Numbered from the stretch's first letter, positions 1 through 64,000 are shown. The stretch is DNA of 64,000 nt from an uncultured Enterobacterales bacterium (GCA_964599085.1 CAZRFD010000021.1:7703-71702); one strand, 5' to 3'. Notes: generated by a model from the sequence alone, not told the origin. A program made the numbers and translations.

Positions 1-426
1 GCGCTGGAGCGCCTCGCCATCGGCGACGCCGTAGACCGGATCTTCATCCGCCTGGAGCGGCGGGTGCCGGCGGTGCGCTTCGCGCCTCTGGGGCCGCGGG
101 TCGTGCCGGTGCACTCCTGGTGGCAGGCAGCTCTCTGCCTGTTCGAAGCCGGGCAGCTCGACGCCGACGGGCTGCTCTCCGTGCTGGACGCCACCCGCAC
201 GGAACGCGGCCTCGATCCCTTCTCGCTGGCCGGGCTCACCCAGGACATCATCCGGCGTGGACACGTCGCGCCGTCCGTGCTCGACGGGGTCGCGCGCCAG
301 GACGAGTGGTTGGGGGCCTGCCGGGTCGCGCTTGACCAGCTCCGCGACCGGGACCACGCGCCGCCGCCCCAGCCGCGCGCCATTGACTACGTCCGGCTGG
401 TGCGCCAGTTCTCCGACAAGGAGTAG
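1..426 (+). CDS. Hypothetical protein, C-terminal part (5' end outside the window)
   Basis: Frame 1 is open from base 1 to TAG at 424-426, with typical high-GC codon usage. Confidence 0.7.
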   Translation, partial: ALERLAIGDAVDRIFIRLERRVPAVRFAPLGPRVVPVHSWWQAALCLFEAGQLDADGLLSVLDATRTERGLDPFSLAGLTQDIIRRGHVAPSVLDGVARQDEWLGACRVALDQLRDRDHAPPPQPRAIDYVRLVRQFSDKE

Positions 427-486
427 AACTCTCGTGCGCGAAATCTGTCGATCGTGTATGACGCGCGTCGCCGCCTCCACTCAGCC

Positions 487-501
487 TGGCACGCGGCTTG
501 C
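487..501 (+). promoter_or_regulatory. Sigma54 (-24/-12) promoter
   Basis: TGGCACG-CGGC-TTGC matches TGGCACG-N4-TTGC exactly. It is intergenic, about 70 bp upstream of an operon encoding a sigma54 activator. Confidence 0.8.
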
Positions 502-573
502 GTCTCGTTGGGCCGCAGGGTGGCCCTCGCTGGGCAGCCGCGCGCCTCTCCTCCTCCCCCGGAACAGCTTGCC

Positions 574-990
574 GTGACCTGGCTCTTCCTCGTCGGCCTC
601 GCCCACGCCGCCCCCCTGGCGCCGGTCCTGCCCGTCGTCGACGCCGACCTCCCGCCCCACGAAGCCTCGGCCACCATCTCGGCGGATGGCAGCTTCACGC
701 TGGTGCTGCTGCCGGAGCGGCCCTGGACGGCGGCCGAGGTGTCCGTTCGTGGTGCGCAGAGCATCGACCTCGGGGCCACCGACGGCAGCGCGCCGATCGA
801 GGTGTCCGGTGTGGTCGACGCGGTCGGGACCCTGTCGATCGAGCTGTGGGTGGTCACGCCGGAAGCCCACGGCGTCGCCTGGACCTTCTCGGTGGATCCG
901 GAGCTGCTCCCGATCGAGCCGCCCGTGATGGCGCCCGCGGCCGAGCGCCGGCGCGGGTGGTGGCCCTTCCGCTCGCGGAGCGGCGCATGA
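574..990 (+). CDS. Small secreted hypothetical protein
   Basis: GTG start, then a signal-peptide-like TWLFLVGLAHA. The stop overlaps the next ATG (ATGA). Confidence 0.65.
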   Translation: MTWLFLVGLAHAAPLAPVLPVVDADLPPHEASATISADGSFTLVLLPERPWTAAEVSVRGAQSIDLGATDGSAPIEVSGVVDAVGTLSIELWVVTPEAHGVAWTFSVDPELLPIEPPVMAPAAERRRGWWPFRSRSGA

Positions 991-1436
991 GCGACGCGGT
1001 GCCGGGTCGCGGTCGGGTCGAAGACCTGCCGCTCGCCCTCCTCGCCGACCTGTTCTCGGAGCTCGTCGACCTCGACCACGATCTCGGAAAGTACATCGGC
1101 CTCCAGACCCGCTTCTGTGGGCTCGATGCGCCGGACGAAGAGCTGCGCGATGCGCTGCGGGCCGACCTGCTGGCAACGCGCCGCCAGGGCGACACGGAGC
1201 TGACCGCCTGGGCGCTGTGGGACGCCCGGCGCCCGGCTTCGCTCGACGACGACCCCCGGGTGCGCCAGCTCGACAGCCTGCTGGCTGACCTGTCCAGGAC
1301 CCGCCTCGATGGCGATCGTGCCTCGCTGCTGGCGGTGGCGGCCCGGGCGGCCGAGGTCCGGCAGGCCTGCCGCGCCCTCGTCGACCTCGCCCGCCAGCGC
1401 CTCGATGCGGCCGGCATGCTCGAGGATGCCTGGTGA
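987..1436 (+). CDS. Small helical protein with an H-box-like motif (HDLGKY); possible phosphotransfer protein
   Basis: ATGA coupling to the previous gene. LDHDLGKYI motif. Lies inside a two-component operon. Confidence 0.65.
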   Translation: MSDAVPGRGRVEDLPLALLADLFSELVDLDHDLGKYIGLQTRFCGLDAPDEELRDALRADLLATRRQGDTELTAWALWDARRPASLDDDPRVRQLDSLLADLSRTRLDGDRASLLAVAARAAEVRQACRALVDLARQRLDAAGMLEDAW

Positions 1437-1497
1437 CCCGTGGACCGACCCAGACAGCGCTGCTGTCCGTGTTCCCGACCCGCCGCCTGGAGGCAAC

Positions 1498-3132
1498 GTG
1501 GCCGACATCCTCGTGATCGACGACCAGGACCGGACGCTGCAGCTCTGCCAGCGCGCGATGCCGGAACACCGCTGGCACGGTCCGGCGCGGAGCTGGCGGC
1601 AAGCCAACGACGCGTTGAAGTCGCTCCGCGGACGGGTCGACCTCGCCCTCCTCGACATCCACTTCGACATCCCGGCCGAAGAGCTGCTGGGGCTGCCCGA
1701 CGATCCCGAGCCGCGGGATGTGCGGCGGGCCCAGCGGCGACAGGGCACGGAGATCCTCGCCGCCCTGCGTCGCGGCCGCCCCGACCTGCCGGTCGTGCTG
1801 ATGACCGCGCGGGGTGGGGTCGGGCTGGAGCAGGCGGCCGACCGCCACGGCGCCGAGGAGTACACCTACTTCCTGGACAACGAAGACATCGACGCCCGCA
1901 GCCTGCGGGCCCAGGTCGAGGGGATCCTCCGGGCCCGGCGGGGGACCCTCGCCGACGGGCCGATCTACTGGGGCCGCTCGCTGCAGATGCGGCGGATCCG
2001 CCAGCGGCTGGTCACCCTGGCCCGCGGGCGGCTGCCGGTGATCCTCGGCGGCCCGACGGGCACCGGAAAGAGCCTCGTGGCACGCCACTTCGTCCACCCG
2101 CGCAGCGGCCGGCGCGGCAAGTTCGTGGCGGTGGATCTGGCGACCCTGCCCCGCGATCTCATGGCCGCCCACCTGTTCGGCAGCGTGCGCGGCGCGTACA
2201 CCGGCAGCGTCGCCGATCGGCGGGGTGCCTTCGAGGAAGCCGACGGGGGCACGCTCTTCCTCGACGAGATCGGCAACCTCTCCGAGGAGATGCAGCGCAT
2301 GCTGCTGACCGTGCTCCAGGAGGGGGCCGTCACCCGCCTGGGCGACACCCGGGAGCGGAAGGTCGACGTCAAGCTGGTCGTCGCCACGAACGAGGACCTC
2401 TCGCAGCTCGTCCGAAGGGGGCGCTTCCGAGCCGATCTCTACATGCGGCTGAACCCGGCGTGCAACGTGGCGCTGCCTCCGCTGCGCGAGCGCAGCGGCG
2501 ACCTCGACCGCCTGCTGCTGTTCTGTGCGGAGCGCTCGCTGTCCCAGGACCACGTGCTGGAGCTGGCCAGCGAGTACCGGGACGCCGTCGGGCTGGGCGC
2601 GGGCGACGTCGCGGTGGTGGTGGGGGATGAGGTGCCGGACCCGGTCGCGGGCCGGCTGGTGCTGTACTTCCCCGAGCGGAGCGTGGCGCTGCTGCGGCGC
2701 TACCGATGGCCCGGCAACCTGCGCGAGCTGGCCATGACCGCCGAGAACGCCCTGACCTTCAGCCTCGCCGAAGCCGCGTCGGCCGGCGCGGCCCCCGGGC
2801 GTCGCGGGCGCGCCGCAGAGACGCGCGCCGATGTCGTCCAGGTCCGACCCAAGCTGGTGCGCGACCTGCTGCTCGCCGTCGGGGGGCTGGACGAGGGGCC
2901 CGACGAGGGGGGCTGGCAGGTCGAGGTGCGCGTGCGTCCCAACGCCGGGCTCAACAAGGTGGCCCAGGACGTGGAGCGCCAGTACTTCACGCGGCTCTAC
3001 CTGCAGGAGCGCGGCGACTTCGCGGCCATGGCCACGGTGCTCATGGGAGACCCGGACCACGCCCGGAAGGTGCAGCTCCGCTTCAACCAGCTCGGGCTCA
3101 AGGTCCGAGAGCTCAAGGACCAGCTTGCATAG
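1498..3132 (+). CDS. Sigma54-dependent response regulator (receiver + AAA+ bEBP)
   Basis: GGAGG RBS before GTG. Motifs ILVIDD, Walker A GPTGTGKS, GAYTGS, LFLDEIG, FRADLYMRL and WPGNLREL. Confidence 0.93.
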   Translation: MADILVIDDQDRTLQLCQRAMPEHRWHGPARSWRQANDALKSLRGRVDLALLDIHFDIPAEELLGLPDDPEPRDVRRAQRRQGTEILAALRRGRPDLPVVLMTARGGVGLEQAADRHGAEEYTYFLDNEDIDARSLRAQVEGILRARRGTLADGPIYWGRSLQMRRIRQRLVTLARGRLPVILGGPTGTGKSLVARHFVHPRSGRRGKFVAVDLATLPRDLMAAHLFGSVRGAYTGSVADRRGAFEEADGGTLFLDEIGNLSEEMQRMLLTVLQEGAVTRLGDTRERKVDVKLVVATNEDLSQLVRRGRFRADLYMRLNPACNVALPPLRERSGDLDRLLLFCAERSLSQDHVLELASEYRDAVGLGAGDVAVVVGDEVPDPVAGRLVLYFPERSVALLRRYRWPGNLRELAMTAENALTFSLAEAASAGAAPGRRGRAAETRADVVQVRPKLVRDLLLAVGGLDEGPDEGGWQVEVRVRPNAGLNKVAQDVERQYFTRLYLQERGDFAAMATVLMGDPDHARKVQLRFNQLGLKVRELKDQLA

Positions 3133-5836
3133 TGCATCTCGAGCCGCGCTGGTCGGCCTGCTGCTGACCACGGCCGGGCCGGCGTGGGCGGACCCGCGCG
3201 ACAGCCTGGATCCGGCGGCCCGCCAGCACTACGACACGGCGCTGGCGGCCGAGGCGTCGGGCAGGCCCAAGCGGGCGGCGGCGGCGTGGCGCCTGGTGCT
3301 GGCCAGCGACCCGGCCTTCGAGCCGGCGGTCCTGGGGCTCGGGCGGGCCCAGCTCGCCATGGGGGACGAAGCCGCGGCGGCGAAGACCTGGAGCCGCCTG
3401 TCGACGGACCCCGACGCGGTCGAGGCCCTGGCGAGGCTGGTCGAGGACGAGGACCCCGAGCGGGCGGCGGCGCTCTACCGCCGCCTGACGACGCTGCGCC
3501 TGGGCGACCCCGATCCCCATCGCCTGCTGGCGCGCGTGCTGGCGAGCAGCGAGCCCGAAGCCGCAGCCGACGAGCTGGAGCTGTGGCTCGGCATGGTGTC
3601 GGGCACGACGGAGGGCGAGGGCTACGGCGAGACCATGGTGGCCGTGGCCCAGGCGCTCCGCGATGCCGGGGACGAGGAGCGGGCCCGCGGCCTGCTGGAG
3701 CGCTACCTGCTGGAGTGGCCCGAGGGTCGGCACGCCGACGAGGTCCACGGGCGGCTCGACCGCATGGCGGTGGAGATCGCGGCGCGGGAGCTGGCGGTGG
3801 GTGCGAGCCAGGCGCTCTCGGCCGAGCTTCGGGCCCGGGTGGAGGGGGCGCGCCGCCGGGCCGCCGCCGGCCAGCTCGAGCCCGCGCTGGCCGAGCTGCG
3901 CGAGGTCGTCCAGGCCGCCCCCCGGGCGGCGGAGGCCTGGGGAGCACTCGGCGACGTGCACCGGCTGCTCGGTCGGGTGGACGAAGCGGAACGCGCCTAT
4001 GCCTGGGCTGCGGCGCTGGCCCCGGACGAGGCCACCTGGCACGCCCGCCTCGGCCTGCTGCTGGCCGACCGCTACGGTGGTCGACGCGACCGGGAAGCCG
4101 ACGAGCTGCTCAGCCGGGCGCTCGCCCTGCGGCCCGGCTGGGCCGAGCTGGCCTGGCGCCAGGGAGAAGTGCGGCAGGCGCTGCAGGACTGGGACGGTGC
4201 GGCGGCTGCCTACCGGCAGTACCTCGAACTCGATCCCGACGGTGCCTTCGCCACGGACGCGCGGCAGCGGGTCGCCGACCTGGAGCGAGCCCCTCCCGCG
4301 CCGGCCGCCCTGCCGTCGACCGCGCCTCCGCCGACGGACCTTCCCACTGAAGCCGTCGAGCACTACCGGATCGCCCGCGTCTACTGGGATCAGGGTCAGC
4401 TCGACGAGAGCCGCGCCGAGCTCGAACAGAGCCTGGCCCTGGCGCCGGACTGGACCGCCGGGCTCAACCTGCGGGCGGCCCTGGACATGAGCGCAGGCGA
4501 CGAAGAAGCGGCGGTCGCGGCCTGGCGGCGGTCGCTGGAGCTCGATCCTGCCCAGCCCCTCGTCCTGCTCAACCTCGGGGACCGGCTGCGGAGGGCCGGA
4601 CAGGACGAGCAGGCCCGGGCGCTGCTGCAGGCGGCGGCCGAGGGCGGGGCAGGCGACGCCTGGGTGCTGCTGGCGCAGATGGCCTGGGAGGAGCACCGTC
4701 TGTGGCAGGCGCGGCGTTACCTCGATCACTACGCCGCCACGCCGAGCGTCGGGATGGGACAGGAGGCGGCGTCGGGGCTGCGCCAGCGTGTGGAGCAGCG
4801 GATCCGGCTCGTCCAGGCGGGAGTGGGGGGGCTGTCGGGCCTGTTGGTGGTGGGCGGCCTGGGCCTCGTCCTCCGGCGGCGCTCGGGCAAGCCGCTGTCG
4901 GCGCTGCTGGCGCAGGCACCCGAGGTCAGCCATGACCTCGCGCGGCTGCTCTCCGCGATCCGGCACGAGGTCATCAAGCACAACACGACGCTGCTCGACG
5001 AGGTCGCCGACGCGCTCGACAACGGCGATCACCACGCCGTGCGCTGGGCGGCCATCCAGCTCTTCGGCCCGCGGCGCGGCTCCAGCGAGGGCGTGGTCGC
5101 CCGCTTCGACGGCTACCTGAAGGCGGTCGAGCGCCTGGGCCGCACCCACGGCGTGCGCCTCGATCTCCGGCGGAACGACCCGACGCTCGCGCCGATGTGG
5201 GCGGCCATGCGGCGGCTGCGACGCCTGGAGCCGGCGCTGCGCAGGCCGGAGGGGGCGCGGGCGGCGCTGGCCGAAGAGCTCCGCGAGCTCTCCGTCATCC
5301 TCAACCAGCGCGGCTACCGCCAGCTCGGCGAGCGCGTCCGCGAGATGGGCAGCCTGCGGCTGTCGGCCGACATCCTGGCTGCCGTCGACGAGCGCGTGCG
5401 GGGAGAGCCCGGCTTCGAGGGTGTCGCCCTGCCCGCCCTCGACCTGCGCCTGCCCGAGGGCCCGCCCGTCCCGGTCAAGGTGTTCCGGGGTGACCTGGAC
5501 GACATCGTGGCCAACCTGCTGCGCAACGCCTACCGCGCCGTCGTCGCCGACCTCGACGACGGGCTCCGCCGCGTGGGGATCACGGTGCGGGAGGAGGAGG
5601 ATCCCATCACCGGGCTCGAGCAGGTCCTGATCGAGGTGCGCGACAACGCCGCGGGCCAGCTCACCGACGCGCTCATCCACAGCCGGGGCATCGGCCGCGG
5701 CCTGGGCCTCGTGGTCGACCTCGTCACCCGCCACGACGGGTCGATCCGCGTGGCGACGCTCCAGCCGGGCACGACCGGCTACACCAAGGCCGTCGTCGTC
5801 CAGCTTCCCCGCGCCGACCTGGAGCCCGAGGCATGA
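3125..5836 (+). CDS. TPR-repeat membrane sensor histidine kinase (atypical)
   Basis: Signal peptide, many TPRs, one TM helix and a candidate H-box RHEVIKH. HATPase boxes NLLRNA, DNAAG and GRGLGL. TTG start inferred. Confidence 0.85.
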   Translation: MHSASRAALVGLLLTTAGPAWADPRDSLDPAARQHYDTALAAEASGRPKRAAAAWRLVLASDPAFEPAVLGLGRAQLAMGDEAAAAKTWSRLSTDPDAVEALARLVEDEDPERAAALYRRLTTLRLGDPDPHRLLARVLASSEPEAAADELELWLGMVSGTTEGEGYGETMVAVAQALRDAGDEERARGLLERYLLEWPEGRHADEVHGRLDRMAVEIAARELAVGASQALSAELRARVEGARRRAAAGQLEPALAELREVVQAAPRAAEAWGALGDVHRLLGRVDEAERAYAWAAALAPDEATWHARLGLLLADRYGGRRDREADELLSRALALRPGWAELAWRQGEVRQALQDWDGAAAAYRQYLELDPDGAFATDARQRVADLERAPPAPAALPSTAPPPTDLPTEAVEHYRIARVYWDQGQLDESRAELEQSLALAPDWTAGLNLRAALDMSAGDEEAAVAAWRRSLELDPAQPLVLLNLGDRLRRAGQDEQARALLQAAAEGGAGDAWVLLAQMAWEEHRLWQARRYLDHYAATPSVGMGQEAASGLRQRVEQRIRLVQAGVGGLSGLLVVGGLGLVLRRRSGKPLSALLAQAPEVSHDLARLLSAIRHEVIKHNTTLLDEVADALDNGDHHAVRWAAIQLFGPRRGSSEGVVARFDGYLKAVERLGRTHGVRLDLRRNDPTLAPMWAAMRRLRRLEPALRRPEGARAALAEELRELSVILNQRGYRQLGERVREMGSLRLSADILAAVDERVRGEPGFEGVALPALDLRLPEGPPVPVKVFRGDLDDIVANLLRNAYRAVVADLDDGLRRVGITVREEEDPITGLEQVLIEVRDNAAGQLTDALIHSRGIGRGLGLVVDLVTRHDGSIRVATLQPGTTGYTKAVVVQLPRADLEPEA

Positions 5837-6300
5837 CCGGCCCGCCGACCGCTGTCCGTCCCACCGTGCTCGTCGTCGAGGACGGCCACGAGTACATCAC
5901 GAACCTGCAGCGCTTCCTCTCCGACGAGTTCGCCTTTTCGCGGGCGGGGGACGGTGCGGAGGCGCTCCGGCTGCTCGCTGCCCGGAACTTCGACGCCATC
6001 TTCCTCGACATGCGCTTCGATCGCGCCGACGTCCTGCTGGGCGACCTCGACGCGCTCATCGAGCGCTTCGCCGGCGATCACGACCGGGCGCGGCGCTTCC
6101 TCGAGGACCACCAGGGCACCTACGTGCTCGCGGCGCTGCGGCAGGCCGGCTTCGACCAGCCGGCCCTGTTCAGCCACGACTTCGACGCCGCACCGCGGCG
6201 CTTCCAGAACCTGCAGCGGCGCTACGGCCCGCTCAGCTACCTGGTGGACGCCGCGGGACCGTCCGAGATCCGGGCGGCGCTGCGTGAGCTTGTCGGTTGA
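5833..6300 (+). CDS. Single-domain response regulator (atypical)
   Basis: VLVVED, AGDGAEAL and FDAIFLD motifs. ATGA overlap with the kinase. Confidence 0.85.
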   Translation: MTGPPTAVRPTVLVVEDGHEYITNLQRFLSDEFAFSRAGDGAEALRLLAARNFDAIFLDMRFDRADVLLGDLDALIERFAGDHDRARRFLEDHQGTYVLAALRQAGFDQPALFSHDFDAAPRRFQNLQRRYGPLSYLVDAAGPSEIRAALRELVG

Positions 6301-6539
6301 ACGGCCGGGCCCGCGTGACGGGTCCCGCGCGGCGGCGGGAACCGCGGGTGCCACCGATGACATCGATGGGGTGGGCGTCTTCGCAACGCTGCGACAAGCT
6401 CTTACCGGGCTTGCCTAATTGGGGGGATGGGGCATTCGGCCGAGGTGCGTTCTACTCATGTTGCGCCGAGCGAGCCTCGCCGACTCACCGGCCCTGAGAC
6501 CTCGGAGCGCACGTCCGGTGGCGTGCGAGGGGGAGGACC

Positions 6540-7448
6540 ATGTCCGCATTGCCGAGCCTGTCGCTGTCTCCCGGGTCTCCCTACTCGTCGGGCGGCGGGC
6601 GCAACAAGGGGGCCCGCCGCCCTGCGGGGCACACCGTCCCCGTGCGGGTGGTGAGCCTGCTCGACGACACCGAGGGGCGCTGCTGCCACCTCATCTGCTG
6701 CGAGCAGACCTGGACGGCCGCCGTCGTCGACCCCCTGCCCGAGCTGGCCGGTGAGATCGCCGCGATCATCGCGGCGCGCGGTCTGCGGCTGCGGCTGGTG
6801 TTGCGCACCGGCGTTGCCGGCCCGCAGGCCGAGTCCTCTCGCCGCTACCGCAGCCTCATCAGCGATCTCGGGCTGGACGCCGCACCGGCCGGCGGCGGCC
6901 CGGCCCGCGACGCCACCACGCTGCCCTGGGCGGGCCTGCCGGAGGTCGCGCCCCTGGGCCGGACCTCCGCGGACGGACTCATCGAGGTCCAGGCCGGTCC
7001 CGTCCGGGTGCGGCTGGCTCTGGACGGGCAGGGGGGCCCCCTCGTCACCGTCGGCGGTGCTGCACCGCGGCCACCGGTCGGCGCACGGGTGCGCGGGCTC
7101 CGCGCGGCGCTGGGTGCCTTCCATGTCCGGGCGGTCGCGCTGGGCAGCGGCCAGGGGCTGGCGTGGACTGTCGCCGATCGCGTCTTCTCCGGCACCTGCC
7201 TGCGCGGTGGCAGTCACGGCGGCACGCCCGATGTCCTCCTGCAGCTCCCGGTCGAGACCCTGGTGTACCCGTCGCTCATGTCGCGCGGACGGACCATCTC
7301 CACGGTCGGTGAGGAGCGCCGCATCACGGCCGCCACCCCGACCCCGGCCACCGGCCGAAAGCTGCCCGTGCGGCACCTGCGGACCGCTTCGCAGCCCACC
7401 CGCCATCTGCGCGTCCACGCGGACGCCTCCGGCCACGAAGAGCCCTGA
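6540..7448 (+). CDS. Degenerate MBL-fold protein resembling persulfide dioxygenase (ETHE1 family), metal ligands absent
   Basis: GGAGG RBS. AAVVDP, RVFSG, LPVETLVYP and STVGEERR follow the ETHE1 layout, but the THxHxDH position reads TGVAGPQ. Confidence 0.6.
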   Translation: MSALPSLSLSPGSPYSSGGGRNKGARRPAGHTVPVRVVSLLDDTEGRCCHLICCEQTWTAAVVDPLPELAGEIAAIIAARGLRLRLVLRTGVAGPQAESSRRYRSLISDLGLDAAPAGGGPARDATTLPWAGLPEVAPLGRTSADGLIEVQAGPVRVRLALDGQGGPLVTVGGAAPRPPVGARVRGLRAALGAFHVRAVALGSGQGLAWTVADRVFSGTCLRGGSHGGTPDVLLQLPVETLVYPSLMSRGRTISTVGEERRITAATPTPATGRKLPVRHLRTASQPTRHLRVHADASGHEEP

Positions 7449-7563
7449 GCTCGCTGGCGCCGTGTCGGCGCCGGCGCTCCACGGCGCACGCCGAGGCGAG
7501 CCCCGCCCTCCCCCCACTCCCATCCCCCCAGACCTCCCGCACCGTCCAGCACAGAGGCGCTCT

Positions 7564-8172
7564 ATGGCCCGCATCCACCACGGTTCCGGTCTGCTCACCG
7601 TCAAGATCGTCTACTACGGCCCCGGGCTGTCGGGGAAGACCACGAACCTGCAGTGGTTGCACGAGGCCTACCCGCCCGACACGCGCGGCGACCTCGTGAA
7701 GCTGGACACCGAGACCGAGCGCACACTGTTCTTCGACTACTTCCCGGCGTCGCTGGGGACGATCGGTCGGTACCGGGTCAAGGCCAACTTCTTCACGGTG
7801 CCGGGCCAGTCCTTCTACAACGCCACCCGGCGGACGGTCCTGGCAGGTGCCGACGGCATCGTCTTCGTCGCCGACAGCAGCGCCGCGCGGGAAGAAGCCA
7901 ACCTCGTCTCCTTCTCCAACCTCGAGCAGAACCTCGTCTCCGCCGGGCGCGACCTGGACACCCTGCCGCTGGTCATGCAGTACAACAAGCAGGACCTGCC
8001 CGACGCCATGCCCGTGCGGTTGCTGCAGCGGCTGCTCAACAGGCGCCAGGCCCCCGAGGTGCCGGCGGTCGCCACGCGGGGCGAGGGTGTCTGGGAGACC
8101 CAGGCGCTGGTCTTGCAGGGCGTGATGGCACAGCTCCGGGACCACGCGCAGCGGGGTCGTGTCGGTGCCTGA
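7564..8172 (+). CDS. mglA: MglA-family small GTPase (probably a paralog of the motility MglA)
   Basis: KIVYYGPGLSGKTTNL, ERTLFFD, TVPGQ, GADGIVFVADS and NKQD. Confidence 0.93.
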   Translation: MARIHHGSGLLTVKIVYYGPGLSGKTTNLQWLHEAYPPDTRGDLVKLDTETERTLFFDYFPASLGTIGRYRVKANFFTVPGQSFYNATRRTVLAGADGIVFVADSSAAREEANLVSFSNLEQNLVSAGRDLDTLPLVMQYNKQDLPDAMPVRLLQRLLNRRQAPEVPAVATRGEGVWETQALVLQGVMAQLRDHAQRGRVGA

Positions 8173-8935
8173 GATCCTGTCGGGAACGCTGGGGGCGGTG
8201 GGGCTGCCCTCGCTGCTCCAGCTCCTGGAGGGCGAGGGCTTGACCGGACGGCTCCGCGTCGAGGGCGCCGGAGAGCTGCGGCTGGTCGACGGGGTCCCGG
8301 TCGGAGGGGAGTGCGAGGGGCACGAGGGCCGCCTGGCCGCGCTGGAGCTGTTCACCATCGACGCGCGCACCTTCTCCTTCGAGACCGCCCCCGTGGCGAC
8401 CGCGGCGCCGCTCGGAGCGATGATCGAGCTGATCATGGAGGGCTGTCGGCTCGCCGACGAGTGGGCACGCCTGGCGCGTTGCCCGGTGGTTCGCGGACCG
8501 AAGGGGGCGGAGGGCGTCCTCGGGCGACTGCTGGCGGGATGCGCGGCGGGGGTCCCGCTGGAGCGCGCGCGCCGCCGCACTGGGCTCGCGCGCGTCGCCT
8601 GCGTCGACCCGGTCCTCACGGCCGTGGAGAACGGCGACCTGGATCTCGGGGCTGCGCAGGAGCTGCCCGTCGATCTGCTGGCGCCGCAGCAGGCGGCGCC
8701 GACCGCTCTGCGGTCCGCCCCTGCGGCGCCGCCTGTCGACTACTACGAGGCTGTGGAGACCGGGCGGGAGCGCCTGCGCGCCCGGGACTTCGACGCCGCC
8801 GAGCAGGCCTTCCTGCAAGCGCTCAGCGTGCGCCCCGATGACCGGGTGGCCCGCCAGAACCTCACACGTGTCCGCCAGCTCCGCGACGAGCAGGCGGCCA
8901 GCCGAACCGCCACCGAGACGCGGAGTACGTCATGA
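8159..8935 (+). CDS. DUF4388/PATAN-like domain protein with a C-terminal TPR
   Basis: LSGTL..LPSLLQLL..TGRL, FSFE and LIMEGCRLADEW match the DUF4388 pattern. Single TPR at the end. Confidence 0.8.
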   Translation: MSVPEILSGTLGAVGLPSLLQLLEGEGLTGRLRVEGAGELRLVDGVPVGGECEGHEGRLAALELFTIDARTFSFETAPVATAAPLGAMIELIMEGCRLADEWARLARCPVVRGPKGAEGVLGRLLAGCAAGVPLERARRRTGLARVACVDPVLTAVENGDLDLGAAQELPVDLLAPQQAAPTALRSAPAAPPVDYYEAVETGRERLRARDFDAAEQAFLQALSVRPDDRVARQNLTRVRQLRDEQAASRTATETRSTS

Positions 8936-9324
8936 GCCTTGGTCTCCAGGAACAGATGAACGGCCTGCTGCGCGAGCTGGTCGCCGACGCCGGCTACAGC
9001 CTGGCCCTGGTCTGCACCGACGAGGGGCTGCTGGTCGCGAGCTCGACCGACGACTTCGACAGCGAGGAGCTGGCAGGTCTGACGGGCCTCTTTGACGACA
9101 TCGTGCTCCGTGCCCAGCGTGATCTCCACATGGAGCGGGTCGACGAGGTGACGATGCTCGATCCCGGTCGCGGGCGCCTCGTCGTGCGCCCGCTGCGCAT
9201 CGATGGGCCCCAGCGCTTCTTCCTCGTCGTGCGGATCCCCGCGCGCGCCACCTGGCGGCGCAACACCAACCGGCTCGGCCGGACCCTCGTCGGGCTCCTG
9301 CAGCCGGCGGTGCTGGAGGCATGA
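8932..9324 (+). CDS. Roadblock/LC7 (MglB-like) protein
   Basis: 130 aa with LVCTDEGLLVAS..EELAG. Coupled within the MglA operon. Confidence 0.8.
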   Translation: MSLGLQEQMNGLLRELVADAGYSLALVCTDEGLLVASSTDDFDSEELAGLTGLFDDIVLRAQRDLHMERVDEVTMLDPGRGRLVVRPLRIDGPQRFFLVVRIPARATWRRNTNRLGRTLVGLLQPAVLEA

Positions 9325-10172
9325 TGTCCAAGGCCGCCGCCGTCGACTGGGGGCTGGGCGAGCTCGACCTCGACCAGCTCATCGATGCGGGTGTGGTCGA
9401 GCAGGAAGAGGATCCGGGCGTCGTCGACGCGCTGGACCTCGATCCGGAGCTGACCCGGATCACCCGGCGGATCTCCGGGCAGTACGTCGAGGTCATCGCC
9501 ACCTGGGCCCACGCCGTCTTCCGGGGTGAGGGCCGCCGCAACGGGGGCAGCCGCACCACCACCGTCCAGGTGGACAGCGCCGTGCCGGCGCTGCAGCGGC
9601 TCGCCGACGCCACCGGCGACCAGGCGATGATCGCAGCCCTGGACGATCTTGGGCAGCTCGTCGCCCTCGACGACGGCTCGGCCCGTGGCCGGCAGCTCCT
9701 GGTCCCGCGCCTGCGGGACTGGCTGCGGCGCTTCGCGGCGCTGCTGGAAGGCGAGGACGCCGATCGCCTGCTGAAGCTCGTGGAGTTCGATCGCGACAGC
9801 ATGCCCTTGCTGGATCAGCTCGCGAAGGTCCGGGGCGTCGGTCCCCGCCGCATCGAGCGGCTGTACCTCGCCGGCTTGTTCACCGTGGAGTCGCTCGTCG
9901 ACGCCGACCCGGTCGACGTCGCGCAGGTCAGCGGCGTGCCGCGGGGCGTGGCCGCGGCGGTTGTCGATGCGGCGGCCCGCTTCGAGGAGCAGTGGCGCCA
10001 CGACGTCACGCTGGGGCTGCGGCGCCGCACCGACGAGGTCCGCGCGGTGCTGCGGTGGATCGAGACGACCGGGCGGCCCGACGACCAGGTGCTGGCAGCG
10101 GTCAAGGCTTCCATCGACGAGCTGCGCGCGGCGCTGCGTGCGGCCGGTCTCGACACAGAGGAGCAGTCATGA
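9321..10172 (+). CDS. Helix-hairpin-helix domain protein
   Basis: Tandem HhH: LAKVRGVGPRRIERLYLAG..LVDADPVDVAQVSGVPRGVAA. Confidence 0.8.
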   Translation: MMSKAAAVDWGLGELDLDQLIDAGVVEQEEDPGVVDALDLDPELTRITRRISGQYVEVIATWAHAVFRGEGRRNGGSRTTTVQVDSAVPALQRLADATGDQAMIAALDDLGQLVALDDGSARGRQLLVPRLRDWLRRFAALLEGEDADRLLKLVEFDRDSMPLLDQLAKVRGVGPRRIERLYLAGLFTVESLVDADPVDVAQVSGVPRGVAAAVVDAAARFEEQWRHDVTLGLRRRTDEVRAVLRWIETTGRPDDQVLAAVKASIDELRAALRAAGLDTEEQS

Positions 10173-10711
10173 AGCAGTCCGAGCTCATCGCGGCAGTCGC
10201 AGAGCGCAGCGGCCTGTCGAAGGCCGACGTCTCCCGGGTGCTCGTCGCCCTGCGGGAGGTGGTCATGGACGGGATCGCCCATCAGCAGCGGGTGCCGCTG
10301 GTCGGGCTGGGGTCGCTGCAGCCGCGGCAGCTCCGCCCCCGGACCATCCGCAGCATCGGCGACATGCGCAAGCTGCGCATCGGTCAGCGCTGGTCGGTGC
10401 GCTTCCGTCCCTCCTCTCGCCTCCGCGAGATCCTGCAGGGCATGGGCCCGCAGCAGTGGCGTGACCCGGCGCACCAGAGCGCGTGGCGCCTGGCCGAGAC
10501 GCTGGTCGCGGATCTCGACCTGTACCACGGCGCGCGGGCGCCGAGCCTGACCGCCGACGCCGGGGACGCGCTGGTGCACAGCGCCTGCGCTGGCGCCTTC
10601 GGCGGGCTCTGGACCCGCGTCCTGGACAGCTACCAGCAGCGCACCCCTGACGACGTGCGCGTCGCCCAGGACTACCTCGCAGACGCCGCGCGGCAGCGTT
10701 GGGCCGCCTGA
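10169..10711 (+). CDS. HU/IHF-family DNA-binding protein with a C-terminal RomX-like extension
   Basis: MKQSELIAAVAERSGLSKADV..VPLVGLGSL..VRFRPSSRLRE is an HU fold, followed by about 80 extra residues. Confidence 0.85.
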   Translation: MKQSELIAAVAERSGLSKADVSRVLVALREVVMDGIAHQQRVPLVGLGSLQPRQLRPRTIRSIGDMRKLRIGQRWSVRFRPSSRLREILQGMGPQQWRDPAHQSAWRLAETLVADLDLYHGARAPSLTADAGDALVHSACAGAFGGLWTRVLDSYQQRTPDDVRVAQDYLADAARQRWAA

Positions 10712-10746
10712 ACACGATCCTCACCCTCCCCACACCGGAGCAAGCA

Positions 10747-11502
10747 GTGGAAAGCCTCACCCTGTACGAAGCAGACGGCCACAAGAACGTCGTCCTGCCC
10801 GAATTCGACGCCGGCCAGGGCGTGCCCGCCAACCAGCACGTGATCGTGCACGGCGGGGAAGCCATGATCCTCGACCCGGGCGGCCACAAGGTCTACAACC
10901 GCGTGCTTCAGGCAACCCTGAGGGAGGCGCGCGGCTGCAAGCTCAAGCACGTCTTCCTCTCCCACCAGGATCCGGACATCGTCGCGGCGGTCAACGGCTG
11001 GTTGATGACCACGGACGCAGATGCCTGGTGCCCGTCCCTGTGGACCCGCTTCGTGCCCCACTTCGGCCTCGACCGGCTGGTCGCGGATCGCCTGCACGGC
11101 GTGCCCGACGGGGGGATGAAGCTGTCGCTTGGCGGCCTCGATCTGCTGGTCCTGCCCGGGCACTTCATGCACTCCCCGGGCAACCTCCACGTCTACGATC
11201 CGGTCAGCCGGATCCTCTACACCGGCGACCTCGGCGCATCGGTGGGACCGCCCTACCGCGAGGTCAGCGACATGGCGGCCCACATCCAGGCCATGGATGG
11301 CTTCCACCGCCGCTACATCGCCAACAACGCGGTGCTGCGGCTGTGGCTGGACATGGTGCGCCAGCTCGACGTCCAGACCGTCGCCCCGCAGCACGGCGCC
11401 ATGATGGTGGGTCCCGACAAGGTCGCGGCCTTCTTCGACTGGCTGGAAGGGCTGCAGTGCGGCACCGACCTCGCCGGCGACATGTTCCGTCTGCCGACCT
11501 GA
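10747..11502 (+). CDS. MBL-fold di-iron protein, ODP/FprA-N-like
   Basis: ILDPGG, SHQDPD, HFMHSPGN, TGDLG and PQHG motifs, with no flavodoxin domain. GTG start after GGAG. Confidence 0.85.
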   Translation: MESLTLYEADGHKNVVLPEFDAGQGVPANQHVIVHGGEAMILDPGGHKVYNRVLQATLREARGCKLKHVFLSHQDPDIVAAVNGWLMTTDADAWCPSLWTRFVPHFGLDRLVADRLHGVPDGGMKLSLGGLDLLVLPGHFMHSPGNLHVYDPVSRILYTGDLGASVGPPYREVSDMAAHIQAMDGFHRRYIANNAVLRLWLDMVRQLDVQTVAPQHGAMMVGPDKVAAFFDWLEGLQCGTDLAGDMFRLPT

Positions 11503-11599
11503 ACCGCCCGCGGCCGGGCAGAGCCGCGCCCGGTCGTCCTCCCGCCCGGACCCCCGGGTCCACCCACCACCACGACCCCGCGGGGAGGCCCCCCGCCCT

Positions 11600-12484
11600 C
11601 TACCGCAACCCCCGCCGGCGCCGGACGCCGGCTCTGGAGAGAGACATGAGCAACGCCGCCAACCGCGCCCGCCGCATCCAGGACAACCTCGAGCGTCTCG
11701 TCGACGGGACCCCTGACATCACGGGCTGTGCGCTCGTCTCCGACGACGGCCTGATCATCGGCTCGGTGCTCAAGGCCGAAGCTGACGAGGAGAGCCTGGG
11801 TGGCATGGCCTCCATCCTGCTCAGCCTGGGCTCCCGCGTCGGCATGGAGCTCGACCTCGGCGACCTCGAGCAGGTGCTGATCCGCGGCAAGGTGGCCAAC
11901 GCGCTGATGGTCCAGGCCGGCGACGGTGCCCTGCTGCTGGTGCTCATGAGCCGCAAGGCCAAGCTGGGCCTCGTCTTCCTGGACGTCCGCGAGGGGCTGT
12001 TGAGCTGCCCCATGATGAGCGCCCGGGCGACGGCTTCGGTGCGCGAGCGGGCGTGGAGCTTCCGGCGCATGGTGCGGAAGTGGGTCCGCACGGTGTCCGG
12101 CGAGATCCCGCAGATGTCGGCGATGCCCTTGTCGGTGTGGCCGTCGGCGGCCAGCAGGAGCAGCTCCTGCTGGCGCCGGGTCAGCGGCTCGACGTCTTCA
12201 GGGGCCAGGGGCAGCAGCTCGATGGTGATCGTGCGGTACGGGCCGGCGCGGCGACACTCGATGTGCGCGGGGCGGCCCCGGACGTAGCCGCGCTTGGTGC
12301 GTGGAGCGCCGTCGGCCGACAAGCCCTTCCAGCAGGACTCGGTGCAGATCGCGTCGCCCGCTGTGGTCGTCGCGGCGACGGCCTTGTTGCAGGGCTGGCC
12401 CAGGCAGAAGCCCAGCAGCGCCTGTGCGTCATCGGTCTGGGCGTGGATCCTCCCAGCTTCGTCGATGATCAGCGTGACTTGCAT
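11600..12484 (-). CDS. PAS-like + LuxR-type HTH regulator; natural stop apparently missing
   Basis: LTRRQQELLLLAADGHTDKGIADICGISPDTVRTHFRTMRRKL..SRTEAVARA, with a Cys-rich N-terminal domain. Confidence 0.85.
   Translation of the reverse strand: MQVTLIIDEAGRIHAQTDDAQALLGFCLGQPCNKAVAATTTAGDAICTESCWKGLSADGAPRTKRGYVRGRPAHIECRRAGPYRTITIELLPLAPEDVEPLTRRQQELLLLAADGHTDKGIADICGISPDTVRTHFRTMRRKLHARSRTEAVARALIMGQLNSPSRTSRKTRPSLALRLMSTSSRAPSPAWTISALATLPRISTCSRSPRSSSMPTREPRLSRMEAMPPRLSSSASALSTEPMIRPSSETSAQPVMSGVPSTRRSRLSWMRRARLAALLMSLSRAGVRRRRGLR
11646..12287 (+). CDS. Roadblock/LC7 protein; C-terminus aberrant after about 11990
   Basis: ALVSDDGLII..LGDLEQVLIRG..AKLGLVFLDVR, then read-through antisense to the neighbouring gene. 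Confidence 0.8.
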   Translation: MSNAANRARRIQDNLERLVDGTPDITGCALVSDDGLIIGSVLKAEADEESLGGMASILLSLGSRVGMELDLGDLEQVLIRGKVANALMVQAGDGALLLVLMSRKAKLGLVFLDVREGLLSCPMMSARATASVRERAWSFRRMVRKWVRTVSGEIPQMSAMPLSVWPSAASRSSSCWRRVSGSTSSGARGSSSMVIVRYGPARRHSMCAGRPRT

Positions 12485-12726
12485 TGCACCTTCGGTCCAC
12501 GGACGGCGGTGGGTCGAATGTGCCCCAACCTGCACCGACGCTGGTGCTACCGCCTGCGCCAATTGAGTAGCCTTGAGAGGCGGCAGGCACAAGTGGCCTG
12601 CGAGGCGGATCGTCGCAAGCGGCGTCGGCGCGCGCGACCTGCGGGCCCTGCAAGTCACCTCTGGCGCAAGCTCGGAGCGCTGCGATTGTGCGGCGTAGCG
12701 GCCGACAGTCCCCCCCCCCGGGGCGG

Positions 12727-13830
12727 TCAGGACATGGCCGAGACGTCGTCCATTGTCACGATCTTGTAGTTCTCGGCGCAGAACTGGACCATCTTCTCGT
12801 AGGCCTTGATGATCCGGGCGCGCTCTTCGTTGCTGCGCCGGCTGCTCGGGTCCTTGGCGTCGAGGTTGTAGGGCGGTGCCTTCGCCTTGGACTTCGAGGT
12901 GTCGGTCCAGAAGGTGTTGAGCCACGCGTCGGGCCCGCTGCGGGTGAAGTTGTCGTCGTGAATGAGCACGACGACGTGGGGGGGACGCTTGCCGGTGAAC
13001 TGGCCGACGCGCTTCTTGATCTGCGCGTGGGGGTAGCCGGCGTTGGGCGGGTTGCCGTCCTTGAAGCGGTTCCACCAGAGCTGGCCCGACTTCTCTCCGC
13101 CGATCGTCCAGTTGTCGACCGTGATGTCAGCCGGTCTGGCGACGAGCCCGTAGTGCTTCTGGTAGGGGTTGGCGCCGAGGTTCTTTTCTCCGTGGTACCA
13201 GACGACTCCCTTGGCTCCCTGGCTGGCGTAGTACTCGAGGGCCGCCTGCTTGATGTCCTTGTTGTCGTTGGGGGCACCGACGGTGGATGGCGCCCGGTGG
13301 AAGGTGTCCTTGACGAGCTTGAAGCCGCCGGGGCTCTTGTCGTTGAGCTGGCCGGTGCTGAGGTTCAGCGCGTAGTTCTCGAAGCGCTCGATGCGGCTCT
13401 TGAGCTGGTCGCCCTTGACCTCTTCGAAGCGGCTGTCGAAGTAGTTGAACAGCGGGTGGGGCGGCCGCACGTGGTAGGCGATGCCCTGGCTCTTGAGGTT
13501 GGCGATCGCGTCCCGGCGCTGGTTGAGGTACTTCCGGGTCATGGGGCCGGTCATGTAGAAGTCGCCCTGCACGCCGTACTTCTTGAAGATGCTGCACAGC
13601 GAGTTGACCGCGTCGGCGCTGCCGTTGAGGTAGCGGAAATTCTGCACGTTGATGGCGAAGTTGATGTAGGCCCGCGGGCTGCTGCCAGCACCACCCGTAG
13701 GTGGACCGGCGTAGGCCGACGGCACCCACAGCCGGTCCATGAGCGCTGCGGAGGTCGTCGCCACGACGGCGCTGCTGGCGGCGCGGGTCAGGAATGCTCT
13801 GCGGGTGGTCTTGGTGCCGTCATCGGCCAT
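12727..13830 (-). CDS. Tat-exported protein, possible polysaccharide deacetylase-like barrel
   Basis: TRRAFL twin-arginine motif; GVQGDFYMTG and GIAYH segments. Confidence 0.65.
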   Translation of the reverse strand: MADDGTKTTRRAFLTRAASSAVVATTSAALMDRLWVPSAYAGPPTGGAGSSPRAYINFAINVQNFRYLNGSADAVNSLCSIFKKYGVQGDFYMTGPMTRKYLNQRRDAIANLKSQGIAYHVRPPHPLFNYFDSRFEEVKGDQLKSRIERFENYALNLSTGQLNDKSPGGFKLVKDTFHRAPSTVGAPNDNKDIKQAALEYYASQGAKGVVWYHGEKNLGANPYQKHYGLVARPADITVDNWTIGGEKSGQLWWNRFKDGNPPNAGYPHAQIKKRVGQFTGKRPPHVVVLIHDDNFTRSGPDAWLNTFWTDTSKSKAKAPPYNLDAKDPSSRRSNEERARIIKAYEKMVQFCAENYKIVTMDDVSAMS

Positions 13831-14012
13831 CGGGCTGCTCCTGGGGGTGCAGGGGATGGGCTGTGGGTGGGTGAGTGGGCCGCGTGCGCGAGAACCCCCG
13901 GCCCGCGGTCGCATTCCCACCGTGACGCCGCGGGGTGATGCTACCGCTGCGCGCGCGAAGGTTCCAGCGCGCACCGATCATTGTCTCCGACAATGTCGGT
14001 GCACTCTTGCTG

Positions 14013-14105
14013 GCGGGGGGAGGACCAACCCTCCCCCCGCATCGCGCGCGACACGCGCGCTCCCCCCTCCCCGCCGCCTGATGGGCGGCGGGCGCCTTCG
14101 GCGCC
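14013..14105. repeat. Intergenic cluster of GC-rich hairpins (REP-like or terminator-like)
   Basis: GCGGGGGGAGG-N6-CCTCCCCCCGC, GCGCGCG-ACA-CGCGCGC, CCCGCCGCC-N5-GGCGGCGGG and GGCGCC-TTC-GGCGCC. Confidence 0.55.
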
Positions 14106-14138
14106 TGGCATGCGCTCGGTGCGCCGCCAGAGTCTTCG

Positions 14139-15299
14139 TCAAGACACACGACCATGACCGGTGCCTTCCAGCCCTTCGTGCAGGAGGTGTGCGAGGTGGT
14201 CGGCGAGGGCTTCGTACTGGGCCAGGCTGTTGTAGGTGGACATCGCGCTGATGCGCAGCCACAGCCGATCACTCCACGGGACCACCGGCACCTCGAAGCG
14301 CGCGCGGCGGAGGGCCTCTTCGACCGCCCGGCGCTGGTCCTCTGGCCAGGGCAGCGGCAGGGTCGCCATGCTGCCGAGCATGTCGGGCGGCGCGTGGCGG
14401 CGCGCCCCCAGCCGCTGGCGTAGCAGGGCTTCGGCGGCGAGGAGGAGCGCGTGGTTCGCGTGGCGATGCGCGCGCCCGCCCAGGGCCTCGTGACGCTCGA
14501 TGGCCGCGGCGGTGCACAGCCAGGCGGTGGGGTCATCGGTCCCCGTCCAGTCCAGCTCTGCGTGCAGGCCCAGCCCGTAGCCGTGGGAGGCGATGGGGTG
14601 GTGCAGGCGGTCGCGCCACGAGGGCGCGGCCCAGAAGACCGCGCAGCCCTTGGGGGCGCACAGCCACTTGTGGAGGTTCCCCGCGTAGAAGTCGGCCCCT
14701 GTGGCGAGGAGATCCACGTCGACCTGGCCGGGGCTGTGGGCACCATCCACCAGCACCGGGACCCCGTGTTCGTGGGCGAGCGCGACGAGGTCCTGCACCG
14801 GCAGGACCAGCGCGGTGGGCGAGGTGATCCAGTCGACGACGAGCAGGCGCGTGCGCGGCGTGAGGCGCCTGGCGATGGCGTCGAGCACGTCGCCGGCGCC
14901 GGCGATGGGGAAGGGGAGGGGGGCCTCGACGACCTCCGCCCCCGTGCGCGCCGCGCATGCCGTCAGGGCGTTGCCGACGGCGCCGTAGCGGTGGTCCGTC
15001 GTCAGGAGCTGATCCCCGGGGCGCAGCTCGGGTTCGAGGCTGTGCAGGACGAGCGCCACTCCCGTCGTTGCGTTGCGGACGAAGCCCATGCCCTCGGGGT
15101 CGGCGCCGAGGAAGGCGGCGGCGGCGGTGCGCTGGGTGTCGATGCGTGCCCACAGGTCGCGGTGGAGGAACGCGACGGGGTGGGCCTCCATCTGTCGGCG
15201 CAGCGTCGCCTGGAGCGCCAGCAGTGGGGCCGGCGTTGCACCGAAGGAGCCGTGGTTGAGGTAGGTCCAGCTCGGATCGAGGAGGTGGTCATTGGTCAT
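14139..15299 (-). CDS. Class V PLP aminotransferase (isopenicillin-N epimerase/EgtE-like lyase)
   Basis: YLNHGSFGA, NATTG, VLVDGAH and GNLHKWLCAPKG. Confidence 0.9.
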   Translation of the reverse strand: MTNDHLLDPSWTYLNHGSFGATPAPLLALQATLRRQMEAHPVAFLHRDLWARIDTQRTAAAAFLGADPEGMGFVRNATTGVALVLHSLEPELRPGDQLLTTDHRYGAVGNALTACAARTGAEVVEAPLPFPIAGAGDVLDAIARRLTPRTRLLVVDWITSPTALVLPVQDLVALAHEHGVPVLVDGAHSPGQVDVDLLATGADFYAGNLHKWLCAPKGCAVFWAAPSWRDRLHHPIASHGYGLGLHAELDWTGTDDPTAWLCTAAAIERHEALGGRAHRHANHALLLAAEALLRQRLGARRHAPPDMLGSMATLPLPWPEDQRRAVEEALRRARFEVPVVPWSDRLWLRISAMSTYNSLAQYEALADHLAHLLHEGLEGTGHGRVS

Positions 15300-15925
15300 C
15301 GGCTGGCATCCTCTGGGCACGAGCGGTTCCACGGCGAAGCGTCGACGCCCGGCGGCGGGCGGCCCTTGCCTCGCAGCGCCCGACCGCGGCGCGCGAACTC
15401 GTCGAAGAGACAGAACAGCGGTGCGCTGACCTCGGGACCCTCCACCAGCTCCAGCGCTGCGGCGATCGCCTCGAGCGTGGCCATCCCGCCCGCCAGGTGC
15501 GGTCGGCGCAGCCGGGCGCGGGTGGGATCCCCCGGGTCGACCACCAGGCGCGGCAGCGAGCGGACGCCCGGCAGGCGGCGGACCATCCGGCGCGCCTGGG
15601 CCCAGGTGCCATCGAGGACCAGCAGCTGACGGACGGAGCCGGGTTCGGCGCGCGTCGCCGGCAGGTCCGGGTCCAGCGGAAACAGCAGCGCCGTGCCGGG
15701 CCGCAGCAGCGCCGCGACATTCACGCGGGTGCCGGGGGCGCCATGGTCGTGGATCCGCAGGCGGGGGAGCGCCAGCGCAGCGATCCGAGCGCTGTTCGAC
15801 AGCTTGTCCCGCTCGCGCACGTGGCGGATCACGTCGATGGACAACCGGCTACCGACTGTGGGGACTCGGTCGCACAGGCACCAGCCGATGGGGAGCGCGC
15901 AGCGCGCACAGCGGGGAGCAGCCAC
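15296..15925 (-). CDS. DTW-domain tRNA-uridine aminocarboxypropyltransferase
   Basis: N-terminal CxxC..CxC, LDGTWAQARRM and TLEAIA. Confidence 0.88.
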   Translation of the reverse strand: MAAPRCARCALPIGWCLCDRVPTVGSRLSIDVIRHVRERDKLSNSARIAALALPRLRIHDHGAPGTRVNVAALLRPGTALLFPLDPDLPATRAEPGSVRQLLVLDGTWAQARRMVRRLPGVRSLPRLVVDPGDPTRARLRRPHLAGGMATLEAIAAALELVEGPEVSAPLFCLFDEFARRGRALRGKGRPPPGVDASPWNRSCPEDASR

Positions 15926-15934
15926 CGGTCGGCG

Positions 15935-16540
15935 TCAGCGGACGGGGACGGCCTTGACCTTGGCCTTGCCGTTCTCGACGGAGATTCGGAACTTCACCGA
16001 GCGCGCGCCGGTCTGCTGCTTGATGGCCGCGACCTGCTTCTTGAGCGCCGACTTGACCTTGGTGTACTCCAGATCGGTGGACTGGCCGCAGCGGGTGCGC
16101 GCTTCGATCAGCTTGTCGTAGAGCGTGTGGAAGGCGCGATCTTCCTTGCGTTTTCGTGCTGCACTGCGCTGGGCGGCCTGCTGCTCCTGGCGAGCGGCTT
16201 CCTCGGCCTGCTGCCGCTGACGGTCGCGCATGTCGGCGCGGAACTTGAACTTGGGGTGCGTGCCGCGCTCGATCTGGACGAGGTTGCGCTGCCAGTACAG
16301 CTCGTAGCTGTTGAAGCGCGCCTTCAGCGAGCGGAAGCGGTGCTGCTGGGCGGTGTTGTTCGGGAGGTCCTGCTGCAGCTCGTGCACCAGCCGGCGCAGC
16401 TTGAGGCGATCACCGGCGGGCTCGATCTTCTCGAAGCCGTTGAAGTACTTCTCGTAGCTGATCTTCAACAGGAAGATGGCCTGCTCGAACTCGTCGAGCC
16501 GACCTTCGAAGCTGCGGTCGATGCGGATGCGGCGCGCCAA
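15935..16540 (-). CDS. Conserved myxobacterial protein (MXAN_5187 C-terminal-like)
   Basis: LKISYEKYFNGFEK, YWQRNLVQIERG and FRISVENGKAKVKA. TTG start inferred. Confidence 0.7.
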   Translation of the reverse strand: MARRIRIDRSFEGRLDEFEQAIFLLKISYEKYFNGFEKIEPAGDRLKLRRLVHELQQDLPNNTAQQHRFRSLKARFNSYELYWQRNLVQIERGTHPKFKFRADMRDRQRQQAEEAARQEQQAAQRSAARKRKEDRAFHTLYDKLIEARTRCGQSTDLEYTKVKSALKKQVAAIKQQTGARSVKFRISVENGKAKVKAVPVR

Positions 16541-16634
16541 GGACTGCTCCGGCGGGAGGCCGCAGTGTAGCACCGGGGGCTGCCGTGGACAGGTGGGGTG
16601 CTGTGGCTGCGGCCGGCCGTGGCATACTCCGCCC

Positions 16635-17378
16635 ATGCCGCACAGCCAGCACGACACCCGGGTCCTCGTGGTCGACGACGAACAGGCGATCGTCGAGCTG
16701 GTCAGCGAATACCTGCGGGCGCGGGGCTTCGACGTGGTCACGGCCGGGGACGGGGACGCCGCGCTCCAGGCGGTGCGGCGCGACCAGCCCGACGTGGTCC
16801 TCGCCGACCTCCGGCTCCCCAACCGTGGGGGCATGTCCCTGCTCGAAGCCATCCGCGAACAGCCACGCCCGGTGGCGGTCGTCGTGATGACCGGCTTCGG
16901 AACGGTCGAGACGGCGACCCAGGCGATGAAGCTGGGGGCTTCGGACTACCTGCTGAAGCCGGTGCGGCTGCGCGACGTCCACGCCGCCCTGGTGCACGCG
17001 CTCGACGACATGCGGCGACAGCAGGGCTCCGCGCTCCGCCGGGCCCAGTGTCTCCTCTACGAGAAGCTCCTGGCCATCGGGGGCCCCTGCCAGCCCGAAG
17101 AGCTGACGGATGCCCTCGCCCGGGTGCTGCTCCAGCGCGCCGCCGCCCGCGGGGTCGTGGTGCTCTTGGACGAAGAGGGGCAGTGGCGACGGGTCGCAGC
17201 CGCGGGCGATGACGCGCTCGACGGGGACGCGACCGAGTCGATCGAGGTGGACGCCGGTGGGGTGCGGCTTCGGGTCGAGCTGTCGGGCTGCCGCCAGTGG
17301 GCCGACGCGCAGGGCTGGTCCCGCGATGTCGCCCGAGCCACGGCGACCGCCCTTGGAACAGCGGCGCCGACGGGGTAG
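16635..17378 (+). CDS. Response regulator (receiver + short C-terminal domain)
   Basis: VLVVDDE, DLRLP, MTGFG and DYLLKP. Confidence 0.88.
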   Translation: MPHSQHDTRVLVVDDEQAIVELVSEYLRARGFDVVTAGDGDAALQAVRRDQPDVVLADLRLPNRGGMSLLEAIREQPRPVAVVVMTGFGTVETATQAMKLGASDYLLKPVRLRDVHAALVHALDDMRRQQGSALRRAQCLLYEKLLAIGGPCQPEELTDALARVLLQRAAARGVVVLLDEEGQWRRVAAAGDDALDGDATESIEVDAGGVRLRVELSGCRQWADAQGWSRDVARATATALGTAAPTG

Positions 17379-17388
17379 TCCGGCGGCC

Positions 17389-20031
17389 ATGAACCTCGCC
17401 GCCTTCCTCGCCGACGACCTCCTCGCCCGGGTCGAGAAGCCCAGCCGCTACCTCGGCACCGAGCTCAACTCCGTGCACAAGTCCGCCGACGACGTCGACG
17501 TGCGGATCGCGCTGGCCTTCCCCGACCTCTACGACATCGGGCTCGGGAACCTCGGCCTGCACATCCTCTACGCCATCCTCAACGCGCTTCCCTGGTGCTG
17601 GGCCGAGCGGGTGTACGCCCCCGGCCTCGACATGGAAGAGCAGCTCCGACGGCGCGGGCTGCCGCTGTTTGCCCTGGAGAGCAAGGACGGGCTGCTCGCC
17701 TTCGACGGCATCGGCGTGACGCTGCAGAGCGAGCTGACCGCCACCAACATCCTCAACATCATCGATCTGGCCGGCATGGCGCTGCGGACCGCCGACCGCC
17801 GCGACTCCGACCCGCTGGTCTTCGCCGGTGGCCCCGCGGTGTTCAACCCCGAGCCCCTCGCCCCCTTCGTCGACTTCTTCGTGATCGGCGACGGCGAAGA
17901 CGTGATCGTCGAGATCGCCGAGGTCTTCCGGCGTGTCGAGGGCCGCGACGCGCGGCTGGCGGCGCTCGCCGACATCGAGGGCATCTACGTGCCGGCGCTC
18001 TACGAGATGGAGACCCTGCCCGACGGGCGGATCCTGCCGCCCGTCGATGGCCCGCGGATCCGCAAGCGGCTGGCGCGGGATCTGGACGGGGCGACGTTTC
18101 CGGTGGACTACATCGTGCCGTTCACGCGGCAGGTCCACGACCGGATCAGCCTGGAGGTGCTTCGGGGCTGCACCCAGGGCTGCCGCTTCTGCCAGGCCGG
18201 CATGACGACCCGCCCGGTGCGGGAACGTAGCCTGAAGCAGGTGGACTCCCTGCTGCAGCGCACCCTGGACGCCACCGGCTACGAAGAGGTCAGCCTCGTC
18301 AGCCTCAGCACCTGCGACTACTCGCACGTGCGCAGCCTCGTGCAGCAGACGGTGGAGCGTGCCGCCCCCCAGAAGGTCGGGGTCAGCCTGCCGAGCCTGC
18401 GCCTGGACAGCTTCAGCGTCGAGCTGGCGGACATGGTCGCCGACATCCGGCGCACCGGCCTGACCGTGGCGCCGGAGGCGGCCAGCCCGCGCCTGCGGGC
18501 CGTCATCAACAAGTGGATCCCCGACGACGACCTGCTGCGGATGGCCACCGAAGCCTACCGGCGCGGCTGGGACCACGTGAAGCTGTACTTCATGATCGGC
18601 CTGCCGACCGAGCGGGACGACGACGTGCAGGCCATCGCCGATCTCGCGCTGCGTGCGCTGGCTGAGGGCCGCGAGCACAACCGCAAGGCGCGGGTCCACA
18701 CCGGCGTGAGCACCTTCGTCCCCAAGCCCTTCACGCCGTTCCAGTGGGCCCCGCAGCTCGACATGGACGAGACCCGCCGCCGGCAGGAGATCCTGTACCA
18801 GCGCTTCCGCGGCAAGGGCGGGGTGAAGTTCGGGCGGCACCGGGCCGAGGACACCTTCCTCGAGGGGATCATCAGCCGCGCCGACCGACGGGCCGCCGAC
18901 CTCATCGAGGCGGCCTTCCGCCTGGGCTGTCGCTTCGACGCCTGGGACGAGCACCGCGACTTCAGGCGCTGGCAGGCGGCCATCGACGAGGTCGACTGGG
19001 ACTGTGCCTTCGAGCTGCGCGCGCGCCGCCTCGACGAGCGGCTGCCGTGGGACCACATCGACGTGCTCATCGACAAGCAGTGGTTCGTCGAGGACTGGCA
19101 GCGGGCCGAGCAGCTCCAGCACGCAGAGGACTGCCGCCACAGCAAGTGCCACCGCTGCGGGGTGATCGACCACGAGCGGCCGCTGTGCGCCAGCATGCTC
19201 CGCGGCGCCATCGAGGGGCGCAAGGCGGAGAAGGACTGGGTGCGGCCGCCGCGGCCGGCCGAGTTGGGCGTGCTGCAGCCGGGCAAGCCCCCGGTCCGCC
19301 CGCCGGAGCCGCCGGTCGTCCAGCGGGTCGTGTTCCGCATCGGCATCGTCGGCGCGGCGCGCTTCCTCTCCCACCTCGAGACCATGAACGCCTGGATCCG
19401 TGCCCTGCGCCGGGCCCGGGCACCGATCGCCTACAGCGAGGGCTTCCACCCCCACCCCAAGCTCGCCTTCAGCGGCGCGCGGCCGGTGGCAGAGGAGACG
19501 CTGGGCGACTTCATGGACGTGCAGCTCAACGCGCGCGTCGACCCGGCCGTGCTGGTCGAGCGCCTGCGGGCGACGGTGCCGGATGGCTTCCGGGTGCTCG
19601 GCGCCCGCGAGGTGCCGCTGCGCTCCGACTCGCTGATGAGCGCGGTCGAGGGCGCCGACTACCGGGTGCTCCTGCCGACGGTCGAGGGGCTCGCCGACGC
19701 GGTCCAGCGTCTGCTCGCAGCCGAGGAGCTGCCGGTGGAGCGGCGCCGGAAGAAGCGGGGGCGCCGCGGCCGACCGGGCACGCGGACCGTCGACCTGCGG
19801 CAGAACCTCGTGGCGCTTGCGGTCCTGGGTGAGGAGGACGGCGTCTCCGAGCTGGCCATGTCCCTGCGGACCACGGCCGAGGGACGCGGGGCGAAGCCTT
19901 CGGAGATGATCGAGCTGCTGGGTGCGGACCCGGCCACCGCCCGGGTCGTGCGACTGCTGACGCGCTTCCGTGGGGACCTGGCTGCCCCCCTGGCGGGTAT
20001 CGGCGAGCGGGGGCTCCGGCCGGCGTCCTGA
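17389..20031 (+). CDS. TIGR03960-family radical SAM protein fused to a TIGR03936/DUF2344 domain
   Basis: VEKPSRYLGTELN, RGCTQGCRFCQAG and RFLSHLE..YSEGFHPHPKLAF. Confidence 0.9.
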   Translation: MNLAAFLADDLLARVEKPSRYLGTELNSVHKSADDVDVRIALAFPDLYDIGLGNLGLHILYAILNALPWCWAERVYAPGLDMEEQLRRRGLPLFALESKDGLLAFDGIGVTLQSELTATNILNIIDLAGMALRTADRRDSDPLVFAGGPAVFNPEPLAPFVDFFVIGDGEDVIVEIAEVFRRVEGRDARLAALADIEGIYVPALYEMETLPDGRILPPVDGPRIRKRLARDLDGATFPVDYIVPFTRQVHDRISLEVLRGCTQGCRFCQAGMTTRPVRERSLKQVDSLLQRTLDATGYEEVSLVSLSTCDYSHVRSLVQQTVERAAPQKVGVSLPSLRLDSFSVELADMVADIRRTGLTVAPEAASPRLRAVINKWIPDDDLLRMATEAYRRGWDHVKLYFMIGLPTERDDDVQAIADLALRALAEGREHNRKARVHTGVSTFVPKPFTPFQWAPQLDMDETRRRQEILYQRFRGKGGVKFGRHRAEDTFLEGIISRADRRAADLIEAAFRLGCRFDAWDEHRDFRRWQAAIDEVDWDCAFELRARRLDERLPWDHIDVLIDKQWFVEDWQRAEQLQHAEDCRHSKCHRCGVIDHERPLCASMLRGAIEGRKAEKDWVRPPRPAELGVLQPGKPPVRPPEPPVVQRVVFRIGIVGAARFLSHLETMNAWIRALRRARAPIAYSEGFHPHPKLAFSGARPVAEETLGDFMDVQLNARVDPAVLVERLRATVPDGFRVLGAREVPLRSDSLMSAVEGADYRVLLPTVEGLADAVQRLLAAEELPVERRRKKRGRRGRPGTRTVDLRQNLVALAVLGEEDGVSELAMSLRTTAEGRGAKPSEMIELLGADPATARVVRLLTRFRGDLAAPLAGIGERGLRPAS

Positions 20032-20119
20032 GCTGTCTCATGCCGGTGTCGGCGGCAGAAGGGGGGCGTCACGGTCGGGTGGCAGCGGCTACGTTGCGGG
20101 CTCCTCCTCCGCGTCTCCC

Positions 20120-21250
20120 GTGCAGATCGACACCCCGCTCCCCGCCTGGATCGGCCGACTCGCCCCCCGAGAGCCGGGTGAGTTCGACAGCTTCTCAGCC
20201 TACGCCCGTCACATCACCGGCTGGGCCGGCGTGCTGGCCAGCAGCGGCGGGGCCTTGCTCGTGCTGGTGTGGTGGCCCTCGGACCACTTCCTCCCGGTCG
20301 GCGAGGCGGTGCTGTCGGCGCTGTCGCTGTGGCTGTGGACCATGATCTGCCTCGGCGTCTCCTCGGCCCTGGTGACCTGGCTGCTGTGGCGGCGGGATCG
20401 CGACACCTCGCTGGTGCAGGCGGCCTTCTATGGCCTCGCCATCGTCGCCAGCTTCTCGAACTTCTCGCGGGTCGGTGGCCCCGGCACGCCGTGGATCTAT
20501 GCAGGCCCGATGGTGCCGCTGGCCTCGCTCTTCCTGCTGGTGCCGCTGCGTCGTCGCATCGCCCTGTCGCTGGCAGCCTGGCTGCTGATCGAGCTGAGCT
20601 ACTACGCGCCCAACCCGCGCTGGCTCAGCGACCCCTACGCGCTCAACGCGACCGTGCTCACCCTGTCGGCGGCCTGCTTCAGCGCCTTCGTCGGGCATGT
20701 CCTCTACGTCTTGAGCGCCCGGGGCTTCCTGCAGCAGCATGCCCTCGCCCGCCTGGCGACCACCGACGAGCTGACGGGGGCGCTGAACCGGCGCGCGTTC
20801 CTGGCGCGGGCCCGCGAGGAGACACGGCGCGCCGCCCGGCACCGGCGGCCGTTGTGCATGGTCATGGTCGACCTCGACCACTTCAAGGCCATCAACGACT
20901 CCCATGGCCACGCTGTCGGCGATGTCGTCCTGGAGCAGGCCACCGCCCGGCTGCGTCACCAGCTCCGCGACAGCGACCTGCTGGGCCGGCTGGGGGGCGA
21001 GGAATTCGCGCTGTTGCTCCCGGAGACGGCGCTCGGCGAGGCCGCCGAGGTCGCGGAGCGCTTGCGGCAGGCCCTCGCCGGACGTCCCGTGCAGGCCCAC
21101 GGCGTCGAGGTTCCCGTGACCGCCAGCTTCGGCGTGGCGGACGTCGATGTCGACGACGAGGGCATCGAGCTGGCGCTCCACGACGCCGACCAGGCGCTGT
21201 ACCGGGCCAGGGCTGCGGGCAGGGATCGCGTGGAGCTGAGCTCCGGGTGA
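20120..21250 (+). CDS. Membrane-bound diguanylate cyclase
   Basis: Several TM helices; DLDHFKAIND, RDSD I-site and GGEEF. Confidence 0.92.
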   Translation: MQIDTPLPAWIGRLAPREPGEFDSFSAYARHITGWAGVLASSGGALLVLVWWPSDHFLPVGEAVLSALSLWLWTMICLGVSSALVTWLLWRRDRDTSLVQAAFYGLAIVASFSNFSRVGGPGTPWIYAGPMVPLASLFLLVPLRRRIALSLAAWLLIELSYYAPNPRWLSDPYALNATVLTLSAACFSAFVGHVLYVLSARGFLQQHALARLATTDELTGALNRRAFLARAREETRRAARHRRPLCMVMVDLDHFKAINDSHGHAVGDVVLEQATARLRHQLRDSDLLGRLGGEEFALLLPETALGEAAEVAERLRQALAGRPVQAHGVEVPVTASFGVADVDVDDEGIELALHDADQALYRARAAGRDRVELSSG

Positions 21251-21398
21251 GGCCGACGGGCCGCGGCTGCGTCGCCTCGCCGCAACTTGCAACACGGTGT
21301 CCCGACGACGTGCTCCCGGCCGCACGGTCGTTACGATCTGCACCTCGGCGAGACGGGTTGCGGCGCCCGGACGCTGGTGGGAACGCCTCGGCTTCATC

Positions 21399-22553
21399 GT
21401 GCCGCTGTCCTCCCCGCTCCCTGCCTGGCTCCAGCGCTTCGGCCCCCGTGCCCCCAGCGCCTTTGACGACTTCGAGCAGTACTCCCGCCACGTGACCGGC
21501 TGGGCAGGGGTCCTGGCCTGTCTCGGCGGCGTCTCGACGGTGCTGTTCTGGTGGCCGGCCGATCGCCTCTACGCTGGCGATCCCCAGGTGTTGCAGGTCA
21601 TCGCGGCCTGGCGGCAGGCGATGGTGCTCATGGGGACCTGCGGCGGCGTCGCGGTGGCCATGCTCTGGCGGATGGAGCGCAACACCTTCCCCTTGCAGGG
21701 GATGCTGTTCGGGCTGGCCACGCTGGTCAGCTTCTCGCTGTTCTCCACCATCGGCGGTCCTGGCACGCCGTGGATCCACGCCGCCCCCATGGTGCCGATG
21801 GCGACGCTGTTCCTCGCCGTGTCGCTGCCCACGCGCATCTTCGCCGCCCTCGGTGCGTGGACGCTGATCGGCCTTGCCTACTACGGGCCGCACCCCGAGT
21901 GGGTGTCGGATCGCTACGCCGTCAACGTCGGCATCCTGTCGCTGTCTTCGGTCGTCTTCAGCGTGCTGGTGGGACAGCTCCTGTACGTGCTCAGCGAGCG
22001 CAACTTCCGGCAGCACAAGGCGCTGGTCCGCCTGGCCACCACCGACGCCCTCACCGGCTGCCTCAACCGCCGCGCCTTCGTCGAGCAGATGCGGGCCGAG
22101 GCGCGACGGGCCGCACGCTACCAGCACGCCCTGACCCTCGTCATGCTCGATCTCGACCACTTCAAGGCCATCAACGACACCCACGGGCACGCCGTCGGGG
22201 ACGTGGTGCTGGAGCAGGTCGTGGCACGGCTGCGGCCACAGCTTCGGGACAGCGACGGCGTCGGACGTCTCGGAGGCGAGGAATTCGCCGTGTTGCTCCC
22301 CCAGACGAGCCTTGCCGCCGCCGAGGCGGTGGCGGAGCGCCTGCGCGGAGCGATCGCCGGCGAGCCGGTCACCGCGGGATCGGCGGTCATCGACGTGACC
22401 GCGAGCTTCGGGGTGGCCTGCGTGCTCTGCCAGGACTGCGACTGCCAGCGCGACGCGGTCCGCAAGGCGCTGCGCGACGTCGACCGGGCGCTGTACGCCG
22501 CCAAGTCGGCGGGTCGTAACCGCGTGCAGAGCATCGCCGCCGTCGCCGCTTGA
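21399..22553 (+). CDS. Membrane-bound diguanylate cyclase (tandem paralog)
   Basis: Collinear with the upstream gene (HxTGWAGVLA, GGPGTPWI, GGEEF). Confidence 0.92.
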   Translation: MPLSSPLPAWLQRFGPRAPSAFDDFEQYSRHVTGWAGVLACLGGVSTVLFWWPADRLYAGDPQVLQVIAAWRQAMVLMGTCGGVAVAMLWRMERNTFPLQGMLFGLATLVSFSLFSTIGGPGTPWIHAAPMVPMATLFLAVSLPTRIFAALGAWTLIGLAYYGPHPEWVSDRYAVNVGILSLSSVVFSVLVGQLLYVLSERNFRQHKALVRLATTDALTGCLNRRAFVEQMRAEARRAARYQHALTLVMLDLDHFKAINDTHGHAVGDVVLEQVVARLRPQLRDSDGVGRLGGEEFAVLLPQTSLAAAEAVAERLRGAIAGEPVTAGSAVIDVTASFGVACVLCQDCDCQRDAVRKALRDVDRALYAAKSAGRNRVQSIAAVAA

Positions 22554-22608
22554 GCGGTGGTCGCCGACCAGGCGCGGCCGCGCGGGGACGGCGATACAGT
22601 GCGGCGCG

Positions 22609-24261
22609 ATGCTCCTGCTCCTCTTCGCGTGCGCGGTGCCCGACGGTGCCGGCCAGCAGTCGCCCATCGACCTGCACCTCGTGGTGCACGTCGATCCGCT
22701 GCCGCGCCACGGTGACCTGGGGTGCGACGACGACCGGCTGCGGTCCTGCGGTGGGCTGTCGGCGGCGCCGTGGCGGGAACGCGTCGACAACCTCGCCTGG
22801 CTCAGCGATCGCTGGACCCAGACCGGGCGCACCCTCGACCTGCAGTGGGGGCCCGAGATGGCGCTGTCGCTGGCCGAGGACGAGCAGCACCTGGCCAGCC
22901 TCCGCGACAGCCTCGTGCAGGGCGGAGACCCGGATCCGGACGGCACCCTGGCCGAGGGTCTGGCCGTCGGGCAGGCGGCGGTGCAGCAGCTCCTCGACCA
23001 CGACGCCGCGGCCTTCGCCGCCCACGTCCACACGGTCGCGCCGGACCCCTCCGGGACCTGGGGGAGCGCCCCGCTGGCCACGGGCGAGGGCCCGCACCCC
23101 TGTGACGCCTACGACGGCGACCCCCTGGCCGAGGCCCCCCTGGCGACGACCGAAGCGGTCGTGTTCTACGGGGCGCAGGGGGCCGCCGCCGTGGCCGAGC
23201 GCTTCGGTGCCGAGGTGCGCAGCTTCACGGGGGCGATCCCGCGGGTGCTGGCCGACAAGACCCTGGTGCTGACCGATCCCGACGCCATCGATCCGGACGT
23301 CGACCGCGACTGGCCGGCGGCCTTCCACCCCTGGCTGGCCGGCAGCGGCTACAGCGAGTGCATGATCCGGGCGGGCGGGACGCCGCCCTTCGAGCTGTAC
23401 CATGCCGCTGCGCAGCGCAGCCTGGGGGGCGGCGACGGTCCGCTGGTCCATCCCGGCGAACCGGTGGTCGGCAACATGGCCGATCACCTCGACATGCCGG
23501 CCGATGGGGCAGCGGGAGCGGCTGCCCGGCGCATCCTCACGGGCATGCTGAATTGGCGGATGGCGTCGCTGCAGGGGCAGCCGGACCGCCCGTGGGCGTA
23601 CAGCTTCCACACGCACCTCTTCCACCTCGACGAGGGCACGGTGGCGGTCATGGACCCGGACGCGCGCCAGCTCTCGGCGGTGGATGGCCAGCCCTTCCGC
23701 CAGGACCTCGAAGCGGTGGCCTCCTTCGTCGACCGCTTCGCGGGGGGCGGGAGCTGGCAGGGGGTGGGCGCGAGCGACGGCGGTGGCCCCCTGCGCTGGG
23801 GACTGCCGGGCGACCAGGAAGCGCTCGACGCCGACTTCGTGTTCGGCGATCCCGACGCCGCCCCGCCGGACAGCGTCGACGGCGACTACCCCTACCTGCC
23901 CCTGCTGGCCACGGAGCTGTCCAACACCCACCTTGTGTGCACTGGCCAACTGGATGGCACCGACGTCTTCGGCCTGCTCCGCTGCGCGCAGGGGTGGAGC
24001 TGGGGGGGCAGCGCCCCGGGCTTTCACTGCGCCGATGACGCGGAGCCCTCGTGGCGCTTCGTCGTGGTGCCGGCCGGTCCACGCTGCCTGGCTGGCGTCG
24101 ACGCCGTCCAGGCCGCAAGCGTCACCGACGACACGCTCGGGGAACCGACCTGGTGTAGCGGTGGTCTGTGGGTTTCGACCGAGGGGATGCTGGTCGTCCC
24201 CCCGGACGGGTCTGGACGGCTCGTCGCGGCCTGTGACGCTCCGCTGGACGCAGGCGGTTAG
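22609..24261 (+). CDS. Lipoprotein, possible deacetylase-like metal-binding barrel
   Basis: Lipobox LFAC; His motifs VVHVDP, AHVH and FHTHLFH. Confidence 0.6.
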   Translation: MLLLLFACAVPDGAGQQSPIDLHLVVHVDPLPRHGDLGCDDDRLRSCGGLSAAPWRERVDNLAWLSDRWTQTGRTLDLQWGPEMALSLAEDEQHLASLRDSLVQGGDPDPDGTLAEGLAVGQAAVQQLLDHDAAAFAAHVHTVAPDPSGTWGSAPLATGEGPHPCDAYDGDPLAEAPLATTEAVVFYGAQGAAAVAERFGAEVRSFTGAIPRVLADKTLVLTDPDAIDPDVDRDWPAAFHPWLAGSGYSECMIRAGGTPPFELYHAAAQRSLGGGDGPLVHPGEPVVGNMADHLDMPADGAAGAAARRILTGMLNWRMASLQGQPDRPWAYSFHTHLFHLDEGTVAVMDPDARQLSAVDGQPFRQDLEAVASFVDRFAGGGSWQGVGASDGGGPLRWGLPGDQEALDADFVFGDPDAAPPDSVDGDYPYLPLLATELSNTHLVCTGQLDGTDVFGLLRCAQGWSWGGSAPGFHCADDAEPSWRFVVVPAGPRCLAGVDAVQAASVTDDTLGEPTWCSGGLWVSTEGMLVVPPDGSGRLVAACDAPLDAGG

Positions 24262-24297
24262 CCAGGGCTCCCCGCACATCGAGACCCGAGGCCAGAG

Positions 24298-25458
24298 ATG
24301 TCTGACGCCGCGACCATCGAGCTGTCCGAAGAACAGCAGGCGCTGAAGGACGCCGCGGCCGAAGCCGCCAACGCAGTCCTGGGCGCCACGCTGAAGGAAG
24401 ACGACGAAGCCGAGCGCTTCCGCAAGGAGCACTTCCACGCCCTGGGCGAAGCCGGCTTGTGCGGGATCCCGGTCCCCGAAGAGTTCGGCGGGCTGGGCCT
24501 GGGCTACCGCGAGTACGCTGTCGTGCTCGAAGAGATCGCCAAGGTCTCGGCCAGCTACGCCGTCTGCGTGGCGGTCTCGGGGCTGCCCTCCGTGATCCTG
24601 GCGACCATGGGGACCGACGCCCAGAAGGAACGCTGGCTGCCGGGGCTCGCCGCTGGAGAGCTCCTGGGTGCGTTTGCGCTGTCGGAGCCCTGGTCGGGCA
24701 GCGACGCCGCCAGCCTGCGGGCGACGGCGGTGCGTGACGGTGACGACTACGTGCTCAACGGAACCAAGTTCTGGATCACCCACGGGGGCTACGCCGACGT
24801 CTATGTCGTCATGGCGCGTACGGGTGGCCCCGGGCCCAAGGGGGTCAGCGCCTTCCTCCTCCCCGGTGACACACCGGGGCTGTCCTTCGGCAAGAAGGAA
24901 GAGAAGATGGGCATGCGGGCCTCGCCGACGGTCGAGGTCGTCATGGAGGACTGCCGCATCCCCGCCGAAAACATCATCCTCGGCGAGGGCCAGGGCTTCA
25001 CGGTGGCCATGAGCGCGCTGGACTCCGGCCGCATCACGATCGGGGCGGTCAGCGTCGGGCTCTGCCAGGCCTCGCTGGAAGCGGCCGCCCGCTACACCAC
25101 CGAACGCAAGCAGTTCGGCAAGGCGATCATCGACTTCCAGGGCGTGGGCTTCATGCTCGCCGACATGGCGTGCAAGACGGAGTCCGCGCGCCTCCTCGTG
25201 CACAAGGCCGCCGCGCTGCGCGACGCCGGGCGCCCCTACAGCGACATCGCCGCCATGGCCAAGTGTGTCGCCACCGACGCGGCCATGACCGTCACCACGG
25301 ACGGCGTGCAGTGCTTCGGCGGCTACGGCTACACCCGCGAGTACCCCGTCGAACGCTACATGCGGGACGCCAAGGTCATGCAGATCGTCGAGGGCACGAA
25401 CCAGGTCCAGCGCCTGGTGATCGCCCGGTCCCTGAAGCGCCGCTACGGCATCGACTGA
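24298..25458 (+). CDS. Acyl-CoA dehydrogenase
   Basis: FALSEPWSGSD, LNGTKFWIT, GGYGY and IVEGTNQVQR. Confidence 0.96.
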   Translation: MSDAATIELSEEQQALKDAAAEAANAVLGATLKEDDEAERFRKEHFHALGEAGLCGIPVPEEFGGLGLGYREYAVVLEEIAKVSASYAVCVAVSGLPSVILATMGTDAQKERWLPGLAAGELLGAFALSEPWSGSDAASLRATAVRDGDDYVLNGTKFWITHGGYADVYVVMARTGGPGPKGVSAFLLPGDTPGLSFGKKEEKMGMRASPTVEVVMEDCRIPAENIILGEGQGFTVAMSALDSGRITIGAVSVGLCQASLEAAARYTTERKQFGKAIIDFQGVGFMLADMACKTESARLLVHKAAALRDAGRPYSDIAAMAKCVATDAAMTVTTDGVQCFGGYGYTREYPVERYMRDAKVMQIVEGTNQVQRLVIARSLKRRYGID

Positions 25459-25576
25459 GGGACAAAGAGCGCATGGTCGAGCCCTGTCGTGCTAGTCTCC
25501 CCCCCCGGCGCCGGGAATGCTCCCGACGCCACGCTCTCCTTGCCGGGAAGCGGTCGACTTCGGAGCCCGTGGATCG

Positions 25577-27373
25577 ATGAAAGTCTGCAAGCTGTGCGGG
25601 TCCACCTACGGAGACCGGGTGGACTTCTGCTTCCGCGACGGGCAGCCGCTCGTGGCCCAGGAAGTCGAAGCCCCCGCCGATGCGCCGACCCCGGCGCGGC
25701 ACGCACCGGGCCTGGCCGACATGCTCGACGTGCCGGAACCGGCCTTCGTCCAGCGCCCCAAGGCGCCAGATCCGGCAGATCCGACGGCCCTGCCCAGTCC
25801 TGCGGGGCTGGAAGAGGTGCCGACGGCACCGGTGGCCTTCGACTTCGCCGATGCCGCTGAACCCGGACCGGCCGCGACGCCCGACGACGACATCGAGGTC
25901 CTCACACCGCCGGCCCAGCTCGTTCCGCCGACCCTGGATGCGCCGGTTCCGCCGGTGGCGGTGGCTCCGGCCACGACGCCGGATCCGACGCCCAGCGCAC
26001 CGCAGCCCGTCGCTCCCGAAGATCCCTTCCCGAGCAACCTCGACTCGACGGCGGCCGGGCTCTCGGACACGCCGGTGCCCCCGGTCGATCTGGCGTCCCA
26101 GGACGATCTTCCGGGTCCTCGCGAGATCGACGAGGGTCTGGACTCGGACGCGATGGCGGACATCGCGCGGACGCTCTCCGCGCCAGCGACCGCCCAGCAT
26201 GATGCGCCGCCACCGCCCGATGACGCGGCCGGCAGCGCGCCCGCCCTCGACGATCTCGTCGACGAGTCGCCGGTAGAGCCCGACGGGGACGACGACATCG
26301 TCAGCTACATCGGCGCCGAAGGCAGCACGTCGGACGCCTACGACTTCGACGACGATGAGCCCGTCCGGGGTGGCGACAACAAGCTGGTGCTGATCCTGTT
26401 CGCTGCCGCGATCCTGCTGGCGGTGGCGGCCGGCGGCTTCGTGATGATGAACAAGGGCGACAAGGCCGAAGATCCGCTCGCTGGCAAGCCCGAAGAGGTT
26501 GCAACGCCGGTCGTGGAGGCGCCCGCGCCGCCGCCGCCGGAACCGGTGGTCGACGAAGCGGCGCCCACGGCGGATGGCGGCGACGCCGTCGCCGAGCTCG
26601 CAGATGACGGCGCAGCGACCCAGGGCGACGAACCGACGGCGGACAGCGATGACGGCGCGGATGCCCTGGCAGCGGCCGACGAACAGCCGGCTGTGGCGCC
26701 CGCTTCATCGGGCTCTGCGCAGTCGGGCTCTGACCACGACGGCGCGACGCACGCATCCTCCTCCACAGGCCACAGCAGCAGCACGACCAGCCGCAGCACG
26801 GACGCTGCAACGACCGCTGCGGCGGGTTCTCAGACCGCTTCGGCGGCACCGTCCCCGACGGACGCGACCGACGCTGCGGACGCTCCGGATGCGTCGTCGT
26901 CGGCCTCGGACGCGACTGCGGACATCTCCTCCGACAGCCCCTGGGAAACCCCGGCGGCGTCGGGTCGACTCACCGTGAACACGGTGCCGGGTGGCGCGCA
27001 GGTCTCCATCGATGGCCGCGCCTACGGCAGCTCGCCGCTGTCCGCCGAGCTCGAGTACGGGATGCACACCATCCGCGTGGAGCTGGGTGGCTACACCAGC
27101 GAAGCGCGCACAATCGACGTCGAAGTCCCCGAGATGGCCGTTCCCTTCGAGCTGAAGCCGCTCGTCGTGACGGGCACGGTCAACATCTTCGGGCCGACTG
27201 GCTCGACGGTGCTGGTCGACGGGACGCAGGTCGGCAAGATCCCGACCAGCGTGAAGCTCACGGAGGGGACCCACACCTTCCGGGTCGAGACGTCGGAGGG
27301 CACCAGCTTCACCCGCTCCCAGGACGTGCGCTTCGACAGCGGCACCACGGTCAGCGTCACGCTATCGCCCTGA
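25577..27373 (+). CDS. Zinc-ribbon + TM + PEGA domain protein
   Basis: MKVCKLC..FCFRDG, a Pro/acidic linker, one TM helix and two PEGA-like repeats. Confidence 0.82.
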   Translation: MKVCKLCGSTYGDRVDFCFRDGQPLVAQEVEAPADAPTPARHAPGLADMLDVPEPAFVQRPKAPDPADPTALPSPAGLEEVPTAPVAFDFADAAEPGPAATPDDDIEVLTPPAQLVPPTLDAPVPPVAVAPATTPDPTPSAPQPVAPEDPFPSNLDSTAAGLSDTPVPPVDLASQDDLPGPREIDEGLDSDAMADIARTLSAPATAQHDAPPPPDDAAGSAPALDDLVDESPVEPDGDDDIVSYIGAEGSTSDAYDFDDDEPVRGGDNKLVLILFAAAILLAVAAGGFVMMNKGDKAEDPLAGKPEEVATPVVEAPAPPPPEPVVDEAAPTADGGDAVAELADDGAATQGDEPTADSDDGADALAAADEQPAVAPASSGSAQSGSDHDGATHASSSTGHSSSTTSRSTDAATTAAAGSQTASAAPSPTDATDAADAPDASSSASDATADISSDSPWETPAASGRLTVNTVPGGAQVSIDGRAYGSSPLSAELEYGMHTIRVELGGYTSEARTIDVEVPEMAVPFELKPLVVTGTVNIFGPTGSTVLVDGTQVGKIPTSVKLTEGTHTFRVETSEGTSFTRSQDVRFDSGTTVSVTLSP

Positions 27374-27463
27374 CGCCCGGCTCGGCTGCGGCCCTCGGTC
27401 GACACGGCGCGTCGTCGCTGCGCTGCGCGGTCCAGCGTGCGTGTGCGGGACCGCTGGCGGGCT

Positions 27464-28633
27464 TCAGCGCTTGTTGCCGCCGAGCGGGCCCTGCAGGCCC
27501 AGGACGAGGCCACCGCCCGGCAGCGGCTGGACGGCCAGCTCTCCGCCGAGACCGCGCAGTCCGAAGGCCTTGTTCATGGCGACGGTCAGGACGTAGAAGC
27601 TGCCCGCGCCGGTCGCGATGAGCTGTTCGCGGGAGAAGCTGGCCTTGCCCGCCACGTAGACCATGGCCGCTGTCCCCGGGACCACGACACCCATCGACCC
27701 GGCGAAGCCGCCCCAGTCGCCCCGGGCGAGGCTGGGCGTGCCGGGCAGCGGGACCCAGGACAGGGCGCGCAAGGTCGACCGCGAGGGGCCGCCCATCGGT
27801 GCGCCGGCCGGCTTGTCCAGGTCGGTGAGGTCTTGCACAGGTGCCGGGTCGGGGGGGGCGGGTTCGGACGAGGAAGCGTCCGCCGTGGGCAGCGCCCCCG
27901 GCGCCTGTTCGGGCTCGGCGTCAGGAAGGGCGCCGGGTGTGGTGGGCGGCTGCGCTGCGTCCGGGAGCGCGCCGGGGCCGAGGCCGTCGGCAGCCGTCAG
28001 CCCCGCGGGACGCGGATCGAGGTGCAGGGCGGTCTCGATGGCCTGCCGCATCACCCCGGCGTAGGAGCCGGCACCCGAGGGCCGATCGAAGGCGACCTCG
28101 CGCCAGGCCCGCGGCGCGGTGGCGTAGGTCGCGGTCACCACGATCTCGGGAGCGTCCGCCGGCCCCTGGACGCGGGCGGCGACCAGCACGTCGGCACCCG
28201 ACTTGTCGAGGTAGCCCTGCACACAGCCGCTGTCGGTGCCGCAGTTCGCCAGGCGGCCCCGGTCGGTCACGCTGAGGGTGGTGACATCGGCAGGACGGAG
28301 GGGGGTGCTGGCGGGGATGCCCGCCGCCGCAGCGGTGAGCGTCTCCTGCAGCTCTGGCGCCCGCTGCAGATCCTGCGGCTTCGGGGGCACGACGATGAGC
28401 TGCCAGTCCTCCTGGCTGTCCCAGGTGCTGACGTCGACGTCTTCGAGGTTCACGACATCCTGGAAGGCGACCAGGGTGCGCCCCTGGTGGAGCACGAGGC
28501 GCAGACCGGTGTCGGTGGTGTCGGCGACCTCCGCGATGAGCACACGGCCGTCGTTGACGGTGATCCGCCGGTATTCGGCTGCGGTGGCGGGCAGGCTGAG
28601 CCCGAGCAGGGCGAGGATCAGCAGGCGGCGCAT
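27464..28633 (-). CDS. Secreted or outer-membrane hypothetical protein
   Basis: Signal peptide MRRLLILALLGL; coupled to the upstream gene. Confidence 0.7.
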   Translation of the reverse strand: MRRLLILALLGLSLPATAAEYRRITVNDGRVLIAEVADTTDTGLRLVLHQGRTLVAFQDVVNLEDVDVSTWDSQEDWQLIVVPPKPQDLQRAPELQETLTAAAAGIPASTPLRPADVTTLSVTDRGRLANCGTDSGCVQGYLDKSGADVLVAARVQGPADAPEIVVTATYATAPRAWREVAFDRPSGAGSYAGVMRQAIETALHLDPRPAGLTAADGLGPGALPDAAQPPTTPGALPDAEPEQAPGALPTADASSSEPAPPDPAPVQDLTDLDKPAGAPMGGPSRSTLRALSWVPLPGTPSLARGDWGGFAGSMGVVVPGTAAMVYVAGKASFSREQLIATGAGSFYVLTVAMNKAFGLRGLGGELAVQPLPGGGLVLGLQGPLGGNKR

Positions 28634-29307
28634 CAGCTTGCTCCCGGGAGGGAGGGGCACACGCCCGCGCTGGTCAGCGACAGCCCGATGCGCCAGGTGG
28701 CGACCATGGTGAGGTCCTGGGGCCAGTAGGGGGCCAGGGACACGCCGATCTGGTCGCCCTGGTGGACCGGGACCGCCCACTGCGCCGTCGGTCCGGCGGC
28801 CGCGTAGCCGTAGACGGCGCCGGCGTCGTCGACCAGCGCTTCGGTCGGCTCGCCACAGTCGTCCAGCAGGAAGGGCATCAGGTCGACGCGGACGCCGTCG
28901 CCCTGGATCTCGATGGTCGCGCAGAGGTAGCCGTCGGCGTCGACCGTGGCGCCCACCCAGTCCACGTCGCCCTCGTAGCTGCCGTCGTCACCGACGGGGA
29001 AGGCGAGATCCCCACATGAGCCGGCACGGTCCGGGGCCGTGTCCGTCCAGCCGATGCCCTGCCAGTCACCCTCGAAGATGGCGCCTGTCGACAGCGAGAG
29101 CATCGCGCTGTCGTCGATGGGCAGGCCGTTGGCGCTGCCGTTCTCGGTCGCGGTGGCCGGGTCAGTCCACGTCACCTGCACCGCGTCTCCGGGGTCGGTG
29201 CCGGCCGGGAGCGCCCCGGTGTCGGGTGCCGTGGGCAGGTGGGCATAGCGGGGCCAGCCGTCGCAGGCGGCAAGGCTCAGGGACAACAGCAGCAGTGCTC
29301 GGGTCAC
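28633..29307 (-). CDS. Lipoprotein
   Basis: Lipobox LAAC; acidic beta-rich body. Confidence 0.72.
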   Translation of the reverse strand: MTRALLLLSLSLAACDGWPRYAHLPTAPDTGALPAGTDPGDAVQVTWTDPATATENGSANGLPIDDSAMLSLSTGAIFEGDWQGIGWTDTAPDRAGSCGDLAFPVGDDGSYEGDVDWVGATVDADGYLCATIEIQGDGVRVDLMPFLLDDCGEPTEALVDDAGAVYGYAAAGPTAQWAVPVHQGDQIGVSLAPYWPQDLTMVATWRIGLSLTSAGVCPSLPGAS

Positions 29308-29378
29308 GGCGAGGTTGTACCGTGCGGCGTGGCCGCCGGCCAAGTACGCTTCGTCACCTTCAGCCACACTCTGCCCCG

Positions 29379-30590
29379 ATGAGCCCCACTGCAGGAGCGC
29401 AAGCGGTGCGAATCTCACTGGACCTCGACTCGACGACACCCGCGGTGGTGGGGGCGCGCGCTGGCGTCCCTCCGCACCGCCTGCAGGCGCTGACCGGGGC
29501 GCTGGCCGACCTGCTCGCCCGGCTCTCGGACGCAGAAGGAAGCGGCCTGTTGCCCCACCTGACGCTGGCGCGCCAGCCGGGCGGCATGGCGCGGTGGGTC
29601 GCCCACGGCGCGGCCTGGAGCGCCCCCGGCCGCAAGCGCAATGATCGCCTCGTCCTCGTCGGCGAGCCGGGAGCGGTCGACGCGGCCCGCCTGCTGGCGC
29701 CGCCGGGGACCGGACGGGCGCTCGCCGTGGTCGATCGACCGGATCCCCGCCAGGTGGCCGCGGCCTTCGACGGTGCGAAGCGTCCCCGGGTGATCGCCCT
29801 GCTGGGGCCGCGCTGGATCGGAGAGCTGACCGGGCTGCTCGCCGAGCGGGCGGCCGCTGTCACGGTCTTCGACGGTGAAGCAGAGGGTGCCGTGCTGCCC
29901 GACGCCGAGCAGGTGACGGTCGCGGGGGCGGCCGACCCACGCTTCGGCTTCCTCTCGCCGGCGTCGCTGTCTGTCGCCGGTTTCGGCGGCGTGTCCCCGG
30001 ACGCGCTGGTCGCGGCGGCGGGCGCCGGGCTGGCGGCCTGTACGGACCCGGCGGTGCGCCACAACCCGGCCGCCCGCCTCGGCGCCCTGGCGGCCCACCT
30101 CGCCGTCATCGAGGGGCTGCCGGTTCCGCTGCTGCTCAGCCCCGACGCTTCTCTCGATCGCTTCGCGGCCTGGGCCTCTGGCGCCTGGGCGGCCATCACC
30201 TGCCGCCTCGTGCCCGTCCCGAGCGGGCAGGCGCCTCGGGGAGCCGCGCCCCTGGTGGCGCGCCTGGGCGATGAAGCCATGATCCAGCGCTCGCTCGCAG
30301 GCTCTCGGGATCTCTGGGCGGTGTCGCTCCGCGCCTCGGGCGACGACGGACATGGCCCCGTCGCCGCGCTCCGCGGCCGGCTGGCGGACGCACAGCGCCG
30401 CCAGCTCGTCGAGGATGGCCGCCCCGTCGCACGCCTGTCGGTGAGCGGCGGAGGCCCTCCGGCGCGCCTCGCCCTCGCGCTGGTCTGGGTGCAGGCCGCG
30501 CTCATCGCCGCGGCGCTGGACCCGGTGGACCCACTGTCCATGGACGCCGCCGACGACTGGCGCGATCGCATCGCCAGCGCCCCCTCCTGA
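29379..30590 (+). CDS. Degenerate glucose-6-phosphate isomerase-like (SIS-fold) protein
   Basis: PRFGFLSPASL, NPAARL and C-terminal VDPLSMDAAD parallel PGI motifs, but catalytic residues are not evident. Confidence 0.55.
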   Translation: MSPTAGAQAVRISLDLDSTTPAVVGARAGVPPHRLQALTGALADLLARLSDAEGSGLLPHLTLARQPGGMARWVAHGAAWSAPGRKRNDRLVLVGEPGAVDAARLLAPPGTGRALAVVDRPDPRQVAAAFDGAKRPRVIALLGPRWIGELTGLLAERAAAVTVFDGEAEGAVLPDAEQVTVAGAADPRFGFLSPASLSVAGFGGVSPDALVAAAGAGLAACTDPAVRHNPAARLGALAAHLAVIEGLPVPLLLSPDASLDRFAAWASGAWAAITCRLVPVPSGQAPRGAAPLVARLGDEAMIQRSLAGSRDLWAVSLRASGDDGHGPVAALRGRLADAQRRQLVEDGRPVARLSVSGGGPPARLALALVWVQAALIAAALDPVDPLSMDAADDWRDRIASAPS

Positions 30591-30692
30591 GCCGCCGGCC
30601 GGCCCCCCGGCCATCTCCCCCTCTGCGTGCCGCAGCGCGCCGGGATATGCGCGCCATCGCGCCCGCGCTGCCGCGGGCAGGCCCCTCGGAGG

Positions 30693-31448
30693 ATGCCCGT
30701 GGCCACGCCCCCCACCAACGACGACGCCCGGAAGGGCACGGACGCGCCGCCCGAGCTGCCGGCCTTCCCGGGCCAGGAAGAAGACTTCCTGTTCAAGGCG
30801 CAGATGGGCGTCGCCCAGGCCTTCTATGGCTACTGGAAGCACGCGCTCGGCGTGGTCCTCCTGGCCCTGCTCGGCGTCTTCCTGTACGGCTCCTGGCAGA
30901 ACCACGTCCGCGACAGCAAGCGCACCGTCTATGCCCAGACCGCCAAGGTGAGCAGCACCCTGCAGAAGGGGCTGGAGAAGCACGCCGATGATCCCGAGAT
31001 GGTGAAGGCCCAGGCCGCCGAGGGTGGCAAGCGCCTCGCGGCGGTCGCGGCGGCGTCGTCGGGGCCCGCGGCGGCCTACACCTGGATCAAGGCCGCCCAG
31101 GCCTTCAGCATCGCCGAAGACGCCGACCAGGAACTGGCTGCCTGGGAAGCCGCCAACGCCATCGGGGCCACTGGCGAGCTCGGCTGGTCGGCGGTGCTGG
31201 GGCTGGCCACAGCCCTGGCCGACAAGGGCGAGGTAGATCGCGCGGTGACCCTGCTCAAGGGCTGGGCGGGAGACGCCACGACCTATGAAGCGCAGCGCTG
31301 CCTGTTCGAGGTCGGGCGCATCTACGAGCTGGCCGGTCGCGGCGATGAAGCCGTCGCCGCGCTGGAAGCCTTCGGCCAGCGCTTCCCGGACTCGCCCATG
31401 GCCGCCGACGTGGCCGCGTCCCTGAACCGCATGCGGAGCAACGGGTGA
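30693..31448 (+). CDS. YfgM-like TPR membrane protein
   Basis: N-terminal TM followed by TPRs; directly upstream of a BamB-like gene. Confidence 0.7.
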   Translation: MPVATPPTNDDARKGTDAPPELPAFPGQEEDFLFKAQMGVAQAFYGYWKHALGVVLLALLGVFLYGSWQNHVRDSKRTVYAQTAKVSSTLQKGLEKHADDPEMVKAQAAEGGKRLAAVAAASSGPAAAYTWIKAAQAFSIAEDADQELAAWEAANAIGATGELGWSAVLGLATALADKGEVDRAVTLLKGWAGDATTYEAQRCLFEVGRIYELAGRGDEAVAALEAFGQRFPDSPMAADVAASLNRMRSNG

Positions 31449-32701
31449 GCGCGTCCGCCTTCGCCGCCATCCTGGGCCTGACGGCCGCCGCGGACCCGCA
31501 GCCCGACGCCGCGGGCAGCTACGCCGGGGCCTTCGACGGCGCACCGGTCCTGACCTGGTCGGCGCCGCTGCCGGGGCCCAAGGTGGCCGCCGCCACCCAC
31601 ACCGAGCTCGGCGCCCCCGTGCTCCACGACCGCCGCATCTTCGTGGGATCGGCGGCCGACGACGCCCTGCTGGTGCTTTCTCGGGACGACGGCCGGCTGC
31701 TCGCCCGCCTGCCGGCGCGGGGGCCGGTCCAGGCTCCGCCCGTGATCGTGGGCGAACGCATCTGGTTCTCCGACACGGCCGGGGACACCTCCTGCTACAG
31801 CCTCGACGACTACCGGCAGGTGTGGCAGCACGAGGGCACCAGCCCCGTCCTCTCACAGCCCCTGGTCGATGCCGGCCGGGTCTATGTCTCCAACATCGAC
31901 GACGTCGTCGTCGCGCTCGACGCCGCCACCGGCGAATTCCGCTGGCGCCACGCACAGAAGGTCGACCGGGTCGACTCGGGCCCCTCGCTCTACGGGGCGC
32001 CCGCCCCCACGATGCTCCACGGCGACGCTCCGCTGCTGATCACCGGCTACTCCGACGGCACCCTGGTCGCGCTCACCCCGGACACGGGGGAGATCTCCTG
32101 GCAGCGACGGGTGGGCGAGGGCGCCTGGCCCGACCTCATCGGCGCGGCGGTCGACGACGGTACCTCGCTGCTCGCCGGCGGCTTCAGCGGTCCGCTGCTG
32201 GCGCTGGAACCTCGCACCCGCACCGTGCGCTGGCGGGTCGAGACGGGGAGCGCCACCGCCCCCACGCTGGGGCCGGCCGATCCCGCCTCAGGCCTGCCGC
32301 AGGTCTTCCACGGCGGCGTGGACGGCGTGCTGCGGGCCATCGACGCTCGCACCGGGGCCGTGCGTTGGGAGTGGGACAGCGCCACCCAGGGTGCGCTCAC
32401 CCCACCGGTCTACACCGACGCGGGCCTGCTGATCGGCTCGTCCTCCGGCGCGCTCTACCTCGTCGACCCGGCCACCGGCCACGAGACCTGGGAGCTGGAC
32501 ACTGGCTACCTGCTCGCCGGCATCAGCGCAGCCCCCGTCGTCGACGGCCGCCAGGCGATCGTGCTCACCAACGCCGGAAACGTCCTGAGCCTCGTCGTGC
32601 CCACCGCCCCCGGGGCCGGTGATCGCGGCGACGGTGACTTCATCCGGGTGGGCGGTCCCGATCGCCCCGACCCCTCCGCCGGAGCTCCCGATGGCGGCTG
32701 A
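31445..32701 (+). CDS. bamB: BamB-like PQQ-type beta-propeller protein
   Basis: Repeated ALDAxTGxxxW blades; yfgM-bamB gene order. Confidence 0.75.
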   Translation: MSASAFAAILGLTAAADPQPDAAGSYAGAFDGAPVLTWSAPLPGPKVAAATHTELGAPVLHDRRIFVGSAADDALLVLSRDDGRLLARLPARGPVQAPPVIVGERIWFSDTAGDTSCYSLDDYRQVWQHEGTSPVLSQPLVDAGRVYVSNIDDVVVALDAATGEFRWRHAQKVDRVDSGPSLYGAPAPTMLHGDAPLLITGYSDGTLVALTPDTGEISWQRRVGEGAWPDLIGAAVDDGTSLLAGGFSGPLLALEPRTRTVRWRVETGSATAPTLGPADPASGLPQVFHGGVDGVLRAIDARTGAVRWEWDSATQGALTPPVYTDAGLLIGSSSGALYLVDPATGHETWELDTGYLLAGISAAPVVDGRQAIVLTNAGNVLSLVVPTAPGAGDRGDGDFIRVGGPDRPDPSAGAPDGG

Positions 32702-33233
32702 TCCGCGCGATCGCCCCGCTCCGGAGCAGCCCGCGCCGGCTGACAGCGCTACGGGCGACTCCCGCGGCGATCCGGCGGTGGCCGAGGGCAGCCAGGAGGA
32801 CCCTCGGGGCCCGTCCCGCCCGGAACACCGCACAGACCACCGCAGCGAGCCCCGTCGCCCCAGCCTGCGGGGTATCGCCAGGCGCCTGCTCTTCGACGCC
32901 GGCGACGACGACGCGCCGGACGCTCCCCGGCACGGGGACATCGACGACGACGAGCAGCGCCGTCGACTGGAAGCCCGCGCCATCCTCGGCGCGCTCCTGG
33001 AGACGGGGGACAAGGCCAAGACCGAGACCGTCCGCCTCGTCGCCCGAGAGGTGCGGGGCTACCTCGAAGCCCTCGAGCTCGGGCGGGACCTCGAACACCT
33101 GCTGACCAACTACTCGCTCGAGGTCAAGGCCAGCGTGCACCTCGCCCCGCTCGACGACGCCGCCCGCAGCGACGGGCCCAAGGCGACGGCTGGGCTGAAG
33201 AAGCGGGTGGACCAGCCGACCGACGACGACTGA
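32691..33233 (+). CDS. Conserved hypothetical protein
   Basis: Coding-like ORF overlapping the previous stop; helical core DKAKTETVRLVAREVRGYL. Confidence 0.7.
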   Translation: MAADPRDRPAPEQPAPADSATGDSRGDPAVAEGSQEDPRGPSRPEHRTDHRSEPRRPSLRGIARRLLFDAGDDDAPDAPRHGDIDDDEQRRRLEARAILGALLETGDKAKTETVRLVAREVRGYLEALELGRDLEHLLTNYSLEVKASVHLAPLDDAARSDGPKATAGLKKRVDQPTDDD

Positions 33234-33254
33234 AGCGCCCGGCGGGGGGCGGTC

Positions 33255-34184
33255 TCAGAAGCGCTGCCCCCAGCGCGACGGGTCGAGGTCGGCGGGCAGC
33301 GGCCCGATGCGGTGCGACAGCGTGCCGATGCCGTCGATGCGGATCGCGACGTCGGAGTCGGGCGCCAGCCAGGTGTCGTGGTCGAGGCCGGTGCAGTCCG
33401 GCACGGTCCCCATGCCGATGACCGTCCCGGGCGGGAGCGGAAAGCTGCGCCGCAGGTCGGCGACGACGGCCTGGGGGGTGGCCGCGTACTCGTCGGTGCG
33501 GCCCTGCCAGTGGTGGTCGCCCACCCATGCGTCGACCGCCAGCGCGCGGGGATCCGGCAGCGCGTCGGCGGTGACCAGCCAGGGGCCGAGCACGTTGCTG
33601 CCGGCGAAGTCCTTGCTGCGGGTGGGGCCCGTGCCGATCATCTCGGGGAGCTGCACGTCGCGGGCGGACACATCGTCGAGGATGGTGTAGCCGGCGATGG
33701 GGTCGGGGCCGGCGCCGATGACGATGGCCAGCTCGGGTTCGATGTCGAGGTACTGGCTGTGCCGCGGCCAGGGGGTCTCGCTGCCGGGGCCGACGACCGT
33801 GTGGCCCAGCCCCTTGTAGTACCGGAAGGGCGGGCCGACCGACCGCGTGCCGCGGGCGACCACGGCGGTGAGCAGCCACGGAAGTGGAGGGGGTAGGGCG
33901 TGGCGGAACAGCGTGCGCGCCGACTGGACGAGGTGGCGCGGCGTCAGCCCCATGTCGATGAGCAGGGGTGGGCGCGGCACGGGCGACAGCAAGCGGACCG
34001 AAGACAGCGCGCGCCGCGGGGCTGTCGCCATCGCGATGTCCACCTCGCGTCGTGTCGCCGGGAGGCCCTCCAGGAAGGCGCCCATCGTGGGCACCGCGGT
34101 CTCCGACAGGTCGATCAGCGCGTCGCCCTCGACCACGCCGAGCGCATCGCTGTCGTCATCGGCGCGGAAGCTGGCGAGCTTCAT
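33255..34184 (-). CDS. Fumarylacetoacetate hydrolase family protein
   Basis: LDIEPELAIVIG, GYTILDDVSARD, SKDF and LGPWLVT. Confidence 0.88.
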   Translation of the reverse strand: MKLASFRADDDSDALGVVEGDALIDLSETAVPTMGAFLEGLPATRREVDIAMATAPRRALSSVRLLSPVPRPPLLIDMGLTPRHLVQSARTLFRHALPPPLPWLLTAVVARGTRSVGPPFRYYKGLGHTVVGPGSETPWPRHSQYLDIEPELAIVIGAGPDPIAGYTILDDVSARDVQLPEMIGTGPTRSKDFAGSNVLGPWLVTADALPDPRALAVDAWVGDHHWQGRTDEYAATPQAVVADLRRSFPLPPGTVIGMGTVPDCTGLDHDTWLAPDSDVAIRIDGIGTLSHRIGPLPADLDPSRWGQRF

Positions 34185-35161
34185 GGCTGCCCCGCGCCGT
34201 CGGGCGCGTCTTCCGCCGCCCGTCCCGCTTCCGCGGGCGCGTCTTCCTCGACCACCTGGTGCTTGTGCAGGCGGACGAGGATCCCCTCCTCCCGCAGCAG
34301 GCGCCGAAGCTCCCACTTGTCGATCTCCTCCAGGTTGTCGAGGATGCCCTCGATCCGGTCGCCGTTGGCATCCAGGCGGTCGATGATCCCCTGGCTGCCC
34401 TGGACGGCCCGGCGGGCGTCGCCGATGAGTCCGTCGAGCTGGGCGCGAGACGCGGCGAGGTCACCGCTGGCGGCCTCCAGCTCTTCGACGACTGCGTCGG
34501 CCCGGGCGATCACCGGCCGGGCCTCGCTGGCCGCGGCGCGGACCTGTGAGAGCGTGGCCCGGGTGTCGTCGACGATTCCGGGCAGGTCGTCGCTGGCGAC
34601 TGCGGTGTTGTGGAGCAGGCGCTCCAGGTCGCCGACCATGCGCTCGACCCGATCCGGGTCGGAGCTGAGCGCGTCGTCGAGGGCGGCCACGGAGCGCGAC
34701 ACCGCGGCGGGATCCACCGCGTCGAGGATCGGCCCGAGCCGGTTGACGAGCTGGTCGATCTCCAGCGGCGGCGCGATCACGGCGAGGGTGTCGCCCTCTT
34801 CGAGGAGCGGAGCGGCCGCGCTGCCACCGACGATCTCGACGTACTTCTCGCCCAGCACGGACCGCGCCCGGACGGCGACGCGGGCGTCGCCGTGGATCCC
34901 GGCATCCTGGCGGATGGCCAGCGCCAGGACGGCCTTGCCGTCTTCCACGCGCAGGCTGTCGACCCGGCCGATCGCGACGCCCGCGACCTTGACCTCGGCC
35001 CCCTCGGTCAAGCCGGCGGCGTCGTCGAGGCGGGCCGTGGCATGTACGAAGCGCCCGAGCCCCTGCATGGCCCCGACCTGCAGGGCCATCCAGGCGAGCA
35101 GCCCGGCGGCGACGAGCACCAGGACCCCGACCCCGAGCTCGTGGCGGCGGTTGCGTGCCAT
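34181..35161 (-). CDS. mlaD: MlaD/MCE family protein
   Basis: N-terminal TM, AAGL..GAEVKVAGVAIGRV and LGEKYVEI. Confidence 0.9.
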   Translation of the reverse strand: MARNRRHELGVGVLVLVAAGLLAWMALQVGAMQGLGRFVHATARLDDAAGLTEGAEVKVAGVAIGRVDSLRVEDGKAVLALAIRQDAGIHGDARVAVRARSVLGEKYVEIVGGSAAAPLLEEGDTLAVIAPPLEIDQLVNRLGPILDAVDPAAVSRSVAALDDALSSDPDRVERMVGDLERLLHNTAVASDDLPGIVDDTRATLSQVRAAASEARPVIARADAVVEELEAASGDLAASRAQLDGLIGDARRAVQGSQGIIDRLDANGDRIEGILDNLEEIDKWELRRLLREEGILVRLHKHQVVEEDAPAEAGRAAEDAPDGAGQP

Positions 35162-35170
35162 CGGCCCGGG

Positions 35171-35968
35171 CTATCCGGGGCTCGGCAGCACAGCCACCTC
35201 GTCCGGCCCCGTGGGCAGGACGAGGTTGCGCTGCAGGAATTGGCGGACGATGGGGACGTCGGTGCGGAGGAAGCGCGCGGTGCGGTCCCACGCCACGAGG
35301 TGACCGTCGAAGAGCATGGCGATGTGGTCCGCGACCTTGACCGTGCCGACGATGTCGTGGCTGATGACCACGAAGGTCACGCCGAGCTGCCGCTTCATCT
35401 CGACGATCAGCTCGTCGATCTGGTCGCTGGTCATCGGGTCCAGGCCGCTGTTGGGTTCGTCGAAGAGCACGACCTCGGGTTCCGTGATGATGGCCCGGGC
35501 CAGCCCCACGCGCTTGCGCTGGCCGCCCGAGAGGCTGCTGATCGACCGCCCCCAGGTCCCGGGAAGGCCGACGAGGGCGAGCTTGTCTTCGACGCGAGCT
35601 CGGATCTCGGCCGGCGGCAGGCGGGTGTGCTGCACGAGCGGGAAGCCGATGTTCTCTCCCACCGTCATGCTGTCGAACAGCGCGCCGTCCTGGAACAGCA
35701 TCCCGAAGCGGCGGCGCACCGCGTACAGCTCGCGTTCGGTGGCGGCACCCATGTCGGTGCCGAAGCAGAGCACGCGGCCGGCGTCGGGGTGGAGCAGGCC
35801 GACAATGAGCTTGAGCAGCACGCTCTTGCCGGTGCCGGACGGGCCGATGATCGCCGTCGTCTCGCCGGTCGGGATGTCCATGCTGATGCCGTCGAGGACG
35901 ACGTGGTCGCCGAAGGCCTTGCGGACGGCCTCGATCCGGATGGCGGGGCCCTGCTCGGCGCTGCTCAC
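35171..35968 (-). CDS. mlaF: MlaF ABC ATPase
   Basis: GPSGTGKS, FQDGALFDS, LSGGQRKRVGLARA and DEPNSGLDP. Confidence 0.92.
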   Translation of the reverse strand: MSSAEQGPAIRIEAVRKAFGDHVVLDGISMDIPTGETTAIIGPSGTGKSVLLKLIVGLLHPDAGRVLCFGTDMGAATERELYAVRRRFGMLFQDGALFDSMTVGENIGFPLVQHTRLPPAEIRARVEDKLALVGLPGTWGRSISSLSGGQRKRVGLARAIITEPEVVLFDEPNSGLDPMTSDQIDELIVEMKRQLGVTFVVISHDIVGTVKVADHIAMLFDGHLVAWDRTARFLRTDVPIVRQFLQRNLVLPTGPDEVAVLPSPG

Positions 35969-36717
35969 AGGGAGATCCCCCCGTAGAGCAGCTCGCTCAT
36001 GAAGTAGTTGCAGATGACGCAGACGACGGCGCTCACGACCACGGCGCGGTTGGTCGCCTGGCCGACACCCTCGGGGCCCGACGTGCAGGAGAACCCGAAG
36101 TAGCAGCTCACGACACAGATCACGGCGCCGAAGAAGACCGCCTTGAGCATGCCGTAGACGAAGTCCATGGGGGCGATGCCGGTGGCGGCGAAGCGCAGGA
36201 AGACCTCGCCGTTGAGATCGAGCTGGTGCACGGCGACGAGGTAGCCTGACGCGACCATCAGGAAGATGCTGAGGATGGTCAGCGCGGGCAGGACGAGCAC
36301 GATGCCCAGCAGGCGGGGGGTGACGAGGTGGGCGTAGGGGTTGACCGCCATGACCTCGAGCGCGTCGATCTGCTCGCGGATCCGCATGACGCCGATCTGG
36401 CTGGCCATCTCGGTGCCGGCCTTGGCGGCCACCATGGACGCCGCGATGATGGGCGCCAGCTCGCGGGCGCCGGCGAGGGCGACGAAGAGCCCGACCAGCC
36501 GCCCACCTCCCAGCGGCCGCATGGCGTTGTAGCCCTGCAGGGCGAGGTTGGTGCCGACAAAGCTGCTGATGATGACGAGGATGGGCAGGCTCTTGAGCCC
36601 GATGCGCCAGGCCTCCTCCATCATCTTGCCGCGCGGGGGACCGTAGCGGAGCGCGGCGCGCACGAAGTCGTGGACGAACCAGGCGAGATCCCCGGTGGTG
36701 GTGAGCAGGGCGATCAC
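35965..36717 (-). CDS. mlaE: MlaE permease
   Basis: RELAP, EQIDALEVMAVNP and GVGQAT. Confidence 0.9.
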   Translation of the reverse strand: MIALLTTTGDLAWFVHDFVRAALRYGPPRGKMMEEAWRIGLKSLPILVIISSFVGTNLALQGYNAMRPLGGGRLVGLFVALAGARELAPIIAASMVAAKAGTEMASQIGVMRIREQIDALEVMAVNPYAHLVTPRLLGIVLVLPALTILSIFLMVASGYLVAVHQLDLNGEVFLRFAATGIAPMDFVYGMLKAVFFGAVICVVSCYFGFSCTSGPEGVGQATNRAVVVSAVVCVICNYFMSELLYGGISL

Positions 36718-37517
36718 GTGCCGCCCCCGCCGGCCATGGCCGCCCCGAACAGCGCGGTGGTCAGGAAGTAATTGAGGATGATGAAGGCGACGACGCTGTG
36801 CACGACGGTGTTGTTGACCGCTCGCCCGACACCGGCGGCGCCGCCGCGGGCGTGGAAGCCGTGCCAGGTGGCCACCAGCCCGATGGTCAGCCCGAAGACC
36901 GTGGTCTTGACCAGCCCCCCCCAGACATCGGCCGGACCGCAGAGCGCCCACATCTCGGCGATGTAGGTGCCCGCGGGCTCGCCCTTGAGCATCACGGCGG
37001 TCACGTAGCCGCCGACGAGGCCGGCGGCGGAGCCGGCGATGTTGAGCAGGGGGCAGGCCAGGGTCAGCGCGAGCACCCGGGGGACGACGTGGTAGCGCAG
37101 GCTGTCGACCGCCATGACCTCGGTCGCGTCCAGCTCCTCCTTGATGCGCATCGCGCCGAGCTCGGCCGCGCAGCTCGACCCGCCCTGGGCGGCGACCAGC
37201 ACGCTGGCCAGCACCGGGGACAGCTCGCGCAGGACGGCGACGCTGACGAGGCCCGACAGCAGGCGCTGCGCCCCGAACATGTCGAAGATCTCGAGGCCCT
37301 GGAGGCTCATCACCATGCCGAAGGGCGCCGTCACCGCGACGACGGGCAGCAGGCAGCGCAGCGTGGTCGTCCAGCAGTGGCTCAGCGTGGACGAGATGAA
37401 GCGCGGTCCCGTCAGGGTCCGACGCAGCACCGCGGCGGCGAAGCCGGCGAAGCGCCCGGCGCGGGCGACCGGTCTCAACAGGGTGGCGACCCGGGGGCTG
37501 GAGGCGGGTGCGGACAT
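36714..37517 (-). CDS. mlaE: MlaE permease (second copy)
   Basis: RELSP, AELGAMRIKEELDA and GVGRAV. Confidence 0.9.
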   Translation of the reverse strand: MSAPASSPRVATLLRPVARAGRFAGFAAAVLRRTLTGPRFISSTLSHCWTTTLRCLLPVVAVTAPFGMVMSLQGLEIFDMFGAQRLLSGLVSVAVLRELSPVLASVLVAAQGGSSCAAELGAMRIKEELDATEVMAVDSLRYHVVPRVLALTLACPLLNIAGSAAGLVGGYVTAVMLKGEPAGTYIAEMWALCGPADVWGGLVKTTVFGLTIGLVATWHGFHARGGAAGVGRAVNNTVVHSVVAFIILNYFLTTALFGAAMAGGGGT

Positions 37518-37582
37518 CTGAGACGAGCTAACGTGGGGCCTGTCCTGCGGGTCGTCGGCGGAAGCCCTTCGCCCCCTCGGGG

Positions 37583-38161
37583 TTGGCAGGGGGACCCGCC
37601 CGCCCCTCGCTCTCGGAGCCCACGATCTCCTGGCTGCTCGCCCTCGCCCTGTCGGTCCACGCTCTGTCGGTCCTCAGCTCGCCGGCCCACGCCGCGAGCC
37701 CGCTGCTGCCGGCCGCGGATGTCGCCGACATCGACCTGCGGGCCTGGTGGCGCCAGGGAGAGCTGGTGGTGGGGCTGCCCGAAGCGCCGGGACGCCCGGG
37801 GCTCCGCCCGCTCGAGAGCCTGGCGCCGGTCATGCTGCCCGCCGACCTCGACGCATGGGCCGCCCTCGGTGACTCCTGCGTCACCCGCCCCGAGAGCCGG
37901 CTGAAGGTGGGCGAGCGCAAGCTGACGGCGCGGGTGACGGCGTCGGCCGAGGGACCCGTCGTCCAGCTCCTCGACGGCAAGCAGGTGGTCGCCGTCAACG
38001 CCCTGGGTCGCCCCGCGCTGGTGTGCGAGGTACTCCTCGCCGACGCCGACGCGCTGCCGGGCCCGGAGATCCTGGTCGCCTGGCGCCTGGAGGTGGGCGA
38101 CGAAGCCGGCGGCGAGCTGCGCGGGTTCACCGTGTGGCGGGTCCCCGAGTCGCTGCTCTGA
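37583..38161 (+). CDS. Secreted hypothetical protein (start uncertain)
   Basis: Signal-peptide-like segment ending in AHA; fills the gap between neighbouring genes. Confidence 0.6.
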   Translation: MAGGPARPSLSEPTISWLLALALSVHALSVLSSPAHAASPLLPAADVADIDLRAWWRQGELVVGLPEAPGRPGLRPLESLAPVMLPADLDAWAALGDSCVTRPESRLKVGERKLTARVTASAEGPVVQLLDGKQVVAVNALGRPALVCEVLLADADALPGPEILVAWRLEVGDEAGGELRGFTVWRVPESLL

Positions 38162-38164
38162 GGA

Positions 38165-38545
38165 TCAGCCCTCGGTCGACGCGTCCGCGGGTGGTGGGGC
38201 GTCGGCGGGCGCAGCATCCCCGGAGGCCGCGTCCCCGGAGGCCGCGCTGTCGGGGAGCGCTGCGGGGGCCTGGGTGCCGACGGCGTCAGCGGCCACCCAG
38301 CCGAAGTCGAGGTCCTTTCGCACGCGGATCTTGTCGCCCTCCTGCATGACGACCTCGACCTCGGTGCCGGCGGGCAGCGAGGTGACCGCGGCGTCGCCGT
38401 CGGGCCAGCGGACGAGGGTCACGTCGCGGGTCAGCGTGGCCGTAGAAGCGACCTGCTCGATCTGGGGGGGCGGTGCGGGGACGGCAGGGGTCGCCGCCGG
38501 TTCCTGGGCGAGGGACAGGCCCAGGAAGAGCATGAGCGCCAGCAT
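38165..38545 (-). CDS. Secreted SH3b-like domain protein
   Basis: Signal peptide; LPAGTEVEVV..RVR..FGWV. Confidence 0.7.
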   Translation of the reverse strand: MLALMLFLGLSLAQEPAATPAVPAPPPQIEQVASTATLTRDVTLVRWPDGDAAVTSLPAGTEVEVVMQEGDKIRVRKDLDFGWVAADAVGTQAPAALPDSAASGDAASGDAAPADAPPPADASTEG

Positions 38546-38735
38546 CGGTTCTCCGAACGGGGATTCAGCGGATCAGCAGACCCGCCGCCGCAGCAAATAC
38601 CACGGCGACACCCAGCTCGGCGATGAGATCGAGTGCGATGTGTTCCATGGCGAGCACGAATGCCATGCCATGTAGCCACCCGCAACCCCTTTCTCGTCGT
38701 GTGCGGCAGCCTGTGCCCCCGGGTTAGCCGGCGGC

Positions 38736-39566
38736 ATGGCGACGCTCTTCTCTCGCGATCTCCAGGTCGCCGTGCTGGCCAGCGGCAGCAGCGGGAACTG
38801 CACCTACATCGGTGACGGCCACGCCGGCGTCATCGTCGACTGTGGCATCTCAGCGAAGCAGGTGCTCGCCCGCCTCGACAGCCTGGGGCTGTCGGACGCG
38901 CCCATCGACGCCGTCCTGATCACCCACGAGCACGGCGATCACGTCGGCGGCGCCCGCGTGCTCTGCGACCGCCTGCACAAGCGGCTCGGTCGCTGGGTGC
39001 CCTTCCTGATGACCCGGGGCACGCGCGATGCACTGCGGGAGCGCGCGACGCCAGCGGCGGTCGAGGTCGTGTCCGCCGGCGTGGCGGTCGAGCTCAAGCA
39101 CATGCTGCTGGACCCGTTCAGCATCCCCCACGACGTCGCCGATCCCGTCGCCTGGCGGGTGGGCCTGGGCGGACACAAGGTCGGCGTGATCACCGACCTG
39201 GGCCGTCCGACCACCCTGGTCGAAGACAAGCTGCGCAGCCTGTCCATCGCGGTGCTGGAGTTCAACCACGACTTCGACATGCTGATGGGCGGCAGCTACC
39301 CCTGGCAGCTCAAGCAGCGCATCCGCAGCAGCCACGGGCACCTCAGCAACGACCAGGCCGGCGAGCTGCTGGAGCGAGGGCTGGGGGACTCCCTGCGCCA
39401 CCTCGTGCTCGGCCACCTCAGCGACGAGAACAACCGGCCCGTGCACGCCGTGGCGGCGGCCACGGCCGCGCTGCAGCGCGCCGGCGCCGGCGACCGGGTG
39501 CAGGTCGCGGTGGGGGAACAGCGCACGCCGCTCCCCCCGGTCACCCTGCCCGCGGTGGACTGGTAG
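38736..39566 (+). CDS. MBL-fold hydrolase (YycJ/WalJ-like)
   Basis: LASGSSGN, THEHGDH, TDLG, GHLSN and HLSDENN. Confidence 0.9.
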   Translation: MATLFSRDLQVAVLASGSSGNCTYIGDGHAGVIVDCGISAKQVLARLDSLGLSDAPIDAVLITHEHGDHVGGARVLCDRLHKRLGRWVPFLMTRGTRDALRERATPAAVEVVSAGVAVELKHMLLDPFSIPHDVADPVAWRVGLGGHKVGVITDLGRPTTLVEDKLRSLSIAVLEFNHDFDMLMGGSYPWQLKQRIRSSHGHLSNDQAGELLERGLGDSLRHLVLGHLSDENNRPVHAVAAATAALQRAGAGDRVQVAVGEQRTPLPPVTLPAVDW

Positions 39567-39572
39567 GGCTGG

Positions 39573-40517
39573 CTACTTCGCCGCGGCCAGGTCCCCTGCC
39601 CAGGCGCCGCGCCGCGTGTCGGCGAGCTGCTCGCGCCACCGCCAGACCGCACCGTCGGTCGCCTTGAGCACCCGGGCGCAGCTTCGGCTGACCGTCGGGA
39701 CCGAGGTGTTCGCCATTCGGGCGATCTCGGACTTCGACAGGCCGGCGGCTTCGCCCAGCCACCACATGGCCACCCAGCGTTCCGGGTTGCCGCTGCGGCC
39801 GATGCGGGCCGTCAGCAGCTTGCGCATGGGCATGCCGGTCACCCGCGCGGCCTGCCGCAGCGCTTCCCGCGGCGACATCAGGGGCTGGTCGGCGGGCAGG
39901 GCGCTGCCGGTGCCCATGACGGTGGCGCGGGGGCCGTTGGTGGAGGTGTCGAGGGTCGCCTGGAAGGCGAGGCTGCCCAGCGTGCGGGCGTGCCGGTCCA
40001 GGACCACGCGGTAGCCGCCGGCTTCGTCGAAGGCGGCGTGCAGCTCTTCGGTGGCCAGCCAGGAGGGCGGGCTGGCGTGCCCGGCGTAGACGTGGTGGCT
40101 GGTCCAGCGGCCGCGGTCGGGGTGGACGGCGCGGCCCTGGGCGACCGGCAGCAGGTGCAGGCTGGCGGCGACCGTGCGCCAGTAGGCGGTGTCGTCGATG
40201 CGGCGACTGCCGAAGCGACCGCGGAAGCGCTGGCCGTCGGTGCCGTGGCGGTGGTTCCAGTTGCGCGAGTGGGCCGACTGCAGGTACTGGATGGCGCCAC
40301 TGAGCTGGCCCCGGAGGCTACGGAGCAGCAGGTGGTACTCGCCGTCGCCGAGGGCGAAGGCGTGGACCTCGACGCCGAAGCGCGGGCGCAGCTCGGCGAG
40401 GAGGGACAGGAAGGCGGCGCGGTCCTCGTCGTCGCTGAGCACCTCGCCATCGTGCGTGGCGCGGTTGTAGACGTGGTGGTGCGCACCGGGGAAGTCGACA
40501 CGGGACAGACGGGGCAT
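39573..40517 (-). mobile_element. RAYT/Y1 transposase-like protein with a C-terminal DnaA-like HTH; apparently inactive
   Basis: MPRLSR..PGAHHHVYNR, HAF, FRGRF and WTS motifs. The HUH motif reads EYH and the catalytic Tyr position reads SLHLLP. Confidence 0.8.
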
Positions 40518-40710
40518 CGTCAAGCTCCAAGGGCGGCGGGGCCGCGTGGGGGAAAGATCGCCGGAGCGGCGAACAAGGAGGGACTCCACCAACAAGGAGC
40601 CACCTCGCGCACCACGCTACCAGTGCGCGCCTGTTCAAAGTGTCACCAATGTTCACGGCGGCCGACCCGTCGCCCGCCCCCGTGGCCGCCCCAGATCCCC
40701 GGCGCTGCGC

Positions 40711-41802
40711 TCAGATCTCCGCGCCCAGCTCGATCCCCACGGCCCGTGCTTCGTGGATGAGCGGGTGGTCGAGGCCGACCAGTCGCGGCTCCGTCGCCGC
40801 GTCGGACAGGGGCACGCTGTCCACGACGCCGTTGTGCAGCCGGACGAGGCGCCCCCAGTGGCCCCGCTCGATCAGCTCGACGGCGTGGATGCCGAAGCGG
40901 GTGGCCAGCACCCGGTCGAAGGGCACGGGGCTACCGCCCCGCTGGAGGTGGCCGAGCACCGTGACCCGGCTCTCGACCGGCGAGCGCTCGGCGATGAGGC
41001 GGGCCAGCGTCTGGGCCGCGCCGCCAGCGACGATGCGGCCCTGGCCGTGGGCCATCGAGGCGGGCAGGCTCCCTCCCTGCTTCGGAGCGGCCCCCTCGGC
41101 GACCACGATGAGGGTGAAGGGGCGACCGCGCTCACGGCGCCGCTCGATCTTGGCCACGATCCGGGCGGGGTCGTAGGGGATCTCGGGCAGCACGATGCAG
41201 TCCGCCCCCCCGGCGACGCCCGCGTACAGCGCGATCCAGCCGGCGGTGCGCCCCATGACCTCCAGCAGCATCACGCGATCATGCGCTTCGGCTGTGGTGT
41301 GCAGGCGGTCGAGGGCCTCCGTCGCGACCTCCACCGCCGACCAGAAGCCGAAGGTGAAGTCGGTGGCCGCGAGGTCGTTGTCGATGGTCTTGGGGACGCC
41401 GACGACGGGGATGCCGTGGTCCTGCATCAGCTTCCAGGCGATGTTCTGGCTGCCGTCGCCGCCGATCGAGATGATCCCCTCGAGCCCCTCGTCGCGGATC
41501 GCGTCGGCCAGCTCGGCGCTGCGATCCTGGACGGCGCCGTCGGGCCCGACGTACTCGAAGGGGTTGCCGCGGTTGGTGGTGCCGAGGATGGTGCCGCCGC
41601 GCGGCAGCAGGCCCTGGCAGCTCCGCGGCGTCAGATCCTGCAGGCGTCGGGGGTGCTCCAGCAGGCCGTCGAAGCTGTCCTCGATGCCCACCACCTGCCA
41701 GTGCAGGCGGCCGACGCCGTACTTCACCACGGCACGGATGACGGCGTTGAGTCCGGGGGCGTCGCCCCCACCCGTCATGATGCCGATGCGATGGGTGGCC
41801 AT
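40711..41802 (-). CDS. pfkA: 6-phosphofructokinase (GGDG/PKTIDND type, probably ATP-dependent)
   Basis: TGGGDAPGLN, GGDGS, PKTIDND, EVMGR and LGHLQRGG. Confidence 0.95.
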   Translation of the reverse strand: MATHRIGIMTGGGDAPGLNAVIRAVVKYGVGRLHWQVVGIEDSFDGLLEHPRRLQDLTPRSCQGLLPRGGTILGTTNRGNPFEYVGPDGAVQDRSAELADAIRDEGLEGIISIGGDGSQNIAWKLMQDHGIPVVGVPKTIDNDLAATDFTFGFWSAVEVATEALDRLHTTAEAHDRVMLLEVMGRTAGWIALYAGVAGGADCIVLPEIPYDPARIVAKIERRRERGRPFTLIVVAEGAAPKQGGSLPASMAHGQGRIVAGGAAQTLARLIAERSPVESRVTVLGHLQRGGSPVPFDRVLATRFGIHAVELIERGHWGRLVRLHNGVVDSVPLSDAATEPRLVGLDHPLIHEARAVGIELGAEI

Positions 41803-41993
41803 GGATGTCTCCGAGGAGGAAGCGAAGGGCGCTGCGACCGGCGGAGCGTAGCCCGTGGCGTCGGGGGGACGCGAGGGGTCCACCTCCGCTCGAGGACGAG
41901 GGGTCCGCCCCCGCTCGGGGAGGGAGGCGACCTCGCCATGCCGGAGGACACGGGGTGGCCGCCGCGGGGCGGGGGCGCTGTTAGTTGCGCGGC

Positions 41994-43025
41994 ATGTTCC
42001 CGGCCCTGCTGACGATCGCGACCGCTCTCCCCTCGGCCCGAGCCGCCGGTGTCGATCCGGCAGCGCTGGCCTCGACCTGCACGGCGGGCGACGCGAGCTC
42101 CTGCCTGTCGCTGGCGCGCGCTCGCACCGGGGCCGGGCTGCCGGTCGACCTCGTCTCGGCGCGGGAAGCCTACGACCGCGCCTGCGCCCAGGGCCTCACG
42201 GAGGGCTGCGTCGGCTCCCAGGGCATCGCCCGCCTCCTCGGCCGCCACGTCGACCTGCACCTGCTGCACTCCGAGCCGCGGGTCTGGGTGCTGTCCGGGC
42301 CGACGCGCGTGGCCGCCGGTGACGTGACCTCGCCGGTCAGCGGCGCCCTGGTCGACGCCGTCGACGCACGGCTGCACTTCGCCGCGACCTGCTACGCCGC
42401 GGGCGTCGAAGACAACCCGGGGATGGAGGGTCTGCTCGATCTGAGCCTGCTGTTGGCCGCCGGCCGGGTCGACGAGCTGGTGCTGCACCAGGCATCCCTG
42501 GCCGACGAAGACGTCGCGCGCTGCATCGTAGAAGAGCTGGGCCGCGTGCTGCTCCCCCCCGGAGAGCCCGACGGCGAGGTCTTCCTCCGCCTGCGCGCCG
42601 AGCCCGCACCGGCCGCCGGACGGCGGCCCCCCGTCATCCAGGATCACCTCGCGGACGGCGCCCAGGCGACCATCGGCGACCCGGTGCTCGCGCTAACGGA
42701 CGACAGCCCCGACCGCCGCCGCCTCGAGATCGCGGTCACTGCGGCCGCCCGCAAGGCCCTGGCTGGTGCTCCCTGCGTCATCGACGACGTCGAGACCGGC
42801 CACTGGGACCCGGTGCGCCTGGGCGTCGACCTGGTGGTCGAACCCGAGGGCCGCGCCAGCTCCGTCGTCGTCACCTCCGACGCCGAGGGCCGCGGGGAGC
42901 TGACCCGCTGCCTGCAGAGCCACCTCGACGACCTGCCTGTCGGGCAGACCGGCCTGCCGGATCGCCTGCGGGCCAGCGTCCAGATGCGGGTCGCCCCGGT
43001 GTGGACGGGCACCTGGGTGCCCTGA
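41994..43025 (+). CDS. Secreted protein with a Sel1-like repeat and AgmX/PglI (TonB-C-like) domains
   Basis: Signal peptide, Cys-paired Sel1-like segment and CY..NPGMEG..VARCI. Confidence 0.62.
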   Translation: MFPALLTIATALPSARAAGVDPAALASTCTAGDASSCLSLARARTGAGLPVDLVSAREAYDRACAQGLTEGCVGSQGIARLLGRHVDLHLLHSEPRVWVLSGPTRVAAGDVTSPVSGALVDAVDARLHFAATCYAAGVEDNPGMEGLLDLSLLLAAGRVDELVLHQASLADEDVARCIVEELGRVLLPPGEPDGEVFLRLRAEPAPAAGRRPPVIQDHLADGAQATIGDPVLALTDDSPDRRRLEIAVTAAARKALAGAPCVIDDVETGHWDPVRLGVDLVVEPEGRASSVVVTSDAEGRGELTRCLQSHLDDLPVGQTGLPDRLRASVQMRVAPVWTGTWVP

Positions 43026-43034
43026 GCACCCGCC

Positions 43035-44522
43035 CTACTTCGCCTGGGCGATCACCTGGTCGTGCGGCCGGATGGCGGCGAAGTCCTTGATGTGGCCCCA
43101 GATGGCCTTGACGCCGCGCGCCATGTAGTCGAGGTCTTCGAGGCTGTTGAGGTGGCGGAGCTGGTGCGCCAGGAACTTCGGGTGCATGTAGAGCTTGTAG
43201 AACTGCCCCGCCATGCGGACGACCTCTTCTTCGTCCATGTCGGTGAGCACGCAGACCGGTTCGGTCATGTCGTAGCGTTCATACGCCGTCTCTTCGAAGC
43301 GGATCCAGCCGTTGCGCTGGCAGAGGTCGAACAGCGGCGTGCCGGGGTAGGGCATGACGACCGTGGCCTGCAGGTGATGGGCGAGGCCGTTGTGCATCAG
43401 GTACTTCGCGAGGTTCAGCGTCTCGTAGGCGTCCTCCCGCGTCTCCCAGGGGTAGCCGACCATCAGCGTGAGGTGTGGCTGCAGCCCCGCGGCCGTCGCC
43501 ATCTTGCAGCCCTCGATGATCTGCTCCTTGGTGAGCTTCTTGTCGAGGATGTCGATGGTCCGTTCGCTGGCCGACTCGATCCCGAGGATGAGCTTGCGGA
43601 AGTTGGCCTTGGCCATCAGCTCGCAATTCTTCGGCGTGAAGTAGTCGAAGCGGAAGTTGCAGTCGAAGATGACCTCTTCGTTGATCTTGCGATCGATCAT
43701 CTCGTTGCAGAGGCGGGTCAGCCAGTTGCCGCCGGGCAGGGCGCCGGTGTCGTCGAAGATGTTCTTGGCGCCGTAGCGCTCGATGAGCATCTCCATCTCG
43801 GCGGCGAGGTGTTCGGGCGGCACGACCGAGAACTGCGGGTAGGTCACCGTCCAGGAACAGAAGGTGCACTTGCCGTAGGGGCAGTCGCGCCCGGCCATCG
43901 TCCAAAGGAAGGGCAGGCGCTTCTTCCACTTCTCGAAGTAGAGGTGGGCGTTGGTGAGGTCGCGATCCATCCACGGCAGGTCGACGAGCTTGCCCCAGGG
44001 CTTGTAGGGGCCAGTGGTGTCCCAGCCACCGTCGTCGGTGCGGTAGTAGACACCGGGCTTGAGCGCATCGCCCTTGGTGAGGTGGTCGGCGATGTTCTCG
44101 AGGCTGAAGTCGTAGTCACCCCCGGTGATGCAGAAGTCGACGTTGGACTTCTGCATGGACTCGACGGGGTTGCCGGCGATGTGGTCGCCGAACATCACGA
44201 CCTTGGCGCCCGGCGAGAGCTCCTTGATGCGGTCGATGATCTGCCAGTGCTCGCGGATGACGGGGGACTTGGTCTCCATGGCGACCAGCTCGGGCTGGAA
44301 GTCACGGACGAGGCGGGCGAACTGCGACCAGTCCTTCTGTTCGGCGATGCAGTCGTTCCAGACGACCTGGTGGCCGCGTTCCTGCAGCAGGGTGGCCGCC
44401 GACGCCGGCACGCAGGGGTAGAGGTAGCTGGGCTCGTGGAACCACTGGAACTGCCGGTTCTGGGTCAGCATCGGGCTGCCCTTGCTGCTGTCGAGCGGGG
44501 GGTAGGTGACCAGCGCGCGCAT
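43035..44522 (-). CDS. B12-binding-domain radical SAM protein
   Basis: GRDCPYGKCTFC, GIESAS, MVGYPWET and PYPGTPLF. Confidence 0.9.
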   Translation of the reverse strand: MRALVTYPPLDSSKGSPMLTQNRQFQWFHEPSYLYPCVPASAATLLQERGHQVVWNDCIAEQKDWSQFARLVRDFQPELVAMETKSPVIREHWQIIDRIKELSPGAKVVMFGDHIAGNPVESMQKSNVDFCITGGDYDFSLENIADHLTKGDALKPGVYYRTDDGGWDTTGPYKPWGKLVDLPWMDRDLTNAHLYFEKWKKRLPFLWTMAGRDCPYGKCTFCSWTVTYPQFSVVPPEHLAAEMEMLIERYGAKNIFDDTGALPGGNWLTRLCNEMIDRKINEEVIFDCNFRFDYFTPKNCELMAKANFRKLILGIESASERTIDILDKKLTKEQIIEGCKMATAAGLQPHLTLMVGYPWETREDAYETLNLAKYLMHNGLAHHLQATVVMPYPGTPLFDLCQRNGWIRFEETAYERYDMTEPVCVLTDMDEEEVVRMAGQFYKLYMHPKFLAHQLRHLNSLEDLDYMARGVKAIWGHIKDFAAIRPHDQVIAQAK

Positions 44523-44924
44523 GACAGGTGGCTCCTGGAGGCGGGGGTGTGCAGTCTCCGGCGGGGACCGGGTGCGGGGGAGGGGGCCGGGCAGGCGGGT
44601 GAACGAGGGCGGGACGGCGTTCAGCACCGCGACTGACGCACGGGCGGCAGCCTAGCCTCGATTGCGGGGGGTCGCCAGGGGGGGGGGGCCTGCCTGACTG
44701 GGAGAGGGAGGAAGGCCCCTCGTCCTCGTCGCGTGCCCGTAGACCACAATCAGGTGACCCCACACCCCGGGGGGTGGGGATCCGCCTCGGGCCGGGCTAT
44801 CAGCGGGGCGGTCCAGGTGCTCCGCGCTGACCCTGGATCCGGCCCGCGCCGGGCCTTCGAGGACGTCGTGGCCAGCGAAGATCACGAGAGCGACAAGCCG
44901 ATGTCCGGGGTGCGTACTGCCGGG

Positions 44925-45335
44925 ATGACCGACCGGGTGCACGGCACCGGCTTCACCTACGACTGCCGTGTGGGCTTCCACGAGTACGAGCGACACATCC
45001 GCCAGCGGGTCTCGGTCGACTTCGAAGCCGAGACCGACTGGCAGGACTGCGCCCGCCGCGATCGGGCCCGCGACCTCGTCGACTACTACGAGATCAACAA
45101 GGCGATCCAGGCGCTCGTCGACGGCCGCCAGTGGCGGCTCATCGAAGCCATGGCCGAAGACATCGCCCGGCTCATCTGCACGCGCTTCCCGGTCAGCCGG
45201 GTGCGGGTGCGGGTCAACAAGCTGCCCTTCGACATGCCCAACGTCGGCTCCGTGGGCGTGGAGTGCTGGCGCACGCCCACGGACTTCGAGGGCATCGACG
45301 ACGACCAGCTCGCCGGGTGGCGGGGGGACCGCTGA
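44925..45335 (+). CDS. folB: Dihydroneopterin aldolase
   Basis: VGFHEYER..Q, VDY, LIEAMAE and VRVNK. Confidence 0.88.
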   Translation: MTDRVHGTGFTYDCRVGFHEYERHIRQRVSVDFEAETDWQDCARRDRARDLVDYYEINKAIQALVDGRQWRLIEAMAEDIARLICTRFPVSRVRVRVNKLPFDMPNVGSVGVECWRTPTDFEGIDDDQLAGWRGDR

Positions 45336-45373
45336 GCGACGACGCCACCACGCTCCGGTCGGCCCGCCGCTCG

Positions 45374-46060
45374 ATGCGGGTGTTCAGCAACAGCGCCATG
45401 AGCGCCGACGGCAAGCTGGGCACCTTCGCCCACGACCACGTCGCCATCGGGTCGGCGGAAGACCGGCGTCGCATGCAGGTCCTCCGGGCCCAGGCGGACG
45501 CCGTGCTGGTCGGCGGGAAGACCTTTCGCAACTGGCCGCTGCCCCTCGTCGAGGATCCCGGTGCGCTGCGACCGGAAGAGGAGCGTGGCCCGCGCAGCCG
45601 CCCGATGATCAACGCCGTGATCACCCGCCGCGGCTTGCTGGATGCCCGCGAGCGCCCGGGTCGCTGGCCGGACCCACGGGTGGAGCTGCTGGTCTTCACG
45701 GGTCCGGGTGTGGACGCCGGCGCCCACCGCGACCGCTTCGGCGCGGAGCTGTTCGCCCTGGACGACCTGACGGTCGACGCCGTGCTGCGCGAGCTGAAGC
45801 GACGGGGCTGTCGGTCGGTGCTCGTGGAGGGTGGGGGCGACCTCATCTTCGCGGTGCTCTCTGCCGGCTGGCTGGACGAGCTGTTCATCACCCTCTGCCC
45901 GATGCTGATCGGTGGTGCCAGCGCGCCCACGCCGCTGGACGGACCGGGCCTGCGTGCGGACGCGCTGGTCGACCTTCGCCTCGTCGACGTCGAGCGGGTG
46001 GACGAAGAGCTGTTCCTGCACTACGAAGTGCGGCGCGGAACCAGCGAGGTGCGGCCCTGA
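45374..46060 (+). CDS. RibD C-terminal-type reductase
   Basis: AMSADGK, ADAVLVGGKT, VLVEGGG and LDEL. Confidence 0.88.
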   Translation: MRVFSNSAMSADGKLGTFAHDHVAIGSAEDRRRMQVLRAQADAVLVGGKTFRNWPLPLVEDPGALRPEEERGPRSRPMINAVITRRGLLDARERPGRWPDPRVELLVFTGPGVDAGAHRDRFGAELFALDDLTVDAVLRELKRRGCRSVLVEGGGDLIFAVLSAGWLDELFITLCPMLIGGASAPTPLDGPGLRADALVDLRLVDVERVDEELFLHYEVRRGTSEVRP

Positions 46061-46080
46061 TCCCGACGATGCCGTCGGGA
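46061..46080 (+). terminator. Hairpin directly after the reductase stop codon
   Basis: TCCCGACG-ATGC-CGTCGGGA; no U-tract. Confidence 0.4.
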
Positions 46081-46159
46081 GGACGAGGGGCCGAAGGGAC
46101 TTCGCTGTCGCGTCGCCGGTCGCAGGACCGATCCCCTGAGCGAGACGAGAGGACGCTGC

Positions 46160-47500
46160 ATGAGCCTGGTCGAGCAGCCCTGGTGGGATGAATTCATCGA
46201 GGCCCTGGCCGAGTACCCGCTCTACGAGCTGGCGCGGCGGTACCGGGTAGACGAACCTCGCGCCATCGAAGCGCTCCTCGCGGTCAGCCGGGGTGGGCCG
46301 GTGACGGAAGAACCGTGGTGGCCGGAAGCCGTGCGGATCGCCGGTTCGTATGGGATCCGCCAGGCCGCTCGGATGTTCGCGACCAACCCCCGCCGGATCC
46401 GCCGGGGGCTGGCGCGGGCCGGTGTCCGCGTCGGCGGGCAGCGGGTCGGCGACGAGGGAATCGCCGCGCTCGCGCCCTTCCGGGAACGCCTCGGCAAGGA
46501 ACCTGACCACGTCATCGCCGCAGACGCGAAGGTGACGGTGGAGGCCGTCCAGGGCGAGCGCCGGCGGCTCGGCATCGACGCCTTCCGGCCCGAACCGGCG
46601 CCCCGGCCCGAACCCGAAGACACCCCGCTGCCGCCCGCGGCCGATGCGCTGCCCCCTGCGGCCGACGCGCTGCCCCCTGCGGCCGACGAGCCCGGTGCGC
46701 GAAAGCCGCGTCGCAAGGTGGTCCGCGAGCGGCGCCTGCGGCCCCAGGACGCCGAGCCCGCCCCGGTCGTCCGGCGCCCCAGCATCAGCGAACGCTCGAC
46801 AAAGACCCGCGTGGTGAGCTGGTCGCGGCTCGACGAGCGGCGGCGAGAGGTGCGCCGCGTCGTCCGGCCGGAGCCGACGCCGCCGACGCCGACCCAGGAA
46901 GAGCTGGACGCGGCGCAGGCCCGGCGGCGCGAACGTCGTGGGCGCACGCGGATCATCCGTCCGGACCGCATCACGCTGGACGACACGCCCCAACCAGAGG
47001 TCACAGCCCCAGCGCGCAAGCGCCGGGTCGTGCGGCGCAGCGCCTCGCCCCACGGAGAGGTCCGAGAGCTGAGCGTCGCCGACATCGACATCTCGGAGAT
47101 CATCCCCGACGCGGACAAGGCAGCCGACGCGCCGCGGGTGGTGATGCCCCCGGCGACCGCCGCGGATGAACCGGTGGCGAGCGACGATGCGCCGACGACG
47201 CCCGCCAGCCGGTCGGCGACAGCACCGGAACCCGAAGCCGTGGCGCCCGAAGCCCTGGCGGAACCCGCGGCGACCGAAACGGACGAGGCGCCCCTCGCAG
47301 AGGTGATCCCGCTGTTCTCCGCGCCGGTCGTCACCGACCACGCCCTCGCCTGGCAGGTGCTGGTCGACGGACAGCCGCTGCCCCTGGTCTTCATCGCCTC
47401 CAGCGCCGGAGAAGCCGCGGCGCGGGTGAGCGACCACGTCGCTGCCCACCAGCTCCGCCACGCCAGCCTGCGCCTGGTCGGCCCCGCGTTGTCGCTGTAG
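46160..47500 (+). CDS. Hypothetical protein with N-terminal HTH-like repeats and a long Arg/Pro-rich region
   Basis: Two copies of E[QE]PWW and RLGKEPDHVIAADAKVTVEAVQGERRRLGI. Confidence 0.7.
   Translation: MSLVEQPWWDEFIEALAEYPLYELARRYRVDEPRAIEALLAVSRGGPVTEEPWWPEAVRIAGSYGIRQAARMFATNPRRIRRGLARAGVRVGGQRVGDEGIAALAPFRERLGKEPDHVIAADAKVTVEAVQGERRRLGIDAFRPEPAPRPEPEDTPLPPAADALPPAADALPPAADEPGARKPRRKVVRERRLRPQDAEPAPVVRRPSISERSTKTRVVSWSRLDERRREVRRVVRPEPTPPTPTQEELDAAQARRRERRGRTRIIRPDRITLDDTPQPEVTAPARKRRVVRRSASPHGEVRELSVADIDISEIIPDADKAADAPRVVMPPATAADEPVASDDAPTTPASRSATAPEPEAVAPEALAEPAATETDEAPLAEVIPLFSAPVVTDHALAWQVLVDGQPLPLVFIASSAGEAAARVSDHVAAHQLRHASLRLVGPALSL
46627..46689 (+). repeat. Three in-frame 21-bp tandem repeats (LPPAADA)
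   Basis: Three near-identical copies of GCTGCC[GC]CC[CT]GCGGCCGA[TC]G[CA]. Confidence 0.85.
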
Positions 47501-47503
47501 CCC

Positions 47504-48241
47504 GTGGCTGCCGACCGCTTGGGGATCGTGGGGGGACTCGCAGTTGGCGTGGTCCTCGGCTTCGTGCTCGGGGGCATCGGACCGCGCAGGGAACTCGCCA
47601 GCACCCAGGCCGAGCTGAGCGCGGCCCGCGACCAGATCGTCGAGCTGCAGGCGCGCCAGGGCCGTCGCAGCCCGCTCGGAATGCTGGGGCTGGGCGGTGG
47701 GGGTGGAGCATCCCCGGCTGAGTCTGAAGAACAGGCGCCAGCGCCGCCCTCGACCGAGGTGCCGACCGCCGAGGCGGCGGCGCCAGAGCCTGTGGTCGCC
47801 GATGTGGGTGAGCGCCCGCCGCCGCCAGAGCCCCAGGCGTCGCGCGACCTCGCCAGCTTCGACGCCGCCGTGGAAGCCCAGCGGATCCGTCGGGAACAGA
47901 GCCGCGCGGCCCTCATCGAGCAGGCCGATCTCGACGACCAGCAGATCGCTGAGTTGGACGCGGCCATCGCCGAGATGAACGTGCGCTTCGGCGAGATGAG
48001 CGAGGAACTACTGGACTTGTCGACGATGTACGACGACATGGGGTCTTCCGAGACGCTGCACGCCGTCCACGAGGTCACGGGCGTGCTCTACGACACCCAG
48101 GTCGAGCTCGAAGCCATCGTCGGAGAAGATCAGCTCGACGCCGTCGATCCCGACGCGCGGGAGATCTGGAACTACATCGACCTCGAGGCCTTCCGGGACA
48201 CCGTGGAGGCGGCGCAGGACCAGGGACCGGTCGACCCGTGA
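47504..48241 (+). CDS. Membrane-anchored coiled-coil hypothetical protein
   Basis: N-terminal TM; coupled to the ABC genes downstream. Confidence 0.72.
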   Translation: MAADRLGIVGGLAVGVVLGFVLGGIGPRRELASTQAELSAARDQIVELQARQGRRSPLGMLGLGGGGGASPAESEEQAPAPPSTEVPTAEAAAPEPVVADVGERPPPPEPQASRDLASFDAAVEAQRIRREQSRAALIEQADLDDQQIAELDAAIAEMNVRFGEMSEELLDLSTMYDDMGSSETLHAVHEVTGVLYDTQVELEAIVGEDQLDAVDPDAREIWNYIDLEAFRDTVEAAQDQGPVDP

Positions 48242-49149
48242 CCGGGGTCCTGCGCGACGCCATCGTCGTCGCCGGGTTTGACCTGCGGGCCTCGCTGCGC
48301 TCGCGCAAGGCGCTGCTCCTGCTGCTGCTATACGTGGCCGGGGCGGTCGTCGCCGACGCCGGCTTCGTCAACGTGCTGCAGGCCATCGAGCGAACGGCGG
48401 CGGACGCCCTCGCGGTGGCGGCCACCGACACGCCGGGGACCATGACGGCCAGCCTGATGGCCAACGAGCAGCTCCTCGACGTGGTCAGTGAGCTCGTCGG
48501 GGACCGCGTGCTCGCCCGGCAGCTCCTGTCCATCCCGCCCATGGCGCTGTTCTACGGCTGGGTGTCGCTGAGCTTCGTGCCGGTGCTCGTCGCGCTGACC
48601 AGCAGCGACGCCATCGCCGCCGACGTCGAGTCGGGGGCGGCGCGCTTCGCGCTGGTGCGCACGGGGCGGGGGGCCTGGGCGCTCGGCAAGCTGCTGGGGC
48701 AGGCGCTGCTCATGGCGGTGGGGCTGCTGCTCGGGGCCGTGGCGACCTTCATCGTCGGCTACGGCTGGACCCGCGGCTTCGACCCCCTGGCCAACCTCTC
48801 CTGGCTGCTTCGGCTGACCGGGCGGGCGTCCTTGGTGGGTGTTGCCTGGCTCGGGGTCGTGCTCGGCCTGTCGCAGCTCACGCGACACACCAACCGAGCC
48901 CGCGTGCTCGGCGTGCTGGCGCTCATCCTGCTCGGTGCGGGGCGGGCCTTCCTCACGCACGCGCCGGTCGTGCGCGACAACGCCGCCGCCCTGGCCGACA
49001 GCCTGCTGCCGCTGTTCATCGGCAGCCACGTCGTGGATCTGTGGCAGCCGGCGCTCGCGGACCGTCTGCCGGCGGTCGTGATGCTGCTGGCCCTCGGCGC
49101 GGCCGCCTTCGCTGGCGGGCACCGCGTGTTCTCCCGGCGGGACGGCTGA
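48238..49149 (+). CDS. ABC-2 type permease
   Basis: Multiple TM helices; DAIAADVESGAARF..LGKL. Confidence 0.85.
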   Translation: MTGVLRDAIVVAGFDLRASLRSRKALLLLLLYVAGAVVADAGFVNVLQAIERTAADALAVAATDTPGTMTASLMANEQLLDVVSELVGDRVLARQLLSIPPMALFYGWVSLSFVPVLVALTSSDAIAADVESGAARFALVRTGRGAWALGKLLGQALLMAVGLLLGAVATFIVGYGWTRGFDPLANLSWLLRLTGRASLVGVAWLGVVLGLSQLTRHTNRARVLGVLALILLGAGRAFLTHAPVVRDNAAALADSLLPLFIGSHVVDLWQPALADRLPAVVMLLALGAAAFAGGHRVFSRRDG

Positions 49150-49150
49150 G

Positions 49151-50101
49151 GTGGCCGCTTCCTCAGGGATGGCGCTGCAGACCCGGGGGTTGCGTCGGCG
49201 CTACGGGTCGACCGTGGCGCTCGACGGTCTCGACCTCGACGTCCCCAGCGGCGTGGTGTGCGGCCTGGTGGGGCCGAACGGGGCGGGCAAGACCACGACC
49301 ATGGGCGTCGTGGCGGGCTTGATCCAGCCGGACGCGGGCAGCGTCGACGTCCTGGGCGGCGGCCCCTTCGACCCGGCGCGGCACGCCGGACGGGTCGGGC
49401 TCCTGCCGCAGGACTGCGCCTTGCCGGCGGCCCTCCCGGTCGGCGAGGTGCTCGCCTTCTACGGGCGGCTGCAGGGCATGACCGCGACCGAGGCGCGCCG
49501 GGCCGCCGCGCAGCTCCTTGAAGAGGTCGACCTCGCCGACCGCGCCGCACAGCGCGTCGGCCAGCTCTCCCACGGCATGCGCCGGCGCGTGGCCGTGGCC
49601 CAGGCGCTGCTCGGCGACCCCGAGCTGGTGCTGCTCGACGAGCCGACCAGCGGCCTCGACCCCCACCTCGTCGTGCGCATGCGGGCCCTGCTGCGGGCAC
49701 GCCGGGGCCGCTGCACCCTGGTGGTGTCGTCCCACGTCCTCGCCGAGCTGGAGGCGAGCTGTGACCACGTGATCTTCATGGAGCGCGGTCGGTGCATCGC
49801 GGCGGGCTCCATGGCGGATCTGACCGGGCGCAGCCGTCAGGTGATCGTCGAGTTGGAGGCGGGGTTCGACGCCGCCAGCCTGCTCCCGTCGCTGCGGGAC
49901 GCGGGCCTCTCGGCCCGGGCCGACGGCTGCCGGCTGGTCGTCGGTGGCGCGGCAGGCGAGGGGAGCGCGGTCCTCAACGCCCGGCTGCTGCCGCTGCTCC
50001 TCGCGGCGGGTGCACCCATCGTCGAGGTCCAGGCCGGCCGCAGCCTCGAGGCGACCTGGATGGCCCGGCGGGAGGCTCGGAGCGGGGACGGCGAAGCGTA
50101 G
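49151..50101 (+). CDS. ABC transporter ATP-binding protein
   Basis: GPNGAGKTT, LSHGM, LLDEPTSGLDP and SSH. Confidence 0.92.
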   Translation: MAASSGMALQTRGLRRRYGSTVALDGLDLDVPSGVVCGLVGPNGAGKTTTMGVVAGLIQPDAGSVDVLGGGPFDPARHAGRVGLLPQDCALPAALPVGEVLAFYGRLQGMTATEARRAAAQLLEEVDLADRAAQRVGQLSHGMRRRVAVAQALLGDPELVLLDEPTSGLDPHLVVRMRALLRARRGRCTLVVSSHVLAELEASCDHVIFMERGRCIAAGSMADLTGRSRQVIVELEAGFDAASLLPSLRDAGLSARADGCRLVVGGAAGEGSAVLNARLLPLLLAAGAPIVEVQAGRSLEATWMARREARSGDGEA

Positions 50102-50110
50102 GTCCGGCGC

Positions 50111-50265
50111 GCGCCACTTCGGAGGGGTGATGGTCTGTCACCCCCCGTTCGTGGCGCCGATTACGCCACTGTTTCGGGGTGATCCCGGTATCACCGGCGG
50201 TCCGTGGCGCCGTTCGCGCCACTTCGGTGGGGTGATGGCCTGTCACCCCTCGTCCGTGGCGCCGA
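50111..50265. repeat. Three ~50-bp nested-hairpin repeats (REP-like)
   Basis: GCGCCAC-N6-GGGGTGA-N7/8-TCACCCC-N6-GTGGCGC at 50111, about 50164 (diverged) and 50216. Confidence 0.85.
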
Positions 50266-51028
50266 CACGCCGACCGCCGCCGCGCACCCAGGAGCGCAGC
50301 CGCCACTGGTCGCCGACGGCCCGGAGCAGCGCCGGATCGCAGGCGTAGCTCGAGAGCCGCTGCACCGTCCGCAGCGGCGTGGCCAGGGTTTCGGCGATGG
50401 CGCGGGTGCGAAAGCCGGGGCAGGCAAGCTGTACTGCGGCGGCTCGGGCGTGGACGACGAGGCGTCGGGGTCCGGACAGCCCCGGGAGGGCGACGGCCGC
50501 GGCCGCGGCGTCGGCGAGCGCGGAGAGGTCGGCGGCCGCCAGTTCACGCGGTTCGAGGCCGAGCAGCTCGACCAGGTCCGCTCGCCGTACCCGTGGGAGG
50601 TGCTGCGCCACGACCGGGCGCATCCAGCCCGCGTTGACCCGCAGGCCCATCAAGTCGGGCAGGGCGCTGGCTTCGTGGAAGGGATCCGGAGCGATGCCGT
50701 GGTGGCGCTCCTGGTCGAGCACGTAGCGGAACAGGTTGCGCAGGTGTGCCTGGTCGTGGATTGGCTTGAGGCGCGCGGGCTCCAGCTTCTCGGCGCGCCC
50801 GAGCAGGTGGCCCAGCCCGATCTGCAGCCGCCGCGCCAGCTCGCCGACCTCGGCGCGGGTGCCCAGGGCAGGGACGTGCGCGTGCGTGTCGGGGGCGTGG
50901 AAGGCCACCACCGGCCACCCCTTCGCCACCCGTGCCACGAGAGCTGACCACGCCCGCCGCGCGTGGGTGCCAGGAGCGAGCACGGCGTCGTCTTCTCGCC
51001 GCAGGATGATCTGCCAGCCGATCGCCAT
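50243..51028 (-). mobile_element. Divergent HUH (RAYT/Y1-like) nuclease or transposase with a C-terminal HTH
   Basis: AFHAPDTHAHV (HUH), HLRNLFRYVLDQ (candidate Tyr) and AIAETLATPLRTVQRL; flanked by palindromes. Confidence 0.72.
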
Positions 51029-51052
51029 GGGGCACCTCGCCAGCCGTCCGCA

Positions 51053-51069
51053 TGCAAGTCGTGCGCCAA
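51053..51069 (-). promoter_or_regulatory. Sigma54-like promoter of the HUH gene
   Basis: Minus strand TTGGCGCACGACTTGCA (GG-N10-GC), 25 bp before the ATG, with a GAGGTG SD-like sequence between. Confidence 0.6.
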
Positions 51070-51093
51070 ATGTGATTCCAGCGACTTGTGGGT

Positions 51094-51181
51094 CCGGGGT
51101 GTCGAATATCCGACACCCCCCTGTCGAGGATTCGACACCCCCCTGTCGAGGATTCGAAACCCCCCTGTCGAGGATTCGACA
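51094..51181. repeat. Four 22-bp tandem palindromic repeats (TGTCG-N6-CGACA)
   Basis: CCGGGGTGTCGAATATCCGACA, then three copies of CCCCCCTGTCGAGGATTCGA[C/A]A. Confidence 0.9.
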
Positions 51182-51263
51182 CCTCCGCCTCCTCTCCGAC
51201 GCGCGCTGCCACGGAGGGCGTCTGGGGCGTCTGCGACACCGGTGGTGTCCGATGACTCCGCGC

Positions 51264-52439
51264 TCAGGGGCAGCCGCCGCCGCCTTCGACGTCGATGGAA
51301 CGGGCTTCGTCCAGCGTGACCGAGCGGAGACCGCGCGCCTCCACCTCGGCGAACAGGTCCATCACCAGCGCCGCAGCGTCGCCTTTGTAGCCGGGGCTGG
51401 AGCGGTGGGCGTATGAGCTCGGGTGGATGACGATGCCGATTCGGTGGCGGTCGTCGCCCTGGTCCAGCGCGTCGAGCACCGTCTGTTCAGAGACCCGGGC
51501 GCCGCCGGATTCGGTCTGGAAGGGCACGTGGGGCAGCAGGTAGACGTTGCTGGCCGAACCCATGTCCTTGCAGTACGAGCCCCCGAGGATCGCTTCGGGG
51601 GTATCGGTGTCCATGTCGGCCGTGACATGGTCGTAGCCCGACGAGCTGAACGGGATCGTGGCGACGTCGCCGACCCACTCCAGGTCGATGCAGCCCGACT
51701 CGTCGGCGATGGGTTCCCCCTTCGCGTCGCGGGCTGGGTTGCACGAGTTGTCGTGGCGTCCGTTGGGTTCGTCGGCGCCGCCATTGTCGTGCGGGCCGAC
51801 CGCTGCGAAGGTCGGGGACCAGGACGAGCCCAGCGCCATCGACATCACCCGCTGCAGGCGCGCCAGGCCGTAGTCCAGCGAGCATTGCCCGGCAGCGCGA
51901 TCTCCCCAGCAGCGATCGGTGCCGTCTTCGTCGATGTCGTCGACCAGGTCCGTGGCGTTGCTGTAGCCGTCGCGGTAGGCGTGGTTGTGGGTGTGGCTGT
52001 GGAAGGCGAACCGGTGGCCGCTGGCTGCCCAGGTGGAGAGCTGATCGCGTGCCGGTTGGGATTCGGACAGCAGCTCGGCCCACGCGGGCGTGAACATGAT
52101 CGTGACGTGGTGGGGCTGATCGAGGGAGGCGTTGCGTTCTTCGAGGTCCGCCATGAAGTCGACCAGTCGGTCCCAGCGCTGGTCGATGTCGTCGGGGGTG
52201 GCCGGGTCCGCGTGGAGGACGAAGTAGAAGACGGGGGTTCCCGTCGTCCCACCGCCATCACCGGCACCGCCACCATCGGCGATCCCACCGTCTGATCCGC
52301 CGCCATCGGCTCCGCCGCCATCGGCACCGCCGCCATCGGAACCGCCACTGTCGGACGCGCCACCCGGTGTCGCCCCCTTGTCGGTGCACGCGGTGTTCAT
52401 GAGCGTCAGGAGGAGGGTGGCGCAGCGGACAGGGGACAA
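51264..52439 (-). CDS. Lipoprotein with a Gly/Asp linker and a deacetylase-like domain
   Basis: AGGAGG RBS before TTG, lipobox-like TAC, GGxDG repeats, VLHADP and GHRFAFHSH. Confidence 0.7.
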   Translation of the reverse strand: MSPVRCATLLLTLMNTACTDKGATPGGASDSGGSDGGGADGGGADGGGSDGGIADGGGAGDGGGTTGTPVFYFVLHADPATPDDIDQRWDRLVDFMADLEERNASLDQPHHVTIMFTPAWAELLSESQPARDQLSTWAASGHRFAFHSHTHNHAYRDGYSNATDLVDDIDEDGTDRCWGDRAAGQCSLDYGLARLQRVMSMALGSSWSPTFAAVGPHDNGGADEPNGRHDNSCNPARDAKGEPIADESGCIDLEWVGDVATIPFSSSGYDHVTADMDTDTPEAILGGSYCKDMGSASNVYLLPHVPFQTESGGARVSEQTVLDALDQGDDRHRIGIVIHPSSYAHRSSPGYKGDAAALVMDLFAEVEARGLRSVTLDEARSIDVEGGGGCP

Positions 52440-52500
52440 TCGGTCCTCCTGCGATGTCTTCGGTGGGAACGACCGCCGGCGATGCGGCCCGCTGCGCGGC

Positions 52501-53382
52501 TCAACCCCCCGACGCGTAGGCGCCGCCCGGTTCATCGACGAAGGCCGTGCCGTCGTAGCGCTTGCGATGCACCGCGTGCAGGCCGTCCCGGTCGACGTCG
52601 TAGATGTTGAAGTGGGCGGTGCGGCCCTTGTCGGGCAGCAGGGCGTAGCCGCTGGCGCCCGGGTCGAGCACCGGCACGGGGCCACCCCCCGTCGGCACCT
52701 CCGTGCGGAAGCCGTGGTGTTCGTGGCCGTGCAGCACGGCGTCGACCCGATCGGTGCCGGCGAGGAAGGCTTCGACGTCGGCGGCGTTGGACAGCGCGCG
52801 GGTCGCGGGGCCGTAGGGGGCGCCGCGGCGGTCGCGCAGCGGGTAGTGCAGCAGCAGGAACACGAAGGGGCGAGGGTCGGGCCAGGCGGCACCGTCGAGC
52901 AGGCGACGGGCGGCGTCGAGCTGCCCGCTGGGCGTGTGTCCGCTGCTCAGCGGGTGGGCGCGGCAGCTCTCCACGGCGAGGAAGGCCACGTCGCCGACCT
53001 CGTAGAGGTAGGGCAGGCCGCCGTGCAGCCACGGCCCGAAGTCCTCGGCGATGCGGTCGTCGCGGGCCGCGCCGCGGGTGTAGACGTCGTGGTTGCCGGG
53101 GATGATCGCGGTCGGCACCGTCGAAAGCAGCGGATCGAGCAGCTCGCGGGCGGCGGCGAACTCGCTGTGGAGCGCCTGGGCGGTCAGGTCGCCGGTGATC
53201 ACCACGGCATCGGGCCGGGCGGCGATGGCGGCATCGACGGCGGCGCGCTGCACCTCGGGACGGAACTTGTTGTGGCGTCCAAGCAGGTAGAGGTTCAGCG
53301 AGCCGAGCAGGCGCTTGCCCGCCAGCTCGTGCGGGCGAGGGGGCACCTGCACGTGGAGATCGGTGAGGTGCACGATGCGCAT
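52501..53382 (-). CDS. Metallophosphoesterase (Icc/CpdA-like)
   Basis: TDLH, TGDLT, PGNHD and LHGHEH. Confidence 0.9.
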   Translation of the reverse strand: MRIVHLTDLHVQVPPRPHELAGKRLLGSLNLYLLGRHNKFRPEVQRAAVDAAIAARPDAVVITGDLTAQALHSEFAAARELLDPLLSTVPTAIIPGNHDVYTRGAARDDRIAEDFGPWLHGGLPYLYEVGDVAFLAVESCRAHPLSSGHTPSGQLDAARRLLDGAAWPDPRPFVFLLLHYPLRDRRGAPYGPATRALSNAADVEAFLAGTDRVDAVLHGHEHHGFRTEVPTGGGPVPVLDPGASGYALLPDKGRTAHFNIYDVDRDGLHAVHRKRYDGTAFVDEPGGAYASGG

Positions 53383-53555
53383 GGGGACTCCGCTTCGAGC
53401 TGCGTCCTATCCTGACGGGGGCCGGGGGCGACCAGACGGTCGGGGCGGTGCGCACGGGGATGGGCGTAGCGCCACTGAAGAACCTTGACACGTCAAGCCG
53501 TCCTTCCATGTAGATTCTACGGGTTACGCTCTCCGCCCTCTCCGTCAGGCGTCCC

Positions 53556-54194
53556 ATGTCCTCCTCTCCCGATCCCCGCCGCGTCCTGCGCCAGGCTGCC
53601 GAGCGCCGGCTGCCCTGCGAAGTGCTGCCGCGAGGGGGGGCGGCGCTGGCGGGCAGCGTGGTCCGGGTCGAGCAGGCCGGCGTCGTGCTGCTCGTGCCCG
53701 GCCGGCGCTTCTCGGGCGGTGAGGATCTGCGCGTCTGGCTGACGGTGGACGGTCGCGCGTGCAGCTTCGAGGCCAGCGTGGTCCGTGCCGGCGTGCCGGT
53801 GCCGGATCGCAGCCAGGACGGCGTGCTGCTAGGCTACCTCGACCGCTGGACCGAGGGCTCGGCCACCGCCAGCGGCGTCGGCGACTGTGTGGTCGAGGTG
53901 TTGCCACCGAATGGACCCGCCGTGTCCCTGCTGGCCGACCCGGTGCGGCTCGTGGATCTGACGGCCCGCGAGCTGTCGTTCTCGGTGCCGGCCAGCTTCC
54001 CCTTGGTCTTCGTGCGCCAGGGCACGGTCCGGCTGCGGCTCGGGCTGCCGGGGCGGGCTCCGGTCGAGCTGCTGGCGCGGGTGCAGACGCTGGCCCCCGG
54101 CCACGGTGCCATCCTGTACGGGCTCGGCTACCTGCAGGTCGACGACGCCGACGGGCTGCGAGAGGTCGTCGAGGGCATCGAGCAGCGGCTCTGA
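53556..54194 (+). CDS. Hypothetical protein, possibly tandem PilZ-like barrels
   Basis: Two beta-rich halves; VDLTARELSF..YGLGY resembles a degenerate PilZ domain. Confidence 0.55.
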   Translation: MSSSPDPRRVLRQAAERRLPCEVLPRGGAALAGSVVRVEQAGVVLLVPGRRFSGGEDLRVWLTVDGRACSFEASVVRAGVPVPDRSQDGVLLGYLDRWTEGSATASGVGDCVVEVLPPNGPAVSLLADPVRLVDLTARELSFSVPASFPLVFVRQGTVRLRLGLPGRAPVELLARVQTLAPGHGAILYGLGYLQVDDADGLREVVEGIEQRL

Positions 54195-54234
54195 CTGCGC
54201 CGCCCCGGCCGGGTGGCGCCGTTGGGCGCGACCC

Positions 54235-54963
54235 TCAGAGGGTGCCGACGGCGTCGAGGTCGGGGCGCGCCAGGAGCTGCTTGTGGTCCGGCGTGACCAG
54301 CACCATCTCGGCGAAGCTGGCGCCCTGGCCGTCCAGCACGATGCGGGGGCGGATCACGTAGATGCCGTTCATGCGCCGGGGGTTGAAGAACTGCACCTGG
54401 TTGCGGCGCAGCAGGCTGTTGCCCCAGGCGCCGCCGGGCCAGCGACCGGCCCACGACCGCTCCGGGCCCATCGCCACGAAGCCGATGGACTTCTGGCCAC
54501 CCAGGCTGGCGCGGCGGTTGGTCGTCCAGGCCTGGGCGAAGACGAACAGCTCGCCGACGCACTTCCAGCGGCTGGCGTAGCCGCACACCGCTCGGCACAG
54601 CTCGCGCGCTTCGCCCACGATGGGCGCGTCGTCGTCCTGGCCGAAGACGAAGGCCGTGCCCGCGTCCCCGAAGGCTGCGTCGGTGGCCGGCGTGACCTCC
54701 AGCTCGACGATGGTGCCGGCTTGCAGGCGGGCGGAACGCCGCGGGCGGTCGGTCCAACGGACGACCGCCGGGGCGCCGAAGCGCACCACCGGCGCGCGAA
54801 ACCAGGTCGAGAAGCCCATGGCGTGGCCGCGTTCGTGCGCCAGGGCGTGGACGTCGTGCTCGCTCATGCCGGGTTCCAGCCGGGACTTGAGGTCGGCCAG
54901 CAGGTCCAGCGCGCCCTGCTGGGCGACTTCAAAGGCGGGGAGCGCGGCGGCGGGGTCGGTCAT
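54235..54963 (-). CDS. Peptidase M24-like protein (degenerate)
   Basis: LEPGMSE and LQAGTIVELEV.P..FGDAGTAFVFG. Confidence 0.6.
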   Translation of the reverse strand: MTDPAAALPAFEVAQQGALDLLADLKSRLEPGMSEHDVHALAHERGHAMGFSTWFRAPVVRFGAPAVVRWTDRPRRSARLQAGTIVELEVTPATDAAFGDAGTAFVFGQDDDAPIVGEARELCRAVCGYASRWKCVGELFVFAQAWTTNRRASLGGQKSIGFVAMGPERSWAGRWPGGAWGNSLLRRNQVQFFNPRRMNGIYVIRPRIVLDGQGASFAEMVLVTPDHKQLLARPDLDAVGTL

Positions 54964-54998
54964 GGGGCGGCAGCCTATCAGCCTGCGTCGGGGAGGTG

Positions 54999-57293
54999 TC
55001 AGTCGGCGCGCGCCAGGTGGTTGAAGGCCGACAGGTCCCGGAACAGCGGGCCGTCGTCGTAGGTGACCCGGTAGAGCTGCCAGGTGCCCATGACGCGCTT
55101 GACGTAGTGGCGGGTCTCGCGCAGGGGGATGGACTCGACGAACTCGTCGGTGGGGCGTCCGGGGGAGGCGGCCAGCCAGCGCTCGATGTTGCCCTCGCCG
55201 GCGTTGTAGCCGGGGGTGGCGAGGTACAGGTTGCCGTCGAAGCGGCGCACGAGGCTGTCGTAGTAGTTGGCGCCGATGCGCAGGTTGGTCACCGGATCGG
55301 TGAGCTGCGCCGTCGTGATCTTCAGCCCCATCTTGCTGGCGACGTGCAGCCCCGTGCGGGGCATGAGCTGGGAGAGGCCGCGGGCGCCGGCGTGGCTGCG
55401 GGCGTCCTTGTTGAAGCTGCTCTCCTCGCGGACGAGGGCGTGGAAGATGCGGGGGTCGTAGTCGTAGTCGGCGGCGGCGTCCTGGACCTCGTCCCAGTAC
55501 AGGTCGGGGAAGGCGCGGTGCAGGATGCGGTCGCGGTCGACGCCGAGGGTCTCGGGCGGGTGGTGCAGCAGGTAGCGGTGCAGGCGATCGTGGGCGGCGA
55601 AGGGGTCGGCGAGGCCGGCCACGTCGGCGGCGACGGCGTGTTCGGAGGGCAGCAGCAGGTCATCGTCGACGGTTCCCAGCTCGGCGAGGGCTTCCTGGAC
55701 GAGGCCCAGGCGCGCCAGCGCCAGCCCCCAGCCGACGGCGGGCAGGCCCAGCCACTCGGTGCGGACCGTCCACCCGCCGCGGTCGGGCTGGGGGGCTGGA
55801 CGCCGGAGGTCGGCGAGCCGGTCCGGTGCCAGCTCGTAGAGGCGGTCGGCCGCGAGGGTGGCGTAGAAGCTGGTCGGGTACTGCGCGCAGAGCTGGGCGA
55901 GCAGGTCGATGCCGCGGGCGACGGCGTCGCCGTCCGGGTTGAACGCGCTGGGGTCGTCGACGTCGGGGTGGATGCGCCAGCGCGCCGCCCAGTACATCGC
56001 GGCCTGGACGTCGCTGGGGTCGGCGGTCAGCGGGACCTGCCAGATCATCTCTTCGGCCCAGGAGATCGCCTGCTCGGCGTCCCCCTGCAGGTAGGCGGTC
56101 CAGGCCAGGCGCCAGAAGCCCTCGCCGGCGAGGTCGCCCTGGGGATACTCGCGGACCTGCCGGGTCCACAGGTCGACGGCCTTGTCGGGCTGGCCGGCGA
56201 TCTGCCAGGCGATGCCGGCCAGTGCGTAGCCGTCGTCGGCCATGCTGTGGTCGGGGTAGCGCGCCGGGAGCTGTTCGTAGACCGCCGCGGCGTCGGCCCA
56301 GAGCTTCTTGCGCTCCAGCGCCTTGCCCGCGATGTACAGCGACCGGGCGCCCCGGTCTTCGTCGATGCCCTGGCAGCGCTCGCCGGTGGGCGCCAGCACC
56401 TCGGCGGCGCGTGTGATGTTGTTGCGCTTGTACTGGGCGCGACCGTAGGCATACCAGGCCACGCAGGCGTCGGGGCCGGCGTCGGAGGCGCCTGGGAGCA
56501 CGGGCTCCAGCAGTTCGGTCGCCGACTTCATCGCCCACGCATTCATCAAGGCGTCGCCCCGCCACGCCTTGTCCGGCGGGGTGGCGCGGTCTTCGTACAG
56601 CTTCGCGGCCTGCTTGCCCTCGTCGGTGGCCGGGTAGGAGCGGTACAGGCGCTGGAGCAGGGGAGCGGACTCGGGCGAGTCCAGGCCGTGGCGCTGGGCC
56701 AGTGCCCACAGGGCGACCGCCGACCCCGTCGCGGGGTCCGGGCGCCCGGCCAGCTCTTCGTAGACGGCCATGCTGTCGGCGGTCCGCCCCGCGTCGAACA
56801 GGGCGTGGGCTTCCGCGAGGCGCGCCCGTGGCCAGATCACGGCGGCGCGGTCGACGCGGCCGAGCAGCTGGGCCGCGGCGACGGGTTCACCGGCGGCGAG
56901 GAGCACCTCGCCCTCGGTCAGCAGGCGGTAGGGCAGGGGGGCGCTCACGCTGGTTCGCAGCACGTCCAGCAGCGGGAGCGCCTCGGCGCCGCGGTCGGCG
57001 CGCACCAGGCTCCAGGCCAGCAGGAAGGCGTGGTCCCCCAGGGCGGCACCCGGGAGGTTGGCGGGGCCATAGCCTTGCAGACCGGTGATGGCGTCGTCGT
57101 GGCGGCGCTCGGCGAGGGCCAGGGCCGTGTCGGCGTCGAGGCCGAGCACGGGCTGCCAGGCGGCGTCCGGCAGCAGCGCGGTGGCGCCGGTGGCTCCGGG
57201 CACGGGCGCGTCGAGCGCGTGGGCGGGGAGGCTGACGAGGGCGGAAGCTGGCAGGCCGAGGATGGCCAGCAGCAGGGCAGCGGGGAGCTTCAC
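54999..57293 (-). CDS. TPR-containing soluble lytic transglycosylase
   Basis: VREESSF, GARGLSQLMP, YNAG and ETRHYVKRV. Confidence 0.92.
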   Translation of the reverse strand: MKLPAALLLAILGLPASALVSLPAHALDAPVPGATGATALLPDAAWQPVLGLDADTALALAERRHDDAITGLQGYGPANLPGAALGDHAFLLAWSLVRADRGAEALPLLDVLRTSVSAPLPYRLLTEGEVLLAAGEPVAAAQLLGRVDRAAVIWPRARLAEAHALFDAGRTADSMAVYEELAGRPDPATGSAVALWALAQRHGLDSPESAPLLQRLYRSYPATDEGKQAAKLYEDRATPPDKAWRGDALMNAWAMKSATELLEPVLPGASDAGPDACVAWYAYGRAQYKRNNITRAAEVLAPTGERCQGIDEDRGARSLYIAGKALERKKLWADAAAVYEQLPARYPDHSMADDGYALAGIAWQIAGQPDKAVDLWTRQVREYPQGDLAGEGFWRLAWTAYLQGDAEQAISWAEEMIWQVPLTADPSDVQAAMYWAARWRIHPDVDDPSAFNPDGDAVARGIDLLAQLCAQYPTSFYATLAADRLYELAPDRLADLRRPAPQPDRGGWTVRTEWLGLPAVGWGLALARLGLVQEALAELGTVDDDLLLPSEHAVAADVAGLADPFAAHDRLHRYLLHHPPETLGVDRDRILHRAFPDLYWDEVQDAAADYDYDPRIFHALVREESSFNKDARSHAGARGLSQLMPRTGLHVASKMGLKITTAQLTDPVTNLRIGANYYDSLVRRFDGNLYLATPGYNAGEGNIERWLAASPGRPTDEFVESIPLRETRHYVKRVMGTWQLYRVTYDDGPLFRDLSAFNHLARAD

Positions 57294-57561
57294 GGCGGGA
57301 CGGGGGGAGGATTGGGGGAGGGGCTTGGATGGTAACGCCGGAGAGGTGCTCGGCATGCCCCGACCCCACGCGAGGGTCGGTCGTTGCTGTGGGCGGAACG
57401 GTGCTGGGCGCGATGTGCTCGTGGGGTGTCCGTAGGGGTGGCGCCGCACTCGCGGTGTGGTGGCGGCGGTGCCCGGGCCGGCGGCCCGTTGCGCGCATGA
57501 ACCAGAGAGCCGCGCGCGTAGTCGCAGAGTAGAGGATCGCCCCTCACCCCGGAGCGCCGCA

Positions 57562-58236
57562 GTGCCCGTGCTGGAAGCCTCGACCCGTCGCCGCCTCGGC
57601 CTCGTCCTGCTCGCGCTGCTCGCGGTGGTCGCCTGGGACAACGTCGTGCTGCTGCCGCTCCGCATCCTCGTCGTCGTCTTCCACGAGGCGGGCCACGCGC
57701 TGACCGCGCTGCTGACGGGCGGAGAGGTGCTGTCGATCTCGGTGTCGGCCAACGAGGGCGGCCTGACGATGACCCGCGGTGGCAGCAGCCTGTTGGTGCT
57801 CAACGGCGGCTACCTCGGCAGCCTGTTGGCGGGGGTGGCGCTTTTGTGGCTCTCGCGCAAGGACGGGCGGGGACGCGCGGTCCTCGGCATGCTCGGCCTG
57901 ATGCTCGCGACGGCGGCGCTGGCCTGGTTCCGGCCGCTGCTGTCCTTCGGCTTCTTCTACGCGGTCGCCGCCGCCGCGGTGATGCTCGGGATCGCCGCGA
58001 AGGCCTCCAGCCACGTCTCCGACTGGGTGGTGCGGGCCGTCGGCCTGTTCAGCGTGCTCTACGCCGTGCTCGACATCCGCTCGGACGTGCTCTCCCACGG
58101 TCTCGACGCCGGGCGCGTGCCTTCGGATGCGGCGATGTTGGCCCAGGCCACCGGGATACCGGCCCTGCTGTGGGGCGTTGGGTGGATGATCGTGGGTGCG
58201 CTCATCGTCTGGCGGCTGCGGGCTCGGATCTTCTAG
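57562..58236 (+). CDS. M50B-like membrane metallopeptidase
   Basis: FHEAGHAL, EGGLT, GYLG and SDA. Confidence 0.85.
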   Translation: MPVLEASTRRRLGLVLLALLAVVAWDNVVLLPLRILVVVFHEAGHALTALLTGGEVLSISVSANEGGLTMTRGGSSLLVLNGGYLGSLLAGVALLWLSRKDGRGRAVLGMLGLMLATAALAWFRPLLSFGFFYAVAAAAVMLGIAAKASSHVSDWVVRAVGLFSVLYAVLDIRSDVLSHGLDAGRVPSDAAMLAQATGIPALLWGVGWMIVGALIVWRLRARIF

Positions 58237-58308
58237 CGACGTTCGGACGCGATGCCGCCTGTCCCGCCGTCGCCTGCAGGGTAGGCTGCCAGCAGCCCCG
58301 CCGAGACC

Positions 58309-59424
58309 ATGTCCCTGCCCAAGCACTCCCGCCGCGACTTCCTCGGCCTGGCCGCCGCCGGTGTCGGGGGCCTGGTGGCACCGGCATGCGGGATGCCCGT
58401 CCCGGCCACGGCGACCCCGCTGCCAGCCAGCCGGGACGCCACCCCGCTACCGGTCCTCCCCCGGCCTGCGGGCTTCCACGCGGGGATGAACCTCGCCCAC
58501 CTGCACCGCGGCGACCTCGGCTACGGCAGCGATGCCTGCCGCCAGCAGCTCGCGCGGCTAGCTGCGCTAGGCGTCACCCACGTCGCGCTGACCCCCTTCG
58601 GCTACCTCGAGGACATCGGGTCCTGTGACTTCATCTACGGCGCATCCCTCGACCGCAGCCTGACGGATGCGCACCTCGCTCGCGCCGCCTCCGACGCGGT
58701 GTCGCTCGGCCTGAAGGTGACGATCAAGCCGCACATCTGGAGCCGCGAGTTCTGGGCCGGCGGCAAGAGCCGCCAGGACATGGCACCCACCTACGGCGAC
58801 TGGGACGCGTGGTTTGCGGCCTACACCGGCTTCGCCGAACACTACGCCCGCCTGGCACAGCAGATCGGGGCCGTGCTGTATGTCGTGGGGCTGGAGTACC
58901 TCCAGGCCACGCTCAACGCCCGGGGAGCCTGGGCCGACGTCGCCGCGGCCTGCCGCCGCCACTACGGCGGGGCGCTGACCTACGCCGCCAACTGGTGGGA
59001 GGAAGCCGACCGCTTCGCCGACTGGCGCGCCTTCGACTTCATCGGCGTGAACGCCTACCACCCGCTGAGCAAGGCCGAGGACCCCGACACCGCAGGGCTG
59101 GTCGCTGGCTGGCGGCATCACCGCGACGCGCTCGGGGCGCTCAGTGCCCGCCACGACCGGCCGCTGCTGTTCACGGAAGCCGGCCTGCAGGCGGTCCACG
59201 GGGCGGCGGCCGAGCCCTGGAACCACACCGAGGGGGGGGCCGAAGACGACGCCTTGCAGGCCCGGGCCTACGAAGCCCTGCTGTCGGCCTTCACCGGCCA
59301 GCCCTGGTTTTCGGGCGTCTACTGGTGGAAGTGGTTCACCGCCGCCCAGGGCGAGGGCCACGACCGCTACTCGCCCGCGGGGCGCCCGGCAGAGCTGGTG
59401 CTCCGCCGCTGGTGGACGGGCTAG
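58309..59424 (+). CDS. Tat-exported GH113-like glycoside hydrolase
   Basis: SRRDFL, IKPHIW, GLEY, TYAANW, IGVNAYHPL, FTEAG and WWKW. Confidence 0.82.
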   Translation: MSLPKHSRRDFLGLAAAGVGGLVAPACGMPVPATATPLPASRDATPLPVLPRPAGFHAGMNLAHLHRGDLGYGSDACRQQLARLAALGVTHVALTPFGYLEDIGSCDFIYGASLDRSLTDAHLARAASDAVSLGLKVTIKPHIWSREFWAGGKSRQDMAPTYGDWDAWFAAYTGFAEHYARLAQQIGAVLYVVGLEYLQATLNARGAWADVAAACRRHYGGALTYAANWWEEADRFADWRAFDFIGVNAYHPLSKAEDPDTAGLVAGWRHHRDALGALSARHDRPLLFTEAGLQAVHGAAAEPWNHTEGGAEDDALQARAYEALLSAFTGQPWFSGVYWWKWFTAAQGEGHDRYSPAGRPAELVLRRWWTG

Positions 59425-59455
59425 CGTTGTTCGGTGTCGCGTCAGCCGAACAACG

Positions 59456-61771
59456 CTAGAAGCCGGCGCCGAACACTCCGTACACCCGGCCGGCGCTGGA
59501 CGACCAGCCACGGGCACCGATGACGGCGTCGTCGGCCCCGTCGCCGTCGAGGTCGGCGAGGTCGAGTCCGTAGCCGGCCGCGGAGCTGCCCGAGGTCCCC
59601 AGCAGCCCCATGTCGGCGTGGGCGACGTCGGTGGTCCCCGACAGCGGGCCGAGGAAGATGAAGCCGCCGCCCGAGGCCGAGCCCACGAAGCCGTTGCCGG
59701 GCGAGCCGACGAACAGGTCGTCGGCGCCGCTGGCGTCGACGTCGCCGACCCCGACCGAGTCGTACTGGGCGCCCAGGTAGGTGCCGGAGTCGACCTCGGT
59801 GACCTTGAAGACGGCGTCGTCGGTCGTGTAGCTGCCGCTGAGGTCGCCGGCGAGCACGAACCAGGCGCCGTTGTTGGACGCGATCGTGCTGTCGTACTTG
59901 GCACCGATGGCGAGGTCGGTGGCGCCGTCGCCGTCGAAGTCACCGAGCGCGATGTCCGAACCCAGCGAGTCCGAGGCGGTGGCGTCCACGCTGACGTCGG
60001 CGTCGGTGGCGTCCACCGTTCCCGACACCGGCCCGAAGAGCACGTAGGCGGCCGTGTCGCCGCTGGTGCCCCAGGCGATGTCGTCCAGCCCGTCGCCGTC
60101 GACGTCGTCGACCGCCGCCGAGAAGCCCACGTAGTGGGCGCTGCCGGTGGCTTCGATGCGGGCGTCGGCGGTGTCCGGATCGAGCTGCCCTGACACGGGT
60201 CCGGCGAAGACGGCCAGCAGCCCGCCGGCGCTGTAGGGCGTGTCTTCGCCCGCGGCGCCGATGACGAGGTCGCCCTGGCCGTCGTGGTCGAGGTCACCGC
60301 CCACGACCACCTGGTACTGCGCGAGGTAGTCGAGGCTGGCGGTTCCCAGCACGACGGCGTCGGCGTCGACTTCGTCGGCGACGAAGGAGCCGGCGGTGGG
60401 GCCGGCGAAGACGAAGGCGCCGCCCACGCCGGAGTCGCTGCCGCTGTCGACCCCCCAGCCGGCGAACACGGCGTCGCCGTAGCCGTCGCCGGTGACGTCG
60501 GGCCCGAGTCCCACGGCATAGCCCAGGTAGTCGTTGGAGCTTGCGCCGTCGACGATCAGCAGGGCGTCGGCCAGCGAGCGGGTCGTTCCCGCAACCTCGG
60601 CGCCCACGACGAGGTAGCCGCGCCCCGCCGTCGCGGCGGTCACGTCGGCGCCGTAGGCCCCGATGGCGACATCGGGCAGGCCGTCGCCGTCGTAGTCGCC
60701 GCCCGCCGCCACCTGGTAGCCGGCGTAGTCGTTGGAGGCTTCGCCCTCCCAGAAGAGGTCGGCGTCGTCCAGCGAGAGCTGGCAGTAGACGTCGATGTCG
60801 TCGTCGCAGTTGTTGTCGATGTCGTCCCCGCAGCGCTCGAGCGCGCCCGGGTTGATGCTGTCGTCGCCATCGTTGCAGTCGCCCAGCTCTTCGGCGAAGC
60901 CCTCCGGGGCGGTGCAGGCCAGGGTGGTCTTGCCGTCGACGCCGTAGCCGTCCAGATCGACGTCTTCGTAGAAGGTCAGCGCGTCGGTGGCGGTCTCTCC
61001 GTCGACGGTGCCGTCGCAGTCGTTGTCCTGGTCGTCGCAGACCTCTTCGGCCCCCGGGTGGATGTCGGCATCGTCGTCGGCGCAGTCATCGCTGTTGCCG
61101 ACGTGGCCCTTGGGCGCGTCGCAGCCATGCGCCGTGTACAGACTGCCGCCGTAGCCGTCGCCGTCGACGTCGCCGTACCAGGTCGTGTCGGGGTTGAGGT
61201 CGGGGTCGCTGTCGTCGCAGTCGTCGCCGTTGGTGACGTAGACATCGGGCGCGCCGCAGACCTGGATGGGCACGTCGGGGTTGCCGTAGCCGTCGCCGTC
61301 TTCGTCGACGTAGTACGTCGGCGAGTCGACGGGATCGTCGTCGATCTGCCCGTCGCAGTCGTTGTCGAGGCCGTCGCACAGCTCGTCGGCGCCAGGGTAG
61401 CTGACCGCCGATGCGTCGTCGCAGTCGTCGGCGTTGTCGACCATGCCCTCTGGTTGGGTGCAGGAGATCACCGGGTAGTCGGCGTTGCCGCGGCCGTCAC
61501 CGTCGGCGTCGACGTACCAGGTCGGGCCCTCGGTCGGGGCCTCGTCCACATCGCCGTCGCAGTCGTCGTCGACGTCGTTGCACAGCTCGTCGGCGCCGGG
61601 GAAGATCGCGGCGTCGCCGTCGTTGCAGTCGACGTCGGCCGGAAAGCCGTCGGCGTCGGCGTCGTCACTGCTCGCCGCGCCTCCGGTGTCCTTGTCGCCA
61701 CAGGCGGACAGCAGGCCGGCGCAGAGCAGCGCGGTGGGCAGCCAGGGCAGGCGGCGGGTCGACCGGATCAC
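59456..61771 (-). CDS. Lipoprotein with MopE-like Cys/Asp repeats and an FG-GAP/integrin-like propeller
   Basis: LSAC lipobox; repeated DCDD..PGA.E.C..DNDCDG and GDxDGDG. Confidence 0.88.
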   Translation of the reverse strand: MIRSTRRLPWLPTALLCAGLLSACGDKDTGGAASSDDADADGFPADVDCNDGDAAIFPGADELCNDVDDDCDGDVDEAPTEGPTWYVDADGDGRGNADYPVISCTQPEGMVDNADDCDDASAVSYPGADELCDGLDNDCDGQIDDDPVDSPTYYVDEDGDGYGNPDVPIQVCGAPDVYVTNGDDCDDSDPDLNPDTTWYGDVDGDGYGGSLYTAHGCDAPKGHVGNSDDCADDDADIHPGAEEVCDDQDNDCDGTVDGETATDALTFYEDVDLDGYGVDGKTTLACTAPEGFAEELGDCNDGDDSINPGALERCGDDIDNNCDDDIDVYCQLSLDDADLFWEGEASNDYAGYQVAAGGDYDGDGLPDVAIGAYGADVTAATAGRGYLVVGAEVAGTTRSLADALLIVDGASSNDYLGYAVGLGPDVTGDGYGDAVFAGWGVDSGSDSGVGGAFVFAGPTAGSFVADEVDADAVVLGTASLDYLAQYQVVVGGDLDHDGQGDLVIGAAGEDTPYSAGGLLAVFAGPVSGQLDPDTADARIEATGSAHYVGFSAAVDDVDGDGLDDIAWGTSGDTAAYVLFGPVSGTVDATDADVSVDATASDSLGSDIALGDFDGDGATDLAIGAKYDSTIASNNGAWFVLAGDLSGSYTTDDAVFKVTEVDSGTYLGAQYDSVGVGDVDASGADDLFVGSPGNGFVGSASGGGFIFLGPLSGTTDVAHADMGLLGTSGSSAAGYGLDLADLDGDGADDAVIGARGWSSSAGRVYGVFGAGF

Positions 61772-61820
61772 GGCACCTCCATCGGTGCTCCACCATAATC
61801 CGGCCGCTGCGCCGGGCGCC

Positions 61821-63707
61821 TCATCGGCTGGTCAGCAGCGCCGAAGGCGGCACGATGAGCAGGCTGTCGGCGTCGGTGCCCGCGACGACGAGGCTGCCGA
61901 GGCCGGTGCCGTCGAGCGCTCCCATGGCCACCGTCGCGCCGTGGCCGGCGCCGGCGTCGGGGCCCTCGACGATCCGGTCGGCCAGCACGTCGACCGCTCC
62001 GCTGCCCGTGCGTTCCGGGCCGCCGAACAGCAGCCAGGCCGTGCCGTCGGCGCCGGTGCCCGGGCTTCCCAGCAGCAGGTCGTCGGCGCCGTCGCCGTCG
62101 ACGTCGAAGGTGGCCAGCCCGGCGTCGGGCCCGCCGAGCCAGGCGCCGCTTGCGGGGCCGCCGATGACGAGCCAGGCGTCGTCCGCGCCGAGGTCTCGGG
62201 ACAGGTCGACGCTGAAGACCAGGACCGCTCCGGCTTCATCGTCAGCCTGGCGGCTGCCGGCCAGGATGTCGTCGGCGCCGTCGCCGTCGACGTCGGCGAC
62301 CGCCACGCGGCTGCCGACGCCATCGCCCGCGTCGCCGTGGACCCGCCAGTCGGCGTCGGCGGTGGTCTGGCTGCTGGACAGCGGCCCCAGGAACAGCTGC
62401 AGCTCTCCCTCGCCCATCGTGCCGGTGAGCAGGTCGTCGACTCCATCCCCGTCGATGTCACCGGGGGTAGCGGCGGCGTAGCCCAGCCCCGCCGTGCTGG
62501 TCGCCGCCGTGATCGTCGCCGCGGCGAAGTCCACGCTGGTGCTGGTCTCCAGCGGGTCGGCGACGACGTAGACCGCGCCGCCGCTGCCGCTGCCCGGAGC
62601 GCCGATGACTACGTCCGGCGTCCCGTCGTCGTCCAGGTCGCCGCCGGGCTGCAGCAGCCACTGGCCCAGGAAGTCCAGGCTGTCGGCCCCGCCGATGCGC
62701 CCGTCGTAGTCCATGGGGGCGCCTTCGATGGGACCGGCGAACAGCCAGGCGCCCCCGGCTCCACTGTCGGCGAAGGGGGTGCCGGCCAGCAGGTCGGCGT
62801 GGCCGTCTCCGTCGACGTCGCCGACGCTGACCACGTGGCCGCCCTGGTCGCCGCTGTCGCCGGCCTCGATGGTCGTCAGCGGCGGCAGGCCGCGGTCGTC
62901 GAGGGGGCCGCGGGCGAACCGGACGACGCCCTGGCCATCGAGCTGCTCGGGCTGCCCCAGCACCAGGTCGGCATGCCCGTCCCCGTCGATGTCGCCGACG
63001 GCGAGATCCCGCACCTGCAGGCCCCCCACCGTCGACGCCGTCCACACCCAGGCGGCGTCCAGGTCGACAGGGCAGCCGGCGTCGTCGATGCGTCCGTTGC
63101 AGTCGCTGTCGGTGCCGCTGCAGGTCTCGGGCGCCCCGGGCCAGGCGTCGCCGTCGATGTCGTCGCAGTCGCCAGCGACGCCGGCGTAACCCTTCGGCTG
63201 TTCGCAGGCCGCCGTCACGTCCCCCTCGACCCCGAAGCCGTCACCGTCGTTGTCGGCGTACCAGGTCACTGCGTCCACGGCGTCTTCGTCGACGCTGTCG
63301 TCGCAGTCCTCGTCGACGCCGTCGCAGTGTTCCTCGGCCCCCGGGGCGATCAGCTCGCTGCTGTCATCGCAGTCGTCGGCGTTGTCGACCGTGCCCCCGG
63401 GTTGTGTGCAGCCGGTCTGGGGTGCCTCGGGGTCGCCGAAGCCGTCGCCGTCGACATCGCTCCACCAGGTGTCGCCGTCGACGGCGTCCTCGTCGACGAT
63501 GCTGTCGCAGTCGTCGTCGACGCCGTTGCAGCTCTCCGGCGCGCCGGGGAAGATCGTCGGCGCGCCATCGTCGCAGTCACCATCGGCGACGGTGAAGCCG
63601 TCGGCGTCGCGGTCGATCGAACCGCCGGTGTCGCTGGCCTTGTCGCCGCCGGGGCAGGCCAGCAGCAGCACGAGGGGGAGGCTGAGGAGGGGGTGAGGGG
63701 GACGCAT
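61821..63707 (-). CDS. Lipoprotein with MopE-like repeats and an FG-GAP propeller (tandem paralog)
   Basis: LLAC lipobox; same repeat architecture as the downstream gene. Confidence 0.88.
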   Translation of the reverse strand: MRPPHPLLSLPLVLLLACPGGDKASDTGGSIDRDADGFTVADGDCDDGAPTIFPGAPESCNGVDDDCDSIVDEDAVDGDTWWSDVDGDGFGDPEAPQTGCTQPGGTVDNADDCDDSSELIAPGAEEHCDGVDEDCDDSVDEDAVDAVTWYADNDGDGFGVEGDVTAACEQPKGYAGVAGDCDDIDGDAWPGAPETCSGTDSDCNGRIDDAGCPVDLDAAWVWTASTVGGLQVRDLAVGDIDGDGHADLVLGQPEQLDGQGVVRFARGPLDDRGLPPLTTIEAGDSGDQGGHVVSVGDVDGDGHADLLAGTPFADSGAGGAWLFAGPIEGAPMDYDGRIGGADSLDFLGQWLLQPGGDLDDDGTPDVVIGAPGSGSGGAVYVVADPLETSTSVDFAAATITAATSTAGLGYAAATPGDIDGDGVDDLLTGTMGEGELQLFLGPLSSSQTTADADWRVHGDAGDGVGSRVAVADVDGDGADDILAGSRQADDEAGAVLVFSVDLSRDLGADDAWLVIGGPASGAWLGGPDAGLATFDVDGDGADDLLLGSPGTGADGTAWLLFGGPERTGSGAVDVLADRIVEGPDAGAGHGATVAMGALDGTGLGSLVVAGTDADSLLIVPPSALLTSR

Positions 63708-63725
63708 GGGTGGTCCTGTGGGTGG

Positions 63726-64000
63726 TCAGCCATCGACCCTGTGGAGGATCCGGCAGATGCGGGTGTGCTCCTCCCAGGTCGGCCAGCCGCTCAGGGTGTG
63801 CACCTGGCGGTCCTTGCCGGCGGCGTCGCGCTGCATCGGCAGCGAGCGGGGAGGCGAGCAGGCCCGGGCACCCTCGACGAAGACGCCCGGAAAGGTTGCC
63901 GGCAGTCCGTCGATGAGGGCCCGGAAGGCCCGCAGGCTGCTGCGTTCGTCCGCACCCGGCCAGCCGACCGGGCTGGTCATGCCGGGGAGGAGGCGCAGGT
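63726..64000 (-). CDS. Hypothetical protein, C-terminal part (5' end probably outside the window)
   Basis: The frame ending at 63726 is open towards the window edge. Confidence 0.5.
   Translation of the reverse strand, partial: LRLLPGMTSPVGWPGADERSSLRAFRALIDGLPATFPGVFVEGARACSPPRSLPMQRDAAGKDRQVHTLSGWPTWEEHTRICRILHRVDG

Follow-up and report, generated by a model that had tools for sequence, protein, structure and literature searches.

The best-studied bacterial small-GTPase polarity system is, to our knowledge, that of MglA, MglB and RomRX, and nearly all of what is known about it comes from one species. The polarity module of Myxococcus xanthus consists of MglA, MglB, MglC, RomR-RomX and RomY; its RomX is a free protein, paired with the RomR receiver, and binds MglA-GTP. 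Actinobacterial conservons (CvnA-D, Mfp) are operons in which a Roadblock protein accompanies an MglA-family GTPase together with further conserved proteins, and they are thought to signal to gene expression. The ODP proteins of Treponema denticola and Thermotoga maritima are single-domain proteins that signal through a partner, being encoded in chemotaxis operons and partnered with the chemoreceptor/CheA array. A haem globin has also been coupled to a Roadblock domain in nature: HGbRL of Methylacidiphilum is a globin fused to Roadblock/LC7, an MglA-like GTPase is encoded in the genome, and ligand state was proposed to be relayed to the Roadblock domain (PMC4476040).

The locus described here shares features with each of these systems. 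It lies in a window of 64,000 nucleotides, which is the whole stretch of DNA that was analysed, and spans 7564-12287. A sequence-only reading had placed seven same-strand genes in this run, and all seven ORFs were found on the + strand at the coordinates it gave, which were checked on the sequence:

7564..8172, + strand: mglA, 202 aa, Group-1-type MglA small GTPase, matching PDB MglA 6h17/5ymx/3t12
8159..8935, + strand: DUF4388 gene, 258 aa, with PATAN and middle domains, then a Pro-rich linker and a single TPR-like hairpin at the C-terminus
8932..9324, + strand: rb1, 130 aa, divergent Roadblock-like protein
9321..10172, + strand: HhH protein, 283 aa, Pfam HHH_5 (E 1e-7)
10169..10711, + strand: HU-RomX fusion, 180 aa, HU/IHF fold in residues 1-90 and a helical domain assigned to the RomX family at residues ~92-180
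10699..11502, + strand: ODP, 267 aa, ODP-family di-iron protein with a metallo-beta-lactamase fold (PF19583)
11646..12287, + strand: rb2, Roadblock/LC7 (Pfam PF03259), conserved part ending near 11993

The start/stop overlaps that had been noticed within the run are real. ATGA junctions occur at 8932, 9321 and 10169, and the mglA stop codon lies downstream of the GTG start codon of the DUF4388 gene, which is either GTG 8159 or GTG 8165. The start of the ODP gene is uncertain, the first start codon in frame being TTG 10699. Since the only ODP-family match of the 8.2 Mb genome and its only Pfam Roadblock match (rb2) both fall within the 4.7 kb of this cluster, and the same gene set was met at 37 distinct loci among Myxococcota genomes belonging to the class of the window, the arrangement is not due to chance. 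Being from related genomes, these 37 loci do not count as independent; 27 hold a full six-gene core of MglA, PATAN(DUF4388)-TPR protein, two Roadblock proteins, HhH protein and HU fusion. Gene order was shuffled, with content kept, in several loci (L024, L025, L042, L049 and L051), and reduced loci consisted of mglA-hu (L009 and L012), pgb-mglA-hu (L046) or mglA-hhh-hu (L045, L053 and L056). MglA and HU-RomX were common to every locus holding an mglA gene. A gene-neighbourhood comparison had been suggested as a check on the candidate system, and this degree of conservation supports the view that the cluster is a functional unit.

The GTPase of the cluster resembles that of the M. xanthus polarity module in its Group-1 type, intrinsic Arg and TVPGQ motif. 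Window MglA matched the solved M. xanthus protein 6h17 at E 1.4e-57 over residues 2-193, with E values of 1e-57 to 4e-55 across 6h17, 5ymx and 3t12, and it carries the MglA-family motifs GPGLSGKTT (P-loop) and NKQD. The switch Arg (ERTLFFD) and the Gln (TVPGQ) that had been read in it are both present. The defining features of Group 1 are an intrinsic Arg that neighbours the switch-I Thr and TVPGQ as the G3 motif (Wuichet & Sogaard-Andersen 2014, PMC4316618); both were found in 20 of 20 aligned cluster MglAs, in which the P-loop, ERTLFFDYFP, TVPGQ and NKxD were invariant. In a canonical mglBA locus a single MglB is adjacent to MglA and RomR/RomX are encoded elsewhere, whereas the window cluster has two Roadblock genes and its RomX is fused to HU inside the operon. 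The idea that the cluster is a second Mgl module, to be checked by finding a separate canonical mglBA in the same genome, did not hold up. With the profile used, searches of the window's genome and of a closed 9.4 Mb relative, G070, found neither canonical mglBA nor stand-alone RomX, and no further Roadblock or RomX-like match was obtained in G070 or in G000. The window's genome has two MglA genes, the second of which nests within the same radiation on the MglA tree, and in relatives G002 and G012 the cluster MglA was the only one found.

Two Roadblock partners, the fold of one of them (rb1) being putative, are comparable to MglB and MglC and are a further likeness to M. xanthus. The protein encoded by rb2 belongs to the Roadblock/LC7 family (PF03259, Robl_LC7, E 1.3e-15, 57.3 bits against a cut-off of 23). 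Unlike what the M. xanthus module would suggest, its nearest solved structures are CvnB or archaeal Roadblocks rather than MglB (7f8m, E 5e-18; CvnB5 3leq, E 8e-8). The first Roadblock gene that had been claimed is present as an ORF, but its identity is weak by sequence: rb1 matched Robl_LC7 at E 0.053, below the Pfam threshold, its profile matched the solved Robl_LC7 protein 7f8f at E 0.021, and hhalign aligned it with rb2 in register at E 0.003 but with a probability of only 10%. The rb1 family has at least 149 proteins, and its Nannocystis orthologues bear the UniRef name 'Roadblock/LAMTOR2 domain-containing protein'. The C-terminal helix that its relatives conserve is missing from rb2 in the window (alignment A4), and junction analysis showed that the rb2 ORF stays open as far as 12287, running antisense to a LuxR-type gene; a Logan contig across 10853-13500 had 0 differences. 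Because this conserved helix is lost, the window copy of the cluster may be impaired.

The main new result concerns the C-terminal half of the HU fusion, which profile homology assigns to the RomX family. Residues 100-178 are all-helical in the AF2 model, and the best PDB match of the C-domain profile (A8) was RomX 8ZNA, at E 0.0026 and aligned on RomX helix 1. Homology over the helical bundle is reached through the stand-alone homologues A11, which matched A8 by hhalign (99.2%, E 6.6e-20) and RomX 8ZNA at E 5.6e-22 over residues 3-82. RomX (8ZNA) and the RomX-fold response regulators share a homologous helical domain with the cluster protein, which also retains part of the helix-1 motif of M. 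xanthus RomX. RomX R11 corresponds to a near-invariant Arg at HU residue 107 and D19 to an invariant Asp at residue 115, whereas the equivalent of R14 is a near-invariant Glu110. In RomX, R11A/R14A abolished MglA-GTP binding and nucleotide-exchange activity and D19A abolished exchange (bioRxiv 10.1101/2024.02.20.581209), and the protein was reported to bind MglA-GTP only, with a KD of 1.7 uM (PMC13408092). Structural look-alikes of the C-domain in the Atlas were REC+Zn-ribbon proteins and ~90-aa Myxococcota proteins, and these are the same architectures as those given for the RomX fold in the RomX paper, where REC+Zn-ribbon and stand-alone forms are included (bioRxiv 10.1101/2024.02.20.581209). 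Our own profile matches agree, with REC+Zn-ribbon+RomX-like (P0100) and stand-alone ~95-aa (A11) proteins. In the cluster, by comparison, the fusion partner is HU, as it is in ~85 of 148 profile matches. None of the words 'DNA-binding', 'histone' and 'nucleoid' occurs in the RomX paper's main text, and its supplementary tables may hold such matches (bioRxiv 10.1101/2024.02.20.581209). A natural fusion of an MglA-type GTPase to a RomX-family domain was found in P0027 and P0048, which are 45% identical to window MglA.

The N-terminal half has the dimerisation core and beta-arm of the HU/IHF (DNABII) fold. It matched Pfam PF00216 (Bac_DNA_binding) at E 4e-17, and the AF2 model of HU-RomX (pLDDT 94) showed an HU fold with an Arg-rich arm; the five best Foldseek matches had TM (target) scores of 0.84-0.89 and rmsd values of 1.2-2.2 A, Anabaena HU among them at 0.87-0.89. 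HU and IHF carry an intercalating Pro at the arm tip. The HU-fusion family has Ile/Val at this position (63) instead, and Arg58 and Arg61 are kept. Because of these replacements, of R14 by Glu110 and of the intercalating Pro by Ile/Val, the MglA and DNA interfaces of HU-RomX may differ from their models. The 'DNA-binding outputs' first read in this locus fit the tie between HU and MglA that the fused RomX-family domain points to, and the DNA binding itself is a prediction.

HhH and PATAN-TPR proteins are core parts that the M. xanthus module does not have, and it is a further difference that the cluster has its genes together in a single operon. The HhH protein comprises a helical N-terminal domain of no assigned family, (HhH)2 at residues 166-219 and a helical tail; searched against the PDB, the N-terminal domain profile matched only designed helical proteins. 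Its gene immediately precedes that of the HU fusion in 33 of 37 loci (exceptions L009, L012, L046 and L024), and in the window the two are joined by an ATGA overlap. The DUF4388 protein, whose architecture was drawn from an alignment of 17 orthologues (A10), is present in all 27 full clusters. Its DUF4388 domain was confirmed (PF14332, E 7e-8, residues 8-103), while the 'TPR' attributed to it amounts to a single TPR-like hairpin. No further Pfam match was obtained in any cluster protein, and hence none of CvnC/DUF742 type.

The window ODP is of the same family as the T. denticola and T. maritima proteins. It matched PF19583 at E 3.7e-63 (213 bits) and the solved ODPs 6qrq and 6qnm at E 6.5e-57 and E 5.9e-56, and the HQDPD, GH, GD and PQHGA stretches are identical to those of 6qrq. 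Its context is an MglA module, not a chemoreceptor/CheA array. ODP had been taken as a defining part of the system, and yet it is found in only 5 of 27 full clusters; by gene content it is not a core gene, and its place appears to be a variable sensor slot. A single-domain protoglobin whose proximal His is invariant and whose globin domain is followed by a conserved C-terminal tail occupies the slot in 11 full clusters, and famX, a protein of V4R/Bet3/H-NOX fold, is the only sensor type in another 5. Small ligand-binding proteins of three unrelated folds thus recur in the same-strand run, in 21 of 27 full clusters as well as in the minimal three-gene locus L046. Since the remaining 6 of 27 have no recognised sensor, sensing is not obligatory. 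Sensor types were interspersed on the MglA tree, ODP was found in three gene positions, and sensor genes had no constant neighbour among rb2, mglA and hu. The famX model is of moderate confidence (pLDDT 70) and its fold is equally that of Bet3/TRAPPC3, so that the role of famX could be structural, as a partner of the Roadblocks, rather than sensory. HGbRL is a published precedent for such a slot, although the cluster keeps the globin, ODP or famX as a single-domain protein of its own, linked in an operon to two Roadblocks, MglA, HU-RomX and the HhH protein. The O2-sensor-like input once proposed for this locus remains plausible in this broader form, with O2 binding as a prediction.

We lean towards the reading that the cluster is the MglA switch module of one Myxococcota order, cultured Nannocystis included: a lineage-specific switch in which HU-RomX probably ties the GTP form to DNA, with a small-ligand or gas sensor tuning the switch. 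Gene content, conservation, domain homologies and catalytic motifs are shown by the sequences; the protein-protein contacts, DNA binding, sensor ligands and cellular output that we infer can be put together as follows. MglA would cycle between GDP and GTP forms under the control of rb1 and rb2, acting as a regulator pair like MglB and MglC. The RomX-family domain would bind MglA-GTP, and the HU domain would couple the active GTPase to DNA, where Myxococcus has RomR as a polar landmark. The HhH protein, adjacent and translationally coupled, may act together with HU-RomX, and the PATAN-TPR protein may be a further adaptor or effector. The small single-domain ligand-binding protein, which is the di-iron ODP in the window and a protoglobin or V4R/H-NOX-fold protein elsewhere, would set the switch by O2, NO or redox state. 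As to output, the module may organise the nucleoid, control gene expression, or govern polarity and type IV pilus motility, the nucleoid then serving as sink or matrix. A bolder form, a Ras-like GTPase pathway with direct chromosomal read-out in which HU-RomX and the HhH protein load MglA-GTP onto the nucleoid and gas sensors are interchangeable, is offered only tentatively.

A possible, if doubtful, alternative is that the cluster is the lineage's front-rear polarity and motility module, controlling type IV pili, with the sensors giving aerotaxis-like control of reversals and HU and HhH serving only as a passive anchor or sink that leaves DNA and transcription unaffected. Such a module would correspond to MglA/MglB/MglC/RomX of Myxococcus. 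Because neither canonical mglBA nor stand-alone RomX was found with the profile used in the genomes searched, the closed one included, the module must cover whatever MglA does in this lineage. In the window's genome, 10 genes also passed the curated cut-off for the PilT family, PATAN-domain regulators were described as acting on the cyanobacterial type IV pilus motor (bioRxiv 10.1101/2021.06.11.447907), and Group-1 MglAs are the motility type (PMC4316618). However, two separate DNA-binding folds, HU and (HhH)2, are retained in nearly all loci, the frequency of the HU fusion would be hard to explain if DNA were irrelevant, and the mapped flanks contained no pilus or gliding gene.

A conservon-like control of transcription, of the type of the CvnA-D/Mfp systems of Actinomycetota, would instead make the upstream same-strand genes, a TPR-HATPase_c protein at 2831-5836 and a REC-like ORF at 5833-6300, a sensor kinase arm that signals through the Roadblock-GTPase pair to a DNA-binding component. 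The CvnB5 relationship of rb2, in place of MglB, agrees with this, but we consider it very improbable: the kinase-like and REC-like genes were unmatched by tblastn in the other mapped loci (L008-L031), there is no CvnC-type protein, and the GTPase carries two features absent from Group-2 conservon GTPases, the Group-1 Arg and TVPGQ (PMC4316618). The cluster thus differs from conservons, in which a conserved kinase-like CvnA and a CvnC come with a GTPase of Group 2. It is conceivable, though unlikely, that ODP and the other 'sensors' are neighbours by chance or shared regulation and do not signal to MglA, oxidative-stress enzymes being one example; the full clusters that have no sensor, the variable position of the sensor gene and the enzymatic or scavenging roles that ODP-family and globin proteins can have would fit this. 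The recurrence of three unrelated folds in the run, L046 included, the placement of the genome's only ODP gene inside the cluster and the conserved tail of the protoglobins all speak against it.

The switch module that we favour would mean that one whole myxobacterial order, cultured members included, uses the same GTPase with other wiring. In these loci a RomX-family domain is fused to a nucleoid protein rather than paired with a polar landmark, and the operon usually also encodes a small ligand-binding protein of one of three unrelated kinds, of which two belong to oxygen-binding families. Provided that the inferred contacts are real, a Ras-like switch would be linked to DNA and to gas sensing. 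Were the chromosomal read-out true, O2/NO status would reorganise the chromosome, or the chromosome would be a spatial matrix for polarity, and a signalling partner would be at hand for the orphan 'sensor single-domain globins' and for ODP outside chemotaxis. Through the cluster, single-domain sensor globins and ODP, few of whose partners are known, would also become accessible to genetic study.

Mapping of open reading frames in the window (G+C ~73%) bore out seven ORFs on the + strand at 7564-12287, and what the sequence-only reading had observed of this operon was confirmed as a whole. ATGA overlaps of start and stop codons were verified at 8932, 9321 and 10169, and mglA and the PATAN gene likewise overlap. 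The MglA motifs ERTLFFD and TVPGQ are present, together with the P-loop and NKxD.

Features of the operon at 7564-12287
mglA, + strand: product of 202 aa; full-length match to the solved M. xanthus and T. thermophilus MglA proteins (E 1e-57 to 4e-55)
PATAN gene, + strand, follows mglA: DUF4388 (PATAN) domain (Pfam) and a single C-terminal TPR-like hairpin
rb1, + strand: putative Roadblock protein; Pfam gave nothing above threshold
hhh, + strand: HhH protein with a single HHH_5 match
hu, + strand: complete HU domain, then ~90 extra residues
ODP, + strand: di-iron, O2-sensor-like protein; strong PF19583 match, and solved ODPs matched at E 6.5e-57
rb2, + strand: clear Robl_LC7 (Roadblock) protein (Pfam)

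Pfam and NCBIfam were empty for the N-terminal domain of the HhH protein, and a profile of this domain matched only designed helical repeats in the PDB. A 302-aa ORF (6540-7448) occupies the gap upstream of mglA and may be a real gene; Pfam and NCBIfam gave no match to it, and its one match, at the equivalent position in the mapped locus L010, is weak (29% identity, E 1.7e-6). Further upstream on the same strand (2831-6300), a 1001-aa TPR and HATPase_c protein is followed by a 155-aa REC-like ORF, the stop of one overlapping the start of the other; this pair was not found beside the cluster in the other mapped loci. The best DNA match to the stretch came from a microbial mat metagenome, perhaps the window's own source. 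No RNA dataset was listed as matching it, and the single RNA run from that sample gave no alignment.

Full-length HhH homologues were present in 6 of the 40 relatives searched, and the gene set is shared by all six loci (6/6). With the HU-fusion alignment (A2) as query against a single genome per species, 25 loci were obtained, 21 of which match over most of the fusion length and one (L028) partly; all 22 are in Myxococcota-type MAGs, with other taxa in some record titles. A class-level search at E <= 1e-15 matched 35 of 151 genomes (23 of 82 among good-quality genomes), with full-length matches mainly from the window's order. After duplicate removal, 37 distinct loci were mapped. All six core genes (mglA, the PATAN gene, rb1, rb2, hhh and hu) occur in 27/37, a count that takes in L008, where a contig end cuts the cluster and mglA is on another contig. 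The usual order is mglA, PATAN, (rb2), rb1, hhh, hu; in L024, L025, L042, L049 and L051 the order is shuffled and the content intact. Reduced loci retain MglA and the HU fusion, as mglA-hu (L009, L012), protoglobin-mglA-hu (L046) or mglA-hhh-hu (L045, L053, L056). L054 holds the cluster as two tandem copies on a 7.5 kb contig.

Excluded from the locus set were HU variants without MglA (L050, L052, L057) and partial or weak matches (L030-L032). The HU variant of L052 (9588-10184) has a degenerate RomX-like C-domain and adjoins a long ORF with kinase-like motifs. L030 (8740-9279) and L031, in MAGs labelled Brocadiaceae, encode ~180-aa proteins that match the RomX-like C-domain alone, differ at the N-terminus and have no MglA nearby.

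The C-terminal domain of the HU fusion, for which Pfam and NCBIfam were empty, led us to RomX, a Myxococcus protein that binds MglA-GTP. A profile of 28 C-domains (A8) had RomX (8ZNA) as its top PDB match, at E 0.0026, in an alignment that pairs AWRLAETLVGDLDLYH of the HU C-domain with KAMRLARAIASDISLYN of RomX. Against 1.84 billion representatives, A8 matched 148 proteins, including ~85 HU fusions, some stand-alone proteins of 94-127 aa and some long multidomain proteins. An alignment of seven stand-alone matches (A11) matched residues 3-82 in comparison with RomX (E 5.6e-22), and A8 matched A11 in hhalign (99.2%, E 6.6e-20, 76 columns). By way of these intermediates, the profile comparisons establish the HU C-terminal domain as a homologue of RomX. 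A word-sharing homologue search with the HU C-domain returned 11 HU fusions only, a yield limited by shared words. The AF2 model of the fusion, HU-RomX (pLDDT 94), has an HU fold and then a helical domain; its HU part fits onto Anabaena HU with a TM of 0.87-0.89, and the chains listed by Foldseek for the whole model were all of the HU/IHF family (DNABII), matching the HU part only.

According to the available text of the RomX study (bioRxiv 10.1101/2024.02.20.581209), RomX helix 1 contacts MglA-GTP, binding and nucleotide exchange are both lost in the R11A/R14A double mutant, and exchange is lost with D19A; in the text available for PMC13408092, RomX is an effector for which the GTP form is the sole MglA form bound, with a KD of 1.7 uM. 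In the HU fusions the equivalents of R11 and D19, HU residues 107 and 115, are conserved, and the R14 equivalent is Glu. Two library proteins, P0027 and P0048 (805 and 914 aa), join an N-terminal MglA-type GTPase, 45% identical to the window's MglA, to C-terminal RomX-like domains and are natural fusions of the partners. Another, P0100, has the architecture Zn-ribbon+REC+RomX-like, which the available text of the RomX study (bioRxiv 10.1101/2024.02.20.581209) also describes. A complex prediction of MglA (A6) with GTP, Mg and HU-RomX (A7), run without controls, scored 0.23 against a mark of 0.32 and is evidence neither way.

The position of the ODP gene is taken by different proteins in different clusters. 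Of the 27 full clusters, five have ODP (the window, L008, L010, L020 and L027), and its gene takes one of three places: in the hu-rb2 interval, following rb2 or preceding mglA. A ~180-aa Protoglobin-domain protein occurs in 11 of the 27 and in the minimal locus L046; the two tested matched PF11563 at E 4e-33 and 3e-24, the proximal His is invariant and the C-terminal tail is conserved. In L046 the protoglobin (45-785) is split over two frames, by a frameshift or an assembly error. A 155-aa protein, famX, is found in seven clusters, five times alone and twice alongside protoglobin. It had no Pfam, NCBIfam or PDB match by sequence; its AF2 model (pLDDT 70, pTM 0.69) matched the folds of V4R sensor domains (PoxR, MopR, DmpR), Bet3/TRAPPC3 and H-NOX. 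Apart from the vinyl-4-reductase protein 2oso (0.50), the matches listed have a TM (query) of 0.60-0.72 at probability 1.0. Six of the 27 full clusters have none of the three. Sensor types are interspersed in the MglA tree, with ODP in at least two separate places. The window genome has no ODP-family match other than this gene, and its single protoglobin lies outside the cluster, in a long open frame. Chance adjacency of ODP to the cluster was rejected. HGbRL, a globin-Roadblock fusion in the available text of PMC4476040, is a precedent for a globin acting on a Roadblock domain.

The rb2 gene of the window departs from its relatives past FLDVRE and is missing the C-terminal helix, the final ~10 conserved residues and the stop that the relatives have. 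Its frame gains a ~95-aa tail (11990-12287, + strand) antisense to a LuxR/GerE-type gene (11960-12700, - strand; GerE E 3e-15) that converges on rb2. Near 11993 both genes run on with no stop, which resembles a junction left by a deletion or insertion. The stretch 10853-13500 recurs with 0 differences in a Logan contig of the probable source sample; a second assembler, given the same data, therefore built the junction in the same way.

The sequence-only reading had interpreted the cluster as a second Mgl module beside a canonical mglBA. The interpretation was partly supported. The gene set does recur across loci. The second-module part was rejected because canonical mglBA was not found in the genomes covered. 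By tblastn the window genome has two MglA genes; the other, at 59% identity, is placed ~5 kb ahead of the window (L001, contig C21, 1912-3625) and nests within the radiation of cluster MglAs. Before it comes a 349-aa protein, for which Pfam and NCBIfam were empty and whose only similarity to the PATAN protein is a TPR-like hairpin (E 0.037). This locus adjoins a 1029-aa ORF in which protein-kinase-like motifs were read by eye. In the window genome, rb2 is the only Pfam Roadblock match and the HU fusion the only RomX-like match (A8). The relatives G002 and G012 each yield a single MglA and a single Roadblock match, both inside the cluster, and in G070, a relative whose 9.4 Mb genome is closed, the sole Roadblock and sole RomX-like matches both come from the cluster, with one additional distant MglA-like gene. 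Reading the cluster as a conservon was rejected because the kinase-like neighbour is not conserved. In the window genome, 10 genes of the PilT family also pass the curated cut-off, and several of these form tandem pairs; a role in pilus-based motility is therefore possible.

In the available text of Wuichet and Sogaard-Andersen (PMC4316618), some Group-1 MglAs are linked to two MglBs, sometimes with PATAN proteins close by. Links of HU, HhH, ODP or globin to MglA were not found in the published text covered, which did not extend to supplements; the same holds for the Nannocystis-MglA work covered, and HGbRL was the only MglA-globin literature found. RomX-HU fusions were likewise not found in the text covered, and the supplementary tables of the RomX paper, outside that coverage, might list some. 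Orthologues of rb1, WP_271997117.1 and WP_224192413.1 among them, are encoded by Nannocystis radixulma, N. pusilla and Nannocystis sp. SCPEA4; these are cultured, which makes experiments feasible.

These data show the gene content of the cluster, its conservation, the homologies of its products and the intact GTPase motifs of MglA. In the mechanism we propose, rb1 and rb2 would regulate the MglA cycle, the RomX domain would bind MglA-GTP, and HU and the HhH protein would bind DNA, with the switch modulated by ODP, protoglobin or famX. The output may be nucleoid organisation or expression, or it may be polarity, for which the nucleoid would serve as matrix or sink.
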